Positions 1 to 64,000 of a stretch of 64,000 nucleotides of DNA are shown in pieces. The stretch's first letter is position 1. Each line of letters opens with the position of its first letter. A model generated the notes under the pieces. It was not told the origin of the DNA, ran no database searches, and was given only the letters and a program-made list of their open reading frames with translations. The position numbers and the translations under genes were made by a program. The stretch comes from an uncultured Bacteroidales bacterium (GTDB taxonomy: Bacteria > Bacteroidota > Bacteroidia > Bacteroidales > ML635J-15): the NCBI GenBank assembly GCA_964448235.1, contig CAYUWD010000002.1, positions 307-64,306 of the forward strand. Direction: 5' to 3'.

Positions 1-828
1 AATCCTTTTGTATTTCCACAAGCAGATGTTTGCATACATACTGCTGCTTTATCTGATGACAAGGCAACATATAACGAATTATACAAGCCTAATGTAATTG
101 GAACACTTAATACTTTAAATGCTGCTAGAAATACTAGAACATTTATTCACATATCTTCTTCTTCGGTTTACTTGCCTCATCCTAAAGCTTTAACAGAAGA
201 TATGGCGGGAAATCAAAATAATAAGTTACTATCCCCTTATGGTAAATCAAAACTTGAAGCAGAAAAGATTCTTAAAAAAAATGCAAAACATGAATCTTGC
301 TTCATTTTAAGACCACGAGCCTTCTATGGTGTTGGCGACAGAGTTATTTTACCTAGAATACTAAAACTAGTAAAAAACAATATTTTCTCACGCCCGGGAG
401 ATATGAGAATAAATGTCAGCCTAACACATTATGACAACATTGCTAAAGCAATTGATTTATGTATTTCATCTGAAAAAAAAGGGATACATATATACAATGT
501 TGCCGATGCACAACCTTATGTTTTTGTTGAAGTCATTCGCAAAATAATTAAGGCTGTTTACAAAAAACCAATAAAAGAAAAGAAAATAGGCTTATGGATT
601 CTTAAACTAATGTCCATATTCAAAATTGGAGGAATTACACCACTCTTGGTACGTTCATTTTCACAAGACATGACTTTAGATATTAGTAAAATACAAAAAG
701 AACTCAATTATGAAGCTGTTGCTGATTTCGATTCAAAACTTACTGAATTATCAGATTGGATTACAGAAATTGGAGGTATTGAAGCGCTAAAATCTGGAGA
801 CAAAAAATACGCCTGGCTAGTTAAATGA
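1..828 (+). CDS. NAD-dependent epimerase/dehydratase (extended SDR) family protein, 5'-truncated by window edge
   Basis: Frame 1 is open from nt 1 (NPFVFPQADVCIHTAALSDD...NVIGTLNTLNAARN...FIHISSSSVY), so the track start at 172 (TTG) is internal. SDR catalytic YxxxK motif 'YGKSKLEAE'. ATGA stop/start overlap with the next gene. Confidence 0.75.
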   Translation, partial: NPFVFPQADVCIHTAALSDDKATYNELYKPNVIGTLNTLNAARNTRTFIHISSSSVYLPHPKALTEDMAGNQNNKLLSPYGKSKLEAEKILKKNAKHESCFILRPRAFYGVGDRVILPRILKLVKNNIFSRPGDMRINVSLTHYDNIAKAIDLCISSEKKGIHIYNVADAQPYVFVEVIRKIIKAVYKKPIKEKKIGLWILKLMSIFKIGGITPLLVRSFSQDMTLDISKIQKELNYEAVADFDSKLTELSDWITEIGGIEALKSGDKKYAWLVK

Positions 829-1226
829 TAAAAAAACAAAATCATATTACAAAAAAAACTATATATATTTCTCTTGGAATCATATTTCTTGGACTAGCAT
901 ACATAGGTATTATTTTACCAGGATTTCCTGCAATTCCATTTATTATTCTTGCATTATTCCTATTTGCAAATAGTTCAGAAAAACTCTACTCATGGATGTT
1001 GCGACAGAAGATAATAGGTAAAATAGTTACAAAAACTAACGCTAGGAAGAAAAATCTTTGGTTTAGACTATTTGTTATATCTCAACTCTGGGTTTCAATA
1101 AGTGTTGCAATAATATTATTTATAAGTAATTGGATATGGATAAGTACACTTATCTTAAGTGGAATAGTCTTTAGTTATTTGACATATCGTCTACTTCAAT
1201 GGTTACAAAACGAGAATATCAAATAA
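825..1226 (+). CDS. YbaN/DUF454 family inner-membrane protein
   Basis: 133 aa, 3-4 TM segments. 'GIILPGFPAIPFIILALFLFANSSEKLYSWML' resembles the conserved YbaN N-terminus (LP..PTTPF.LLA...FA.SS.R...WL). Confidence 0.7.
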   Translation: MIKKQNHITKKTIYISLGIIFLGLAYIGIILPGFPAIPFIILALFLFANSSEKLYSWMLRQKIIGKIVTKTNARKKNLWFRLFVISQLWVSISVAIILFISNWIWISTLILSGIVFSYLTYRLLQWLQNENIK

Positions 1227-1229
1227 CTC

Positions 1230-2147
1230 CTATTGTGAAACAAATCTTTTTGCTGCAAGATACTCCTGTGGACAAATAAATATTTTTGTATCAGGCATAA
1301 TTGTATAGCCTCTTCCATCCGGATTATATTTCTCAAATAATGCAACAATTTTATTTGCATATTCATTGATATTCATATCCTCAAGCATATTCAATTCACG
1401 TACATTAATCAAATCAGAATCTTTAAAATTATATGCATCTGTACTTTGCTGTGTATTTAGAGTAACCTGACCCCAAGATTCAAAAAACCTACTGATATTT
1501 TTAAGCATAAGCTTAAAATGTGAACTATGATTAAGGTTTAAATAATGAGAATTAACAAAGCCTATATTCTCTTGCACACACAGTTTCTCAAATTTTTGAA
1601 CCCAGTACCAATATCTAGGATTATCGGGATGAATAAATGGGAAAAGATTACAACTCAAATTATAATCACAATGCCCAAATGCAACTTGTTTAAATTTTGG
1701 ATGTTTAAACTTCATAATTGCTTCAATATTTGCAAAAGCCTCATTACTTTCTACAATAGGAATTATTTCCTGAAAATTGATATCCGAATTTTCATTAAGA
1801 AAACTCTCCATAATATCAGGCGAATGCACATTAGCAAGAAACAGAGCATTAAACTCCATTCCTTCAAGTTGATTTAATGCTACAATATCATCATGATATC
1901 TATTTAGTCCATACTCATTAATTCTAAATCCCAACCAATCACCAAGTACATTTGACTTATTCTTTAACAACAAATTTATGACCTTTGTCCTATAATCTGT
2001 TTTATATCGGTTTGTATCATTTTTTTTAAAATCAATGATACTATCTTCAAAATCAAAACATGATAGGGTATTTTGTTCAGATAGCTGTTTATGAAAATCG
2101 ATAAAAGTATTTTCTTTAAACTTAACAAATTGGTAAGAAGTAATCAT
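1230..2147 (-). CDS. Divergent HpcH/HpaI aldolase / citrate lyase beta (CitE)-like family protein (tentative)
   Basis: 305 aa. 'CFDFEDSI' resembles the CitE 'LDLEDAV' motif, 'LGFRINEYG' resembles 'VRVN', 'IIPIVESNEAFANIEAI' resembles 'IETA.G..N..EI', and 'VAFGHCDYNLS' resembles 'FGA.DL..DL'. Motif-level recognition only. Confidence 0.4.
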   Translation of the reverse strand: MITSYQFVKFKENTFIDFHKQLSEQNTLSCFDFEDSIIDFKKNDTNRYKTDYRTKVINLLLKNKSNVLGDWLGFRINEYGLNRYHDDIVALNQLEGMEFNALFLANVHSPDIMESFLNENSDINFQEIIPIVESNEAFANIEAIMKFKHPKFKQVAFGHCDYNLSCNLFPFIHPDNPRYWYWVQKFEKLCVQENIGFVNSHYLNLNHSSHFKLMLKNISRFFESWGQVTLNTQQSTDAYNFKDSDLINVRELNMLEDMNINEYANKIVALFEKYNPDGRGYTIMPDTKIFICPQEYLAAKRFVSQ

Positions 2148-2302
2148 TACAATATTTTTTAAAAAAACACAGACTAATTTGACCTTTTAAAACTCTTTTC
2201 AAATAATTTTAACGCCAGTAAAGATAGTTTATATGTTACAAATATCAAAATTGGCCATGCAATTAAATACAAAATTTCATTTAAATAATTCATAATAAAA
2301 AA

Positions 2303-3442
2303 CTAATATGTAAATTCTTTTTTGTCATTTATTTCTTGCTCGTTAATTTTTTTCTTGTTTATTGCGCGCCAAGCAATAACAATGTATGCAAACACAAAAG
2401 GTATAATTAAAGAAACAATAGACATTATTTTCAAAGTAAATAAACTGGCACTGGAGTTGGTTATTGTTAAGGAACTTTGCAAATCAAAATAAGATGGATA
2501 AAATACAGTGTTATTATATCCTGCAAGAAGGAAAATAGCTAAAACGACTAAAATAGTTCCAGTTGAACTAAACCAAAACCCTTTATCATATTGTTCTTTT
2601 CGCATTATGGTGATTATAATACCCCACAAAAAAGCTAAAACACCTACAATAAATGCAATAAGAAGCACAGGCATTTTAATAAAATTATGTAAATATTTAT
2701 TCTTTTCAAGAAATACCACTCCATGTATATCAACTGCATATCCATCTTTAATTAATAAAAACGCCATAAAAGAGATAAAAAAGATAAGAAAAAGCGAAGA
2801 ATTAACTACTAGCTTTTTTCTAATCCTAGCATAAATAATTGTATGACTAATTGTATTTGCAAAATATAATAATCCTAATACTCTAGCTAGAAAGAAAATT
2901 GCAAAACCCAATGAAAGATTGTGCCACGACAATAATGCTTCTAATCCTCTAGTATTGTTTTGCCATTCGACATTATTCATCATATTTATTGAATATTCTG
3001 CACCATTAAAGAATGTTCCCACAATAACTCCAATTAAGATTGTTCCAAATAATCCATTTATAAGCAATAAAAGCTCAAAAAACTTTGCTCCAAATACATT
3101 TCCTTTTTTAGATCTATATTCATACGATACAGCTTGTATAGTAAAAGCAAGCAACAATGCAGTCCATACCCAATATGCTCCTCCAAAACTAACAGAATAA
3201 AACAAAGGGAAAGAAGCAAAAAATGCCCCACCAAAAGTTACAAGTGTTGTAAATGTAAATTCCCATTTTCGACCTAAAGTATTTATCAACATTTTTCGTT
3301 CAGTTTCTGTTTTGCCTACAGTATATATTAATGTTTGTCCTCCTTGTACAAACAATAAAAACGTTAATAATGCACCCAATAAAGAAATTATAAACCACCA
3401 ATATTGCTGAAAAAACAGATATGAAATCTCTAATATTAACAT
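2303..3442 (-). CDS. cydB: Cytochrome bd ubiquinol oxidase subunit II
   Basis: 379 aa polytopic membrane protein immediately downstream of cydA, with a 1-nt overlap. Size and TM pattern are typical of CydB. Confidence 0.85.
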   Translation of the reverse strand: MLILEISYLFFQQYWWFIISLLGALLTFLLFVQGGQTLIYTVGKTETERKMLINTLGRKWEFTFTTLVTFGGAFFASFPLFYSVSFGGAYWVWTALLLAFTIQAVSYEYRSKKGNVFGAKFFELLLLINGLFGTILIGVIVGTFFNGAEYSINMMNNVEWQNNTRGLEALLSWHNLSLGFAIFFLARVLGLLYFANTISHTIIYARIRKKLVVNSSLFLIFFISFMAFLLIKDGYAVDIHGVVFLEKNKYLHNFIKMPVLLIAFIVGVLAFLWGIIITIMRKEQYDKGFWFSSTGTILVVLAIFLLAGYNNTVFYPSYFDLQSSLTITNSSASLFTLKIMSIVSLIIPFVFAYIVIAWRAINKKKINEQEINDKKEFTY

Positions 3443-5016
3443 TATTTTTTCCCTCCCTTATCTTCTGGAAAATTAGGTCCTATTTTAATAAAATGTATCA
3501 TAATACTCAATTCAGTAATTAGTAATGCTGTAAAAACAAATGCAAAAATCCAGAATGTCAACTGAACAGAATTACTACTAATATTTGTAACACCGGCTTT
3601 TGTTGTCATTAAATCCTGAATTACCCATGGTTGCCTTCCAAGTTCAGCAACAATCCATCCTGCTTCTGATGCTATAAAAGCCATTGGGATACTCAACACC
3701 CCTATTATATACAATAGCTTAGAGCACTTTAGATTCTCTATTTTATTTTTAATTGTGAACCAAGCAAAAAACAAAAAAATAAATACAAACAAAGTACCTA
3801 AAATAACCATAATATGAAAACTATAGAAAACTATAGAAACACTAGGAACAATATCATTAGGTTCATCTACATAGGAATAGCCAAAATGTTCGAAGTTATC
3901 CATCAAAATGGTTAGATGCTTTTCAGATTCAACAACATTTCCTTCTTTTTTATATGTTTTATAAGCGATTAAAGCATCCATAGCATTGTTGCCTCTTTTG
4001 ATTCGCTCTTGAGTAGATAAAATGTTCTGCTCAGGATTACCTTCAATAATATCATTAATCCCGGCAACATACGAATTAGAATTTCCATCAATTAAAAAAC
4101 TTAATATTTTTGGCATTCCAATCTTAAAAACAAAAGGATCTTCGTCATTATCTACTGTTTTCTTTGGGTTTAAAAATCCGATAGCAATCAGTTCAACCCC
4201 TTCACCCCCTTCATATAAACCTTCCATTGCTGCAAGTTTCATTGGTTGATGTTTTGCGACTTGTACTGCGGATCCATGTCCTGTAAATATCAATGCTATT
4301 ACTGAAATAAATCCAAAGACAGATGAAATAATTATACTTCTTTTTGCCAATAAAGACTCTCTTTTTCGCAACAAATAGTATGAACTAACACCTATAACAA
4401 ATAAAGCTGCTAAAACATAACCGCTTGTTATAGTATGTAAAAACTTATTTATCGCAACAGGAGAAAGAAACACATCCCAAAAATTGATCATTTCATTTCT
4501 AGCTGTATCAGGATTAAATCTCATTCCTACAGGGAATTGCATCCAGCCATTTGCAACCAATATCCATAAAGCAGATAGATTTGCTCCCAAGGCAGTTAAC
4601 CAAGTTGATAAAAGATGGAACTTTTTACTTACTTTATTCCACCCAAAAAACATTACAGCGATAAAAGTACTTTCCATAAAGAATGCCATAATACCTTCAA
4701 TTGCTAGAGGAGCTCCAAAAATATCGCCAACAAACCAAGAATAATTTGACCAATTTGTGCCAAATTCAAATTCTAATATTAAGCCTGTAGCAACTCCAAT
4801 AGCAAAATTAATCCCAAATAACTTCATCCAGAACTTTGTAATACGTTTCCACTCGGGCTCTCCTGTTTTAACATATATCGATTCCATAATCGCTATAATA
4901 AACAATATCCCTAATGTTATTGGAACAAAAATCCAATGAAACATAGCTGTTAAAGCAAATTGCGCTCTTGACCAATCAACCAGAGATGGGTCAATGTTTA
5001 AGAATAATTGTGTCAT
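3442..5016 (-). CDS. cydA: Cytochrome bd ubiquinol oxidase subunit I
   Basis: 524 aa. Conserved N-terminus 'WSRAQFALTAMFHWIFVPITLG' and the hallmark 'EAGWIVAELGRQPWVIQ' (GRQPW) motif. Long Q-loop region. Confidence 0.9.
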   Translation of the reverse strand: MTQLFLNIDPSLVDWSRAQFALTAMFHWIFVPITLGILFIIAIMESIYVKTGEPEWKRITKFWMKLFGINFAIGVATGLILEFEFGTNWSNYSWFVGDIFGAPLAIEGIMAFFMESTFIAVMFFGWNKVSKKFHLLSTWLTALGANLSALWILVANGWMQFPVGMRFNPDTARNEMINFWDVFLSPVAINKFLHTITSGYVLAALFVIGVSSYYLLRKRESLLAKRSIIISSVFGFISVIALIFTGHGSAVQVAKHQPMKLAAMEGLYEGGEGVELIAIGFLNPKKTVDNDEDPFVFKIGMPKILSFLIDGNSNSYVAGINDIIEGNPEQNILSTQERIKRGNNAMDALIAYKTYKKEGNVVESEKHLTILMDNFEHFGYSYVDEPNDIVPSVSIVFYSFHIMVILGTLFVFIFLFFAWFTIKNKIENLKCSKLLYIIGVLSIPMAFIASEAGWIVAELGRQPWVIQDLMTTKAGVTNISSNSVQLTFWIFAFVFTALLITELSIMIHFIKIGPNFPEDKGGKK

Positions 5017-5233
5017 TCTTAGCTGTTTTAATTAATTCATTTATAACATGTTCACTTCTTTGTTCATCCGAAGAATAATTCTTTTTCAAATAATTTGGAA
5101 AAAAAACAAACTTAATAAGCACAAACACAAGAAAACCTTTAAGCAAAATAATTAGCCATAACTGTTTACCCCATAAAGGCATATTTTTAAATCCTTCATA
5201 ATAAAATTTAAATATTTTTTTCAAAATACTCAT
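4991..5233 (-). CDS. DUF4492 domain-containing small membrane protein (cydAB-associated)
   Basis: 80 aa. 'KKIFKFYYEGFKNMPLWGKQLWLIILLKGFLVFVLIKFVFFPNYL' matches my recollection of the small ORF that precedes cydA in Bacteroidota. Overlaps cydA by 26 nt. Confidence 0.65.
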   Translation of the reverse strand: MSILKKIFKFYYEGFKNMPLWGKQLWLIILLKGFLVFVLIKFVFFPNYLKKNYSSDEQRSEHVINELIKTAKNDTIILKH

Positions 5234-6318
5234 TTTTGTTTTTTTCGTTTTTTATAATGCAATGGATCTCCTAATTCTCCATATCCAATAGTATCTCCCG
5301 ATTTATTTATTTGTTTTTCCAACTGTTTTATATATTTATCTGTCTCCGGAATAATTTCAGGTTTTCCTTTATAGAGGTTGTACGACTGATGATACTTTAC
5401 AGGAGTAATATTTGGCATAATAACATTTGCTCCTAATCTAATCCCCTCTTCTCTACCATCAGGATTAATAGCTTGTAAGGCTGTTGCAGAGGCAATATTT
5501 ACATCTTTCATAAGAATTCGTAACACTGCTATCATTTTAAGTGTAAGAAAATATCTTTCTTTAATTGGTAATAATAAGTTTTTGTATTTATAAAGAGGTG
5601 TATCTTCATGCTCAATATATGGCCCCATACCACACATATCAATATCATACTCTTTCATAAAGAGTAAATCATTTGCCAAATCTTCTATAGTTTGAAACGG
5701 CAATCCAATCATAACTCCTGTACCTACAATATATCCTGAATTTCTTAAATCAATAAGTGCTTTCGTCCTGTTTTCAAAATTATGCAGTCTATCCTTAGGA
5801 TGAATTTTATAATACAATTCTTGATTTGAGCTTTCAATCCTTATCAAATACCTTGAAGCACCGGCACTATACCATTTTTGATACACTTCGGGAGTCTGTT
5901 CGCCCAGTGATAATGTAATCCCAATAGGTTTAGATGATAAAGACTGTATTTTCTTTAACAAGTTCTCTATTCTATCAACAAATTCTTTATCCTTACGTTC
6001 TCCTGATTGAATTACAATAGATCCCCAATCTCTATTAATAGCATATTTTGCTGCTTGAAGGACTTCTTCATCAGATACATTATACCTCTCAACATTAGTA
6101 TTGCCTCTACGAATTCCACAATAGAGACAATTTTTCGAACAAATATTTGACAATTCTATTAAACCTCTAAAAAATGTAAAATTTCCGGAATTTTCTTTCT
6201 TAATTTTTGATGCTTTATCAAAAATTATCTCAGCATCTTTTCCTTCTGTTGACAATAGAGTAACTATATCCTTATGATTAAGGTGTTCTTTGTCTAAAAT
6301 TTTTTTTATCTCTTGCAT
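5230..6318 (-). CDS. hydE: Radical SAM enzyme, [FeFe]-hydrogenase maturase HydE-type (BioB/HydE/PylB clade)
   Basis: CxxxCxxC cluster motif in 'LSNICSKNCLYCGIRRGN'. 'ITLSLGE', 'GASRYLIRIESSN', 'GVMIGLPFQTIEDLANDLLFMKEYDIDMCGMGPYI' and 'GANVIMPNITP..Y...YNLYKGK' closely parallel Thermotoga HydE as I recall it. The track ORF extends to 6351, but Met-12 (MQEIKKIL, start 6318) is the likelier start. ATGA overlap with the DUF4492 gene. Confidence 0.7.
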   Translation of the reverse strand: MQEIKKILDKEHLNHKDIVTLLSTEGKDAEIIFDKASKIKKENSGNFTFFRGLIELSNICSKNCLYCGIRRGNTNVERYNVSDEEVLQAAKYAINRDWGSIVIQSGERKDKEFVDRIENLLKKIQSLSSKPIGITLSLGEQTPEVYQKWYSAGASRYLIRIESSNQELYYKIHPKDRLHNFENRTKALIDLRNSGYIVGTGVMIGLPFQTIEDLANDLLFMKEYDIDMCGMGPYIEHEDTPLYKYKNLLLPIKERYFLTLKMIAVLRILMKDVNIASATALQAINPDGREEGIRLGANVIMPNITPVKYHQSYNLYKGKPEIIPETDKYIKQLEKQINKSGDTIGYGELGDPLHYKKRKKQK

Positions 6319-6400
6319 AAATACAAATATAATAAGACCAAAATTAAACAATTAAAGTTAAATAGAAAACCTTAAATTAATAAGGATTACTCTTTTTTAT

Positions 6401-6949
6401 TTACAAAATATCAGGATCAAAAAAACTAAAATGGACATTTCCATACTTTTTTTCCATCAAAAAGTGTTCGAAATCAGAAAAATCGTTAATATGAGAATGT
6501 TCAATAATAAGAAATGAAGTATCTGAAAGAATATTAGCATTAAAAACTGAATGATATATATTTTCAATTTTATCCAATTTATATGGAGGATCTGCAAAAA
6601 CAATATCATATTTGTTTTTACATGTATTTATATATCTAAAGACATCTGATTTCACAATTTTTGCCTGTTCAAACCCCATATTATTAAATTGCTTCTCTAT
6701 AAATCCTGCATTTTGAAAATTACTTTCCACTGCAACAAGAGATTTTACACCTCTACTACAAAATTCATAAGATATACTTCCCGTTCCACTAAACAAATCT
6801 AATACATCTATATTTTCAAAATTAAAAGAATTGTATATAATATTAAATAATGCTTCTTTTGCAAAATCTGTTGTAGGTCGTGCTCTGAAATTTGTTGGAG
6901 GGTTTATCGATTTACCTCTATATCTACCACCAATAATTCTCATTAACAC
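6401..6949 (-). CDS. rsmD: 16S rRNA (guanine966-N2)-methyltransferase RsmD
   Basis: 182 aa. 'MRIIGGRYRGKSI...RPTTDFAKEALFNII' N-terminus, SAM-binding 'LDLFSGTGSISYE', catalytic 'FADPPY'. The start could instead be the internal MRIIGG. Confidence 0.8.
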   Translation of the reverse strand: MLMRIIGGRYRGKSINPPTNFRARPTTDFAKEALFNIIYNSFNFENIDVLDLFSGTGSISYEFCSRGVKSLVAVESNFQNAGFIEKQFNNMGFEQAKIVKSDVFRYINTCKNKYDIVFADPPYKLDKIENIYHSVFNANILSDTSFLIIEHSHINDFSDFEHFLMEKKYGNVHFSFFDPDIL

Positions 6950-7785
6950 ACATTTAAAAAGTTATAAAAATAATGTGGCAATGTTTCTTGAAATTTAAAG
7001 TAATATTTATAATCAGTGTTTTGTGATTCAAAATATACTTGTGAAACAAATTTTCTTAAGTTTAAAATTGTTAAATTATCAGTATCTATAAAACCAGAAA
7101 ACACAATCGGTGTTTCTGTTTGAGATAATTTTAATTGTTCAAAAACATTAATTATATAGTATAAAATGTCATTATTGGTTTTATATCTAAATGAATTATA
7201 GAAAGTTAATTCTGTATTATCCAAGACAATAACCTCTATAAAATCATCTAGTACATGAACAAACATTTTTGCCCCATTAGAATCTTCTGCAATTTTGTTC
7301 TTATGATAATGATTCTCAATAAAAGGATGCGTTAAAGACAATAAATTTATTTTGCCAAATAATTGTTGCAATCTATTTTTAAGACTTTTACGAACAGGAA
7401 AAATGACGATATTATCTGAACGTTCTAAATAACTCGAATACAAATCATTTTCACTTGCTAATTCAAAGCTCAAGTTATATAAATCATTTTTTCTCTCTTC
7501 TAAGTAAAAAGCATCCGGAATAATTGTAACTTCTTTAGTAGCAATTATAATATTAACTTCCTGATGCTTATATTTAATTAGTTTCTCACTTTCAATAAAG
7601 TCAAAACATTGATCTAAATAATCATTCGATTCATTAATATATTTCGAAACTAAAGCAATATATTTTTGAGATTCAATATGGAATAATGAATAAGAAAGTC
7701 CATTCTGTGTAAACAAAATGGACAATTTTATATTTTCAGAACTAAAATTCTCTGTATCTGTATCTTTAATACAAAGGGATTTCAT
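6943..7785 (-). CDS. DUF3822-like hypothetical protein
   Basis: 280 aa, no TM segments. Position immediately upstream of and overlapping rsmD matches the common Bacteroidota DUF3822-rsmD arrangement, recalled from memory. Confidence 0.45.
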   Translation of the reverse strand: MKSLCIKDTDTENFSSENIKLSILFTQNGLSYSLFHIESQKYIALVSKYINESNDYLDQCFDFIESEKLIKYKHQEVNIIIATKEVTIIPDAFYLEERKNDLYNLSFELASENDLYSSYLERSDNIVIFPVRKSLKNRLQQLFGKINLLSLTHPFIENHYHKNKIAEDSNGAKMFVHVLDDFIEVIVLDNTELTFYNSFRYKTNNDILYYIINVFEQLKLSQTETPIVFSGFIDTDNLTILNLRKFVSQVYFESQNTDYKYYFKFQETLPHYFYNFLNVC

Positions 7786-7795
7786 ATTTTAAGTA

Positions 7796-8413
7796 TTACT
7801 CCCAATTACCTGCATTATTATTTGCTTCAGACAAATGTCCTACTCTAAGACAAGTATCTTTTTTCATAGCATTATAATTTATAATGAGCTGTTTATCAAG
7901 ACCATCCAGAATTTCTTTATTTAATGCATAACACTGAAACACCTTAACTTCTACCCCTGATCCAGTCATTACAGCATTTGTATCCATAATAAACTGAGTC
8001 TTAGTTCCTGTAGGAATATACCCTAAAGAATCTATAGGATAATTAATATGTTTAAAAAGTGAATCCATAATTGGCACAAAAAATGTATCTCGCGAAATAA
8101 TTCCTAATTTAAGTGCTTCTTTTTCTGTTAAAGAATCCGGAACAAATCCAATAGCTCTAACAACTCTAATATTTTCTTTCTTAATAAAGTCAATCAATGT
8201 ATCAAAATCAGGAGTATAATAACCAGTAACTTCTTTAAACGAAACCTGAGCAGTTCTAATATCCTTTAATCGATTAATTGTTTCTTCGAAACGCGCTGTT
8301 CTTTCCTTTTCAAAGTCAATCGGTTTATTTATTCCCACTATAATAAAATAAGCTAACGCTATGATTGCGCCGAGCAAAACAATTTTTAATATTATCCCAA
8401 CTGTTTTATTCAT
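7796..8413 (-). CDS. Hypothetical protein with N-terminal membrane anchor
   Basis: 205 aa. Single N-terminal hydrophobic helix 'GIILKIVLLGAIIALAYFIIV'. No motif I recognise. Same strand as, and 10 nt upstream of, the DUF3822-like gene. Confidence 0.5.
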   Translation of the reverse strand: MNKTVGIILKIVLLGAIIALAYFIIVGINKPIDFEKERTARFEETINRLKDIRTAQVSFKEVTGYYTPDFDTLIDFIKKENIRVVRAIGFVPDSLTEKEALKLGIISRDTFFVPIMDSLFKHINYPIDSLGYIPTGTKTQFIMDTNAVMTGSGVEVKVFQCYALNKEILDGLDKQLIINYNAMKKDTCLRVGHLSEANNNAGNWE

Positions 8414-8699
8414 TTCTATAAGTTTAATTTAGTTTCGACAACAAAAATAATTTATTTTTTTTAAACTTTTATTAAAATTCAATATAATTATACAATATTA
8501 AGATAAAATAACATATATGTCTAATAATATTAAATTAATAGTTTGGAATTTTGATTTATAAATATTTAATTACTCTTATTTTTGAGATATTTAACATAAG
8601 TCCATAAAATCTCTCAACAAAAATTGTTAAAATAAATATCTAAATAGAAGAATAAAATGGTCTAATAGTAATAGCTTTGCATAGACAAATAATAAAACA

Positions 8700-10127
8700 A
8701 TGTTCAATAATTTTTTTAAGGAACAAATAAGCACTAAACTTGGTCATATCCCTACTGCCAGTCAGGATAATGCAATTGAGCAATTACTACATTTTATGAA
8801 TGATCAGGAAAAATTTTGCACTTTTATATTAACCGGTTATGCAGGAACAGGAAAAACAAGCTTAATAAGTGCATTGATAAACGTATTTACAGAAATGAAA
8901 ATAAATACAGTTTTACTTGCACCTACAGGAAGAGCAGCAAAAGTTCTATCCAATTATTCAGGTAAAATGTCAAAAACAATTCATAAATGTATTTATCGGA
9001 TGAAATCAACCAAAAAGCCTGAAAGTAGATTTTCATTAAATTTTAATAATCATAAAGACACTATTTTTATTGTTGACGAAGCTTCAATGATAGGAAATAT
9101 TGATTTTGGCAATAATATTTTTGGAACTGGCAGGCTTTTAGATGACCTTTTGTCTTATGTTTTTAATGACAACAATTGTCGTCTGATTTTAATTGGTGAC
9201 ACAGCTCAACTACCTCCAATAAATACAAATATAAGCCCTGCATTAGATAAAGATTATATACAATCACTAGGTATGAAAGTATATATTTCAAATCTTAACG
9301 AAGTTGTCAGACAAAGCAAAGAATCCGGTATTTTAGCTAATGCTACAAAAATTCGGGAGATGATTTCTGAAAACAATTTTGAGTTACCGCAATTCGAGAC
9401 AGAACAATTTCCAGATATAGAAAGTATCAACGGAACAGAATTACTCGACGAATTAGAGTCGTGTTACACTAAATTTGGTGAACACGAAACTAAAGTAATT
9501 TGCAGATCAAATAAATATTCAAATAAGTATAATTCAGGCATAAGAAACAGAATTATGTGGAAAGAAGAAGACATTTCACATGGAGATTTACTCATGGTTG
9601 TAAAAAATAATTACTCATGGCTACCAGAAAAAGCAGAAATTAATTTTATTGCTAATGGAGATATAATTGAAGTATTACGTATTGGTAAAAGATATGAAAT
9701 TTACAATCACACTTATGTAGACTTAACTGTAGTATTTGTTGATTATCCCACACTAGAAATAGAGTTAAGGGTTTTAATTGACACATTATATATTGATACT
9801 CCTTCAATGGACAATAATTATTATAAAGAACTATATCAACAATTACAAATAGATTATAATCATATTAAAGATAATAGCAAACGTCATGAAGAAATATTAA
9901 AAGATCCATTTTTTAATGCATTACAAGTTAAATTTGCATATGCTATAACATGTCACAAATCCCAAGGAGGTCAATGGCCTGCTGTTTTTATAGATCATGG
10001 ATGGCTAAATTTTGACAATATGAATACAGAAGAAAACTATGAGTTTTTAAGATGGCTATACACAGCAATAACACGAGCTACAAAAAAATTATATCTTGTG
10101 AACTTTAAAAAAACTCTACTAAAATAG
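8700..10127 (+). CDS. RecD-like SF1 DNA helicase / AAA ATPase
   Basis: Walker A 'GYAGTGKTS', 'LLAPTGRAAKVL', Walker B 'FIVDEASM', 'LILIGDTAQLPP', C-terminal 'AITCHKSQGGQW' and 'LYTAITRATKKL'. Confidence 0.8.
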   Translation: MFNNFFKEQISTKLGHIPTASQDNAIEQLLHFMNDQEKFCTFILTGYAGTGKTSLISALINVFTEMKINTVLLAPTGRAAKVLSNYSGKMSKTIHKCIYRMKSTKKPESRFSLNFNNHKDTIFIVDEASMIGNIDFGNNIFGTGRLLDDLLSYVFNDNNCRLILIGDTAQLPPINTNISPALDKDYIQSLGMKVYISNLNEVVRQSKESGILANATKIREMISENNFELPQFETEQFPDIESINGTELLDELESCYTKFGEHETKVICRSNKYSNKYNSGIRNRIMWKEEDISHGDLLMVVKNNYSWLPEKAEINFIANGDIIEVLRIGKRYEIYNHTYVDLTVVFVDYPTLEIELRVLIDTLYIDTPSMDNNYYKELYQQLQIDYNHIKDNSKRHEEILKDPFFNALQVKFAYAITCHKSQGGQWPAVFIDHGWLNFDNMNTEENYEFLRWLYTAITRATKKLYLVNFKKTLLK

Positions 10128-10159
10128 TCCAATTAAAAAACAAATTTTAAATTGAATAC

Positions 10160-11416
10160 TTAATTTCTTAAATATTTGAAATCATCACCTGTAGGATTTT
10201 GAAAAACTCTTAATTCAAACTCTGGAATTATAGCAAGTAAATGGTCAAATATATCTGATTGTACAGCTTCATAATCAACCCAAGCTTTTATTTTACTAAA
10301 AACATATATTTCCATAGGAATACCTTCAGGAGTTGGAGCTAATTGTCGAACCAAAAGAGTCATGTTTTGATTAACATTATCATTATTTCTTAAATAAAAC
10401 TCAACATATTTTCTAAAAATTCCAATATTCGTAAGTTTTCGACCGTTATAACCTACACTACCTACATTTAATTTACTATTAAACTCTTTCAGTTCTTTTG
10501 TTTTATTAGTCAAATATTCATTTAAAATTTTATAATGTGATAATTTTTCTATCAACTCATTAGAACAAAACTTTACGCTTTTCATATCCAAAATTACAGA
10601 TCTTTTAATTCTTCGACCATCAGAATCTTCCATGCCTCGCCAGTTACTAAAAGATTCTGTTACCATTGCATAAGTTGGGACAGTAGCAATTGTATTATCA
10701 AAATTTTGAACTTTTACAGTATTTAGACTCACTTCAATTACTGTTCCATCTGCATTTCTACCAGGCATTGAAATCCAATCGCCAATACGAACCATATCGT
10801 TAGATGTTAATTGAATGCCACCCACAAGACCAAGTATTGAGTCCTTAAAAACTAAAAGTAACACAGCTGTCATTGCACCTAATCCAGTTACAAAATATCC
10901 AACTTCTTTATTCAACAATATTGATAAAGCAGAAATTGCTGCGATAATAAAAAAAACAATTTTCACTACTTGAACATAACTCTTTATACTAGTTCCTTTT
11001 TTCTCTCCAACAGTTACATTATATATCTCATTGATAGCGTTTAAAAAAGCATTAAAAGCAGTAATAAAAACAAAGACCATATATATCATAATTCCCTTTT
11101 GAACAATCATAACAACTGTTTCATTAAAAGGGAAAGCCATACCTATTGTGTAATATATAATTAAAATTGGGGCAATTTTTGAAAGACGCTGAAAAATCTT
11201 TTTTTCAAGCAATATATCATCCCATGATGATTTCGTCTTTTTAACGACTTTGCTAATAACAACTAATATTATTTTCTTAGTAACAAAATCTGCTAAAACA
11301 CTAACAGCAACAATTGCGATAAGTATTAATATTACTGCTAGTACCTCTGATGTATTATAATTAACTCCCCATCTTATAAAGATATCAATAATTTCGTTGT
11401 ACAATTTTCCGTTCAT
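10160..11416 (-). CDS. Mechanosensitive ion channel (MscS) family protein
   Basis: 418 aa with multiple N-terminal TM helices. MscS beta-domain signature 'IGDWISMPGRNADGTVIEVSLNTVKVQNFDNTIATVPTYAMVTESFSNW'. Confidence 0.8.
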   Translation of the reverse strand: MNGKLYNEIIDIFIRWGVNYNTSEVLAVILILIAIVAVSVLADFVTKKIILVVISKVVKKTKSSWDDILLEKKIFQRLSKIAPILIIYYTIGMAFPFNETVVMIVQKGIMIYMVFVFITAFNAFLNAINEIYNVTVGEKKGTSIKSYVQVVKIVFFIIAAISALSILLNKEVGYFVTGLGAMTAVLLLVFKDSILGLVGGIQLTSNDMVRIGDWISMPGRNADGTVIEVSLNTVKVQNFDNTIATVPTYAMVTESFSNWRGMEDSDGRRIKRSVILDMKSVKFCSNELIEKLSHYKILNEYLTNKTKELKEFNSKLNVGSVGYNGRKLTNIGIFRKYVEFYLRNNDNVNQNMTLLVRQLAPTPEGIPMEIYVFSKIKAWVDYEAVQSDIFDHLLAIIPEFELRVFQNPTGDDFKYLRN

Positions 11417-11479
11417 AATAATTGTTTAATTAATATTAGTACTATTTTTGCTTTGTAAAATAAGATAATATTTTAGAAA

Positions 11480-12781
11480 ATGAAAAATAAATTAAATATA
11501 TTTATTAAAGTTTTAATATTTACAAATTCTGTTCTTATACCATTTATATGTAATTCTCAAATTAATTACACAGATTGGTTTACTGACAATTCTATGCGAA
11601 TTGATTACTATCATTCTGGGACTAGCACAACCGAATATGTAATGCTAAAAGAAATAAGAAAAGAAGAGTTTTGGGGTGGAACAAAAACAAACCTAATTGA
11701 CCCTTATAATTTTGGTCAATATAGAGTTCATATATTTGATTCTGCTACAAATACTCTTTTATTTACATATGGATTCTGCAGTTTGTTTGAAGAATGGCAA
11801 TTTACAAATGAAGCTACAACAAATATCGAACGAGGTTTCCCTGAATCATTAATTTTTCCTTTCCCATTAAAAACAATTAAAATCGAATTAAAAAGCAGAG
11901 TATTTGTAGATAATTCATTTAAAACAATCATGGAATTATTTGTTGATCCAAATGCAAATTATATTAATTCGGAAAAAACAGTAACTTCAGATTTTAAACA
12001 AATATTAAAATCTGCCCCCTCTGATAAAGCACTGGATTTAGTTTTTATTTCGGAAGGTTATACAAAAGAAGAAATTAGTAGTTTCTATGCAGATGTTAAA
12101 AACGCCAAAGAATTTTTATCTAAAACCCCTCCTTTTAATAAACTAATGGATAAAATTAACATTTGGGCTGTGGCAGCAATTTCGAATCAAAGTGGGACAG
12201 ACCTTCCTCATAATGGAGTATGGAAATCAACAGCATTAAATAGCAACTTTAACACTTTTAACAGCAAAAGATATCTTACAAGTTCAGATTTTCACGCAAT
12301 AAAAAATTATGCAGGAATAGTACCATGTGATCAAGTATGTATATTTGTAAACACAGAAACTTATGGTGGTGGTGGAATATATAATTTTTGGAATATTACA
12401 AGTGCAAAAAACGAATATTATCTTGAAATTTTCGCTCATGAACTGGGGCATTCTCTAGGAGCATTGGGTGATGAATATTATACTGATCAAGTAAGTACTG
12501 AAGATATTTACAATAAAAACACCGAACCATACCAATCCAATTTAACTACACTTATTAATTTTGACTCAAAATGGAAAGATATGCTAGATACTGACACAAA
12601 TATTCCAACTGAAATAGATTCTAAGAACACTTCAAAAATTGGAGTATATGAAGGTGGTGGGTATCAAGCAAAAGGAATTTATCGACCTTATATTAACTGT
12701 AGAATGAAAGCACTAGGATATGATTTTTGTCCTGTTTGCCAAAGAACCCTTGAAAGAGTGATAAAATATCATAGTGAATAA
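11480..12781 (+). CDS. M64 (IgA peptidase-like) family zinc metallopeptidase, secreted
   Basis: Signal peptide. 'LDLVFISEGYT' and the zinc motif 'FAHELGHSLGALGDEYY' are typical of peptidase M64. Confidence 0.7.
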   Translation: MKNKLNIFIKVLIFTNSVLIPFICNSQINYTDWFTDNSMRIDYYHSGTSTTEYVMLKEIRKEEFWGGTKTNLIDPYNFGQYRVHIFDSATNTLLFTYGFCSLFEEWQFTNEATTNIERGFPESLIFPFPLKTIKIELKSRVFVDNSFKTIMELFVDPNANYINSEKTVTSDFKQILKSAPSDKALDLVFISEGYTKEEISSFYADVKNAKEFLSKTPPFNKLMDKINIWAVAAISNQSGTDLPHNGVWKSTALNSNFNTFNSKRYLTSSDFHAIKNYAGIVPCDQVCIFVNTETYGGGGIYNFWNITSAKNEYYLEIFAHELGHSLGALGDEYYTDQVSTEDIYNKNTEPYQSNLTTLINFDSKWKDMLDTDTNIPTEIDSKNTSKIGVYEGGGYQAKGIYRPYINCRMKALGYDFCPVCQRTLERVIKYHSE

Positions 12782-12785
12782 ATTC

Positions 12786-13238
12786 CTAATTCACTACGAT
12801 TTCTTCGATCAAACAACCGGAAGTAATTTTATCTACAACATCAAGTCCTTCGACAACCTTTCCAAAACAAGTATGATGTCCATCTAAGTGTGAAGTATTT
12901 GTACGACTATGACAAATAAAGAACTGTGATCCACCTGTGTTCCTACCCGCATGAGCCATTGACAAAACACCCCTATCATGATACTGATTATCTCCATCTA
13001 ATTCACAATCTATATTGTAACCAGGGCCACCCGTACCAACTCTTGAATCATTTAAATCCTTACTATATGGACATCCACCTTGTACTACAAAATCTGGAAT
13101 TACACGATGAAAACGTAATCCATTATAATAACCTTCTTTAGCTAATTTTATAAAATTATCAACTGTATTCGGAGCATCATCTGAATAAAACTCAACTTTC
13201 ATTACTCCTGCCTCTGTTTTAATTTCTGCAGTTTTCAT
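12786..13238 (-). CDS. ppiB: Cyclophilin-type peptidyl-prolyl cis-trans isomerase
   Basis: 'FHRVIPDFVVQGG', 'LSMAHAGRNTGGSQFFI', 'LDGHHTCFGKVVEGLDVV'. Confidence 0.9.
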   Translation of the reverse strand: MKTAEIKTEAGVMKVEFYSDDAPNTVDNFIKLAKEGYYNGLRFHRVIPDFVVQGGCPYSKDLNDSRVGTGGPGYNIDCELDGDNQYHDRGVLSMAHAGRNTGGSQFFICHSRTNTSHLDGHHTCFGKVVEGLDVVDKITSGCLIEEIVVN

Positions 13239-13285
13239 TTATTTTAAATTAATTAAACATATCGTTCATTGGACACATATAAAGC

Positions 13286-14632
13286 CTACTCTTTTGTCCA
13301 ATTACCATATTTATATTTACAATTACAATATGATTCATCTATTTTCACAAAAGTACTTTCAAGCTTTTCATTAATCCACTTTTCAATAATATTTTGTTTT
13401 TCTTTTTCAAGCGCATATTGTTGTATTTCCTGATAATCATCTGTTAAATTAGCAATATGTTCTTCAACTTTAACATCCAGCCTGATAATCTTCATAACCT
13501 TTGCACCTTTTGCATTAGCAGAAAGATAAGGCTTAGAAATATCTGCAACATTAAGTTTTCCTACAGCTTTCACAGTATATGGATCCACAAATTCATTATT
13601 TAATTTAGCATTTCCATAATAAGGATTCATTACCTTTCCTGAATTAAATTTCGAATCTCCATCACTATATTTATCTACAGCATCATCAAAACTTATTGAG
13701 TCATTTACAATTAAATCATAAACCTCGTTCATTTTATTTTCTGCAATTGTTAATTCTTCAACACCAATCTTTGGAGTTAATAGAATATGACGAAAATTCA
13801 TCATATTACCTTTCTTTTCAATAAGCTGTATAATATGAAACCCATATTCAGTTTCAACAATTCTTGAGACTTCTTCGGGTGAAGTAAGGCTAAAAGCGAC
13901 GCTTGCAAACTCAGGCACTAAATCTGTACGACTAACAAATCCAAGTTCTCCCCCTTTTGTTGCAGAACCTGGGTCTTCAGAGTAAAGGATTGCCATGGTA
14001 GAGAAACTTTCGCCATTAATAATTCGTTCTCGAATATTATTTAATTTTTCCTTTACAGTTTTTTTCTCTTCTTCACCAATATCAGGAGTAATTACAATTT
14101 CAGAAATTTCGAAATATGGTTCTACTAAAGGCAAACTATCTTCAGGGATATCTTCAAAAAAAGCCTTTACCTCAGAAGGAGTTATTTTAACTTCTCCTGT
14201 TAAACTTACCTGAACTTTTTGCGTTAGTAGTTGTTCTTTAATTACATCGCGGAAATCCTCTTTTATTTCCAAAAGAGACTTTCCATAAAATTCTTCAAGT
14301 TTTTTCTCATCTCCCAATTGGTTAATAAACACACCTAAACGTCTATCTAACTCGGTTTCAACTTCCTTTTTTGTTATTTCAACACTATCTAATCCTGCTT
14401 GAATAAAAAGAAGTTTTTGAAACATCATTTCTTCAAGAATATCACATTTTAGATCTTCAGAATTACTATAATACTCCTGAGACATTAACTGAATATATTG
14501 ATTTTCTATTTCTGATTCCAGAATTATTTCATTTCCAACAACAGCAATAACCTGGTCTATTATCTCCTGCGAAAATGAAATTCCAACAGACATAATAGAT
14601 ATTGTTAATAATAGGATGATTTTCTTTAACAT
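13286..14632 (-). CDS. SurA-like periplasmic chaperone / parvulin-type PPIase
   Basis: Signal peptide. SurA-N-like region ('IDQVIAVVGNEIILESEI'). Parvulin cores 'GGELGFVSR...FHIIQLIEK' and 'FRHILL'. Confidence 0.75.
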   Translation of the reverse strand: MLKKIILLLTISIMSVGISFSQEIIDQVIAVVGNEIILESEIENQYIQLMSQEYYSNSEDLKCDILEEMMFQKLLFIQAGLDSVEITKKEVETELDRRLGVFINQLGDEKKLEEFYGKSLLEIKEDFRDVIKEQLLTQKVQVSLTGEVKITPSEVKAFFEDIPEDSLPLVEPYFEISEIVITPDIGEEEKKTVKEKLNNIRERIINGESFSTMAILYSEDPGSATKGGELGFVSRTDLVPEFASVAFSLTSPEEVSRIVETEYGFHIIQLIEKKGNMMNFRHILLTPKIGVEELTIAENKMNEVYDLIVNDSISFDDAVDKYSDGDSKFNSGKVMNPYYGNAKLNNEFVDPYTVKAVGKLNVADISKPYLSANAKGAKVMKIIRLDVKVEEHIANLTDDYQEIQQYALEKEKQNIIEKWINEKLESTFVKIDESYCNCKYKYGNWTKE

Positions 14633-15498
14633 TATATATTTTTTAAAATTACAGAACCAGACTTAATGCCCTTTTCAATTAGTTCGTTTTGTTTTTGTAT
14701 TATTTTATTCCTTTTTCTATTGTTAATAATTATTGTAACAATATCTTCTTTAGCTATTTCCAGAGGCATATAATCTCCAATTGTTTTATAATCATCATAT
14801 TTTATTAAATATCTCAATTTACCTGCAATATGCTCATATGTTGACTTAAAAAGTAATTCATTCGCATCAAATTTTTCAAAATACTTAACTTCATTCAAAA
14901 AGTCGCCTAACTCCGTCCATTCTTCAACAAAATACACTTTCCGTCCTGTTCCAATACAAAAATCCTGCAATATTTCTTTATCTTCCAAACTACTATTAAA
15001 AAGCTTATCTCTCTCTTGATAATATGTATAAACATTAGCATTCATTGTCATATAATGAGCTTTAACATAAGTTTTGGCAAGAACGTAATCCTGAAGATGT
15101 TTATTATAATAGTCATTTATTTCCTGTTCAGATATAATATAATTCAAATCATTATAAATAAATTTTTCTATATAGTAATAGACATACAATTGCTGACGAT
15201 ATTGCTTTATTTTCTCTTCTATTATTGATGTATCCATTAATGTTTCTTTAGCTTCAGCATACAAAACAAGATTTGCAACCCATTGATTTATATATTTTGA
15301 AACATATTCTGCGCTATCTTCGGAACTAATATGTTTTGGCAGGATACTAACTATATCTTTTTGATATAGGCTCTGACCATTAACTGTAGCAATTGCATTT
15401 TTATCAACAGAATTCTCACTTTTATTTTTACATGAGAAAATAAAAATGCTAATAAAAACAATTACAAGAATATTTATAAATCTCATATTACTCAGCAA
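14632..15498 (-). CDS. Hypothetical lipoprotein within the PPIase/chaperone operon (possible SurA_N-like)
   Basis: 288 aa. Lipoprotein signal 'IFIFSCKN'. 1-nt and 11-nt overlaps with the flanking parvulin genes. No catalytic parvulin motif seen. Confidence 0.45.
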   Translation of the reverse strand: MLSNMRFINILVIVFISIFIFSCKNKSENSVDKNAIATVNGQSLYQKDIVSILPKHISSEDSAEYVSKYINQWVANLVLYAEAKETLMDTSIIEEKIKQYRQQLYVYYYIEKFIYNDLNYIISEQEINDYYNKHLQDYVLAKTYVKAHYMTMNANVYTYYQERDKLFNSSLEDKEILQDFCIGTGRKVYFVEEWTELGDFLNEVKYFEKFDANELLFKSTYEHIAGKLRYLIKYDDYKTIGDYMPLEIAKEDIVTIIINNRKRNKIIQKQNELIEKGIKSGSVILKNI

Positions 15499-17446
15499 TT
15501 GCCTTTAATACATCATCATGAACAACAACTTTATATTTATTATGCAATTCTTCTAACCATTTCTTTTCAAGAAAATTTTGATATTCTGCTGTTATTATCC
15601 CTCTAGCTTCGTTAAGCGTTCTTATTCTTGGTCCAATAACTTTAATACTTTTTAGCAGATTAGAATCAGAAACAGATATTACTTTAATGTAATTATCTTC
15701 TTCTTTAATATCATTTGCAGCAAGAAGCTTATCAATGTCTAGTTTTGCTCCTTTTTCAACTAAATTTGAACTTTTAATTATTACAGCAGTAGAATCTTTT
15801 TTGTTCAATTTATCCATAATTTTTTGTTGATCCCAGTCTTTATATAAATATTTTTTTAGTTTTTTTGCAGTTTTAGAGTTATTACATTGATATTCGTTAA
15901 CCTGATATCTATAGTCCCACATATAGTTTGCCTTATTCTTTTCATAGAAACTTTCTAATCCGACAGTATCTATAATTGCTTTTGACCAAACAGTTTTATC
16001 TGTTAATTCAAATAACAAAATCCCGTCATGATATTCTTTTATCAAATATTTAAATGCCGGGTATTTTTCTTCGAGAATACTTTCTTCATACATAATAACT
16101 TTTTTATTAACGAACATTTTAAAGCTATTATCAACAAAAGAAATAATATTTTGAGGATTTTGTTTTCTATTAAATTTCATTAAATAATCAGCAAAATCTT
16201 TTTGCGTATATTTTTTATCAGCAAATTCCAATACAATACCACTAAGATCTGTATATTCTTCAATACTCCAGCTTCCTTCAAAAATAGAATCTGTGACAAT
16301 CATATACATTTCTTTCACATTAGATTCTAATATTTCTGCATTATACTCCTGCATAAGCAATTTTATTATAGACTCTCTGCTTCTAGAAGTTCTTGCACTA
16401 TTAGAAATTTTTGATTTAATATCATGTTTAACTTCATCAAACTCTTTAATTGGCTCAACATCAATAAGTTTAATAATATGATATCCATAATTAGTTTTAA
16501 GGATAGAAGAAATATCACCAGGTTTATTTAAACTAAAAACTGCCTCTTCAAATTCTTTTATCATTCTACCTCCAACAGAAACCCAACCTAACTCTCCACC
16601 TTTCTCGGCAGATTTTCTATCTTCACTAAATTCCATTGCAAGTTCTGCAAAATCAGCCCCTTCTTGGAGTTGTTTTTCAATATCTTTCATTTCTTTTTGC
16701 GCTTTTTGATCCAAGGCTTTACCTGATCCTTGAGGAATAACTTTCATAATATGAGCAACTTTAAACTTCCCCTTTGCAGGTCTTTTATCATTAACTTTAA
16801 GAATATGATAACCAAATCTTGTTCTAAAAGGCTTAGAAAATTCGCCAACTTTAGTATTATACATTTCTGTTTCAAAATTATAAACAAGCCCAAATACGGT
16901 TCTATATCCTAAATTACCATCATTAATAGCAACCGATTCATCTTCGGAATACTCTCTTGCAAGTTTCACAAAGTCTTCTCCTTTTAGAAGTTTTTGATAT
17001 ACTTTATTTATTTCATTCCAAGCCTTTAATGTATCTTCAGGACTTGCAGTATTATCAGCTTTAATAAGAATATGACTAACATTGATATCATATTTCATTC
17101 TATCATAAGCTTCCTGAATAAGCTCATCTTCAACATTTTTATCTGTCAAATAAGGCTGTGCTAACTGAGATCTATAACCAGAAAGTTCTTGAATAAATGA
17201 TTTTGTTGTATCCATACCCAAGACTTGAGCTTCATGTACTTTGAGCTTAAAGTTTACAAAAAGCTCCATATATTCTTTCATAGCCTCATAAGCCATAGCA
17301 TCTTTTTGAGAATTGTTCTTTTTATAAATGTGTAAAAACTCATCAACAGTAACTTTCTCATCATCAATTTCTAAAAGAGTTTTTTCTTGTGCAAATGCTG
17401 ATGTAATCAAACATAAAACTAAAAATCCAATAATCAATTTTCTCAT
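15488..17446 (-). CDS. Parvulin-type peptidyl-prolyl isomerase (two PpiC domains), periplasmic
   Basis: Signal peptide. 'VSHILIK...GNLGY...GYHILKV' and 'VAHIMK...GGELGWV...GYHIIKL'. Confidence 0.75.
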   Translation of the reverse strand: MRKLIIGFLVLCLITSAFAQEKTLLEIDDEKVTVDEFLHIYKKNNSQKDAMAYEAMKEYMELFVNFKLKVHEAQVLGMDTTKSFIQELSGYRSQLAQPYLTDKNVEDELIQEAYDRMKYDINVSHILIKADNTASPEDTLKAWNEINKVYQKLLKGEDFVKLAREYSEDESVAINDGNLGYRTVFGLVYNFETEMYNTKVGEFSKPFRTRFGYHILKVNDKRPAKGKFKVAHIMKVIPQGSGKALDQKAQKEMKDIEKQLQEGADFAELAMEFSEDRKSAEKGGELGWVSVGGRMIKEFEEAVFSLNKPGDISSILKTNYGYHIIKLIDVEPIKEFDEVKHDIKSKISNSARTSRSRESIIKLLMQEYNAEILESNVKEMYMIVTDSIFEGSWSIEEYTDLSGIVLEFADKKYTQKDFADYLMKFNRKQNPQNIISFVDNSFKMFVNKKVIMYEESILEEKYPAFKYLIKEYHDGILLFELTDKTVWSKAIIDTVGLESFYEKNKANYMWDYRYQVNEYQCNNSKTAKKLKKYLYKDWDQQKIMDKLNKKDSTAVIIKSSNLVEKGAKLDIDKLLAANDIKEEDNYIKVISVSDSNLLKSIKVIGPRIRTLNEARGIITAEYQNFLEKKWLEELHNKYKVVVHDDVLKAIAE

Positions 17447-17474
17447 AACTTTGTTTTATTTATATTAAACATTA

Positions 17475-18953
17475 TTAATCCATTCTAGAATAATTTGGTG
17501 CTTCACGAGTAATTGTAACATCGTGAGGGTGATTTTCTGTAACACCATTTGAAGTAATGCGAACAAACTGAGATTTATTGTGCAAGACATCAATATTTTT
17601 TGCACCACAATATCCCATACCTGCTTTTAATCCTCCTATAAGCTGGTATATTACTTCATTTATATTACCTTTAAAAGGGACACGTCCAGAAATTCCCTCA
17701 GGAACTAATTTTTTGATATCATCTTCCATATCCTGAAAATATCTGTCCTTTGAACCTTTTTGCATTGCTTCAACAGATCCCATACCACGATATGACTTAA
17801 ATTTTCTTCCATTATATATAATTGTATCGCCTGGAGCCTCTTCAGTACCGGCAAATAGGCCACCTGCCATAATCGAATTTGCCCCTGCCGCAATTGCTTT
17901 TACAATATCTCCTGAATATCTGATACCTCCATCTGCAATAATAGGAACTCCTGTTCCTTCTAGAGCATCGGCTATATTCATAATTGCAGATAATTGTGGA
18001 AATCCTACACCGGCAACAACTCTTGTAGTACAAATTGAACCTGGTCCTATTCCAACTTTTACAGCATCTGCTCCATTCTTAACAAGCAATTTTGCTGCTT
18101 CAGGAGTTGCAATATTTCCAATTACAAAATCAACATCAGGAAATTTATGCTTTGCCTTAACAAGAATCTCATTTACACTTTTAGTGTGTCCATGCGCAGT
18201 ATCAATAACAACAGCATCTACTCCTGCTTCTACAAGAGCTTCCATTCTTTCCATACTATCTCCACTAATACCAACTGCAGCAGCTACCCTTAATCGTCCA
18301 CGTGAATCTTTACAAGACAAAGGACAATCCGAAGCTTTTGTAATGTCTTTATAAGTTATTAAACCAACAAGTTTATTATCCTTATCAACCACTGGGAGCT
18401 TTTCAATTCTATGTCTCATAAAAATCTCCTTAGCATTGTCCAGATCAATACTTTGTTCAGTCTTAATAATATCATTTTCAGAAGTCATTACAGTTGTTAT
18501 AGGCTTTTTTAGATTAGTCTGAAAACGCATATCTCTACTTGTGACAATACCTTTTAAAACATTATTCTTATCAACAACAGGAATACCTCCTATATTAAAC
18601 TTAGCCATTATATCCTGAGCATCCCCAACATTACCACCAATATCCATTGTCACAGGATTGATAATCATAGCATTCTCTGCTCTTTTCACTTGTTTTACAT
18701 GCCATGCCTGATTAGCTATTGTCATATTTTTATGAATAACCCCAATTCCACCTTCTCTAGAAATTGCAATTGCCATTTTGCTATCTGTAACAGTATCCAT
18801 CGCAGCACTCACAATTGGAGTATTTAAAGGAATATTTCTTGAAAATTTTGATCTTAGATCTACCTCAGATGGTAGTATTTCACTATATGCAGGAACTAGT
18901 AAGACATCATCAAATGTTAGTCCTTCAAGAATTATTTTACTGTTTTCTTTCAT
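17475..18953 (-). CDS. guaB: IMP dehydrogenase
   Basis: 'LTFDDVLLVPAYS', CBS pair, catalytic loop 'VKVGIGPGSICTTRVVAGVG', 'IADGGIRYSGDIVKA', 'GMGS'. Confidence 0.95.
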   Translation of the reverse strand: MKENSKIILEGLTFDDVLLVPAYSEILPSEVDLRSKFSRNIPLNTPIVSAAMDTVTDSKMAIAISREGGIGVIHKNMTIANQAWHVKQVKRAENAMIINPVTMDIGGNVGDAQDIMAKFNIGGIPVVDKNNVLKGIVTSRDMRFQTNLKKPITTVMTSENDIIKTEQSIDLDNAKEIFMRHRIEKLPVVDKDNKLVGLITYKDITKASDCPLSCKDSRGRLRVAAAVGISGDSMERMEALVEAGVDAVVIDTAHGHTKSVNEILVKAKHKFPDVDFVIGNIATPEAAKLLVKNGADAVKVGIGPGSICTTRVVAGVGFPQLSAIMNIADALEGTGVPIIADGGIRYSGDIVKAIAAGANSIMAGGLFAGTEEAPGDTIIYNGRKFKSYRGMGSVEAMQKGSKDRYFQDMEDDIKKLVPEGISGRVPFKGNINEVIYQLIGGLKAGMGYCGAKNIDVLHNKSQFVRITSNGVTENHPHDVTITREAPNYSRMD

Positions 18954-19180
18954 TATATAGGCTTTTGTTCTAAAATTTTACGAAAATACAACTTTTTATA
19001 AGTCTGTCAAAGACTTTTTTGTATTCATTTTTTTTATGATTAAAAATAATTTAAAAAAATTCTATATTATGACGAATATTCAATAAAATATTGTTACTTT
19101 CGTAGAAGTAAGTATGTGTTTTACGTTTAGGGAAAATTACTGCAAATAAATATTACTCTGACGTTTTCTAAATAGTTAGT

Positions 19181-21919
19181 ATGAAAAGTAAATCAATAGT
19201 TCTTATATTCATATTCTTGCTGATATTTGTTAAACTTATATCTCAAAATATTTCTAATACTATTTTAACCGATTTAGACCTTAACAACAATGATGCATTT
19301 AAGCATAATATCAAACAATTGTCTTTCGATGGAATTACTCCTGAGTGGCAGGTAACTTTTGATGAAGCTACTCCGGCTTGGACCTTAGACCATAGTGAGG
19401 AAACTACAAAAGATTGGTGTATTGGAAACGATATTTCCAGACCTTGTTATTGGGGCCCGATTGATGTTGACAATAATTCAGGTTGGTACGTATATTCAAT
19501 GGATTATGTTTTTGAAAGATTGGGAATAGGAGAATCTCCCAATAACAATGCATACATTGATATTGTTGGAGACAGGTCTAACCTTTTTGGAGACCCTATC
19601 CCTCAGGGATGTACTATGAGTGGTGTAGGTCAAAGCCATTTTAATGCATGGATTCTTTTTGAAGATATTGATTTATCAAACACAGAAATCCCATATCTTG
19701 CTTTTTACAATTCATACAGAGAGTCTAATCCTGTTTATTTTGATTGTTTTGTTGAGTATTCTGTTAACGATGGTCTTACATGGACAGAAATCGAAGTCAA
19801 TCTCGATTCAGAAGGACACTATGGCTGGCATTATGGAGAAAAAGTAATTAGTTTGCCGGAATGTGCAGGTTATTCAAATGTAGATTTAAGATTCAGACAT
19901 AAATCAGATACGGCCTTTAGTTTTACATCATACAGTTTTCATAATAAGCCAACTTCCTGGGCCTGGTTAATTGATGACATTAGAATTTATGATTTTACAG
20001 ATTTTAATATTGAATATGATGTCTCACTTGAAAAGCCTGTAGTTAATTTTTTTGAATATTATGATTACAACTCACCGGAATATGCAGATTCCAATGTTTT
20101 TCATAGTTCGTCGCATTATAGTCAAATTCCAAAAACTCTGTTTGAATCAGAAAATGCATTTATCAATTTTAATGCAATAGTGAAAAATGTTGGTTCAGAG
20201 CCAGTCACTCCTATTGTTAATGTAAGAGTCGTTAATCCAAATGGAGATATCCTATATGAAGAGCATGTAACAGGAATGTCTTTGGATCACAATTGTATTG
20301 ACACTATAGATATCACCAATAATAATTGCATTATACAAGATCCTGTTTGGGGAAAGCACTTAATAATATTCAATACTGTTATTAGTGGTCATGAAGACTA
20401 TTCTTTAGAAAACAATTGTGATACAGTACACTTTTTTGTTACTGATGGAGTATTTTCAAGAGAAGGTGGAGATATTGATGGACAGATAGATTTAAGAGAA
20501 TTACCTAACGAAAATGGAGATGGCATTGCTATTGGAACAATTTTTAATATGCTAATTGAAACACAAATTGCCAACGTAAGTTTCTATCTTGGAGATCAAA
20601 CAGATGAAGGTTCAATGATAAGTATTGAAGTTTTTGAGTGGAATGAAGAATCAACTGATTGGGAATCAGTAATGGAATCAGATCCTTTAATTATTGACCA
20701 ACAAAATATTGGCAAATGGAATACTCTTGAGTTTAATGATAATTATTTTGTTCAGTTTACTGAAGGTCAAACAAGCATTAAATATTTGGTAGTTATTTAT
20801 TGTTATTTCAATGGAGGAAATTTAACTATTGGAACTTCAAGTAATGATAATCACAATAGAAATAGCACCTGTTTTAGCCTGGAGTATGAAAATTTTAAAA
20901 TAATGGATTATTATAACAATTTTGCTCCGGCAATTAGGCTGAAAATTCCTGAAAGCGGATGGACTTATACTGATTATCATTGTTTTATCAGAGATAATTA
21001 TGATTCCTACTGTGAAGGAGAAGATGGTGTTGATTTGGTTGTAATTGATTCTAAAATTGGTTATTTACACAAATTGTACAGAAATAATAGCCCAACAGAA
21101 CGAGAGATGGAAGGAACAGGATTTGAATTAGTTTTTGATAATGTTACTGAAGGTAATTATAATATTGTTTCAATTGAAGAGCTTACCGGGGAAGAACTTT
21201 TTCACTATTATAGCAATGAGCTTATAGAAGAAATTCCCCCATTTTATGACACTACAGTGGTTTCAATTTGTGAAGGAGATTCTTTTGAATGGCAAGAGCA
21301 AGTGTATTTATCAACTGGAACTTATACAGAATCTTATCAAACTATTGAGCAGGCTTGTGACAGTATTTATGTTTTAGAGTTAACCTCTTATCCTGTTCCT
21401 GAACAAGTTGGAGTACTTTCTTATCCTGTTGATGGAAACATTGGAGCTGATGGAAATGGAAGCATTGTACTTGATACTAGTCATGTTGGAACGATTTATT
21501 GGACTGTTAATGACGGAGAAATCTTTTCAGAAGAACAGTCCGGAACAGGGAACAATCTTAGTTTAGGAGATAATTATTATGCTGGAACATATGATGTCTG
21601 GAGTAGAAATATTGATGGCGATTGTGAATTATATCAAGGCTCAGTAATATTTGCTGACACAAGTGGGAATTCAATTGAAGATATACAACATTCTAATAAT
21701 ATTAAAATATATCCCAATCCCACAAATGGAATTTTGCATATTAAATTAAATGATGCTTTTAAGATTTCTATAACTAATATAGAGGGAAAAACGCTGCTAA
21801 CTAAAACGATTAACTCAAGCTATACAAGTTTAAATTTAGAAAACTTATCAAAAGGAGTATATTTTTTAATTGTCGAGACAAAACGTAAAACCATAACAAG
21901 GAAAATTTTTATTAATTAA
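19181..21919 (+). CDS. Large secreted protein with T9SS type-A C-terminal sorting domain; function unknown
   Basis: N-terminal signal peptide. C-terminus 'IKIYPNPTNGILHIKL...LSKGVYFLIVETKRKTITRKIFIN' is a classic Por_Secre_tail. Contains a Cys-bracketed module 'ICEGDSFEWQEQVYLSTGTYTESYQTIEQACDSIYVLELT'. Confidence 0.8.
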   Translation: MKSKSIVLIFIFLLIFVKLISQNISNTILTDLDLNNNDAFKHNIKQLSFDGITPEWQVTFDEATPAWTLDHSEETTKDWCIGNDISRPCYWGPIDVDNNSGWYVYSMDYVFERLGIGESPNNNAYIDIVGDRSNLFGDPIPQGCTMSGVGQSHFNAWILFEDIDLSNTEIPYLAFYNSYRESNPVYFDCFVEYSVNDGLTWTEIEVNLDSEGHYGWHYGEKVISLPECAGYSNVDLRFRHKSDTAFSFTSYSFHNKPTSWAWLIDDIRIYDFTDFNIEYDVSLEKPVVNFFEYYDYNSPEYADSNVFHSSSHYSQIPKTLFESENAFINFNAIVKNVGSEPVTPIVNVRVVNPNGDILYEEHVTGMSLDHNCIDTIDITNNNCIIQDPVWGKHLIIFNTVISGHEDYSLENNCDTVHFFVTDGVFSREGGDIDGQIDLRELPNENGDGIAIGTIFNMLIETQIANVSFYLGDQTDEGSMISIEVFEWNEESTDWESVMESDPLIIDQQNIGKWNTLEFNDNYFVQFTEGQTSIKYLVVIYCYFNGGNLTIGTSSNDNHNRNSTCFSLEYENFKIMDYYNNFAPAIRLKIPESGWTYTDYHCFIRDNYDSYCEGEDGVDLVVIDSKIGYLHKLYRNNSPTEREMEGTGFELVFDNVTEGNYNIVSIEELTGEELFHYYSNELIEEIPPFYDTTVVSICEGDSFEWQEQVYLSTGTYTESYQTIEQACDSIYVLELTSYPVPEQVGVLSYPVDGNIGADGNGSIVLDTSHVGTIYWTVNDGEIFSEEQSGTGNNLSLGDNYYAGTYDVWSRNIDGDCELYQGSVIFADTSGNSIEDIQHSNNIKIYPNPTNGILHIKLNDAFKISITNIEGKTLLTKTINSSYTSLNLENLSKGVYFLIVETKRKTITRKIFIN

Positions 21920-22032
21920 TCTTATTTCTCGATAAACAGTGAATAATCTTTTGGCAAATACACAGGCTCGTTTTTTTAATAAACAATATTCAACAATCAA
22001 TATACAACACTCAAATAACAAATTAACTCCCC

Positions 22033-22120
22033 AACTTTAGTCACTCTAGCTCACTTTAGCTCACTTTAGTCACTTTAGCTCACTTTAGTCACTTTAGCTC
22101 ACTTTAGTCACTCTAGCTCA
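22033..22120. repeat. Tandem array of about 9 copies of a 9-10-bp unit TCACT(T/C)TAG(C)
   Basis: Read directly: aactttag / tcactctagc / tcactttagc / tcactttag / tcactttagc / tcactttag / tcactttagc / tcactttag / tcactctagc / tca. The 19-bp super-unit tcactttagctcactttag occurs 3 times. The CTCTAGC variants sit at both ends. Confidence 0.9.
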
Positions 22121-22247
22121 TTCCTTCACAAATTTCCCAAACTTCATTAGAAAACTATTAAAAACACTAAATGCATCAATTTTAGAATGAATAATTTGTA
22201 AATTTGCATAATATTAGCTTAATTAGGTTTATATATTTGAATATTTT

Positions 22248-24155
22248 GTGAGCAGATTCAGAAACATATTAGTTAAACATTGGGGTTACGACAAATTTCG
22301 CGAATTACAAGAAGAAATTATCGAATCTATTGCAAAAGGTAGCGACACATTAGGTTTAATGCCTACAGGAGGAGGAAAATCAATCACTTTTCAAGTATAT
22401 AGTTTAGCAACCCCTGGAGTTTGCATAGTAGTAACTCCTTTGATTGCTTTAATGAAAGATCAGGTTGAGAATTTGCAAAAGCGTAAAATTAAAGCAGTTG
22501 CTATTTATTCAGGTATGACAAAACGTGAAATTGAAATTGCTTTAAACAATGTAATAAATGGAGATTACAAATTTCTCTATTTATCCCCCGAACGTTTACA
22601 AAACTATTATTTTCGAGAACGATTAAAAGATATGAATGTAAATCTTTTAACAATAGACGAATCTCACTGTATTTCTCAATGGGGATATGATTTTAGGCCA
22701 TCTTATATGGAAATTGCAAATATCAGAGAGCAATTACCCAATGTTCCTGTTTTAGCACTTACGGCTACAGCAACTCCAAAAGTTGTTGTCGATATTCAGG
22801 ATAAACTAAAGTTTAAAGAGCATAATGTATTACAAAAGAGTTTTGAAAGAAAAAATCTGGTTTACTATGTTATAAATACTGAAGATAAAATAAAACAACT
22901 ATTTAAACTTATTACAAAAATAGAAGGAAGTGCTGTGGTATATGTAAGGAATCGCCGCAAAACAAAAGAATATGCAAGTATTTTACAAAAGTATAAGATC
23001 TCTGCCGACTATTACAATGCAGGTCTAGATTCGAAAGCACGAGCTGTAAAACAAACTGCATGGCAACAAAACAAAATTAGAATAATGGTTTGCACAAATG
23101 CTTTTGGAATGGGTATAGACAAACCCGATGTGCGTCTTGTTATACACATGGATTTACCAGACTCATTAGAAGCGTATTATCAAGAAGCAGGTAGAGCAGG
23201 TAGAGATGGCAAAAAAGCCTGGGCTTTTCTCTTAACCAACAAATCGGATAGTATACAAATGAAGAAAAATATAACAATGGCTTTTCCGGAACTAAAAACA
23301 GTTGTTAAAGTATATAATTCCATTTGTAATTTTTTAAACATCCCCAATGGTTCTGCTAAAGACACTGAATTCCCATTCGACATTTATCAATTTGCAAAAA
23401 ACTTCAAAATTGATGTGCTGACTACATACAATTCTATTAAAATTCTAGAATCAACCGGCCTATTATCCTACTCCGAAGACGCTAATTCCAATTCTCGAAT
23501 TATGTTTATTATAAATCGGGAAGATTTATATCGGTTTCAAGTAGAAAATCAAAAATTAGATAGTTTTATTAAAGTTCTTTTGAGAACATATACAGGAGTG
23601 TTTAATGATTTTATTAATATTAGTGAAGAATACCTTGCAAAAAAAGCAGGTGTTAATACCGAACTAATTATCAGATTATTAAAAATCCTTCAAGAATATA
23701 AAATAATAAAATATATTCCACGTATCCAAAAACCTCTTATCCATTTTATTAGTGAACGCCTCGAAGAAAAAGGAATATTATTTAATAAAAAAGACCTCAA
23801 CGAACAAAAAGACAGAACATTAGACCGTTTAGAATCTATGTTAATATATGCAACTAGCACAAACAAATGTAGAAGCCAACAGTTATTAGCATACTTTGGA
23901 GAAAAAGATACTAATAGATGCGGAAATTGTGATGTGTGTACAAGAAGAAACTCTCTGGATTTAAGCAAGTATGAATTTGACATTATTTTGAATGAAATCA
24001 AAATAATTATTAACTTAGAGCCATGTTTATTAAACCAGCTTATTGATAAAATTGAATTTGACGAATCAAAAATAATAAAAGTTATACAATGGTTATTTGA
24101 AAACAAAAAAATACAATACAATGAAAAACAAGAATTACAATGGATTAAAACCTAA
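22248..24155 (+). CDS. recQ: RecQ family ATP-dependent DNA helicase
   Basis: GTG start. 'WGYDKFRELQEEII', 'MPTGGGKS', 'DESHCISQWGYDFRPSY', 'LTATAT', 'YYQEAGRAGRDG', Zn-finger 'CRSQQLLAYFGE...RCGNCDVC'. Confidence 0.9.
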   Translation: MSRFRNILVKHWGYDKFRELQEEIIESIAKGSDTLGLMPTGGGKSITFQVYSLATPGVCIVVTPLIALMKDQVENLQKRKIKAVAIYSGMTKREIEIALNNVINGDYKFLYLSPERLQNYYFRERLKDMNVNLLTIDESHCISQWGYDFRPSYMEIANIREQLPNVPVLALTATATPKVVVDIQDKLKFKEHNVLQKSFERKNLVYYVINTEDKIKQLFKLITKIEGSAVVYVRNRRKTKEYASILQKYKISADYYNAGLDSKARAVKQTAWQQNKIRIMVCTNAFGMGIDKPDVRLVIHMDLPDSLEAYYQEAGRAGRDGKKAWAFLLTNKSDSIQMKKNITMAFPELKTVVKVYNSICNFLNIPNGSAKDTEFPFDIYQFAKNFKIDVLTTYNSIKILESTGLLSYSEDANSNSRIMFIINREDLYRFQVENQKLDSFIKVLLRTYTGVFNDFINISEEYLAKKAGVNTELIIRLLKILQEYKIIKYIPRIQKPLIHFISERLEEKGILFNKKDLNEQKDRTLDRLESMLIYATSTNKCRSQQLLAYFGEKDTNRCGNCDVCTRRNSLDLSKYEFDIILNEIKIIINLEPCLLNQLIDKIEFDESKIIKVIQWLFENKKIQYNEKQELQWIKT

Positions 24156-24870
24156 ACTTACATTATTTACATGTTTAATAGTCTTTCTAGGATTCAACTA
24201 CGTATTCAGTTCATGTGCTTCTAGCGAAATTGCAGATTCTGGAGACGTAAATCAAGCAAAAATTCATCAACAATATTCTGTAAGTTATGATGCAAATAAT
24301 AATGGCTCATATAAAATTGAAGCTCAATTCCGCTTTGGTGGGAATAAAGGTACAACATTAAGGTTAACAGAGCCTAGCAAGGTTTTTGTAAATGGTATTG
24401 AAATGAATGAAGAAAGTAACGTCCTACAAGGTTGCTTTTACACATTAAAAATAAATGAAGGAAATACATTTAATTTTAAGTTTATTGATACTGACGAAAA
24501 AGAATTTAGTAACAAGTGTAAAGTATTAAAAGCAGAACCAAAACCAATTACTAATATAAACACAAGCATTGATTATAAAATAAAATGGATAGGTATGCCA
24601 TTAACGAATAATGAAACAATTATATGTATAATAGAAGACAATGATGGCAATTCCGTATCTTCAAATAGTGATATTATTGGTAGTGATTACATTCAAATTA
24701 ACTCCGAAGATTTAACAAATCTGATAGAAGGAAGCGGTGAGTTATATTTAAAACGAACATCAACAATAGATGCTAAAGAAACTGGTGATGAAGGTGGAAA
24801 AATATATACAGAGTATATTTCTAAAAAACATACTATAAAAATAAAAAGCAAAAATAATGTCGAAGAATAA
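24097..24870 (+). CDS. Hypothetical lipoprotein
   Basis: Lipobox 'VFSSCASS'. The likely true start is the internal Met at 24121 (MKNKNYNGLKPKLTLFTCLIVFLG). Either start overlaps the recQ 3' end. Confidence 0.55.
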   Translation: MKTKKYNTMKNKNYNGLKPKLTLFTCLIVFLGFNYVFSSCASSEIADSGDVNQAKIHQQYSVSYDANNNGSYKIEAQFRFGGNKGTTLRLTEPSKVFVNGIEMNEESNVLQGCFYTLKINEGNTFNFKFIDTDEKEFSNKCKVLKAEPKPITNINTSIDYKIKWIGMPLTNNETIICIIEDNDGNSVSSNSDIIGSDYIQINSEDLTNLIEGSGELYLKRTSTIDAKETGDEGGKIYTEYISKKHTIKIKSKNNVEE

Positions 24871-25318
24871 AATTAATATCAAATCTCTTATAATAATTCT
24901 TATAATTATACTTTTATCGCAAACATTTATGTTTTGTGGAAAAACAGATACTGATATACAATGGGAAGAAGATATTCAAGCTTTTTGGGTTCCTGTTGGT
25001 TCTGATTATAATTATTTAACAAGTAGTCCGTCGTATTTATTTCTTGATGAAAATCGTGGAGCATCATTTTTAACAAGTTTTGAGACAGCAGATAGCTTTA
25101 GTTGGGAAATAAAACGTGGACAATTAAAAATCTACTATGATAAAGCCCCTGCATACTATATTGGATATGATAAATATAATAGTAGAAGTTTATTTAGAAT
25201 AAATTCGTTTAATGACAATGACACAATAATAGATGTAATACAATTTTTCAGTTCAGGTTATCAAAGTGATTATTTCCTAGTAAAAAGTAATTTAATTAGT
25301 CCTGTTGAAGATTTTTAA
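24857..25318 (+). CDS. Hypothetical small lipoprotein (possibly lipocalin-like)
   Basis: Signal plus lipobox 'LLSQTFMFCGK'. 14-nt overlap with the preceding lipoprotein gene. Confidence 0.5.
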   Translation: MSKNKINIKSLIIILIIILLSQTFMFCGKTDTDIQWEEDIQAFWVPVGSDYNYLTSSPSYLFLDENRGASFLTSFETADSFSWEIKRGQLKIYYDKAPAYYIGYDKYNSRSLFRINSFNDNDTIIDVIQFFSSGYQSDYFLVKSNLISPVEDF

Positions 25319-25403
25319 TTATTTTATGTTTTAAAATACATAAAAACGCTATGGTAATATGACTAATCTTCTGTAATATTGTACAAATAAATATTCAAAA
25401 ATC

Positions 25404-26723
25404 ATGATAAATACACCGATTAATTACAATCTTGTTAATAATGAAATTGAAAAATCAGGTTTAAAAGACTTAGGCAAAGCTACAATACGTGAGATTGTTG
25501 GATTAGTAAACAGAATACAAACTGCAGCTGAAGTGCCTTTTATTCGAATGGAAATGGGTGTGCCTGGTTTAGCACCTCCACAAATTGGAATCGAAGCTGA
25601 GAAAAAAGCTTTAGATACAGGAGTTGCATCAGATTACCCTATGGTTGATGGTGTTAAAGCTCTAAAGGATGAAGCATCAAGATTTGTGAAAAACTTTATG
25701 GGTGTTGATATCTCTCCTACTGCTTGTGTTCCAACTGTTGGATCAATGCAGGGCGCTTATGCTACATTTTTATTATGTTCAAATCTGGAGCCTAAAAAAG
25801 ATACAGCACTATTTATCGACCCTGGATTTCCTGTGCAGAAACAACAGTTTATTGTGATGGGACATAAATACGAAAGTTTTGATGTATATAATTATCGTGG
25901 TGAAGCCCTTCGCGAAAAAATTGAATCTTACTTAAAGCAAGGAAATATAAACTCAATCATATATTCAAATCCAAATAATCCAAGTTGGATATGTTTTACT
26001 GAGGAAGAATTGCAAATAATTGGAGAACTTTCTAATAAATACGACACAATAGTAATTGAGGATCTTGCATATTTTGCAATGGATTTTCGTAGAGATTTAT
26101 TTCATCCGGGAGAGCCTCCTTATCAAGCCTCAGTAACAAAATATACTGATAATTATATTTTATTGATTTCAGGCTCAAAAGCATTTAGTTATGCAGGTCA
26201 GAGAATTGCATTTACTGCTATTTCTGATAGTTTATATACCCGTAAATATCCTAATCTGATTAAACGATTTGGACGAGAACAGTTTGGAAATACCTTTGTG
26301 CTTAGAATAATTTATGCACTTAGCTCCGGGGCATGCCATTCTGCACAATACGGAATGGCTGCAATGTTAAAAGCTGCTAATGAAGGTCACTTTAATTTTA
26401 TCGAAGAAGTTAAAGAATATGGAGAGCGTGCAAAAATAATGAAAAAAATGTTTCTGGATACAGGTTTTAAAATTGTTTATGACAAAGATATAGACAAAGA
26501 AATTGCAGATGGTTTTTACTTTACTATTTCCTACCCGGGCTTCAGTGGTGGTGAATTAGTGAAAGAGCTACTTTATTATGGTATTAGCGCTATAGCATTA
26601 GATAATACAGGAAGTACAAGATCCGAAGGTCTGCGTGCGTGTGTATCACAGATAACTGCTGATAAAATGTCTATCTTAGCCGAAAGATTATCTATCTTTA
26701 AAAATAATCACTCAAAAGAATGA
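25404..26723 (+). CDS. PLP-dependent aminotransferase, class I/II fold
   Basis: 439 aa. 'NPNNPSW', 'VIEDLAYF', and a PLP-lysine context 'ISGSKAFSYAGQRIAF'. Confidence 0.75.
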   Translation: MINTPINYNLVNNEIEKSGLKDLGKATIREIVGLVNRIQTAAEVPFIRMEMGVPGLAPPQIGIEAEKKALDTGVASDYPMVDGVKALKDEASRFVKNFMGVDISPTACVPTVGSMQGAYATFLLCSNLEPKKDTALFIDPGFPVQKQQFIVMGHKYESFDVYNYRGEALREKIESYLKQGNINSIIYSNPNNPSWICFTEEELQIIGELSNKYDTIVIEDLAYFAMDFRRDLFHPGEPPYQASVTKYTDNYILLISGSKAFSYAGQRIAFTAISDSLYTRKYPNLIKRFGREQFGNTFVLRIIYALSSGACHSAQYGMAAMLKAANEGHFNFIEEVKEYGERAKIMKKMFLDTGFKIVYDKDIDKEIADGFYFTISYPGFSGGELVKELLYYGISAIALDNTGSTRSEGLRACVSQITADKMSILAERLSIFKNNHSKE

Positions 26724-27049
26724 GCTTATTAATATCTTCTCCACGAAATATTGAATCAGATTTAATATTGCTGAAAGAAAAACTACCCGATTTTATAATA
26801 AAAAAATCAGGAAAAAAGAGAATTTTCATAATTAACAATAAAGTACTATCAATTATACGATATAAAAAGAGTCAAACGACTATACATGGTGATATAAATC
26901 TTAAAAATACTACAAACTTAATATTAGTAAGTATTGGAATCCTAATTGGAATATTGGGTCTAATAATTATACTTCCTATTTTATATTTAGATTTAAATAA
27001 AAAAATTAAAAAATTAAAACTTCAAGTATTTAATGCTATCCAAAACTAA
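26720..27049 (+). CDS. Hypothetical small membrane protein
   Basis: 109 aa with one C-terminal TM ('LILVSIGILIGILGLIIILPILYL'). ATGA overlap with the aminotransferase and 17-nt overlap with the HD gene. Confidence 0.45.
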   Translation: MSLLISSPRNIESDLILLKEKLPDFIIKKSGKKRIFIINNKVLSIIRYKKSQTTIHGDINLKNTTNLILVSIGILIGILGLIIILPILYLDLNKKIKKLKLQVFNAIQN

Positions 27050-27821
27050 AACATCAAATTATAATATAGAACCCTATATAAATAAATTTCAGGATTACAC
27101 TAATACGTTTTTAACAAATGCTACGGATCCCAATACTATAGAGAACATTCAATTAAAAATTACTCATAGTCTAAATGTATTTAAACACGCTCAAGACATT
27201 GCTCAATCACTAAATTTAGACAAATGCGGTGTATTTATATCTCAACTTGCAGGACTATTTCATGATATAGGAAGGTTTGAACAATTCACAAAATATAAAA
27301 CTTTCAGGGATGAAGATTCTATCTATCATGGAAAATTAGGTGAAACTATATTAAGAGAAACAGATTTATTATCCGATTTAGATAGTAATATTTTTGAAAT
27401 TATTTGTCAAACAACCTATAATCATGGATTAATAGAAATAGAACACAAGGACAAAGCTTCTATGCTCTATTCTCGATTAGTAAGAGATGCAGATAAAATG
27501 GACATTTATAGAATTGTCATTAAATATTATTTAGAATCCGGACCTAGAAATGTTGCTCTAGAATATGGTTTACAAGATAAGGTTCAAATTAGCAAAAAAG
27601 TACTTGAAAAATTCAAAAATAAATGTTTAATACATAAGGATGAACTAAAAGTATTAAATGATTTTAAAGTGATGCAATTAGCATGGATTTTTGACATAAA
27701 TTTTACTTACTCTAAAAATTATATTATAAAAAAGCAATACCCTTATTTAATAGTTGACACATTAAATGGTAAAAATTGTAAAAAACAAGTTACAGAGATA
27801 TTGAATAATTTTGTTTATTAA
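27033..27821 (+). CDS. HD-domain metal-dependent phosphohydrolase
   Basis: 'ITHSLNV' (His) followed by 'GLFHDIGRFEQ' (HD) and 'VRDADKMDIYR'. Confidence 0.7.
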   Translation: MLSKTKTSNYNIEPYINKFQDYTNTFLTNATDPNTIENIQLKITHSLNVFKHAQDIAQSLNLDKCGVFISQLAGLFHDIGRFEQFTKYKTFRDEDSIYHGKLGETILRETDLLSDLDSNIFEIICQTTYNHGLIEIEHKDKASMLYSRLVRDADKMDIYRIVIKYYLESGPRNVALEYGLQDKVQISKKVLEKFKNKCLIHKDELKVLNDFKVMQLAWIFDINFTYSKNYIIKKQYPYLIVDTLNGKNCKKQVTEILNNFVY

Positions 27822-27849
27822 CTTAACAGAAGATTTAGATTTCACTATC

Positions 27850-30339
27850 CTAAGAATAAGCATTATCAGACACAATTCTGCGTTTTCCAAAATACTTATA
27901 TAACAGCTTTATCAAAAACCTTCGATCAATTGGCTTTGAAATATAATCATTACAACCTATTTTTAATACCTTCTCTCTATCTTTAGAAAAAGCATACGCG
28001 GTTTGTGCAATAAGAATGACATCTTTATTAAAGCTTCGTATCTCTTTGGTAGCTTCATACCCGCCCATAAGAGGCATATTTATATCCATTAATACTAAAT
28101 TTACATCTGGATTTTTCTTTAAATATTTTATCGCATCAATTCCATTTTCAGCTCTATGAATTTTTGATGCAACAGGTTTTAGTATAAGTCTTAGATGTTC
28201 ATAACTTATTTCATCATCTTCAGCAATTAGTATGCTTATGCGTTTCTCAATAATTGAATTTGACATTTCTTGATTTGACACAATTTCATTTTCAACTTGT
28301 TTAGGTTTATTAACCCAAGGGATAGTAATATGAAAAACCGACCCTTTATTTGTTTCTGACAACACACTAATACTACCACCTAATATCTCTACATAAGCTT
28401 TAGTAATAGACAAACCTAAACCTGAGCCTTGTCTAGCATGGGTATCACTTATATCTGCTTGTTCAAATCTATTAAAGATAGAATTTATCCTATTAGGAGG
28501 GATTCCTATACCAGTATCAATAATCTTAAATTCAAATCTTTCTCCATTTTTATAAGAGAGTATCTTTATGCTTCCTTTATCAGTATATTTTATTGCATTT
28601 TTTATTAAATTTGAAATAATTGAATTTAATTTAACCTTATCTGTATATATATATGAATCACTGAATGGAATAGTACTAATAAGTTTCATGTTAATGCCCT
28701 TTGCAGTGGCTTCACCATTAAAAAACTCAAATTGATTTTCTAATTCCTCGTTAATATTAATAATTGAGTTTGAAATTTTTATTTGTCCAGCATCTATTTT
28801 TGAAATGTCAACAATATTGTTAACTGTATTTAGCATTCTTTCACCACTCTTTTTAATAATTTCAACATATTTATGCTTTTGTTTTCCAGTTAAATCCGAA
28901 TCATTTAACAAATTAGTGAATCCAAGAATCCCATTCATCGGAGTTCTTATTTCATGACTCATATTCGCTAAAAATGCTGATTTTAACTTATCAGATTCTT
29001 GTGCTTTGATAAGCGCTTCCTTTAAATCTTTTTCTATTTTTTTTCGTTCGCTAATATCGAGGACTGTAATAAATCCTGAAAACACTCCTTGAATATTAAT
29101 TGAACTTCCATTTAACAATACCCATTTTTCCTGTCCTGATTTTGTTATTATCTTAAATTCATAATTTGTCCCAGATTGAATCCCCTGCTCTCTACCTTTT
29201 CCTCTTTTCCTTATTAAATCCTGATATTCTGGTGCAACAAAATCCCAAAAATTCATTTTCTTCAATTCTGCAAAAGTATATCCACTAATACGTTCACCAG
29301 CAGGATTTGAATATATCCATTTCTCTTTTTGATAAAGCATAATAGCCATTGGTGAAGTCTGCGCTAAGGTTCTGAATTTCTCTTCACTCTCAGCAAGAGT
29401 TTTTTCTGCTAAAGTACGTTCTGTAATATCCTGTCCAATAGCTATTAATAGGTTTTTTGAAACATCTGGAGAATTATATATTCCCGTATTCTGCCATGAA
29501 ATAATTCTCTCCTCTCCTGATTTAGTAAGTATTGGATTTATGCTAGAATGAGACGTATTCCCCCATGCTTCCTTCCATACATTTTTGATATTTGGAACAA
29601 TGTCATCATGTACAAAAATATCAATCCAATCTTTATCTATTACTTCTTCCTTTTTATATCCTGTTATTTTTTCAGCTCCCTTATTAAAAATTCTGATTAT
29701 ATGATTACAATCTAATCCAATAATTATTGCACTAGCTGTCTCTACAATTTTCTCAACAAACAACTTCTCCTTCATTAGTGCTCTTTCACTAAGCATAAGT
29801 TGTTGATTATTTGCTTCAAGTTGCTGATTTGCTGTTCTTAATTTTTCTGCATTTGAAGCTATTAGTCTTTTCTCATTGATTTCAAGTTTATTCTTTACAA
29901 GCCTTAATTCTTTTTCTGACTCAACTAATTCTTTGTTTTTGTGTCTAACATTTTTGTATAGATGTAATATCTTTTTACTATCTTCTACTATTCTCTTATT
30001 TACAAAACTAAATACAAAAGATATTACAACCACCGAAAAAGCCCTAAATACATCATTAATAATATTATAATCCTTTAAAAAATATATATGACTAAATATT
30101 AGCAATAATGCTAAAGTAATTGACACAAATATACCCTTTTTATGAAACCAAAATACAGCCAACACTCCAGGGAAATAATACAAATGTGTAAAAACATTCT
30201 CAGTTTTACTGTAATAATGAAAATAAATTGTAGAAATAATACATATAAGCATTAATAAAGAAACCACTATTATTTGAATTCCCTTTTTTTCGAAAAACAA
30301 ATTATCATCATTTTCTTTATTGATTTGTGAATTCTTCAA
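27850..30339 (-). CDS. Hybrid sensor histidine kinase/response regulator (TM - coiled coil - 2x PAS - HisKA - HATPase - REC)
   Basis: H-box 'FLANMSHEIRTPMNGILGF', 'DTGIGIP', 'GSGLGLSITKAYVEILGG', C-terminal REC 'ILIAEDDEIS...LVLMDINMPLMGGYEAT...KP'. Confidence 0.85.
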   Translation of the reverse strand: MKNSQINKENDDNLFFEKKGIQIIVVSLLMLICIISTIYFHYYSKTENVFTHLYYFPGVLAVFWFHKKGIFVSITLALLLIFSHIYFLKDYNIINDVFRAFSVVVISFVFSFVNKRIVEDSKKILHLYKNVRHKNKELVESEKELRLVKNKLEINEKRLIASNAEKLRTANQQLEANNQQLMLSERALMKEKLFVEKIVETASAIIIGLDCNHIIRIFNKGAEKITGYKKEEVIDKDWIDIFVHDDIVPNIKNVWKEAWGNTSHSSINPILTKSGEERIISWQNTGIYNSPDVSKNLLIAIGQDITERTLAEKTLAESEEKFRTLAQTSPMAIMLYQKEKWIYSNPAGERISGYTFAELKKMNFWDFVAPEYQDLIRKRGKGREQGIQSGTNYEFKIITKSGQEKWVLLNGSSINIQGVFSGFITVLDISERKKIEKDLKEALIKAQESDKLKSAFLANMSHEIRTPMNGILGFTNLLNDSDLTGKQKHKYVEIIKKSGERMLNTVNNIVDISKIDAGQIKISNSIININEELENQFEFFNGEATAKGINMKLISTIPFSDSYIYTDKVKLNSIISNLIKNAIKYTDKGSIKILSYKNGERFEFKIIDTGIGIPPNRINSIFNRFEQADISDTHARQGSGLGLSITKAYVEILGGSISVLSETNKGSVFHITIPWVNKPKQVENEIVSNQEMSNSIIEKRISILIAEDDEISYEHLRLILKPVASKIHRAENGIDAIKYLKKNPDVNLVLMDINMPLMGGYEATKEIRSFNKDVILIAQTAYAFSKDREKVLKIGCNDYISKPIDRRFLIKLLYKYFGKRRIVSDNAYS

Positions 30340-30750
30340 AATATATAATTCTATTAAAAGGCAGTCTCTTATCTAAGCCAGAGATACATACTTAATTATT
30401 ATCTCTATATTAAGAATATACTATTACACTTAATTTGTCTGATCAAAATCTAAATTATTATTTTTAGATAATATCATTACTTTATTAAAAAGTGCTTTTA
30501 TTTACAAATTCAAACACTTACAATAATCACTTTTTTTATACTTATCAGCACATATTTACACATTCAAATATAATAATAATTTTTAAATTATAAGAATTAA
30601 TAAAGCAAAATGACAATATTTTATATAAACTAGGAAAGAAAACAAATTTAAATAAATCAATTATTGCAATTCATATTGTTTATTTTATCACAAACAGATA
30701 AATATTAAAATTTAAGGTTTAATGGACAAAAATAAAAAGAATACATTGTT

Positions 30751-32130
30751 TTACTTTCCGATACAAAATTTAGAAAAGATTGAGCCCAAGACCTCTTCAT
30801 TACTGATATGTCCTGTTATTTCGCCAAGGAAATACATCGCTTCACGAAGATCTTGAGCTACAAAATCACTACTAATACCACTTGCCATAGCGTGATTTGC
30901 TCTTTCTAATGCTTCTGAAGACTTCTCAAATAATTCAACATGTCTGAGATTTGTAATAATAGTATCATATTCAGAATGCTTTAATGATTTTATATGATTA
31001 CTCATCAGCTTACACAATTCATCAATATTATCATTAGTTTTTGCAGAAATTAAAATTGCATTTTCGAATTTACTGTATGCTAAAGTTTCCAAATCAGAAA
31101 TATCAGTCTTATTTAAAGCTATAATAGCAAACTTATCCTCAGATAATTCTTTAATAGTCTCATCAATAAAATCGATATTATTTTTTACAAAATCTGTTAT
31201 ATCTATTAAAAGAATCACAATTCTTGATTGGTTCATCTTCTGTATTGTACGTTCAACACCAATCCTCTCAACTTCATCTTGAGAATAACGAATCCCGGCA
31301 GTATCAATCAATCTAAATTTAATACCATCTATTACAAGACTTTCTTCAATAGTATCTCTGGTTGTGCCTGGTATAGATGAAACTATTGCTCTGTCATCTT
31401 TTAGCAAAGCATTAAGTAAAGTTGATTTTCCTGCATTTGGTTTACCAATAATAGAAACAGGAACACCTTCTTTTATAGCATTTCCATATTTAAAACTATT
31501 AATAAGTTTTAAAATTTTGCCATTAAGCTCTTCTGATAATTTTAACAGATCATTCCTGTCAGCAAATTCGACATCTTCTTCACCAAAATCAAGCTCTAGT
31601 TCCAATAATGAAATCAACTCAAGCATTTTATTTCTCAATAATGAAATCTCTTCAGAAACCTTACCTTTCATCTGATTCATCGCAAGCTTATGACTTTCTC
31701 TTGTACTACTTGAGATAAGATCAGCTACAGCTTCTGACTGAGAAAGATCTAATTTATTATTGATAAAAGCTCTTTTAGAAAATTCCCCAGGCAATGCTGT
31801 TGTTGCACCATTAACAATCATCAAACGAAGTAATTCTGACTGTATAAATGAAGAACCATGACAAAAAATTTCGACCATATCTTCACCTGTATAAGAATTT
31901 GGAGCCTGATATTTCACTAAAAGCACTTCATCTAACACTTGCCCATTATTGTTTTTAATTGAGTCAAAAAAGATTTTTCTATACTCTAAATTTAAGAACT
32001 TTTTAGATTTCATAAGACCTTTAGCAACAATTTTAAAACTGTCACTACCACTTAAACGAATTATTGCTATTGCTCCAACTCCTGCAGGGCTTGAGATTGC
32101 ACAAATTGTATCAGAATTACGTAACACCAT
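30751..32130 (-). CDS. mnmE: tRNA uridine-5-carboxymethylaminomethyl modification GTPase MnmE
   Basis: 'DTICAISSPAGVGAIAIIRLSG', G-domain 'GKPNAGKSTLLNAL', 'DTAGIR', C-terminal 'FCIGK'. Confidence 0.9.
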   Translation of the reverse strand: MVLRNSDTICAISSPAGVGAIAIIRLSGSDSFKIVAKGLMKSKKFLNLEYRKIFFDSIKNNNGQVLDEVLLVKYQAPNSYTGEDMVEIFCHGSSFIQSELLRLMIVNGATTALPGEFSKRAFINNKLDLSQSEAVADLISSSTRESHKLAMNQMKGKVSEEISLLRNKMLELISLLELELDFGEEDVEFADRNDLLKLSEELNGKILKLINSFKYGNAIKEGVPVSIIGKPNAGKSTLLNALLKDDRAIVSSIPGTTRDTIEESLVIDGIKFRLIDTAGIRYSQDEVERIGVERTIQKMNQSRIVILLIDITDFVKNNIDFIDETIKELSEDKFAIIALNKTDISDLETLAYSKFENAILISAKTNDNIDELCKLMSNHIKSLKHSEYDTIITNLRHVELFEKSSEALERANHAMASGISSDFVAQDLREAMYFLGEITGHISNEEVLGSIFSKFCIGK

Positions 32131-32284
32131 ATATAATACTTATTAGTATCACAAAAATAACATATTTTTTTACATCATATTTATAATAAATATAATGCAT
32201 AATCGCTAAAACTCTTGAATATCAAGACAATAGATAAATATTTTTAAAATATGTTTGTTTTTTTTACATTTTTTGACGAAAAGA

Positions 32285-32316
32285 TTTGGCTATTATTAAA
32301 AACTGACATATATTTG
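32285..32316 (+). promoter_or_regulatory. Putative Bacteroidota sigma-A-type promoter for tRNA-Asp (-33 TTTG / -7 TAnnTTTG)
   Basis: TTTG at 32285-32288 and TATATTTG at 32309-32316, separated by 20 nt. The tRNA starts 16 nt downstream. Matches the published Bacteroides consensus (TTTG-N19-21-TAnnTTTG). Confidence 0.45.
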
Positions 32317-32331
32317 CATCCGATTTACGAA

Positions 32332-32405
32332 GGATTGGTAGTTCAGTTGGTTAGAATGCCGGCCTGTCACGCCGGAGGTCGCGAGTTCGAGTCTCGTCCA
32401 GTCCG
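32332..32405 (+). tRNA. tRNA-Asp (anticodon GTC)
   Basis: Acceptor stem GGATTGG/CCAGTCC (one G-U pair). D-loop 'AGTTCAGTTGGTTAGAAT'. Anticodon stem-loop GCCGG-CCTGTCAC-GCCGG region with GTC. T-arm GCGAG-TTCGAGT-CTCGT. No encoded CCA. Confidence 0.9.
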
Positions 32406-32410
32406 CAAAG

Positions 32411-32438
32411 AGGTTCTCAATTTTTGAGAGCCTTTTTT
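32411..32438 (+). terminator. Rho-independent terminator after tRNA-Asp
   Basis: 9-bp stem aggttctca / tgagagcct (one G-U pair), 5-nt loop, then a T5 run. Confidence 0.6.
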
Positions 32439-32560
32439 GATTTTTGGAAGTGAGTTGCGACCTCCGTGTCGCGAGTCCCGCTGTGCGAGGATCCTCGAAA
32501 AATTCCATAAATCGTAGATTCCTGATTTTTCGGGATTCGAGTCTCGTCCAGTCCGCAAAG

Positions 32561-32588
32561 AGGTTCTCAATTTTTGAGAGCCTTTTTT
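32561..32588. terminator. Second copy of the hairpin terminator; may act bidirectionally for the convergent kinase gene
   Basis: Identical hairpin 150 bp downstream of the first. The stop codon of the minus-strand CDS (32594-32596) abuts it. Runs of A/T lie on both sides. Confidence 0.4.
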
Positions 32589-32593
32589 GATTT

Positions 32594-34039
32594 TTACAGG
32601 TTTTCAGATATTCCTAATTCACGATGTCTCAATTTTACAGAAATTTTATAATTTCTTTTAATATATCTAGCTATATCCTCAGCACAATAGACACTTCTAT
32701 GCTGGCCTCCGGTACAGCCAAAACTAACATTAAGTGAATTAAAGTTACGTTCAATATAATTAATAATAGTAGGCTTTATTGTATTTATTGCATTTTTAAT
32801 AAAACTATCTATTTCAGTTTTTTCTTTAAAAAATACAATCACTTCTTCATCTCTACCTGTTTGAGATTTATATTTCTCAAACCTTCCGGGATTTAGGATT
32901 CCTCTACAATCAAAGACAAACCCGCCACCATTACCGGTTTTATCTTCAGGATATCCTTTTTTATAGCTAAAACTATTTACAGTAACAGTAAATTCAGGAT
33001 ATACAATTTTTTCAAAGTTTTTTGTATATGCTAATTGAGTTAATACTCTCTTTAATTCTTTATAATTGTTAAGAAAATCTACTTTATTCAGGATATCTCT
33101 AATATTATTTATTGCATATGGAATACTTTCAAGAAAATGGCTTTTTTTCTCAATCAAACCCCTTAAGCCATAAGCACCAAGAGTTTGTAAAACACGAATT
33201 AATACATAAAAATAATATTGCTCTCGAAATTCTTTTTTTTCAATAGGAATATACGTTTCTACCAAATCCACATAATAATCTAACAACTCCGTTTTTAGTT
33301 TATCAGACAACTTTGCTTTTGCCTGATAAAGTAAAGAAGCCAGGTCGTATTGTATCGCACCTTTTCGTCCTCCCTGATAATCTATAAAATATGGTTTGTC
33401 ACCTTTTACCATTATATTTCTAGATTGAAAATCCCGAAACATAAAGAACTTATTCCCAGACATTGCAAGCATTGATGAAATTGTATTAAAATCCTTTTGT
33501 AATAAATTTTCATCAAATTCAAATCCGCTAATTTTTAAGAAATAATATTTAAAATAATTTAAATCATAAAGAATTGAATTTTGGTCAAACTCTGATATCT
33601 GATAGCAATTTGAAAAATCTACATAGCCTGCTGAACCGATTTGCATTTTAACCAACTCTGCAATAGATTTTTTGTATAATTCTATAGTATAAGGCTTTAA
33701 TTCTCCTTTTAATAAATCCCCCTGAACTATATCAAACAATGAAATAGTTCCCAAATCTTCTAAAAAATACACCTTTTTATCGTCCGAAATAAAATATATT
33801 TCAGGAACATTATAATTTAAATCATTAAATAAATGTGTAAAATAAGTAAAGCTAACAGTTTCTTCTACATTTGCACTATATACAGCAATAATTGATTTAT
33901 CATTATGAAATAATCTATAATAAATTCTATTAGATCCTGCCTGAACAATACTTTCAATATTATCAGGGAGTATTCCGGCAAATAATTTATAACAATCTAA
34001 TATTTTTTTTCCAATCTTATCTGATTCAAAGAACTTCAT
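32594..34039 (-). CDS. Fusion protein: APH-family (AmgK-like) sugar/aminoglycoside-type kinase domain + RapZ C-terminal-like domain
   Basis: N-terminal part: 'AGSNRIYYRL', catalytic-loop-like 'MFRDFQSRNIMV', 'FIDYQGGRKGAIQYDLASLL'. C-terminal ~130 aa: 'FVFDCRGILNPGR...TGRDEEV..FF...' and 'VSFGCTGGQHRSVYCAE', paralleling E. coli RapZ 'FDVRFLPNP...TGLD..V..FL...IGCTGGKHRSVYIAE'. Confidence 0.65.
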   Translation of the reverse strand: MKFFESDKIGKKILDCYKLFAGILPDNIESIVQAGSNRIYYRLFHNDKSIIAVYSANVEETVSFTYFTHLFNDLNYNVPEIYFISDDKKVYFLEDLGTISLFDIVQGDLLKGELKPYTIELYKKSIAELVKMQIGSAGYVDFSNCYQISEFDQNSILYDLNYFKYYFLKISGFEFDENLLQKDFNTISSMLAMSGNKFFMFRDFQSRNIMVKGDKPYFIDYQGGRKGAIQYDLASLLYQAKAKLSDKLKTELLDYYVDLVETYIPIEKKEFREQYYFYVLIRVLQTLGAYGLRGLIEKKSHFLESIPYAINNIRDILNKVDFLNNYKELKRVLTQLAYTKNFEKIVYPEFTVTVNSFSYKKGYPEDKTGNGGGFVFDCRGILNPGRFEKYKSQTGRDEEVIVFFKEKTEIDSFIKNAINTIKPTIINYIERNFNSLNVSFGCTGGQHRSVYCAEDIARYIKRNYKISVKLRHRELGISENL

Positions 34040-34138
34040 AATAATAAATAATGTATTGTTTTGTTAAAAATAGTAAAACAATCTACAACAATTACACATT
34101 ACATCTCTGATTTTATTAACTAGAGATTGTTATAAAAG

Positions 34139-35197
34139 CTATGGGAGAGAAATTATCCCACAACAAGAATCTTTTTTAGCTCCTGTTACTGAAGCTAAAA
34201 CATTGTTTTCGCCCAAAATCCGCAATACACCTAGGAAAGCAAATACTATTGCCTCTTTAAACTCTATAATAACACTATCCGGCACTACAATATTTATTTC
34301 TGTTTTATTTTTTATTAAACCCAACAAATATAAGTTATTTGTTCCACCTCCTGTAAATAAGACATTTCTATGTTGGGAAATCTCATTTGAAATAATAAAT
34401 GCAATATGCTCTGTTAAAGTGCATAAGACATCAGCAATATTACATTTTTCATATTTTATCAATATTGGGGTTATATTCTCTTCTAGCCATTCTACTGCAA
34501 GAGATTTTGGTTCTTTTTTTCTATAGAAAGATAATTGGTTTAATTCCAGTAATAAATTCTCAATAATATTACCTGATCGTGCAATATTTCCATTTTCATC
34601 AAAATCTTTACCGGCTTTTCGCGCATATTTATTTAGCAATATGTTTACCGGACATATATCATAAGCTTTTCTGATTCCATTCTTATTATCAAATGATATG
34701 TTTGAAAATCCACCTAAATTTAAACATGCTGAATATTGTCCAAAAAGTAATTTATCCCCAATAGGAACCAAAGGGGCACCTTGGCCTCCCAAAGCGACGT
34801 CACCTCTTCTAAAATCACAAACTACCTTAACACCTGTCAACTTTGAAATCATTTCGCCATTCCCAATTTGATATGTGTATCCTTTATCAGGATTGTGCAG
34901 GACAGTATGTCCATGTATTGCAATGATATCCGGACGTATGATTTTATTTTTCATAAAATCTAGTATGCAATTCGACACAAATAAAGAAAATTGATTTTCT
35001 ATTTCAACAACTCGTTTTGAAGAAAGACATGAAATCTCTAATAAAAATTCTTTTAATTTATCATCAAAGTTATAAGAATAAGTAGCTAAAATGCTATAAT
35101 TCCACATTTTATTAATCCGTTCGAATTGACAAGCACAAATATCCAAACCATCCACTGAAGTTCCTGACATAACACCTATCGCAATAAATTGTTTCAA
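34139..35197 (-). CDS. anmK: Anhydro-N-acetylmuramic acid kinase
   Basis: 'AIGVMSGTSVDGLD' N-terminus, 'NLGGFSNIS', 'DICPVNILLN', 'FTGGGTNN'. Confidence 0.85.
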   Translation of the reverse strand: MKQFIAIGVMSGTSVDGLDICACQFERINKMWNYSILATYSYNFDDKLKEFLLEISCLSSKRVVEIENQFSLFVSNCILDFMKNKIIRPDIIAIHGHTVLHNPDKGYTYQIGNGEMISKLTGVKVVCDFRRGDVALGGQGAPLVPIGDKLLFGQYSACLNLGGFSNISFDNKNGIRKAYDICPVNILLNKYARKAGKDFDENGNIARSGNIIENLLLELNQLSFYRKKEPKSLAVEWLEENITPILIKYEKCNIADVLCTLTEHIAFIISNEISQHRNVLFTGGGTNNLYLLGLIKNKTEINIVVPDSVIIEFKEAIVFAFLGVLRILGENNVLASVTGAKKDSCCGIISLP

Positions 35198-35285
35198 AAC
35201 AGAAATTTTTAATAAATATTAAACTCAAATATAAATAAATTAAAACAATTTTTGTAATTTAGCACAAAATAATAAAACACTAAAC

Positions 35286-36143
35286 ATGAAACGTATTATT
35301 GTACCAATCGATTTTTCTCCAGAGTCATTAAAAGGACTTGAATTAGCAATTATTTATGCAAATAAATTTAATTCTGATTTACAAATGGTATATGTTCAAA
35401 GCAAAAAAGCTGGCAAATTTCACATTGAACTTGAAAATCAATATGATTCAGCTATGGAAGAATTTGAACAATTAGTAGACAAATATAAAAAGAAACTCCA
35501 TAAGGATTGTGATTTTTCTTATATTATCAAATCCGGAAAAATACATGAAGAAGTAGCTCATCAAGCAGAAGCTTTTGATGACTCAATGATCATCTGTTCT
35601 ACTAATGGAGAATCAGGATTTTCTGACTTTATTATTGGCAGCAATGCATACAGGACAGTTCAAGAAACTGAAAAGCCTGTAATTACAGTTACTTCAGAAA
35701 AATACATTGGTGATGTCACAAAAATTGTTTTACCTCTTGACATTACAAAAGAAACAAGAGAAAAAGTTCCAATAGTAACAAAAATTGCTAAAGCATTTAA
35801 TTCCGAAGTGCACATTATTAAAGTTACAAGCTCTACAAACGAAGGAATACATAATAAATTAAGAATGTATGCAACACAAGTAAAAAAGTATTTTGACGAA
35901 AAAGGGATTAAATATCAATCCAGTTTACTTGTTGGAGACAATATTACAGAATCTACTATTGAATATGCTAAAACTATTGATGCTGATTTGATAGCAATTA
36001 TGACAGAACAAACGACTTCTATTGCCAACTTTTTGCTAGGTTCTTATGCTTATCAAATGTTAAATACATCTCCTATTCCAGTACTAAGTATCACACCTAA
36101 AGAAATATTCTTCACTTTTGGACTACGAACAACAGGTGGTTAG
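35286..36143 (+). CDS. Universal stress protein, tandem Usp domains
   Basis: 285 aa. Two repeats of the 'I(I/V)VP(I/L)D.S' start and the '(G)S.A...L....PVL(V/S)I' end pattern. Confidence 0.75.
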   Translation: MKRIIVPIDFSPESLKGLELAIIYANKFNSDLQMVYVQSKKAGKFHIELENQYDSAMEEFEQLVDKYKKKLHKDCDFSYIIKSGKIHEEVAHQAEAFDDSMIICSTNGESGFSDFIIGSNAYRTVQETEKPVITVTSEKYIGDVTKIVLPLDITKETREKVPIVTKIAKAFNSEVHIIKVTSSTNEGIHNKLRMYATQVKKYFDEKGIKYQSSLLVGDNITESTIEYAKTIDADLIAIMTEQTTSIANFLLGSYAYQMLNTSPIPVLSITPKEIFFTFGLRTTGG

Positions 36144-36364
36144 AAATAAATAAAAACTTATTGAAAATATATCAATTAAACATCTCGTAAGAAGGATGCG
36201 TTTAAACACAAAACTACATATATTGTATTTTTGATGATTTTTCTATTGTTTTAATGATTAGTGGGTTAATTATTTGCTTTGCTAAAATCAAGTTAATCCA
36301 AAAATATATCTAAAACACTATAGTACAGCTATTTAGTATGGATATTTTCACAATTCCATACAAA

Positions 36365-36928
36365 TTAAAGTCCTAATTTATCAATCCAAAATAGCAAAGA
36401 TACAATCATAACAACAACAGGTACAACTACTACCCAGTCATTTACCTTTAACAATCGAGGTATGGTAATATCTCCGAAATAACCCATTTTTAGGATTCCA
36501 TCCTTTAATTTTGGATACACTACAGCAAAAATCCAAGTTCCTATAAGTATCCCAAATAATCCGCCGGTTATAGCATCTAAATATCCGTTACCAATAGCCC
36601 CAGCAATTGTTCCAGGACAATAACCAAGCAAGGCAAATCCGACACCAAAAATCAACGAACCAACTACATTCATACCTACTGAACCTCTCTTAAGCGAAAG
36701 AGTAATCCAACCCATAGATTTCATAAAATAAATTCCAATCATACCAGTTGCCACTGCCGAAAGCATTATTTTCAAAACAGTAAAATCTATAAGTAGCAAC
36801 TGCCCTACAATCACATCATAATTAGTTACCCCTCCCTTATGCAACAAAAAACCGAAAAAGATACCAAAACCCAAACCTAATAATAAGGGTCTTTTATCTG
36901 TCGTTTCATTGGTATTATCTTTATTCAT
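36365..36928 (-). CDS. YeeE/YedE family sulfur-compound transport protein (second half-gene)
   Basis: 187 aa polytopic. 'GFALLGYCPGTIAGA' conserved Cys loop. Paired with the gene at 37070-37603. Confidence 0.7.
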   Translation of the reverse strand: MNKDNTNETTDKRPLLLGLGFGIFFGFLLHKGGVTNYDVIVGQLLLIDFTVLKIMLSAVATGMIGIYFMKSMGWITLSLKRGSVGMNVVGSLIFGVGFALLGYCPGTIAGAIGNGYLDAITGGLFGILIGTWIFAVVYPKLKDGILKMGYFGDITIPRLLKVNDWVVVVPVVVMIVSLLFWIDKLGL

Positions 36929-37069
36929 AATACAATATTTTTATTTTTATAATTAAATACATATTTACAAAACACATAATAATAAATTTATATAAAGGCA
37001 AAAACACTATGGTCATCTATTCTCAAAAAGATTTCAGTTAGTAATATGTTCTTCATTTTCAATTTTTTG

Positions 37070-37603
37070 CTATGCTAAAACATTAAAAATCAAATGAGCA
37101 GTTATAATCCCACCTATAAAAAAGAAAATAGCTGAAACCCAACTAGAAACAGCAAGTTGAAGCGTACCACTAATTCCATGTCCACTAGTGCAACCACCGG
37201 CAAATCGTGCACCAAAACCTAGAACAATTCCTCCTATTACAGCCACAATAACACGCAACAGATTACTATCACCAAATGCCGAATACCAAAGTGAAGGTAT
37301 CCACACATCTAGATTAAAATCGCCTGAGATTATAGCAGAGAGGAATGACCCAAGAACAACACCCAAAACCAACATCCACTGCCAATTTATCTTTAGTTTA
37401 ATTTTCTTATAATAATGTCTTCTATCAGCTCCTTTCCCTCTTAATAATTCTTCAATCATGCCCCCAACACGCGCAAAGGTAGTGGATGTTGCAATAGGTT
37501 TTCCTGATATTAAAAAACTTAACCAACTCAAAAGTCCTATACCAATACCTACTGCATAAGGAGACCATCTTGTAACTGTAAAAACTGATACAATTGTTTC
37601 CAT
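37070..37603 (-). CDS. YeeE/YedE family sulfur-compound transport protein (first half-gene)
   Basis: 177 aa polytopic. 'GFGARFAGGCTSGHGISG' is the characteristic YeeE/YedE Cys motif. Confidence 0.75.
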   Translation of the reverse strand: METIVSVFTVTRWSPYAVGIGIGLLSWLSFLISGKPIATSTTFARVGGMIEELLRGKGADRRHYYKKIKLKINWQWMLVLGVVLGSFLSAIISGDFNLDVWIPSLWYSAFGDSNLLRVIVAVIGGIVLGFGARFAGGCTSGHGISGTLQLAVSSWVSAIFFFIGGIITAHLIFNVLA

Positions 37604-37639
37604 AATTTACTATAAAATTATTATAACTTATTTCTACTT

Positions 37640-39052
37640 TTAATAAAACCTTGAGCCATGTGGGTTTTGACAAACCGTACAACGTTTTGTATATCCTGCA
37701 GCGCTATATCCTGTCATTCCACCAGCGACATTATATAAGTTTTTAAAACCTTTTTGACTCAAAACACTTGCTCCCAAACTGCTACGATTACCTGAACTAC
37801 AAATAAGAATAATTTCATTTTCCTTATTTAAATCTTTATATCTTTCACGCAAATCAGACCCAGGAATATTAATAGAACCTTCTATATGGCTGTCTTCATA
37901 TTCCCCGGGCGCTCTAACATCTATTAAAACAAATTTAGAAGCCCCCATGATTTTATCATGTAAATCTTCAGCAGAAAACTGAGTAATAGAATTAGTTTTA
38001 TATCCCTCTACGGCCCAGGCGGCAATACCACCATCAAGATAGCCAACAATACGATCCTGTCCAACACGTCTAAGCCAAACATTAGTTTTTTCAGCTTCTG
38101 CAAAACTATCTGAAACTACTAAAAGGTCTTTATCAAAAGGTAACATCCAACCGGCAAAAGTGGGTAGATTACCATTAAAATCAAGACTCCACGATCCTGG
38201 AATATACTGACTACCAAATGCAAGATAACTACGAGTATCAAGTATTGCGACGTCTTTTTCTTTAATCATTTCTTTAAAAGCTTCGGGATTAAGCTCTTTC
38301 ATTTTGGGTAACTTTGCAATACGCTCTGGCCCTTTACAATTAATTTTACTACAACGACCAAAATGGTCGGGTGCAGGAGGCATATTTTCAGTAAGCGATT
38401 TAATAAATTTGTTTTTATCTTTTATTTGCAGAACGGCATTATATTTTCGCTCATAACCAATGGTTGAGCGCCATTTTGCGCCCATTGCACGACCGCAAAG
38501 AGAACCAGCGCCATGTGCTGGAAGTACTTCACAAAAATCGGGTAATTTTAAGATTTTATCATTCAAACTGTGGTAAAGTTTATCTGCTAATTCTTCTGCC
38601 ATTTCTGGAAAAAGGTCAGGCCTACCAACATCGCCCACAAACAAGGTGTCTCCTACAAAAGCACATACAGGATCTTTTCCACGCAAAGTATCAACAACGA
38701 CAAAACAAAGATGTTCAGGTGTATGACCTGGGGTCTCAAGCACATTTATTACTATGTCCTCTATATTGATTGTATCACCTTCACTCAATGCCACATGATC
38801 AAAAACACACTTAGCAGATTTGGCTACGTATATTTTGGCACCAGTTTTTTCTGCAAGATCCATATGACCCGAAACAAAATCGGCATGCAGATGAGTTTGT
38901 AATATATGGGTTATCTTCACTCCCAATGCACGAGCTTCTTTTATATACAAATCCGTGTCACGTTGAGGGTCAATTACTGCACAATATTCCGAACCAGCCA
39001 GAATGTAAGAACTGTGAGCAATTTTGTTAATAAAAAAATGTTTGATTAGCAT
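37640..39052 (-). CDS. MBL-fold hydrolase (persulfide dioxygenase-like) fused to two rhodanese domains
   Basis: 'ILQTHLHADFVSGH' metal motif, 'TPGHTPEH', 'GDTLFVGDVGRPDL'. C-terminal rhodanese with active-site loop 'ICSSGNRSS'. Architecture resembles CstB-type fusions. Confidence 0.8.
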   Translation of the reverse strand: MLIKHFFINKIAHSSYILAGSEYCAVIDPQRDTDLYIKEARALGVKITHILQTHLHADFVSGHMDLAEKTGAKIYVAKSAKCVFDHVALSEGDTINIEDIVINVLETPGHTPEHLCFVVVDTLRGKDPVCAFVGDTLFVGDVGRPDLFPEMAEELADKLYHSLNDKILKLPDFCEVLPAHGAGSLCGRAMGAKWRSTIGYERKYNAVLQIKDKNKFIKSLTENMPPAPDHFGRCSKINCKGPERIAKLPKMKELNPEAFKEMIKEKDVAILDTRSYLAFGSQYIPGSWSLDFNGNLPTFAGWMLPFDKDLLVVSDSFAEAEKTNVWLRRVGQDRIVGYLDGGIAAWAVEGYKTNSITQFSAEDLHDKIMGASKFVLIDVRAPGEYEDSHIEGSINIPGSDLRERYKDLNKENEIILICSSGNRSSLGASVLSQKGFKNLYNVAGGMTGYSAAGYTKRCTVCQNPHGSRFY

Positions 39053-39064
39053 AGCATTATTATG

Positions 39065-40855
39065 TTAAATTATAAAAAAATAGAATATCAAAACAGTAAT
39101 TGTTAAAAAAATAATGGTCATTCCACTTCCTGCCTTTATGTAATCGGCATTGCGATAACCTCCCGACGACATTAAAAATGCATTTACTTGGTGTGTAGGC
39201 AGAATAAATGAGTTAGCCGCACAAACTGCTGCCATTAACACAAGTGGACGAGGATCAATCCCTACAATTCCAGCCATACCCATAACCAGAGGAGCCAACA
39301 CCACAATTGCTCCCACATTTGACATAAATAATGAAAAGAGTGTTGCCAAAACGCCAACCATAATAACAATAAAAATAGGTGGCAAATCAATAACTAAACT
39401 CATAAAAGATTCGGCGAGATACATAGCTGCACCTGTTTTTTGCATAGCTACACCTAATGGGATGAGTCCTGCTAATAAGAAAACTACTTTCCATTCAACA
39501 GCTTCATATGCCTGTGCAATATCCAATACACGAGTAAGCACCATACAAATAGCACCGGTTAAGAATGCAATAGAAATTGGGAAACCTACCATTGCCATAG
39601 TAATAGCAAAAACAAAGCAAGCAACTGCCGGCCAAGTTTTTGATTTCTTTTTTTCATCCACATCAAAACTTGTAATCACAACAAAGTCAGTACTTTCTTT
39701 TAAGTCCTTTATCTTATCCCAACCTCCATAAACAATCAGAGTATCACTAGGGCGGATTTCTACATCAGAAAAGTCCCCATCAACTCTTTCTCCTTTATTG
39801 AATAGTATTACAGGCTCAACTGCATAACGTTTTCTCAAAGAATACTCTCTAATACATTTCCCTACGAGATCAGAATCTGGTGGAATAATTACCTCTGCAA
39901 AACCACTAACATTGGGATTAAAATCGTCAGAAAAATAGCGTGATGAAGACACATCTTCTAATTGAAAATCTGTTGAAAACTTCTCTATACCTTCAGCTGA
40001 ACCCAATACAGCAAGAGTTTGCCCCTCATCAATTTTTGTTTCACGCCATGGTGCATACACCACATTTCTTCCCTTACCAATACCCAAAAGATTAACATGA
40101 TATTTATTCCACAGACCTGCCTGTTCGGGTGTTTTACCTACCAATTGACTATTTATATTTATAGATAACAATTTAATATTATGTGGTAAATTAAGCTTTT
40201 CTACGAGTTTATCCTGTTCGGATTTTCCTTTTTCACAAATTTCATTTTTTGGTAACACATACTTTCCAAAAAGTAAAAAATAAGCTATCCCAAATAGTAA
40301 AAGTACAATACCAATTGGAGTTACACTAAAAAGGTTGTAGGCATCATGACCTTCATTTTTTAGTATATCGTTAATTAGAATAAGTGGTCCTGAACCAACC
40401 ATGGTAAGCGTCCCTCCTAATATGGCAGCAAAACCAATAGGCATAACAAGTGCTGATGCTGGAATCTTTGTCCGTCGTGAGACCTGCATAATCCCAGGAA
40501 GGAAAAGCGCTGCTGCTCCAATATTTTGAATTAAACCCGAAAGTAAACCAGTAGAAATAGAAAGTAGTCCAACCAAGTTTCGTTTACGAGTTCCGGCTTT
40601 ACTAATAATAAATCTCGAAAACGTATCCATGATTCCAGTACGTGCAATACCCCGACCTAAAATCATCACACTAAACATTGCAATAACAGCATTACTAGAG
40701 AAGCCAGAAAACATTTCCTGTGGAGTTAATATCCCTGTCCATCCCAATGCAAGCATGCAACTAATAGCCACAATATCAATTCGTACTACATCAATTACGA
40801 GTAATATAACAGTGGTTAATAAGATTATCAAAACTATAATAATACTTGATTCCAT
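39065..40855 (-). CDS. SLC13/DASS-type anion permease with two central TrkA-C (RCK_C) domains
   Basis: 596 aa. Polytopic N- and C-terminal halves flank a soluble ~200-aa insert with two repeats ('VGKTPEQAGLW...VNLLGI...', 'VGKCIREYSLRKRYAVEPVIL'). Confidence 0.7.
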   Translation of the reverse strand: MESSIIIVLIILLTTVILLVIDVVRIDIVAISCMLALGWTGILTPQEMFSGFSSNAVIAMFSVMILGRGIARTGIMDTFSRFIISKAGTRKRNLVGLLSISTGLLSGLIQNIGAAALFLPGIMQVSRRTKIPASALVMPIGFAAILGGTLTMVGSGPLILINDILKNEGHDAYNLFSVTPIGIVLLLFGIAYFLLFGKYVLPKNEICEKGKSEQDKLVEKLNLPHNIKLLSININSQLVGKTPEQAGLWNKYHVNLLGIGKGRNVVYAPWRETKIDEGQTLAVLGSAEGIEKFSTDFQLEDVSSSRYFSDDFNPNVSGFAEVIIPPDSDLVGKCIREYSLRKRYAVEPVILFNKGERVDGDFSDVEIRPSDTLIVYGGWDKIKDLKESTDFVVITSFDVDEKKKSKTWPAVACFVFAITMAMVGFPISIAFLTGAICMVLTRVLDIAQAYEAVEWKVVFLLAGLIPLGVAMQKTGAAMYLAESFMSLVIDLPPIFIVIMVGVLATLFSLFMSNVGAIVVLAPLVMGMAGIVGIDPRPLVLMAAVCAANSFILPTHQVNAFLMSSGGYRNADYIKAGSGMTIIFLTITVLIFYFFII

Positions 40856-41448
40856 AAATAATTAAGTATATTTTTTTATTTAATCCAATCTATTCTTTCA
40901 GATTTTCTGTCTAACAAATCTGCAAAAAATCTAAATATATTCTTTAATTGTCATTCTATTTTCCATTCTCAAATTACTTTAAAGATCTTTTTAGCGATAA
41001 AAATATGGAAAAAGCATATTTCTAATCTATAAAATAACCATACCCCCACTACTCTATTTTCATTTACATTTAGTATTGAATAAGCACAAAATTTTTAATA
41101 TCTTTTTGTTATAAAAATATAATAAAGCATACTATTATGCAAACTTATTAAACTAAAAGTACCTAAAAAAACTGATTTTAAACATATTACAAATTAAAAA
41201 TCAAGGATAATTCAGATATAATGGACAAATTTCATGTTTTCTATTTTCAAAATTTGAAAGACTAACTAAAAAACTCATTAGATTTCAATTTCAAACATAA
41301 GGTAAATAAATTACCTCTGTACATGACATTGATATATTATATTAAATAAAGAGTTACAACAAAAAAGATTTAGATTATTACAATTGAACATTATATGAGA
41401 AAGCGACTTATGATTAGTTTTCAGTATATATAAATTCAAATGCATATA

Positions 41449-42459
41449 TCATACTTCCCAAGTTGAACCGCTATTAAATAAATCGTCCATACTCTTTATA
41501 CTGGTTTTTGACTGTACTTCGGCGATTTGCTCTGTCATCAGTTTATCATAAGTATCGTCTTTAACTGCTCTGATAATACCAAAAACTGATGGGAAATCTG
41601 GAAATTTAAGATTTATCAGCATATTATGAATTGTTGTATCTTCCTGATGCATGTCATGAACTAAAAGATCATCTTCAGTAACACCATTTTTTCCAATTTC
41701 TACAACTCTTAATTTAAAACCATCGAGCATTATACCCTTGTCATTTTCTGCACCAAAAATCATAGGTTTACCATGTTCTACCCATAATTGATTATCATCA
41801 CGCTTGTCTTTGTCGGTAATTTCTGAGTGTGCTCCGTTATTAAAAATAACACAATTTTGCAGGATTTCAATTATTGAAGTACCTTTAAAAACATCGGCTT
41901 GCTTGAAAATCTCAACAGTTTGTTTAACATTATTGTCAATTGTACGAGCAAAAAATCTTCCTCCTGCACCAATTGTCAATTTGCCGGGATTAAAAGGTGC
42001 TTCAATAGTCCCGAAGGGAGATGATTTTGTTTTCTGTCCCTTAAATGATGTTGGAGAATACTGACCTTTTGTTAAACCATAAATCTGGTTATTAAATAAC
42101 AAAACATTTACATCTATATTTCTACGTATTTCGTGAATAAAGTGATTCCCCCCGATTGCCAAAGCATCACCATCACCGGTAATCTGCCATACGCTTAATT
42201 TTGGATTAGCCAATTTAACACCGGAAGCAATTAAAGCAGCACGTCCATGAATACCATGAAATCCATAAGTATTCATATAATAAGGAAATCTTGAACTGCA
42301 ACCAATACCTGAAACAACAGCATAATCTTCTTTATTATGATTGAGTTCTGATAATGCCCTTTGTAAAGATGCCAATACCATAAAATCACCACAACCCGGA
42401 CACCATCTCACTTCTTGATTACTTTTAAAATCTTTTGGCTTATATTTTTTAATATCCAT
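41449..42459 (-). CDS. korB: 2-oxoacid:ferredoxin oxidoreductase subunit beta (TPP-binding)
   Basis: 'WCPGCGDF', 'SGIGCSSR', TPP motif 'ITGDGDALAIGGNHFIH', 'NNQIYGLTKGQ'. Confidence 0.85.
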   Translation of the reverse strand: MDIKKYKPKDFKSNQEVRWCPGCGDFMVLASLQRALSELNHNKEDYAVVSGIGCSSRFPYYMNTYGFHGIHGRAALIASGVKLANPKLSVWQITGDGDALAIGGNHFIHEIRRNIDVNVLLFNNQIYGLTKGQYSPTSFKGQKTKSSPFGTIEAPFNPGKLTIGAGGRFFARTIDNNVKQTVEIFKQADVFKGTSIIEILQNCVIFNNGAHSEITDKDKRDDNQLWVEHGKPMIFGAENDKGIMLDGFKLRVVEIGKNGVTEDDLLVHDMHQEDTTIHNMLINLKFPDFPSVFGIIRAVKDDTYDKLMTEQIAEVQSKTSIKSMDDLFNSGSTWEV

Positions 42460-42461
42460 GA

Positions 42462-44291
42462 TTATTTATTTTCAATCTGTTTAATAATGTTCTCTTTTAA
42501 ATAACTCACCGAGAATGGTAATCCCTGTACAAGATTTACCTGTTCGTATTTAAACTCCGGGAATTTCATTCTTAGGTAAGATGCAAATTGTCCAAGATTA
42601 AGCTCACAAACAATTATCTTTTTGTATTTCCTAAAAATTCCTTCAGTATTTTTAGGAAATGGATTTATGTAATTAAAATGAACATGAGCAACCCCTCGAC
42701 CTTGTTGGTTAAGTTCATCAACTGTAGATTTTAAATGCCCATAAGTACTACCCCAGCCGATAATCAGAGTATCTGAATCGGATTTACCTTCTACTTTTTG
42801 CTCAGGAATAAAATCGGCAATTTTTTGCACTTTATCCTCACGAAGGGATGTCATTTCCTCATGATTTTTGGGTATATATGAAACAGTACCTGTAACATTC
42901 ATCTTCTCTAGACCACCAATACGATGTTCAAAACCTTTCATTCCCGGCACAGCCCAACGTCTAACAAGATTTTCGTCTCTTTCGTAAGGTTTGTACTCAT
43001 CTTTTGACTGATCTGCGAACTTTGTTTCAATCCCTTCAAGTTCTTTCATTGCAGGAATTTTCCAAGGTTCTGTACCATTAGCTAGATATGAGTCTGTCAG
43101 TAATATAACCGGTGTCATATGTTCAAGTGCTAATTTCGACGCTTTAAAAGCATAATAAAAGCAATCCGAAGGTGTACTTGCAGCAATTACAGGAACAGGG
43201 CTTTCACCATTCCGTCCTGTCAATGCCTGAAATAAGTCAGATTGTTCTGTTTTAGTAGGCAAACCTGTTGATGGACCACCTCTTTGAACATTTACAACAA
43301 CTAAAGGTAGTTCTGTAATAACAGCTAAACCGAGTGCTTCGGATTTTAATGCTAAACCAGGCCCACTTGTTGATGTTGCTGCAAAATTTCCGGCAAATGC
43401 TGCACCAATTGCACTTACAATACCACCGATTTCGTCTTCTGCCTGAAAAGCTTTGGCACCAAGATCTTTGCGATTAGCAATTTCAATTAGTATTTCAGAT
43501 GCCGGAGTAATTGGATATGATCCAAGAAAAAGCTTTAACCCTGATTTTTCTGCAGCAGCAAGTAAGCCCCAAGCTGTTGCAATATTTCCGCTAATACTTC
43601 TATATTTCCCTTTTAAATCAGTAGGTGCATGTACTCGAAATGAAGGCATTGCCTGAATAGCAGAGGCATAATTAAAACCTCCTTGTAAGACTTTTTTATT
43701 TGCCTCAATAAGTTGGGGTTTATTCTTAAACTTTTCTTCGAAAAACTTTTCCGAATATTTTGTTGGAAATCCAAACAAATTATACACAATACCTAAAGCA
43801 AACATATTTTTACTTTTCATAACAAGTTTAATATCCAGATCAGTGTCTTTAAGACTTTCCTGAGTCATGGAACCAATTGGAGACAAGATAAATTTATAAT
43901 CTTGCTTTAAGTTACTCATAGTATCTTCTTCAAAACCTGCTTTTTCCATATTTTTATCGCTAAAAGAATCTCTGTCAGCGATTATCGTACCACCTCTTTT
44001 GATAGAGTCAATGTTTGCCATAATAGCTGCCGGATTTAAGGCAACTAAAACATCACATTTATCACCTGGAGTATGAATTCCTTTACCAAAGTGTAACTGA
44101 AATCCAGAAACTCCACCAACTGTTCCTTGAGGTGCTCTGATTTCTGCGGGATAATCTGGAAAAGTCGCCACTTCCTCTCCCATTTGTGCTGTAGTATTCG
44201 TTAGCTGTATTCCTGTTAACTGAATTCCATCGCCAGAATCACCAGCAAATTTAACAACAACATTATCAAGATCAATTTGTTTTTTACTCAT
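42462..44291 (-). CDS. korA: 2-oxoacid:ferredoxin oxidoreductase subunit alpha (fused gamma-alpha)
   Basis: 609 aa. 'FAGDSGDGIQLTG', 'YPITPASEI', 'QAEDEIGGI', 'TSGPGLALK'. 2-nt gap to korB. Confidence 0.85.
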   Translation of the reverse strand: MSKKQIDLDNVVVKFAGDSGDGIQLTGIQLTNTTAQMGEEVATFPDYPAEIRAPQGTVGGVSGFQLHFGKGIHTPGDKCDVLVALNPAAIMANIDSIKRGGTIIADRDSFSDKNMEKAGFEEDTMSNLKQDYKFILSPIGSMTQESLKDTDLDIKLVMKSKNMFALGIVYNLFGFPTKYSEKFFEEKFKNKPQLIEANKKVLQGGFNYASAIQAMPSFRVHAPTDLKGKYRSISGNIATAWGLLAAAEKSGLKLFLGSYPITPASEILIEIANRKDLGAKAFQAEDEIGGIVSAIGAAFAGNFAATSTSGPGLALKSEALGLAVITELPLVVVNVQRGGPSTGLPTKTEQSDLFQALTGRNGESPVPVIAASTPSDCFYYAFKASKLALEHMTPVILLTDSYLANGTEPWKIPAMKELEGIETKFADQSKDEYKPYERDENLVRRWAVPGMKGFEHRIGGLEKMNVTGTVSYIPKNHEEMTSLREDKVQKIADFIPEQKVEGKSDSDTLIIGWGSTYGHLKSTVDELNQQGRGVAHVHFNYINPFPKNTEGIFRKYKKIIVCELNLGQFASYLRMKFPEFKYEQVNLVQGLPFSVSYLKENIIKQIENK

Positions 44292-44348
44292 GTATTAAAT
44301 TTACAAATTTTTATTATTAACAGATTAGATTGTATTGTGTTTATATTT

Positions 44349-46478
44349 TTATTGTTTTACTCCCTTCATTGAAAGTTGGATTCTCTTTCTATCTATATCA
44401 ATATCAGTAATTTTAACGATTACGTGCTGGTGTAAACTTAATACCTCAGCAGGGTTTGAAATAAATCTATCAGCAATCTGAGAAATATGCACTAAGCCAT
44501 TTTCTTTAATTCCAATATCGACAAATGCGCCAAAATTGGTAATATTAGTAACGATTCCAGGCAATTCCATATCAATTTTCAAGTCTTCAATTTTGTAGAT
44601 GGTTTTATCAAATTCCATTACTTTGATTGCTTTACGTGGATCTCTGCCAGGTTTTTCAAGTTCTTTAATAATATCATTTAAACTTGGCAAACCTATGTCA
44701 TCAGTAACATATTTTTTTAAATCAATTGTTTCCAACACCTCAGGATTTTGGATAATATCTTCAACGGATTTCTTAAGATCTTTAGAAATATTTTTCACAA
44801 TATGATATGATTCAGGATGCACTGCTGTATTATCCAAAGGGTTCTTTCCTCCATCAATTCGTAAAAATCCTGCACATTGCTCAAACGCTTTTGCTCCAAG
44901 TCGTGGTACTTTAAGAAGTTCCTTACGACTTTCAAACGCACCATTTTCTACACGATAATCAACAATAGATTTAGCAAGTGCCGGTCCTAAACCTGAAACA
45001 TAGTTTAATAAGTGTTTTGACGAGGTGTTTAGGTTAACACCAACACTATTAACGGCACTTTCGACAACTCTGTCAAGACTCTCTTTCAACAATTTTTGAT
45101 CAACATCGTGCTGATATTGTCCAACACCAATTGATTTAGGGTCAATTTTTACTAATTCTGCAAGTGGATCCATTAATCTTCTGGCAATAGAAACCGCACC
45201 TCTTACAGTTACATCATAATTCGGAAATTCTTCTCTAGCAACTGATGATGCAGAATATACAGAAGCACCGTCTTCACTAACCACAAATACTTGAAGTTCT
45301 CTGTCAAATTTAATTCTCTTTACGAAACTTTCTGTTTCACGACTTGCAGTCCCATTGCCTATTGCAATTGCATCAATTTTAAAGCTCCCAACAAGAGAGC
45401 ATAGCTTTTTCATTGCCATAGCTGTATCTTCCTGCGGCTTGTGGGGATAAATAGTTTCGTTGTGCAGCAAGTTACCTTGTTCATCAATACAAACAACTTT
45501 GCATCCTGTTCTGTAACCCGGATCAATGCCTAAAATGCGTTTCTTTCCATAAGGCGGAGCTAAAAGCAATTGTCTTAGGTTTACTGCAAATACATCAATT
45601 GCAGAGATATCAGCTGTGTTCTTACTTAAACCTGCGAATTCGTTCTCGATAGAAGGTTTAATAAGCCTTGAATATGAATCTCCCATCGCTTTTCGTACAA
45701 TTTCTGAAGATTTATTGTTTGCTTTAACAAATAAGTATTTTAGTTTTTTAAGTACACTTTCTTCGTTTGGTGAAATATCTACACGTAAATAACCTTCTTT
45801 CTCACCTCTTCTGATTGCCAGAATTCTATGCGAAGGACATTTATCAAGTTTTTGGCTAAAATCAAAGTAATCCTTGTATTTTATGGCTCCATCAGCCTTT
45901 GATTTAACAACTTTAGATGTTATGATTGCACTCTCTTCAAAAGTATTTCTGACTCTTTCACGAGCTAATGGATTTTCGGATATTTTTTCAGCGATAATAT
46001 CATTAACACCGTCAAGAGCTTCTTCGATATTATTAACTTTATCATTTAAATAACCAGATGCAATAGCTTCTATATCAATATTATTCTGATCAAATATTAA
46101 ATCTGCCAGAGGTTCTAGACCTTTTTCTTTTGCTATAGCCGCACGAGTTCTTCTTTTTGGTTTATAAGGCAAATAAATATCTTCAAGAACATTAGAGTCC
46201 CAAGTATCATCTATCTGCTTTCTCAATTCATCAGTAAGAAGATCTTGTTTTTCTATTACTCCCAAAATAGTTTCTTTACGAGCAATCAAATCTGTAAAAT
46301 ACACATTTTGTTTTAATATCTGTTCTATTTGCTCTTCATCCAAACCACCAGTTCTTTCCTTACGATACCTTGCAATAAACGGGATTGTAGCACCTCCGTT
46401 TATCAATTCAACAGTATTAGCAACCTGACGCGTGCTTATCCCTGTAATTCCTGATATTAATCTAATAATCTTTTCCAT
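44349..46478 (-). CDS. tex: Tex-like transcription accessory protein (YqgF/HhH/S1 domains)
   Basis: 'GATIPFIARYRKERTGGLDE', 'LGIDPGYRTGCK', 'IAIGNGTASRE', C-terminal S1 'GIVTNITNFGAFVDIG...GLVHISQI'. Confidence 0.9.
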   Translation of the reverse strand: MEKIIRLISGITGISTRQVANTVELINGGATIPFIARYRKERTGGLDEEQIEQILKQNVYFTDLIARKETILGVIEKQDLLTDELRKQIDDTWDSNVLEDIYLPYKPKRRTRAAIAKEKGLEPLADLIFDQNNIDIEAIASGYLNDKVNNIEEALDGVNDIIAEKISENPLARERVRNTFEESAIITSKVVKSKADGAIKYKDYFDFSQKLDKCPSHRILAIRRGEKEGYLRVDISPNEESVLKKLKYLFVKANNKSSEIVRKAMGDSYSRLIKPSIENEFAGLSKNTADISAIDVFAVNLRQLLLAPPYGKKRILGIDPGYRTGCKVVCIDEQGNLLHNETIYPHKPQEDTAMAMKKLCSLVGSFKIDAIAIGNGTASRETESFVKRIKFDRELQVFVVSEDGASVYSASSVAREEFPNYDVTVRGAVSIARRLMDPLAELVKIDPKSIGVGQYQHDVDQKLLKESLDRVVESAVNSVGVNLNTSSKHLLNYVSGLGPALAKSIVDYRVENGAFESRKELLKVPRLGAKAFEQCAGFLRIDGGKNPLDNTAVHPESYHIVKNISKDLKKSVEDIIQNPEVLETIDLKKYVTDDIGLPSLNDIIKELEKPGRDPRKAIKVMEFDKTIYKIEDLKIDMELPGIVTNITNFGAFVDIGIKENGLVHISQIADRFISNPAEVLSLHQHVIVKITDIDIDRKRIQLSMKGVKQ

Positions 46479-46779
46479 AAAAATCTATGATACTTAGAGT
46501 TCAAAGGATTTTGAATTCTATCTTTTTCTGAAGTTTGTGTTTCAAATATTGAATCATAAAATTTGATTACAAATTTTTATCAAACATAGCAATTATAGTG
46601 ATATATGAAACTGATTATTTACTTTTTTTATTTACAGATTTATTAACCTTTTTATAATAAATTAAAATCTTATAAATATTTGATTATAAGGTTTAAAAAA
46701 TTGTTAAAAGTCGAACCTTGCAATAAATCGAACGTATAATAATTTAGACTAAGGGTAAAAACTATTAAAATGAACAATT

Positions 46780-47118
46780 ATGGATAGTCGATTAAATCTG
46801 AAGCATTTCAACAAAACTGAATTGGCTGATATGCTTCGTAATAAAGAGCAAGATATTGAAGTCCTAACAAATAGTTACTTTAAAGAAATATATGGTTTTA
46901 TTAAAAAGCTAAGGCAGTCGGCAAAAGCTCAGGATAAGGAAATGTTTTTAAGATACGTCAGGAAAATTGCTATAGCAAGCAAGTCTGTCTGTTTTGAGAT
47001 AATGCACGTTTTAGCTCTTGAACTAGAAGATTGTGATTTGAACAGTCAATTAAAAATCCTTGATCATATTGATGATATGGAAAATGAGCTAGAGATTGTT
47101 AAGGATCTTATAAAATAA
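46780..47118 (+). CDS. Hypothetical small helical protein; possible Hpt-like four-helix bundle lacking the canonical His (speculative)
   Basis: 112 aa, predicted all-helical. 'FLRYVRKIAIASKSVCFEIMHVLALELED' loosely aligns with the Hpt pattern 'l.r.aHtLKGsa..lG...l...a..lE', with R in place of H. Convergent with the hybrid kinase gene. Confidence 0.3.
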   Translation: MDSRLNLKHFNKTELADMLRNKEQDIEVLTNSYFKEIYGFIKKLRQSAKAQDKEMFLRYVRKIAIASKSVCFEIMHVLALELEDCDLNSQLKILDHIDDMENELEIVKDLIK

Positions 47119-47157
47119 CGTACTTACTTAAAGCAATGCATTTCTTTTACCATTACA

Positions 47158-49104
47158 TTAAGACTTCAAATCTTTTATTTTTGACAGCAATTCTGATTTT
47201 TTTACAGGTTTTGTGATAAATTCATCACATCCGCATTCAAAAGCATAATCAATTTCCTCATTTACTACATATGCACTTTGTCCAATTATTGTTATATTTG
47301 GCAGCATATCTTTTATTTTTCTGGTTGCCTCAAAACCGTCCATAACTGGCATCCTAATATCCATTAGTATCAGATCTGTATCCATATTATTTTGGCAGAA
47401 TTGTAAGGCTTCAAAACCATTTTTTGCCCGGAATAATTTATTATCGGTAATTTTAAGCATATTCTTTAAGAGTAGATAGTTTGTCTCCTCATCTTCAGCT
47501 ATCAGGATTTTAAAATCTTTGTCGTTAAAATATTTATTCAGCCTGATTTCATCGTAATCAGGTATCTGACCAATTTCTGATTTTATCGGTACTGAAAAGT
47601 AAAATATCGTCTCTTTAGCAGGGGTTGATTTCAGCCATATTTCTCCACCGAGTAGTTTTACATAAGCTTTTGTAATCGAAAGTCCCAGGCCTGCTCCACT
47701 GAAGAGTTCTTCATTATTTGAATCTATACGTGTGAATTTCTTGAAGATCTCATCAAAAGATTCTTTAGGAATTCCAGGGCCGTTGTCTTTTACAAAAAAT
47801 TTTACAAACTTTTTGTCTATAGTATACCCGAAATTGATTTCGCCATTGATGGTAAACTTTATAGAATTATCTATTAAATTTGACAAAATTCTCATCAGTT
47901 TTGTTTTATCGGTATGCAAAGTCATATCTTTTGCATTTACCGGACAGATAACTTTAAGTTTTGAGTTTTGCTTTTTTGCTTTGTCACTAAACTGGCAAAA
48001 AATTAAATTACACGTTTCGTTTATATTAACATGTTCTGCATTTATTGCTTCCTGACCTGCCTCTATTGTCGCTATGTTGATGATATCGGTAATCACTGCC
48101 AATAATTGTTCCCCACTGTCAGTAATTATTTTTGTGAATTTTTTTATATCTTCCGACTTTGTGTCAGGCTCTGTAAGTAAATAAGAAAATCCCATAATTG
48201 CATTTAGAGGCGTTCGAATCTCATGAGATATATTATTTAAAAAAGCAGTTTTAAGACGATCGCTTTCTTCAGCTTTTTTAAGGGCTGTAAGCAACTGCGT
48301 TTCATGATCTTTATTCTTTGTTATATCATGCAGATATGTTACAAAACACCCTTCTTTATTCTCAGGTTCGACATAACCGGTGGAAATCAGTGCCCAAATT
48401 ATGTTATTGTTTTTATTAATAAATCTTTTTTCAAAAGTGAGCCTTTGCTGTTTTGATTCAGTAAGTTCTTTGTAAGACAGTTTTAAGCTATCATAATCTT
48501 CAGGATAGGAAATATCAAAAATATTGAAATCCAGAAGCTCTTTTTCTGTATAACCTAGAATATTACAGATTGTGTTATTGACTTTTAAGAATTTACCGTC
48601 TTTGGATATCAGACAAACTCCTGATGCGGCATTTTCAAATGCTGCTCGAAAAAGAGCTTCGCTTTCCCTGATCGAATATTGTGCCCGCTTTAGTTCTTTT
48701 TGGGTTTTGACATGCTCTAAAACCGAATGTATGGACAATGCAAGCCCTTTAATGTGCTTAACTGACTTAATTACATAGTCCGCTGCACCAAGCTTTATCG
48801 CCTGTATGGCTATTTCCTCGGAGCCTGTTCCTGTTACAATTATTACCGGGATCTCAGGACATACCTTTTTTACAAAATCAAGAACCTGCAATCCGTCAAA
48901 TCCAAGAATATTAAAATCACTTAAAATAACATCAAAAAACTTTTCTTTTAGTATATATTCAAATTCTTCTCTAGTTGCAGCCGAAGTAATATTAAAAGTG
49001 TCTCTTTCCTGCATTAAAGTATCCTTGATAAGTATCCTGTCAAGGATGCTGTCGTCAACATGTAATATCTCTATTTTTTTCATATTTTTAAGGTTGATTT
49101 GCAT
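47158..49104 (-). CDS. Hybrid sensor kinase: REC - PAS - HisKA - HATPase - REC
   Basis: N-terminal REC ('ILHVDDS...VILSDFNILGFDG...VIK'), PAS ('FRAAFENAASGVCLISKDGKFLKVN'), H-box 'FLNNISHEIRTPLNAIMGF', 'DNGPGIP', 'GAGLGLSITKAYVKLLGG', C-terminal REC ('ILIAEDEETN...LILMDIRMPVMDGFEAT...TKP'). Confidence 0.85.
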   Translation of the reverse strand: MQINLKNMKKIEILHVDDSILDRILIKDTLMQERDTFNITSAATREEFEYILKEKFFDVILSDFNILGFDGLQVLDFVKKVCPEIPVIIVTGTGSEEIAIQAIKLGAADYVIKSVKHIKGLALSIHSVLEHVKTQKELKRAQYSIRESEALFRAAFENAASGVCLISKDGKFLKVNNTICNILGYTEKELLDFNIFDISYPEDYDSLKLSYKELTESKQQRLTFEKRFINKNNNIIWALISTGYVEPENKEGCFVTYLHDITKNKDHETQLLTALKKAEESDRLKTAFLNNISHEIRTPLNAIMGFSYLLTEPDTKSEDIKKFTKIITDSGEQLLAVITDIINIATIEAGQEAINAEHVNINETCNLIFCQFSDKAKKQNSKLKVICPVNAKDMTLHTDKTKLMRILSNLIDNSIKFTINGEINFGYTIDKKFVKFFVKDNGPGIPKESFDEIFKKFTRIDSNNEELFSGAGLGLSITKAYVKLLGGEIWLKSTPAKETIFYFSVPIKSEIGQIPDYDEIRLNKYFNDKDFKILIAEDEETNYLLLKNMLKITDNKLFRAKNGFEALQFCQNNMDTDLILMDIRMPVMDGFEATRKIKDMLPNITIIGQSAYVVNEEIDYAFECGCDEFITKPVKKSELLSKIKDLKS

Positions 49105-49531
49105 TTATATTTAAAGAAAACCAATAATCGTCTATTTTTTTTACAACTTCGGTAAAGCCTTCGAAAGATACTGGTTTTAACAAATAGCTATTTGCTCCGC
49201 AATCATAACTTAATGCCCTGTCTCCTTCATCTCGGGAAGATGTAAGTATTATCACCGGTATTCGCTTGAGATAATCGGTATTTTTTATTTGTCTTAATAC
49301 TTCAAAACCATCTATCCCAGGCATTTTCAAATCCAGAAGGATTAGTGTAGGCATGGGATATTCATTTCGGTCCGAATATTTACCATGTCCAAAAATATAA
49401 TCCAATGCTTCCTGTCCGTTTTTTGCAACAGAGATCATGTTTGATAGTTTTGCCTGTTTAAAAGCATCAAGGGTGAGTATGATATCCATTTGATTATCTT
49501 CAACAAGTAAAATATTTGCTTTCTTTTCCAT
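49088..49531 (-). CDS. Stand-alone response regulator receiver (CheY/Rcp1-like, no output domain)
   Basis: 147 aa. 'ILLVEDNQMD', 'LILLDLKMPGIDGFEVL', 'PVIILTSS', 'NSYLLKP'. 17-nt overlap with the downstream hybrid kinase. Confidence 0.85.
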   Translation of the reverse strand: MEKKANILLVEDNQMDIILTLDAFKQAKLSNMISVAKNGQEALDYIFGHGKYSDRNEYPMPTLILLDLKMPGIDGFEVLRQIKNTDYLKRIPVIILTSSRDEGDRALSYDCGANSYLLKPVSFEGFTEVVKKIDDYWFSLNINANQP

Positions 49532-49539
49532 TACGATTT

Positions 49540-51378
49540 TTATTTATTTGGTAATTTAATTATAAATGTTGTTCCTTTGCCGGGCACGGAAGTAAGGCTG
49601 ATACTACCAAGCATCATTTCAACGGATTTTTTTACGCTTGCCAAACCAATACCTGTTCCGGGAAATTCTTCTTCACTATGCAGGCGTTGAAAAATATTAA
49701 ATATTTTTTCAAAATACTCTTCGGCAATACCAATCCCATTATCACTAACCTTTATCAATAATTCCCTATCATTATATTCGCAAAATATTTTTATCAATAA
49801 TTTCACATCCTCACTGCGATATTTTATTGAGTTGTCGATAAGGTTAATAAATATCTGTCTTGTTAAACTTACATCTCCTATAATAACGGGCAAAGGTCTT
49901 TCAATTGTGATTTCACCGCCAATATCATGAATCTTATTATTAAATTCTATTTGCATTTCCTCAAGAATTTCATTGAGATCCACCGGTTTAAGGTTTAGTG
50001 CTTTTCTTCCGAGACGGCTGTAGTTCAAAAGATCATCTATGAGTTGTTCCATACGTCGACTGGCCTGAACGACATAGTTCATATACTCCCTGCCTTCTTG
50101 GTTCAATGATTCTCTGTGGCGATTTGCAAGTATCTGGGAGAAACCGTAAACGGCCCTTAAAGGAGCTCTCAGGTCATGAGATATTGAATAGCTAAATGAT
50201 TCCAGCTCTTTATTTATTGTTGTTAACTGTATCGTTCTTTGCTCCACCCTGCTTTCAAGTTCGGCATTAAGTATGTTTAATTCGTTGGTTCTTTTTCTCA
50301 CTTTCGATTCAAGTTCCCTGCTTAACTTGTGCTTAATTTTATAATTGTTGTAAATTACTATTATTAAGAAAATAAACATTACTGTGAGCAAACCCAGTAA
50401 ATTCATATAGTTTCGCTGACGCTGTGTGATTTTTTTCTGTTCGTTGAGTTCATTTGATTTGTTTTCTATTTCCTGTTTTGTTTCTTCCAATTCAGCCTGT
50501 TGTACCTGCAATATTTCTTCGCCTTGCTGTATTTCGGATTTTTGAATATTTATATTATCCTGTAGTGATGTTAATAAGTCTTCCTGCTCCTTTATTTTAT
50601 GTTTTTTATTCTCCAGTTCTGTTTCGCGTAATTGCAATAACCCTGTCTGGGTATTAAATATTTTGTGTTGTTCTAGAATCTTAAAATTTAACATATTAAG
50701 ACTGTCACGGATAAGATTAAGTTCTTTTCTTGCAGTTTTATTGGACTGTTTCAGACTCTCAAGATCTTGTTGCAGTTCTTTAAACTGTTTATTTTGCTCC
50801 CTTAAGTTTTGCTGACCTTTGAAATATAATTCGGCCACATCAACTTCGGTTCCGCCAAGCAAAATGATATCGGGAGATACTTTCAGGTGTTGATTGATAA
50901 TATTTGCATTATTAATCTCGAATTTTAACGAACCGTCAGGATGATCTATGAAATTTATCATGATGTTTGACTGGTCGCCGTAGTTATCAGTGACTAACAG
51001 GGTGTTTTTGCTTTCAATCATGTCATATAAAAGAGACGGATCAATATCGAACCCGGGAGATAAATATATCAGATGTATATTCTCAAAGCTGATTATGTCA
51101 GCTGATCTTTGTACTATAATTTTTTTCCCTCTCAAAAGATATGTTTCCGACATTTTGGAGATGTTTTTGTAAACATCTCTGCTATCGCCAAGTATAAGGA
51201 ACTGGAATTTGTCAATAGAGTCTTCATTATCCCAAGTAATGTTTTTTGAAAAATTGTAAAGATATGCGCTTACTGCAACATCACGGTTAACATTTTGCGA
51301 TATGCATGGTTTGCTACTGATTGCCATTAGCACAATAAAACAAACTGTTATATTTATAATTAATCTTTTTGCTGGCAT
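49540..51378 (-). CDS. Sensor histidine kinase with periplasmic YfiR/DUF4154-like domain and long coiled-coil stalk
   Basis: Signal/anchor, then 'VSAYLYNFSKNITW...FQFLILGD...GKKIIVQR...IHLIYLS...TLLVTDN...IMINFI...LKFEINNANI...LKVSPDIILLG', matching the DUF4154 pattern. Next a ~150-aa Q/E/K-rich coiled coil, TM 'LLGLLTVMFIFLIIVIY', H-box 'FSYSISHDLRAPLRAV', and 'DNGIGI...GTGIGLASVKK'. Confidence 0.8.
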   Translation of the reverse strand: MPAKRLIINITVCFIVLMAISSKPCISQNVNRDVAVSAYLYNFSKNITWDNEDSIDKFQFLILGDSRDVYKNISKMSETYLLRGKKIIVQRSADIISFENIHLIYLSPGFDIDPSLLYDMIESKNTLLVTDNYGDQSNIMINFIDHPDGSLKFEINNANIINQHLKVSPDIILLGGTEVDVAELYFKGQQNLREQNKQFKELQQDLESLKQSNKTARKELNLIRDSLNMLNFKILEQHKIFNTQTGLLQLRETELENKKHKIKEQEDLLTSLQDNINIQKSEIQQGEEILQVQQAELEETKQEIENKSNELNEQKKITQRQRNYMNLLGLLTVMFIFLIIVIYNNYKIKHKLSRELESKVRKRTNELNILNAELESRVEQRTIQLTTINKELESFSYSISHDLRAPLRAVYGFSQILANRHRESLNQEGREYMNYVVQASRRMEQLIDDLLNYSRLGRKALNLKPVDLNEILEEMQIEFNNKIHDIGGEITIERPLPVIIGDVSLTRQIFINLIDNSIKYRSEDVKLLIKIFCEYNDRELLIKVSDNGIGIAEEYFEKIFNIFQRLHSEEEFPGTGIGLASVKKSVEMMLGSISLTSVPGKGTTFIIKLPNK

Positions 51379-53396
51379 TTTGGATTTATTGTATATCTGG
51401 CAGTAAATAAGATACTTCGCTGGGCCTGCCTGTATCTGTCTGGATCCCAGTTTGAACTGTGATAGTATTTTTTATTAAAAATGTTTTTTATTGTTATCTG
51501 AAAAGCCATTCCAAACTGAGTGCTTGCTGTTATACTGCCGTTAAATAATATATACGGGTCTATAATATCGGAACCTGTTGCCTGGATTAGTGTAGGGTTT
51601 TTCCTTTCTCCTACATAATTTGCCCGAATATTCATTTTGAAAAATCTGTTCATAGCATAGGTAATTCCGGCATTGGCAACGTGATCACTTATCTCTTTAA
51701 CTTTTTGTCCGGTTTCATCAAAACTCTGACAATATGTATAATTAAAATACGGGTATATTTTGCCGCTCAGGTAAAATACAGAAAATTCCGTTCCGATAGT
51801 GTTAATATAACCAAAATTTATCCATCTGAAGGATTCCTCAGTAAATTGTTTTATTAAGGTATTCTCAAGTTGATTGTCATATGTCGCAATATCAAGCCTG
51901 AATTTAGGACAGGGCTGGTATCTATACGCAAATTCATATGAAACCAGTTTTTCGGGTAAAAGATTCGGATTTCCTAACCCATCGCTGTAATCCCATGGTT
52001 TTGGTGCTCTAAAAGCCTCTGAGTATGAAAGCCTAAAAATATGTTTATCTGTTAAGTTGTATATTATTGCAAGTCTTGGAGTAAAAACCCTGTCGTAGAC
52101 AGTGCTAATATCATATCTAACACCACCTGAAATATCAAACCCCGGAAACAAATTGAAAAGCGGCTCCAAAAATATACTTAAAAGTTGGTTTTGAATCATT
52201 TCCGGCTTTTCAGGCTTTGGAGGCCTGTAAATTATAGAATCGCTGCTTGACCAGCTCATTTTACTTGATAATGACTCATATTCAAATAATATTCCGGTTG
52301 TCAGTGATATTTTTTTGAAAGGTATATAATTAAAAACATGTTCGGTGCCGATGAGGTTATTTGGTCTATAATAACCTATCTGCGCAGTATCGGTAACATA
52401 ATATACAGTATTGCCCAATACCGTTGCATTACGGTTATATACTATAGATTGTAAAGACAAATATTTATTTATTTCAGCGGAATATTTGACATAAGAGTTG
52501 TTGAACTGTATATTCCAACTTGTCCCAAAATCTTTGTATTCTGTTCCGTATGATTTTATTATACTGGCTAGGGAAGATTTTTTATACATGTAATTTGTGC
52601 CGAATATCAGATTTTTATATTCTGCCTTGAAATTAAAACTGAAGTCTTTTTCAAAGTTGTCCATCAGGTCTGTCCAGTTGTTATCTCCCTTTTCCAGTCT
52701 TAGATCAGCCTTATCGCTTTGTTTATATTGTCCTGAAACAGAAATGCCTCCCGTATTTGATTTATTGGCTTTACGTAAACAGAAGTTTCCGGATGCAGTG
52801 TTAAACGAGCCGATTGTGGTTGAAGCCCCGACACATTCCTGATCATATTTTTTTGTAATTATATTTATTATTCCTGTAACGGCATTTGCTCCATAAACAA
52901 CAGAAGACGGACCATAGACAACTTCAATTCTATCAATGTCAGATAAAATTATTTGTCCCCCTGTATAAAACCCGCCAGAATTAAGTTCATTGACCTGTAC
53001 CCCGTCAATAAGTAGTAATGTGAGATTGTTTTGATTCGGAACACCTCTTTGAAAAACATAGGAATTAAAACCCATGATATTTCTGAATTGGAACCCAGGC
53101 AGATCACACAAAATTTCTTCAAAAGTAAAGTAGCCGCGATCCTGTATTTGCCGAGCTGTAATAACAAATGTTGCTGCAGATAGTTGATTGTAATCCTGGC
53201 TGACTTTCGAAACAGAACTTACTTTTAACTGCGAAAGTTGCCTGAGATCCATTTCCCATATATCAATGCTGTCGTTTTGAGCTTTTACTAAATCTGAATA
53301 GATAAGAATTATTATAAGACATGTCAATTGTCGAATATGTACAATACTTACCATATACTGAAAAACTCTGTATATTAACAATGATTTCATGTTCAA
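51360..53396 (-). CDS. TonB-dependent outer-membrane receptor (plug + beta-barrel), no N-terminal signalling extension evident
   Basis: Plug motifs 'LLIDGVQVN' and 'IDRIEVVYGPSSVVYGANAVTGIINIITK'. C-terminal barrel ends in aromatic-rich strands. 19-nt overlap with the downstream kinase gene. The start may be an internal Met. Confidence 0.8.
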   Translation of the reverse strand: MNMKSLLIYRVFQYMVSIVHIRQLTCLIIILIYSDLVKAQNDSIDIWEMDLRQLSQLKVSSVSKVSQDYNQLSAATFVITARQIQDRGYFTFEEILCDLPGFQFRNIMGFNSYVFQRGVPNQNNLTLLLIDGVQVNELNSGGFYTGGQIILSDIDRIEVVYGPSSVVYGANAVTGIINIITKKYDQECVGASTTIGSFNTASGNFCLRKANKSNTGGISVSGQYKQSDKADLRLEKGDNNWTDLMDNFEKDFSFNFKAEYKNLIFGTNYMYKKSSLASIIKSYGTEYKDFGTSWNIQFNNSYVKYSAEINKYLSLQSIVYNRNATVLGNTVYYVTDTAQIGYYRPNNLIGTEHVFNYIPFKKISLTTGILFEYESLSSKMSWSSSDSIIYRPPKPEKPEMIQNQLLSIFLEPLFNLFPGFDISGGVRYDISTVYDRVFTPRLAIIYNLTDKHIFRLSYSEAFRAPKPWDYSDGLGNPNLLPEKLVSYEFAYRYQPCPKFRLDIATYDNQLENTLIKQFTEESFRWINFGYINTIGTEFSVFYLSGKIYPYFNYTYCQSFDETGQKVKEISDHVANAGITYAMNRFFKMNIRANYVGERKNPTLIQATGSDIIDPYILFNGSITASTQFGMAFQITIKNIFNKKYYHSSNWDPDRYRQAQRSILFTARYTINPKCQQKD

Positions 53397-53589
53397 CTTA
53401 TTTCAATTGCAATGTACAAATAATTTAGATATAATTTATAGCAATTGATGTTTTTTTATTATAAATATTTTTAATCGACAAATAATTATTAATTATTTTA
53501 AAGAGTTATTTTCGCGAAGGTGATGTAAAAATTTTATAGTTTAGATAATTTGCAGTATTTTTATCTTTTTATAATAAGATTGCTTTAGT

Positions 53590-54627
53590 ATGGCTTTATC
53601 TGAAAAATATAATCATCAATTAGAAAAACTTGTCGACGAAATTGACAAAGCAAAAAAGATCGCAATTATTCCTCATTATAATCCAGATGGAGATGCAATT
53701 GGTTCGGCTTTAGCTTTAGGAATTTTATTTAAGGAAATGGGGAAAGAAGTTAAAGTCATCAGTCCTACTCAATTCCCGTCCTTTTTATTTTGGATGCCGG
53801 ATAGAAAACACATTCAAGTTCTTGGAAAAAAAACAGAAAAGAACACAGACCTGCTAAAAGATATTGATATGCTAATAGGTGTTGATTTTAACTCATTAAA
53901 TCGCATCAATAATATTTCGCGTAGATTTAATGATTCTACTGCATTTAAAGTATTAATTGACCATCATCCAAATCCAGAAAATTTTACAGATTTACTTTTC
54001 TCTGAAACAACATATTCATCTACTGCCGAACTTATTTATGAAATAATTGAAAACACTAAATTTAAAAATTTAATTAATAAAGATATTGCAACTTGTCTAT
54101 ATACAGGAATAATGACAGATACAGGTTCCTTCAGCTTTAACTCATCAAATCCAAATACTTTTAGGATTGTTAGCGAGCTTATGAAACATGGCGTTGATAA
54201 AGATTTAGCATACGACAGAGTTTATAATAGTTTTAGTCAGGATAGAATGCGTTTTATGGGGCATGTAATGCTGAACAGAATGGTAATAATACCTGAACTT
54301 AAAACAGCTTATATCTATATTACTGCAAAGGATCGTAAAGATTTTAACGAACAATTTGGAGACACCGAAAATTTTGTAAATATTCCATTATCTGTAAAAG
54401 GAGTTGTATTTTCTGCGATTTTTATTGAAAGAGATAATTTTGTAAAAATTAGTTTCCGTTCAAAAGGGAGCTTCCCAGTTAATAGTTTTAGTGCTAAACA
54501 CTTTAATGGAGGTGGTCACACAAACGCTGCAGGTGGAGAAAGTTTTGATTCATTACAAGAAACTACAAAAAAATTCGTTACTATTTTAAAAGATTACGAA
54601 AAAACCTTAAAAAACTATAATTATTAG
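53590..54627 (+). CDS. DHH/DHHA1 family phosphoesterase (NrnA-like oligoribonuclease/pAp phosphatase)
   Basis: 'HYNPDGDAIGS', 'LIDHHPN', 'DTGSF', C-terminal 'GGGHTNAAGG'. Confidence 0.8.
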   Translation: MALSEKYNHQLEKLVDEIDKAKKIAIIPHYNPDGDAIGSALALGILFKEMGKEVKVISPTQFPSFLFWMPDRKHIQVLGKKTEKNTDLLKDIDMLIGVDFNSLNRINNISRRFNDSTAFKVLIDHHPNPENFTDLLFSETTYSSTAELIYEIIENTKFKNLINKDIATCLYTGIMTDTGSFSFNSSNPNTFRIVSELMKHGVDKDLAYDRVYNSFSQDRMRFMGHVMLNRMVIIPELKTAYIYITAKDRKDFNEQFGDTENFVNIPLSVKGVVFSAIFIERDNFVKISFRSKGSFPVNSFSAKHFNGGGHTNAAGGESFDSLQETTKKFVTILKDYEKTLKNYNY

Positions 54628-54630
54628 TTT

Positions 54631-55191
54631 ATGAATCGTGTTTTACAATTATTATTAATTATTTTCATATTTGTTATTATATCATCATGTAATAATAATC
54701 CAGAATCTAATGCACGTCAATCTGCGCTACCATATTCTGTTGCTAAAAAAGAGCATCAACAAGAGCTTTTGGACTGGAATAAGGAAATTGTAGAAATCGA
54801 TCACACAGTTATTGAGAAATTCATAGAACGCAGAAAGTGGGATATGAAAATTTCGGGAACCGGTTTATATTATCAAATATATCACAAAACAAGTGGAGAA
54901 GCTGCAACTAACGACAAAGTAGCTGAAATTACATACAGTACGATGCTTTTGAATGGTGATGTTTTATACACATCTCAAGAATATGGAAACAGATTTATTC
55001 ATTTAGGGCACAATCAGGATGAACTTGGATTAAACGAAGGTATAATGTTAATGAAAGTAGGCGAAAAAGCCCGATTAATATTACCTCCTCACCTTGCATT
55101 TGGAGTACCTGGTGATGGCCATCTTGTTCCACCATATACTATTCTTGTATATGAAATTGAGTTAGTTGCATTAACAGATAAAACAAATTAA
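54631..55191 (+). CDS. FKBP-type peptidyl-prolyl isomerase lipoprotein
   Basis: Lipobox 'IISSCNN'. FKBP core 'GLYYQI...V.ITY...LNG......' and 'PPHLAFGVPGDGHLVPPYTILVYEIELV'. Confidence 0.8.
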   Translation: MNRVLQLLLIIFIFVIISSCNNNPESNARQSALPYSVAKKEHQQELLDWNKEIVEIDHTVIEKFIERRKWDMKISGTGLYYQIYHKTSGEAATNDKVAEITYSTMLLNGDVLYTSQEYGNRFIHLGHNQDELGLNEGIMLMKVGEKARLILPPHLAFGVPGDGHLVPPYTILVYEIELVALTDKTN

Positions 55192-55195
55192 AATA

Positions 55196-56062
55196 ATGAA
55201 AATAAAATTCTGGCAGATATTTATAATTACCCTTATTTTTATTGCATGTAATAATGGAGATATCAAATTTGATAAGCATGAAAGCGGTCTAGAGTATAAA
55301 ATAGTTACTAAAGGTGAAGGTAAACAAGTAAATATTGGAGATATCTTAATTTTACACCTCGTTTACGAAACAGAAGACGGTGTAAAGATATTTAATTCTG
55401 CTGATACAGAAAGAAAATATTTAAGAAAACTCGAAGCTCCAAAACATACAGGTGGCAGTTTCGAAAATGGATTAGCTTTGTTACATGTTGGAGATTCTGC
55501 TATTTTTAGAATAAATGCCGAAAGTTTTTTGAAATTTTCAGAATCTTATTCAAATCTTCCTAAAAATGTAGATAAAAGCGATAAGATTATTATTAAACTT
55601 AAACTTATTGACATCCTAAAACACGAAGAATTCGACACTCATCTAGAAGAAAGATTTCATGAATCCAGTAAAGTAGAGCATCAAATCCTAGAAAAATTTT
55701 TAAAAAATGCCTCTATTGATATTGACCCTACGGAATCTGGATTATACTATATAGAACAGACAAAAGGTATAGGAGATCCACCAAATATTGGAGATATTAT
55801 TACCGTTAATTATACAGTAAAATTAATTGATGGATTTGTAATAGAAACAACTTATGGAAAATCTCCTTTCACATTTCAATATGGACCAAATGGCTCAATT
55901 GATGCTTGGTTCGAAGGATTAAGCTATATGAGTGAAGGTGGAAAAGCTGAGTTTATTTGTCCATCCGAAATTGCGTATGGCGAAAAAGGGACAAAAGACA
56001 TTCCACCATTTTCTACTATAATATTTGAAGTTGAGTTAATATCAATTGAAAGAACACAATAA
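55196..56062 (+). CDS. FKBP-type peptidyl-prolyl isomerase lipoprotein (two FKBP-like modules)
   Basis: Lipobox 'IFIACNN'. Second module 'GDIITVNYTVKLIDGFVIETT...FICPSEIAYGEKGTKDIPPFSTIIFEVELISI'. Confidence 0.8.
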   Translation: MKIKFWQIFIITLIFIACNNGDIKFDKHESGLEYKIVTKGEGKQVNIGDILILHLVYETEDGVKIFNSADTERKYLRKLEAPKHTGGSFENGLALLHVGDSAIFRINAESFLKFSESYSNLPKNVDKSDKIIIKLKLIDILKHEEFDTHLEERFHESSKVEHQILEKFLKNASIDIDPTESGLYYIEQTKGIGDPPNIGDIITVNYTVKLIDGFVIETTYGKSPFTFQYGPNGSIDAWFEGLSYMSEGGKAEFICPSEIAYGEKGTKDIPPFSTIIFEVELISIERTQ

Positions 56063-57089
56063 ATTAAAATCAAGAATATTGAAAAACATCACAACATATA
56101 TTAGTTTAATTCTTACTGTAATAACAATTTTTACAGCTTGCAACAACAATAAGAAAAAAGAAAAAAGCGGCACAAATGATACAATAGATAACAATATCCC
56201 AAGTTACAATAAAGATTCTGCCTCAGATACAGTAGCAGTTCTACTAATTAATCCAAATGGAGAATCCGAATATATTGTTGGTAAAATAGATAATATTTAC
56301 AGAAAAACTTCTAGTGGTTTAGAGTTCAAATTTATTAAATCAGGAAAAGGAAACATTTATCCAAAAATCGGAGATATTTTATATTTTGATATGACATACT
56401 CCACTCCTAATGATTCTGTAATCTTTAATACAAATATAATTGACCCCAATTTTAAAATGCGGCTTTCTACTCCCTCCCATTCTGGTGGATGTTTCGAAGA
56501 GGCTTTGATGATGATGAAAGAAGGCGATAGTGCTGCCTTTAAGATTAACGCTAAAAATTTTCTCATTTACACTCAGGATAAAGTAAATATTCCGTCATAC
56601 TTAAGCGACAATGATAAATTCATTTTTAGAATCAAACTAAAAGAAATTGTTGACGGCAGCGATTATATAAAACAAAATGCAGATTTATACCAATATTATA
56701 TTAGTCAAGAGAATAGTTTAATTGAAAGATATTCTCTTGAAATCGAATATCCTCGAAAAATAACAGAATCAGGATTAAATATTTTCACTATAAAAAAAGG
56801 TACCGGTAAAACACCGATTAAGGGAGATATGGTTTCTATTGATTATACTGCCGGTTTTATTGATGGTTCTGTTTTTGACTCTACCCTAGAAAGAAATCAA
56901 CCTTTTCGATTTAAAATGGGAAACAATGAGGTTATAGATGGTCTAGAAGAAGCTATAAGCTTAATGAATATTGGTGATCACTGCTTAATAATTATCCCTT
57001 TTCGTTTAGCATACGGAGAAGAAAAAAATGGAGTTGTTGCTCCTTTCAGCACTTTGGTTTTTGAAATAGAAGTTTTAAATGTCGAATAG
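56046..57089 (+). CDS. FKBP-type peptidyl-prolyl isomerase lipoprotein (two FKBP-like modules)
   Basis: TTG start (either 56046 or in-frame 56079). Lipobox 'IFTACNN'. 'GDMVSIDYTAGFIDGSVFDST...IIPFRLAYGEEKNGVVAPFSTLVFEIEVL'. Confidence 0.75.
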   Translation: MKEHNKLKSRILKNITTYISLILTVITIFTACNNNKKKEKSGTNDTIDNNIPSYNKDSASDTVAVLLINPNGESEYIVGKIDNIYRKTSSGLEFKFIKSGKGNIYPKIGDILYFDMTYSTPNDSVIFNTNIIDPNFKMRLSTPSHSGGCFEEALMMMKEGDSAAFKINAKNFLIYTQDKVNIPSYLSDNDKFIFRIKLKEIVDGSDYIKQNADLYQYYISQENSLIERYSLEIEYPRKITESGLNIFTIKKGTGKTPIKGDMVSIDYTAGFIDGSVFDSTLERNQPFRFKMGNNEVIDGLEEAISLMNIGDHCLIIIPFRLAYGEEKNGVVAPFSTLVFEIEVLNVE

Positions 57090-57660
57090 TAACGAAATAT
57101 TGCTATATTTTGGCTCCTTTAATCCTATTCACATAGGACATATGGCTATTGCAAATTACCTGACCGAGTTTTGTGATATTAAGGAACTTTGGTTTGTCAT
57201 TACTCCACAAAACCCACTAAAGAAATCATCTTCATTACTTAAAGATAGAGATAGACAATATCTTATTCAACTTGCAATTGAAGATTACCCAAAATTCAAA
57301 GTTTCAGATATCGAATTCTATCTTCCAAAACCCAATTACACCATTAATACACTCACATATTTGAAAGAGAAATATCCCAAAGGGAAATTCAGTATTCTTA
57401 TTGGTGGAGATAATTTGGCAACATTTCATAAGTGGAAAAATTACGAGAAAATTCTGGAAGGATTTAAAATCTACGTTTATAAACGTCCGGGATGTGAAGT
57501 AAGAGAATTTGAAAATTCAGATATCACAATTGTTGATGCTCCACAGATGGAAATTTCTTCAAGTTTTATCCGTAAAGCAATTAAAAAAAATAAAGATATT
57601 CGTTATTTCCTCCCTCCCAAGGTTTATAAGTATATACTAAAAATGGGTTGGTGGCGGTAA
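57079..57660 (+). CDS. nadD: Nicotinate-nucleotide adenylyltransferase
   Basis: 'YFGSFNPIHIGH' (HxGH) and 'ISSSFIR' (ISST-type) motifs. 193 aa. Confidence 0.85.
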   Translation: MSNSNEILLYFGSFNPIHIGHMAIANYLTEFCDIKELWFVITPQNPLKKSSSLLKDRDRQYLIQLAIEDYPKFKVSDIEFYLPKPNYTINTLTYLKEKYPKGKFSILIGGDNLATFHKWKNYEKILEGFKIYVYKRPGCEVREFENSDITIVDAPQMEISSSFIRKAIKKNKDIRYFLPPKVYKYILKMGWWR

Positions 57661-57681
57661 GATGACCGGTGACAGGTTGTT
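57661..57681. repeat. Left arm of an imperfect inverted repeat flanking the 57733-58107 gene
   Basis: gatgaccggtgacaggttgtt, starting at the first nt after the nadD stop codon. Pairs with the reverse complement of 58137-58156 (18 matches over 21 aligned columns, hand alignment). Confidence 0.6.
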
Positions 57682-57732
57682 AATACCTATTGGCTGTTAA
57701 CTGCTGATAACTGTTTATTGGTTATTGATCTA

Positions 57733-58107
57733 TCATTCTCTGATTTTAAACCTATTAAAGCTATCAACTCTTTTGTGATCCTGTTGATTGATTATTTTAT
57801 AAACAACAAATGGAATAGCAATCATACCTGTTGAGAAAACGAAATATCCTGTATTTCTGATAAAGTTATTTAACCAAAAAAATGCCAAAGGAGCGCCTAA
57901 AATTAAAATTATTAAGGCTACAATAACTGCAAGAATAGATTTTTTTGCATATATTTTATCCACTTCAGCATTAAAATCAGAATTACATTTTTTACAAGTT
58001 AATTGTATGGGATTCCCTTTCTCTTTAGATAGCATTGCTCTGTCCGATACAAAAGAAAAAAAGTATGTCTCAGATTTGCAATATGGACATTTAGTAAAAA
58101 GTTTCAT
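57733..58107 (-). CDS. Hypothetical zinc-ribbon membrane protein
   Basis: 124 aa. 'CPYC...(24 aa)...CKKC' four-Cys ribbon followed by two TM helices. Confidence 0.5.
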   Translation of the reverse strand: MKLFTKCPYCKSETYFFSFVSDRAMLSKEKGNPIQLTCKKCNSDFNAEVDKIYAKKSILAVIVALIILILGAPLAFFWLNNFIRNTGYFVFSTGMIAIPFVVYKIINQQDHKRVDSFNRFKIRE

Positions 58108-58136
58108 TTATTTATCATAATTAATGCTGCTAAAAG

Positions 58137-58156
58137 AACACCGGTCACCAGTCATC
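58137..58156. repeat. Right arm of the imperfect inverted repeat
   Basis: aacaccggtcaccagtcatc (reverse complement gatgactggtgaccggtgtt), ending 5 nt before the stop codon of the 5'-nucleotidase gene. Confidence 0.6.
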
Positions 58157-58161
58157 TGTCA

Positions 58162-59967
58162 TTACTCCTTCTCTCCTACATTAATAGTCCTTTGTATAGG
58201 TACTCTGTACTTATCTGGAAAATCAGGAATATTGTCACCATCTATATCTTCAAATGTTTGTAAATATTTCACCACTGCCATCCATTCTTTACCTTCCTGA
58301 ATTCCATCTTTTGCCTTATCAAAATCTATCCATGTATTTTTATTATCTAGAATAGGATTACCATTTTTATCTTTAGGTTTTACTTTTATTAATCCTAAAG
58401 TCATCCCTTTAATTTCTCCCACAAATTCAAGCATATATGAATTAGCAGTAAGACTATAAAGAGTTTTATCTTTTTTTGAAAGGTTTATTTGTTTTCCACC
58501 AATTTTAATACTTTTAATCTTTTTGAGGAGTCCTTTATTTGCATCATATACCACTTCTATCCCACCATAAAAACAATAATAAGAGGGTTTCATTTTAGGA
58601 GCGACAAGTAGTAATTCAATAATATTTTTTATTTCTTTTCCAGTTAGATACACCTTTGCTAAAGGATAACCAGGCACATCATCATCTCCTTCGCCAAGAC
58701 TTACAATTCTAAAAACATCAGTAACTGTTTGGATACCATTTTTTCCGGGACGAAATTTATCTCTAATTACTCCTGCAGCAATAAGTGAGACATCAGTATT
58801 TTCATTAGAAAACTCGTTCACATAGTAATGTATTGCATCAGCAATCAATGGTCCTAAATTACTAGAATCCAAATCTCCATTTTCCTCACATATTAATTCA
58901 TAATCCGTTTCTGCTAAAGGTTTATAATATCCTAAGCCCATGGGTTTTAACAATTTATCATCAATCAGACGTATTCTGCCTGCAATTTCTTTATGAATAT
59001 TACAATCACCTTTAATATTATCATTTATTGGGATTAGCTGATACTTAGCAGAAGTTATTTGCCCTTTATTAATATTTATTTCGAATCTTCCAACATTTTT
59101 TCCTTGAGAACCTGTTTGAACTATTGGAGTTTCATTAACCCATATTGGATCATTAATAACTGTATGAGTATGCCCACTAATAATAAGGTCAATTCCTTTA
59201 ACTTTTTTTGCCAATTCAACATCCTCACCGATCCAATTACCTTTTTTATCCTTAGCGACTCCACTATGAGACAAACAAATAATAAAATCAACATTTTCTT
59301 CATTTTCCAGAACTTTAACTATCTTTTTTGCAGATTTAATGGGATCAAGTATTTCAAGTGGTGCAGCTTTTGGTGCGACCTGTTTAGCATCATCTCCAAT
59401 TAAGCCAAAAATTCCGATTTTCATTCCGTCTTTTTCAATGATATGATATTTTCTAATCATTCCAATATTATACATATCAGCAAACATATCATCATCGGGA
59501 CTTTTATCATCAAACTCAACATTTGCAAGAGTTAAAAAAGGAGTCCCACCATTTAAAGCACTAGAATTTATTATTCTGGTTAATGTTTCAGGACCAAAAT
59601 CAAATTCATGATTCCCAAGACCAACAACATCGTAACCCATTTTTTTCATTAAAGTCAGTTGAAAACCATGTTCTGCTTCAAAAATGTGAAAAAAAGTTCC
59701 CATTAAAAAGTCTCCGGCATCTAATACCAAAGTGTTATCAGGATATTTACTTTTATCATTTTTAATGATTGTTGCGATTCTTGCAAAACCTGCAAGTGTG
59801 CTATCGTTAAACTCGTTACATGGTGTATATTCTAATTCAGGAGAAAATCCCGTAAGATTACTATGCAAATCATTAGTGTGCAGTATTATCAACTTACCTG
59901 ATTTTTCTTGTGAAAATATAAGAATAGTAAGAAAGCTAAATAAAGCTAAAAAGAGTATTTTTTTCAT
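58162..59967 (-). CDS. Bifunctional metallophosphatase/5'-nucleotidase, secreted
   Basis: Signal peptide. 'ILHTNDLHS', 'LDAGDF', 'GNHEFDFG', 'LSHSG', 'ISGHTH'. C-terminal 5'-nucleotidase substrate-binding-like half. Confidence 0.8.
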   Translation of the reverse strand: MKKILFLALFSFLTILIFSQEKSGKLIILHTNDLHSNLTGFSPELEYTPCNEFNDSTLAGFARIATIIKNDKSKYPDNTLVLDAGDFLMGTFFHIFEAEHGFQLTLMKKMGYDVVGLGNHEFDFGPETLTRIINSSALNGGTPFLTLANVEFDDKSPDDDMFADMYNIGMIRKYHIIEKDGMKIGIFGLIGDDAKQVAPKAAPLEILDPIKSAKKIVKVLENEENVDFIICLSHSGVAKDKKGNWIGEDVELAKKVKGIDLIISGHTHTVINDPIWVNETPIVQTGSQGKNVGRFEININKGQITSAKYQLIPINDNIKGDCNIHKEIAGRIRLIDDKLLKPMGLGYYKPLAETDYELICEENGDLDSSNLGPLIADAIHYYVNEFSNENTDVSLIAAGVIRDKFRPGKNGIQTVTDVFRIVSLGEGDDDVPGYPLAKVYLTGKEIKNIIELLLVAPKMKPSYYCFYGGIEVVYDANKGLLKKIKSIKIGGKQINLSKKDKTLYSLTANSYMLEFVGEIKGMTLGLIKVKPKDKNGNPILDNKNTWIDFDKAKDGIQEGKEWMAVVKYLQTFEDIDGDNIPDFPDKYRVPIQRTINVGEKE

Positions 59968-60113
59968 GATAGAATTGTTTTATGCAAATTTATAATTTTA
60001 TAACTATACCATAAGAACTTTTAAACAATTTTTTACATTTTTTATAAATTTTAAATTTTCTGACATTTTAGTAAAATTTCTTTGTATTTTTGTAAATATC
60101 AACCTTTTAACAA

Positions 60114-60848
60114 ATGAATAAATTCCTTATCCCATTAATTATAGTACTATTAATATCTGTTGCAAGCAGTACATCTTTAGCTCAAATCAGTTTCGGCACA
60201 TACTCTACAATTGGGACTAACCCAATAGAAAAGCCTGTTTTTGTTTCTACTGGCATTAATTCTACGATTGGTTATAAGTCTTTTATATTTGATTATAAAT
60301 TTGATTTAAATTTAACATCTCGCAAAACAATCCCATTCAATGCAATTACTACTTTATTAGGATATCAATTGCAAATAAATGAAGGAGCATTATTAGAACC
60401 TAGCATCTATTACTTATTTAAACCATCAACAGAGCTTGTTTCTGAACACGACTTTGGATTAATAGTAACATACAAATTAAACAAATGGGAATTTAATTTG
60501 GGTAATAATTTTAAGTTCTTTCAATTAAAAAGAATTGTTGCTGAAAACGACGATCCTTCTGATCAAAGAACAATATCTGAAAGACCGGGATTTATTTATA
60601 AATTAAAATATCAATTTTTAAAAAGCTCTTCAAATTTTAACTTCAATATATGTGTAACAAATTATGACTGGTTTATTATTGAACAGGAAATCAATCCATT
60701 TGTAGGTAGTAACATCAAATATAATTTTATTGACACAAACATTCAATTATTTGGAGATATATATTATCAAGCTGCAGGATTCAACAATATTAGAGTTAAT
60801 TATTTTGGCTTTTACATTAGAACCGGATTAAAATGGACAATAAAATAG
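60114..60848 (+). CDS. Hypothetical secreted protein, probable small outer-membrane beta-barrel
   Basis: Signal peptide 'SVASSTSLAQ'. Alternating-hydrophobicity strands. C-terminus 'FYIRTGLKWTIK'. 16-nt overlap with the next gene. Confidence 0.4.
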   Translation: MNKFLIPLIIVLLISVASSTSLAQISFGTYSTIGTNPIEKPVFVSTGINSTIGYKSFIFDYKFDLNLTSRKTIPFNAITTLLGYQLQINEGALLEPSIYYLFKPSTELVSEHDFGLIVTYKLNKWEFNLGNNFKFFQLKRIVAENDDPSDQRTISERPGFIYKLKYQFLKSSSNFNFNICVTNYDWFIIEQEINPFVGSNIKYNFIDTNIQLFGDIYYQAAGFNNIRVNYFGFYIRTGLKWTIK

Positions 60849-61678
60849 CATTATTTTTATCATTAATAACAATAGTATTATTTACATCTTGTGATCATGA
60901 TGTAGATTTTTCAGGATTCATTCGATCAACAGACAGAGTTGAGAAACGTTTTGAACAATCGATTCAATGGAATATGAATCATCCATTTCAAACTATTACA
61001 ACCGATATAGATGAATATTCAATTCTTGTTGCCGCAGACTCCCATATAGGAGGAATGGATAATTTCTCGTCACTAAAACAAGTTTATATAAATAATAATT
61101 TTTTAAGTCTTGTTTTGGTTGGAGACATAGTTTCAGGAAGAGAAGAAGACTATTTAATTTATCAAGATTCTATTGCAGAAATAACAAAACCAATTTTTCC
61201 AGTTGTAGGAAATCATGATTTATATTTTGATGGATGGAAGAATTTTTACAAAATAATGGGATCATCAACATACTACTTTATTATTGAAACACCAATTGCT
61301 AAAGACATATATATTTGTCTTGACAATGGTTGCGGCACTTATGGAGAATCACAAATTAAATGGTTAAAAGATTTACTTAAAAGTTCAAGAGATGAATATA
61401 GATATTGTACTATTTTTAGTCATGTAAACATTTTACGCACTCGTCGAACAACAAGTGCAAGCCCTATGACAGAAGAAGTTGTATTTCTATTAGATTTATT
61501 TAACAGATATAAAATAAATTATATAATAAACGGACATGACCATTTACAAAATGAAGAAACATTTGGAGATACAAAATATATTATTGTTGATGCCATATTG
61601 GACAATTACGATTGTGCAGGATACACAATACTAAATGTAAACAAGAGCAATATTACCCACGAATTTGTACGTCTTTAA
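60833..61678 (+). CDS. Calcineurin-like metallophosphoesterase lipoprotein
   Basis: Lipobox 'LFTSCDHD'. 'VAADSH', 'VLVGDIVSG', 'VVGNHD', 'FSHV', 'INGHDH'. Confidence 0.7.
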   Translation: MDNKIALFLSLITIVLFTSCDHDVDFSGFIRSTDRVEKRFEQSIQWNMNHPFQTITTDIDEYSILVAADSHIGGMDNFSSLKQVYINNNFLSLVLVGDIVSGREEDYLIYQDSIAEITKPIFPVVGNHDLYFDGWKNFYKIMGSSTYYFIIETPIAKDIYICLDNGCGTYGESQIKWLKDLLKSSRDEYRYCTIFSHVNILRTRRTTSASPMTEEVVFLLDLFNRYKINYIINGHDHLQNEETFGDTKYIIVDAILDNYDCAGYTILNVNKSNITHEFVRL

Positions 61679-61730
61679 TATCTGGAAGGATTTACAATAA
61701 ATGTATAAATATTCTGTTTAATTTAATAAA

Positions 61731-62024
61731 ATGATTGAATGGCTAGAAAAACATATGATACAATGTCCTGTAAAACAAACTACAGGATTAAATTGCCCCG
61801 GATGTGGTATGCAAAGAGCAATAGTTGAACTTCTAAAGGGCAATATCATTGAAAGTATATATAGCTATCCTGCTCTCATCCCGTTAATATCAATGTTTAC
61901 ATATCTAATTTTACACATTATTTTTAATTTTAAAAATGGAGCAAAAATTCTAAAAATATTTTTCATAATAAATACAATAGTTATATCTTTGAACTACATC
62001 ATTTCAATAATAAAACAAATTTAA
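61731..62024 (+). CDS. DUF2752 domain-containing membrane protein
   Basis: 97 aa. 'CPVKQTTGLNCPGCGMQRA' Cys motif followed by TM helices. Confidence 0.6.
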   Translation: MIEWLEKHMIQCPVKQTTGLNCPGCGMQRAIVELLKGNIIESIYSYPALIPLISMFTYLILHIIFNFKNGAKILKIFFIINTIVISLNYIISIIKQI

Positions 62025-62025
62025 G

Positions 62026-62595
62026 ATGGATGACAACAAACAGATAAACACTAATGATCAGGTAAATAAAATTCCAGAAATAAATACTATTCCTCCATTA
62101 CCAGGACAAGAATTAGAAATTAATAATCTTAATAATAGTAATTCTAAGGAAACACAGAGCGAATCAGATAATTCAAATCAAAAAGCACATCAAACAAATA
62201 CAGATGATCGCTCTCATACAACTAGTTCACAAAACAGAGTACAAAATAATACGATAATAAAAGCCAATATTCCTAATTCGACAGCAGTTTTAGTCTTAGG
62301 AATTTTATCAATTACGAGCTTATGCTGTTGCGGGCCATTTATGCTTGGACCAATTTTAGCAATAATTGCATTAGCATTAGTTCCAAGAGGCAAAAGAAAC
62401 TTTAATGAAAATCCTGATTTATATAGAATATCTTCATATAAAAACATGAAAGCCGGGCAAGTTTGTGCTATTATAGGCCTTATATTTGGAATATTGTTTT
62501 TTATCTACTTTATAATTATGGGATCTTTCAATTCAAATAACCTCAATGAAATAAATGAAGTATTTGATAAAGCATGGAACGAATTGGGTTACTAA
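62026..62595 (+). CDS. CCC-motif / DUF4190-like membrane protein with N/Q/S/T-rich N-terminal tail
   Basis: 'VLGILSITSLCCCGPFMLGPILAIIALAL' (triple-Cys motif) plus a second TM 'VCAIIGLIFGILFFIYFIIM'. 1-nt gap after the DUF2752 gene. Confidence 0.6.
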   Translation: MDDNKQINTNDQVNKIPEINTIPPLPGQELEINNLNNSNSKETQSESDNSNQKAHQTNTDDRSHTTSSQNRVQNNTIIKANIPNSTAVLVLGILSITSLCCCGPFMLGPILAIIALALVPRGKRNFNENPDLYRISSYKNMKAGQVCAIIGLIFGILFFIYFIIMGSFNSNNLNEINEVFDKAWNELGY

Positions 62596-62598
62596 AAT

Positions 62599-63630
62599 AT
62601 GTCACTAAAAAATAGAATAAAAGTACTTTCAAAAATTGGAGATGAACTAAAAAAAGTTTATCTCGATAAGTATTCTGAATCATTTCCTGGATACGAAACC
62701 ATTTTTAATCACAACCCTTGGTTTACTACTGAAAGTGTAAAATATGCAATTAAAGAATGGAGTACATTACTTCAAGAAAACAATATCTTAGAATGGATAT
62801 CAAACTATAATATCCCTGACATCTATTCAAATAAAACTAAATTGGGAATTATTATGGCTGGCAATATTCCATTCGTTGGCTTACACGATTTAATATGTGG
62901 ATATATTTTAGACACCAAACTTAGAATTAAACTTTCCTCAAAAGATACAGTTTTAATTAAATGGATTATTGATTTGATTAAAAAGTTTGATTCAGATTTC
63001 ACAAACAAAATTAACATATATGAATATGCACTATCAGACTTTAATGCTGTAATAGCAACAGGGAGCAATAATTCAAACCGATATTTTGAATATTATTTTA
63101 AATCATACCCTAAAATTTTAAGACACAACAGAAGTTCAATAGCAGTTTTATCAGGAAATGAAACTAAAAAAGATCTCGAAAATCTTTCTGATGATATTTT
63201 TACATATTTTGGCTTAGGTTGTAGAAATGTATCATCTTTAAAAGTTCCCCAAAACTATGATTTTACCTCTTTAGCCAATGCTTTCAAGAAATATGAAAAG
63301 ATTATTGATAATAATAAATATGCCAATAATTTCAATTATCAATATACATTACTAGCTATGAACAGAATATTGCACATTAATCTCAATAATGTATTACTCA
63401 TAGAAAGCGATTCTCTACACTCTCCTGTTGGAGTATTGAACTATTCTACCTATGAATCTCTTTCACAATTACAGAATGACTTACGTTTAGCAGAAAACGA
63501 ACTTCAATGTATTGTAAGTAATTTAGATCTAAATAATAAAAGTATAAAATTTGGTCAAACACAAAAGCCAATATTATCTGAATATGCAGATAATACAGAC
63601 ACATTAGAATTTTTATTAAATTTGCATTAA
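62599..63630 (+). CDS. Acyl-CoA reductase (LuxC-like) family protein (tentative)
   Basis: 343 aa. 'IIMAGNIPFVGLHDLICGYI' and 'FGLGCRNVS' resemble the Bacteroidota LuxC-like acyl-CoA reductase family as I recall it. Confidence 0.5.
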   Translation: MSLKNRIKVLSKIGDELKKVYLDKYSESFPGYETIFNHNPWFTTESVKYAIKEWSTLLQENNILEWISNYNIPDIYSNKTKLGIIMAGNIPFVGLHDLICGYILDTKLRIKLSSKDTVLIKWIIDLIKKFDSDFTNKINIYEYALSDFNAVIATGSNNSNRYFEYYFKSYPKILRHNRSSIAVLSGNETKKDLENLSDDIFTYFGLGCRNVSSLKVPQNYDFTSLANAFKKYEKIIDNNKYANNFNYQYTLLAMNRILHINLNNVLLIESDSLHSPVGVLNYSTYESLSQLQNDLRLAENELQCIVSNLDLNNKSIKFGQTQKPILSEYADNTDTLEFLLNLH

Positions 63631-64000
63631 TGATTATTAAATATAGACTCATATCAGGAGAAAGTGACGATTTTGTCAGAGATATTGAAATATATTCTGA
63701 CAGCACTTTTTTAGAATTTCACAAATCTATTCAAACTGCTTGCGATTACGACAGCACAATGCTAAGTACATTTTTTCTTTCAAATTCATGTTGGGATAAA
63801 TTACAAGAAATTACAGAAACAAAAATTGATGAAGAAAGTCAATCAGATGTATTGTTAATGGCAAATACAAAATTGTCTGATTTTACACCCAAGAAAGGAC
63901 AAAGATTTATTTATATTTTTGATTTTTTTTCTGTCAGATCGTTTTTTCTGGAAATTGTCAACATTCGAGAGAAAACAGAAGAGGATAATAATCTAGAATT
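63630..64000 (+). CDS. Hypothetical protein, 3'-truncated by window edge (possible pRiA4b ORF-3-like fold)
   Basis: Not in the ORF track because no stop lies in the window. ATG at 63630 overlaps the previous TAA (TAATG). Open to nt 64000: MIIKYRLISGESDDFVRDIEIYSDSTFLEFHKSIQTACDYD...GQRFIYIFDFFSVRSFFLEIVNI. The pattern loosely resembles PF07929. Confidence 0.4.
   Translation, partial: MIIKYRLISGESDDFVRDIEIYSDSTFLEFHKSIQTACDYDSTMLSTFFLSNSCWDKLQEITETKIDEESQSDVLLMANTKLSDFTPKKGQRFIYIFDFFSVRSFFLEIVNIREKTEEDNNLE

Follow-up and report, generated by a model that had tools for sequence, protein, structure and literature searches.

Four packed genes and their products

A block of four packed minus-strand genes was found by ORF and Pfam analyses in the window (the whole 64,000-nt stretch of DNA that was analyzed), and these genes encode a TonB-dependent receptor (TBDR), a histidine kinase (HK) headed by a DUF4154/YfiR domain, a single receiver (REC) protein and a REC-PAS-HK-REC hybrid kinase (Table 1). 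The ORF check reproduced exactly the positions given in a preliminary description of this DNA, and coordinates and sequence agreed for its 19-nt TBDR/kinase overlap (51360–51378), its 8-nt kinase/REC gap (49532–49539) and its 17-nt REC/hybrid kinase overlap (49088–49104). The domain identities proposed there were demonstrated by Pfam HMMs, which found Plug, TonB_dep_Rec, DUF4154, HisKA, HATPase_c, REC and PAS. The described lack of an STN extension and of a local output was confirmed as well: no STN, CarboxypepD_reg, GGDEF/EAL or DNA-binding domain was found by Pfam in any of the four proteins, and neither a sigma/anti-sigma pair nor SusD occurred among the four genes and those flanking them (DHH/FKBP on one side, Tex/2-oxoacid oxidoreductase on the other).

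Table 1. Positions of the genes, domains and segments of the four-gene block.
Feature	Position	Strand	Basis and remarks
TBDR gene	51360..53396	(-)	678-aa ORF from TTG 53396; probable start ATG 53390 (676 aa)
TBDR signal peptide, residues 1-37 from ATG 53390	53280..53390	(-)	Sequence; cleavage after VKA inferred
Conserved N-terminal peptide of TBDR, DSIDIWEMDLRQLSQLKVSSVSK	53205..53273	(-)	Short extension + TonB-box-like strand
TBDR plug	52869..53183	(-)	Pfam PF07715, residues 72-176 of 678-aa ORF
TBDR beta-barrel	51363..52664	(-)	Pfam PF00593, residues 245-638; AF2 strands
YfiR-headed histidine kinase, 612 aa	49540..51378	(-)	ORF; Pfam DUF4154 + HisKA + HATPase_c
Kinase signal peptide, residues 1-28	51295..51378	(-)	Inferred; cleavage after ISQ by analogy with AQ|Q of homologues
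Periplasmic YfiR-like (DUF4154) head, residues 32-175	50854..51285	(-)	Pfam 37-174; PDB profile; AF2 + Foldseek
Periplasmic coiled-coil stalk, residues 181-323 (143 aa, ~21 nm)	50410..50838	(-)	AF2; periodicity
Single transmembrane helix, residues 324-342	50353..50409	(-)	Hydropathy; within continuous AF2 helix
Cytoplasmic signalling helix into DHp, residues 343-392	50203..50352	(-)	AF2 helix
HisKA/DHp, phospho-acceptor His401 in SHDLRAPL	50008..50202	(-)	Pfam; motif position
HATPase_c catalytic domain of first kinase	49546..49875	(-)	Pfam
Single-domain response regulator, 147 aa, Asp67 in LLDLKMP	49088..49531	(-)	Pfam REC
Hybrid kinase REC-PAS-HisKA-HATPase_c-REC, 648 aa; Asp63, His294, Asp582	47158..49104	(-)	Pfam; motifs

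That the four genes form one operon is inferred from spacing and synteny only; promoter scans added nothing, since within the block both sigma-70-like sites (38 observed; shuffles predict 36.2) and TAnnTTTG motifs were as dense as the background. A higher G+C content had been suggested for parts of the block, and although the underlying counts (29/60 and 20/60) were right, no anomaly exists: the block has 33.9% G+C and the window 30.5%, but the hint is meaningless because the neighbouring Tex (34.4%) and oxidoreductase (36.4%) genes match or exceed the block.

Gene callers choose ATG 53390 as the start of the TBDR gene. Its product matched Plug and the TonB_dep_Rec barrel with E-values of 1.7e-17 and 7e-33, and was modeled by AF2 as a plug plus barrel (pTM 0.78), with BtuB as the best PDB match (TM 0.84–0.86); the signal-peptide region was modeled as a helix (residues 2–32) followed by a low-confidence linker. 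The TBDR family numbers >2000 homologues, with identities of 50–57%. Between signal peptide and plug there are only ~30 residues, with no STN domain, in agreement with the early plug start noted before.

The YfiR-like head and the stalk of the first kinase

The DUF4154 match of the first kinase (residues 37–174) had an E-value of 1.4e-16 and a score of 61 bits vs. a cut-off of 24.9. Further, the DUF4154 profile retrieved YfiR chains from the PDB at 6e-9, and in a Foldseek search with the AF2 head the top 15 ranks were all YfiR chains (TM 0.72–0.76, E 5e-8), followed by Rhodothermus substrate-binding proteins. Sequence identity to YfiR is only ~16%; nevertheless, HMM, PDB profile and predicted fold agree, and the DUF4154/YfiR assignment stands. 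In the profile alignment, LKFEIN of the head is aligned with ITFEAN of YfiR, and F153 in this segment, which lies in the strand corresponding to the partner-binding strand of YfiR, is invariant in two homologue alignments (A1 and A3). The hydrophobic segment of the kinase signal peptide covers residues 3–21, and inspection of the sequence found no cysteine in the periplasmic part of the kinase.

In the preliminary description the whole periplasmic part was taken for a YfiR-like domain, which proved incorrect: the head (residues ~32–175) is followed by a 143-residue helical stalk (residues 181–323). This coiled-coil stalk, missed earlier, is the most telling feature of the locus, and its anatomy was demonstrated as follows. 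AF2 predicted one unbroken helix for residues 181–392, with pLDDT >90 in the stalk; the stalk contains no proline and keeps a single heptad register from end to end, and its 3.5-residue hydrophobic periodicity exceeded that of 2000 out of 2000 shuffles. Its length was 140–170 aa in 69 of 70 homologues, irrespective of the output domain, and clustered at 141, 148, 155, 162 and 169 aa, that is, in steps of seven; consistently, the indels in the homologue alignment measured 14, 14 and 7 residues. Why a sensor of a freely diffusing ligand should require such a rigid spacer of fixed length is not evident. No HAMP domain was matched by Pfam in the first kinase.

Conserved linkage in fused and split loci

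A TBDR lies beside a DUF4154-headed kinase here and in more than 130 related loci of several phyla. Seeding on the DUF4154 domain in 80 species gave an adjacent TBDR in 65 of 74 evaluable loci. Of 80 metagenome loci seeded on the TBDR, 70 were evaluable, and in 67 of these the gene directly downstream encoded DUF4154. Since the window has one TBDR among ~55 genes, adjacency by chance would be ~4%, compared with the observed 88–96%. The linkage is thereby demonstrated, and the gene order described for this DNA is kept far beyond the source genome, in both species-level and metagenome loci. In Bacteroidota and Ignavibacteriota, and at one locus of Campylobacteraceae, the TBDR is the upstream gene; in Cellvibrionaceae it is the downstream one. 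Three TBDR clades, mutually ~20% identical, are all paired with DUF4154, and the outputs of the DUF4154 partners vary (HK, HK-REC or PP2C/SpoIIE). Exceptions also occur: fused kinases without an adjacent TBDR were found at L042, L062 and L077 and in an Alteromonadales-like clade (L175). At one related locus, L079, an STN-like TBDR is paired with a DUF4154 kinase.

Heads paired with clade-1 vs. clade-2 receptors did not form distinct groups. Head distances correlated with TBDR distances at r = 0.70, vs. 0.72 with those of the head's own kinase core, and the partial head-TBDR correlation given the kinase was 0.53 overall. Within Cellvibrionaceae it vanished (0.07), so the co-divergence may mostly reflect shared ancestry.

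One TBDR family is used in two designs, the fused one of the source locus and a split one ordered TBDR, free YfiR-like protein and CHASE8-HAMP-HK. The existence of the split form was demonstrated by 31 loci in which the TBDR gene is followed by that of a free DUF4154 protein of 147–220 aa; the next gene, where present, encodes a kinase, and all seven such kinases scanned, as well as that of L088, were CHASE8-HAMP-(PAS)-HK. In E. coli, YfiN is CHASE8-GGDEF, YfiR is DUF4154 and YfiB is OmpA-like; based on CHASE8 being the periplasmic domain of YfiN, the split design follows the YfiBNR logic with a TBDR at the place of YfiB. The first kinase gene is followed by a single REC gene at 60 of the 65 fused loci and at 17 of the 21 split ones, and that REC gene is in turn followed by a REC-(PAS)-HK gene at 53 fused loci and 14 split ones.

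The N-terminal peptide of the receptor combines a 12-residue extension (family consensus DIYxLSLxQLSK, or more loosely DIYxLSLxxL) with a TonB-box-like strand, KITSASK. Of 138 linked TBDRs, 137 carried some form of the motif: 119 matched a strict pattern, and 18 of the 19 misses were judged by eye to be variants. Between TBDR clades the peptide is 33–48% identical vs. 17–21% for the remaining protein, which makes it 1.6–2.4 times as conserved. AF2 gave a short helix plus a strand with pLDDT 52–61, hence the peptide appears flexible. A role as docking peptide is inferred, without binding data. The motif was counted in linked TBDRs, with no broad set of unlinked ones for comparison, and the peptide is also kept in family TBDRs without a DUF4154 neighbour (L012 and L128).

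Proposed coupling and its alternatives

The reading that we favor, with a probability of roughly 0.55, is that the four genes together constitute a trans-envelope signalling cassette, in which the TBDR serves as the input device of the phosphorelay. That receptor and kinase are coupled is an inference from comparative genomics and from anatomy, not a demonstrated fact. The first kinase spans the membrane once and, being a histidine kinase, is presumed dimeric; a continuous parallel coiled coil would hold its YfiR-fold head ~21 nm away from the inner membrane, a length that would place the head just beneath the outer membrane. When the receptor binds its ligand, whose existence is inferred, the conserved N-terminal peptide (extension and TonB-box strand) may shift its state and be bound or released by the head through the YfiR partner-binding surface, namely the edge strand and the hydrophobic pocket around the invariant Phe; the contact, its site and the direction of regulation are likewise inferred. 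Because no HAMP intervenes, the change would pass through the stalk and the single transmembrane helix directly to the DHp and alter autophosphorylation at His401. The phosphate acceptor might then be the single REC, the N-terminal REC of the hybrid kinase, or both, and the hybrid kinase could, via its C-terminal REC, feed an Hpt protein and a regulator encoded elsewhere, an order and an output that are again inferences.

The cassette would thus be a fused form of a YfiBNR-type circuit, having a TBDR in place of YfiB, a tether in place of diffusing YfiR and its CHASE8 receptor, and a kinase in place of the diguanylate cyclase. Like YfiBNR (TpbB; P. aeruginosa and E. coli) and HmsCDE (Yersinia), it has a YfiR/DUF4154 homologue as sensing domain, with a YfiR-fold module that would bridge an outer-membrane protein and an inner-membrane transmitter, and its split relatives retain the YfiR + CHASE8-HAMP pair seen in YfiN. 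It differs from YfiBNR in that the outer-membrane partner is a TBDR rather than the OmpA/Pal-like lipoprotein YfiB, the YfiR module is covalently tethered by the coiled coil without CHASE8, the output is a histidine kinase phosphorelay instead of a GGDEF cyclase, and the YfiR cysteines are missing. YfiR binds outer-membrane YfiB by strand augmentation and a hydrophobic pocket after the N-terminal segment of YfiB unwinds (PMC4655355). Distant YfiN-YfiR pairs with kinase outputs and without YfiB (Malone 2012, PMC3375315), and an experimentally shown relay from a TBDR through a periplasmic protein to a kinase (Wang 2023, PMC10570129), are precedents, but in neither is a TBDR paired with a DUF4154 domain. 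No earlier description of a TBDR-DUF4154 signalling device was found in the literature, and the TBDR with its stalked YfiR-like kinase points to an undescribed signal route from the outer membrane to a phosphorelay.

As in the cell-surface signalling transducers FecA/FecR/FecI and FpvA, the TBDR is proposed here to signal ligand occupancy to the inner membrane via its periplasmic N-terminus by the TonB box; however, their STN domain, anti-sigma and ECF sigma factor are missing here and the receiver is a kinase. PfeS/PfeR-PfeA and the Bacteroides SusC/SusD hybrid two-component loci resemble the present locus in that a TBDR gene adjoins a two-component sensor and that signalling would hinge on what the receptor lets in, although SusD is absent from the source locus. 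PfeS/PfeR respond to enterobactin that PfeA imports and the Bacteroides sensors to oligosaccharides imported by SusC; these sensors meet their imported ligand at the inner membrane, have a DNA-binding output, and possess neither a YfiR head nor a periplasm-spanning stalk. In RcsF-IgaA and NlpE-CpxA, too, signalling depends on a protein that reaches across the periplasm, so that intermembrane distance matters; these proteins are unrelated, with a lipoprotein linker from the outer membrane vs. a coiled coil rising from the kinase here.

By analogy it is possible, though we hold it to be doubtful, that the TBDR transports a small molecule and the YfiR-like head binds it and switches the kinase, with no receptor-kinase contact needed. 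Conserved adjacency by itself fits this explanation equally well. Structurally, YfiR comes closest to the lobes of type I periplasmic binding proteins (PMC4655355), substrate-binding proteins of Rhodothermus were also among the fold matches of the head, and direct ligand binding by such a half periplasmic binding protein is therefore plausible. In PahS-PahP-PahK-PahR of Cycloclasticus, likewise, the genes of a TBDR of similar size (687 aa), of a periplasmic intermediary and of a histidine kinase lie together, receptor-intermediary binding was shown, and PahS-PahP-PahK relays an extracellular signal, with ligand passed to the periplasmic protein (PMC10570129). However, PahP is a free two-lobed substrate-binding protein of 318 aa that shuttles ligand, whereas a YfiR-fold half-domain, stalk-borne in the fused form and free in the split one, is the intermediary here, and PahR is a DNA-binding GacA-type regulator, of which none is encoded here. 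Sensing after import leaves unexplained the rigid stalk with its conserved, heptad-quantized length and its head far from the membrane, the N-terminal peptide conserved across receptor clades of ~20% identity, and the YfiR-YfiN-like protein-protein architecture of the split form, and no ligand pocket was identified.

It is unlikely, in our judgement, that the cassette reports envelope stress, periplasmic width or TonB energization and no specific nutrient, the TBDR being mainly an outer-membrane anchor or reporter whose N-terminus is exposed when the envelope or proton-motive force is perturbed. A rigid stalk of fixed length could serve as a ruler, and the homology of the components to YfiR and, at split loci, to the CHASE8 receptor of YfiN agrees with such a function, YfiBNR being described as responsive to periplasmic and cell-stress signals (PMC4655355, PMC4887326). 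On the other hand, the receptor is a complete plug-and-barrel TBDR of a large, well-conserved family, which argues for a real ligand, the use of three receptor clades suggests different ligands, and the redox-sensing cysteines of YfiR are missing from the cysteine-free periplasmic part.

Two-component genes often adjoin TBDR genes under their control, as in pfeSR-pfeA. Although this arrangement is common elsewhere and a sensing link between receptor and kinase has no experimental support here, it is very unlikely that the two-component system merely controls expression of a non-sensing receptor, or that the operon is simply inherited, given that the cassette lacks a DNA-binding regulator to close the loop, and that the DUF4154-specific pairing persists irrespective of output (HK or PP2C, or a free YfiR-like protein lacking any kinase) and outlasts gene-order inversion and receptor clade replacement.

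Conservation of the receptor–DUF4154 pairing

The ORF calls agreed exactly with the four minus-strand genes placed in the preliminary description, and the tight packing noted there was read in the sequence (overlaps of 19 and 17 nt and one 8-nt gap). The window has an exact match in a metagenome scaffold, and Bacteroidales MAGs are the nearest relatives that carry a name. Pfam searches returned the expected domains, namely, Plug and TonB_dep_Rec in the TonB-dependent receptor (TBDR, 676 aa), DUF4154-HisKA-HATPase_c in the first kinase (612 aa), a single REC, and REC-PAS-HisKA-HATPase_c-REC in the hybrid kinase. The claimed absence of STN, GGDEF/EAL, and DNA-binding domains from the four genes was upheld by Pfam, and CarboxypepD_reg, HAMP, CHASE, and Hpt likewise had no Pfam match in any of them. 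The phospho-acceptor motifs were all intact (His401, Asp67, Asp63, His294, and Asp582). The cassette adjoins genes for a DHH phosphoesterase, FKBP isomerases, Tex, and a 2-oxoacid:ferredoxin oxidoreductase, and neither a sigma/anti-sigma pair nor SusD occurs among the flanking genes, as had been stated. The hand counts behind the remark that parts of the block are richer in G+C were correct, but the implied island was ruled out: the block has 33.9% G+C in a window of ~30%, no more than the neighboring housekeeping genes (34–36%). Scans for sigma-70 and terminator consensus in the cassette gave the same result as the shuffled expectation, and the Bacteroidota -7 motif TAnnTTTG was not found upstream of the receptor and was no more frequent than background within the block.

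Positions of the features discussed, in nucleotides of the window or of a comparison locus (L###), or in residues of the first kinase
Feature	Position	Strand	Length	Remark
Four-gene cassette	47158-53396	-		
Receptor peptide DSIDIWEMDLRQLSQLKVSSVSK	53205-53273	-		directly past the signal peptide
Small ORF	46780-47118	+	112 aa	convergent with the hybrid kinase
Second large sensor	27850-30339	-	829 aa	kinase-core and receiver similarity
Receptor in an Agarilytica MAG	L079:7898-10363		821 aa	beside a DUF4154 kinase
CheB methylesterase and REC-EAL, Cellvibrio	L068:47-2313			~3.5 kb upstream of the DUF4154 hybrid kinase
PF13689 (DUF4154) match	residues 37-174			
Alpha/beta head, AF2 model	residues 32-175			pLDDT 80-92
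Uninterrupted helix	residues 181-392			AlphaFold
Transmembrane (TM) helix	residues 324-342			single

To evaluate the gene order in other genomes, a DUF4154-seeded search with one genome per species was analyzed with our own ORF/HMM pipeline and Pfam, giving 80 loci (74 evaluable), while a receptor-seeded search of metagenomes gave 80 loci (70 evaluable). In 65 of the 74 DUF4154-seeded loci a TBDR gene was present at a distance of up to 700 nt, with the strand shared in nearly all cases, and a DUF4154 gene lay directly downstream of the receptor in 67 of the 70 receptor-seeded loci. Adjacency by chance is estimated at ~4%, because the window holds one TBDR among ~55 genes. The pairing, which the preliminary description would have given up had it been confined to this genome, is conserved well beyond it. 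The exceptions include fused kinases without a neighboring receptor (L042, L062, L077, and L175, the last from an Alteromonadales-like clade) and receptors without a DUF4154 neighbor (L012, L128, L149, and L162).

The receptor gene precedes the DUF4154 gene in Bacteroidota, Ignavibacteriota/Melioribacteraceae, and a Campylobacteraceae MAG, and follows it in ~30 Cellvibrionaceae; the linked receptors fall into three clades that are only ~20% identical, and the transmitters comprise HK, HK-REC, PAS/GAF-HK, and PP2C phosphatase types. Because gene order, receptor clade, and transmitter all vary, and kinase-free pairs occur too, the association is not a single operon passed on by descent. A plasmid collection queried with a Cellvibrio head and stalk gave no match.

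Several unusual arrangements were observed among the related loci and proteins. Four Bacteroidales MAGs from horse feces (L005, L008, L084, and L085) carry two or three tandem pairs of a free YfiR-like protein (167 aa) and a TBDR-like protein (930–1000 aa), with no kinase nearby, and the N-terminal motif of these receptors is longer and duplicated (MSxEELSDLSxEELM ... NKNVSSASK). The head-stalk-TM module is also fused to PP2C/SpoIIE phosphatases and GGDEF domains (L075, L089, and L092; proteins P0306, with the architecture DUF4154-GGDEF, and P0307), and protein P0177 (543 aa) is made up of three repeats of DUF4154. In a further clade of DUF4154-stalk-TM kinases (L175 and the Thalassotalea proteins P0308 and P0315), the phospho-acceptor region is altered (H-box AHEINTPL) and missed by the Pfam HisKA model, and the long stalk is kept with a 14-residue insertion; L175, the only locus of this clade examined, has no adjacent receptor.

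The YfiR-like head and its stalk

The DUF4154 assignment of the kinase's periplasmic domain, on which the preliminary description depended, was secured by a PF13689 HMM score of 61.3 bits (cut-off 24.9). A DUF4154-domain profile matched the solved YfiR chains in the PDB (E = 6e-9); the single head sequence found no match there, so a profile was needed. In an AlphaFold (AF2) model of the kinase built from 21 homologs (mean pLDDT 81.8), the predicted head was compared with the PDB by Foldseek, and the best 15 matches were all YfiR chains (TM 0.72–0.76, ~16% identity). The next matches were small Rhodothermus marinus ‘substrate-binding proteins’ (5z6v and 6k1y; ~155–158 aa), which may be unrecognized YfiR-fold proteins. 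Within the family, conservation is highest in the C-terminal strand and the helices there (LKFEINNANII...LLGGTEVDVAELY), corresponding to the YfiR surface that contacts both YfiB and YfiN. Binding of YfiB by YfiR relies on strand augmentation together with a hydrophobic pocket over a central Phe (PMC4655355; PMC3375315). The counterpart of that Phe is F153, invariant in the alignments made, while the cysteines of YfiR are missing from the head.

The YfiR-like domain was also found unattached. In 31 receptor-seeded loci it is a free DUF4154 protein (147–220 aa), and the next gene, where present, encodes a kinase; all seven of these split-form kinases scanned, and that of L088, read CHASE8-HAMP-(PAS)-HisKA-HATPase_c. 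In E. coli, CHASE8 is the periplasmic domain of DgcN/YfiN, YfiR is a DUF4154 protein, and YfiB is OmpA-like. Since free and fused forms stand beside one receptor family, two designs are distinguished: a shuttle, composed of the receptor, a free YfiR-like protein, and a YfiN-like sensor with kinase output, and a tether, as in the window, composed of the receptor and a kinase that carries the YfiR-like head in fusion. Malone et al. (2012) found YfiB to be missing from nearly all distant YfiN-YfiR pairs, which may have kinase outputs, and did not mention TonB-dependent receptors (PMC3375315).

The cassette lacks three features of YfiBNR. YfiBNR has the OmpA/Pal-like lipoprotein YfiB, whereas the cassette has no OmpA-family gene and a TBDR adjoins instead; YfiN combines CHASE8, HAMP, and GGDEF, all absent from the window kinase, while the split relatives keep CHASE8-HAMP with a kinase output; and YfiR is free and shuttling, whereas here the YfiR-like domain is joined to the kinase by a helix of 143 residues. 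That the cassette is an envelope-state sensor on the YfiBNR model is improbable in our estimate.

This stalk, the periplasmic segment between head and TM helix, was predicted with pLDDT >90 along its length. It contains no proline, is rich in Q/E/L/K, and stays in one heptad register over its whole length, with a hydrophobic periodicity of 3.5 residues above that of all 2000 shuffles. At ~1.5 Å per residue its 143 residues would extend ~21 nm, close to the width usually given for a Gram-negative periplasm. The head-to-TM distance was 140–170 residues in 69 of 70 fused homologs, the modes being 148 in Bacteroidota and 162 in Cellvibrionaceae, with clusters at 141/148/155/162/169; the stalk alignment contains indels of 14, 14, and 7 residues, and the length is kept irrespective of the cytoplasmic output. 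Such a spacer, rigid, constant in length, and heptad-quantized, argues that the head has to be kept at a defined height above the inner membrane, which puts it at the outer membrane. As HAMP is absent, the helix of the window kinase passes directly into DHp.

The receptor peptide and a possible signaling route

The receptor was modeled as a plug and barrel (AF2 pTM 0.78). Fold searches returned generic TBDTs, with BtuB closest (TM 0.84–0.86, 17% identity), and NCBIfam gave only sub-threshold matches to siderophore and B12 families; no ligand class is inferred from them. As had been noted from the sequence, STN is lacking and the plug begins soon after the signal peptide; only ~30 residues lie between the two. 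Within these residues lies a peptide with the consensus D-I-Y-x-L-S-L-x-(Q/E)-L-S-K-L-K-I-T-S-A-S-K in linked receptors. The motif is present in 137 of 138 linked receptors (119 by a strict pattern, and 18 of the other 19 as variants recognized by eye); the sole exception is the receptor of L079, in which an STN-like N-terminal domain replaces the short motif, possibly a hybrid of classical transducers and the receptor–DUF4154 system. The latter half of this motif occupies the position expected of a TonB box and includes a TonB-box-like strand, KVSSVSK, at the expected distance ahead of the plug; TonB-box function and TonB dependence are not shown. To our knowledge, the classical receptors BtuB, FepA, and CirA lack the extra 12-residue first half. 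Between clades, the 22-residue motif is 33–48% identical vs. 17–21% for the rest of the receptor, and in the AlphaFold model the peptide is flexible (pLDDT 52–61), with a short helix and a strand.

Taken together, these features are best read as a trans-envelope device, to which we assign a probability of roughly 0.55. On the periplasmic side of the outer membrane, the head would sense the ligand state of the receptor, most probably by way of the N-terminal peptide; the coiled coil would convey the signal to the kinase, from which it would enter the relay of REC and hybrid kinase. The heads paired with clade-1 and clade-2 receptors are not distinguishable, therefore, if the head recognizes the receptor, its target is a feature common to the clades. 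Divergence of the head correlated with that of the receptor (r = 0.70) and with that of its own kinase core (0.72); the head–receptor partial correlation given the kinase was 0.53 overall, 0.56 in clade 1, and 0.07 in Cellvibrionaceae. As a sign of coupling, this comparison of sequences is suggestive, not decisive.

As the main alternative, the receptor may merely import a molecule that the head, half of a binding-protein fold, then binds. This is consistent with the adjacency of the two genes, but it leaves the stalk, the N-terminal motif of the receptor, and the YfiR-YfiN-type split form unexplained, and is considered unlikely. An experimental precedent is the Cycloclasticus PahS-PahP-PahK relay, which shows that a TBDR can bind a periplasmic intermediary that then activates a kinase, and that receptor contact and ligand hand-over can coexist (PMC10570129). 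Mere co-regulation of receptor and kinases is the least credible explanation.

The trans-envelope device would also differ from other receptor systems. TonB-dependent transducers have STN and adjoin genes for a FecR-type anti-sigma and an ECF sigma factor, whereas the window receptor lacks the former and its flanks lack the latter. The SusC/SusD pair combines a SusC-type TBDR of ~1000 aa with a SusD-like lipoprotein, whereas the window receptor is shorter and has neither CarboxypepD_reg nor a SusD neighbor. PahS/PahP/PahK employs a free two-lobed substrate-binding protein between receptor and kinase; the cassette has none, with the fused DUF4154 head as intermediary. As far as we know, inward signaling by TBDRs follows essentially one route, from STN through anti-sigma to ECF sigma, with one recent second example that relies on a binding protein as shuttle. 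No paper turned up in full-text searches for DUF4154 or PF13689 in combination with TonB, and those for YfiR with TonB-dependent or with Bacteroid found nothing relevant as far as titles and abstracts tell, subscription-only literature being outside reach of both. The components and general logic are already known from YfiBNR, TBDR cell-surface signaling, and PahSPK, while the receptor–YfiR pairing, a head tethered by a stalk of periplasm length, and the pair of shuttle and tether designs appear undescribed so far.

More tentatively, a third mode of TonB-dependent surface signaling is proposed, in which a YfiR-fold head, free or on a periplasm-spanning, heptad-quantized coiled-coil ruler, would capture an N-terminal switch peptide of the receptor (DIYxLSLxxL and the TonB box), perhaps competing with TonB. 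The head would thereby turn ligand occupancy at the surface directly into a kinase, PP2C, or c-di-GMP output, and the mode would be widespread in Bacteroidota, Ignavibacteriota, and Cellvibrionaceae. If true, a large unstudied receptor class, with thousands of homologs in Bacteroidota of anaerobic digesters, sediment, and gut, in Ignavibacteriota, and in polysaccharide-degrading Cellvibrionaceae, reports through a YfiR-fold module to two-component, PP2C, and probably c-di-GMP pathways, and a TBDR is the missing outer-membrane partner that replaces YfiB in the many YfiB-less Yfi systems noted in 2012. The free shuttle and the rigid tether would then form a natural design pair for studying periplasm crossing; the kinase, with an unbroken input helix of ~210 residues from sensor to DHp, would be an attractive model of coiled-coil transmission, and periplasm width would become a testable signaling parameter.

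Downstream relay and output

The gene after the first kinase encodes a single-domain REC in 60 of the 65 fused loci and 17 of the 21 split ones (Bacteroidota and Ignavibacteriota-type), and a REC-(PAS)n-HK(-REC) gene comes next after it in 53 fused and 14 split loci. As the same succession recurs, the four-gene order of the window is the family norm. Of the parts of a multi-step His-Asp-His-Asp phosphorelay, the cassette has the hybrid kinase with its C-terminal receiver (His294 and Asp582 motifs). No conserved DNA-binding regulator or Hpt protein was found near the related loci, and other loci have only sporadic outputs, namely, REC-HD (Pfam HD_5), REC-PP2C, and a convergent REC-PAS-GGDEF-EAL. 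The output of the window cassette is not encoded locally; genes for an Hpt protein and for the terminal regulator of the output may lie elsewhere.

The small ORF beside the hybrid kinase was considered as the missing Hpt and rejected, having no Pfam Hpt match and no HxxKG motif. It belongs to no Pfam family, is Hpt-like by eye only, and has no homologs among ~160 related loci, and it is present in gene predictions of metagenome contigs. The second large sensor of the window is unrelated to the cassette.

In ~10 Cellvibrio loci, equivalents of the CheB methylesterase and REC-EAL genes are present, and two conserved proteins without Pfam match (310 and 505 aa) lie directly upstream of the DUF4154 hybrid kinase. 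In Ignavibacteriota/Melioribacteraceae (L017, L019, L020, L026, and L119), a PAS-kinase of 1200–1430 aa is conserved directly upstream of the receptor, and more REC genes (REC-HK and single REC) follow past the cassette in L019, L020, L026, and L119, so that the loci with the PAS-kinase and added RECs are signaling clusters of at least six genes.
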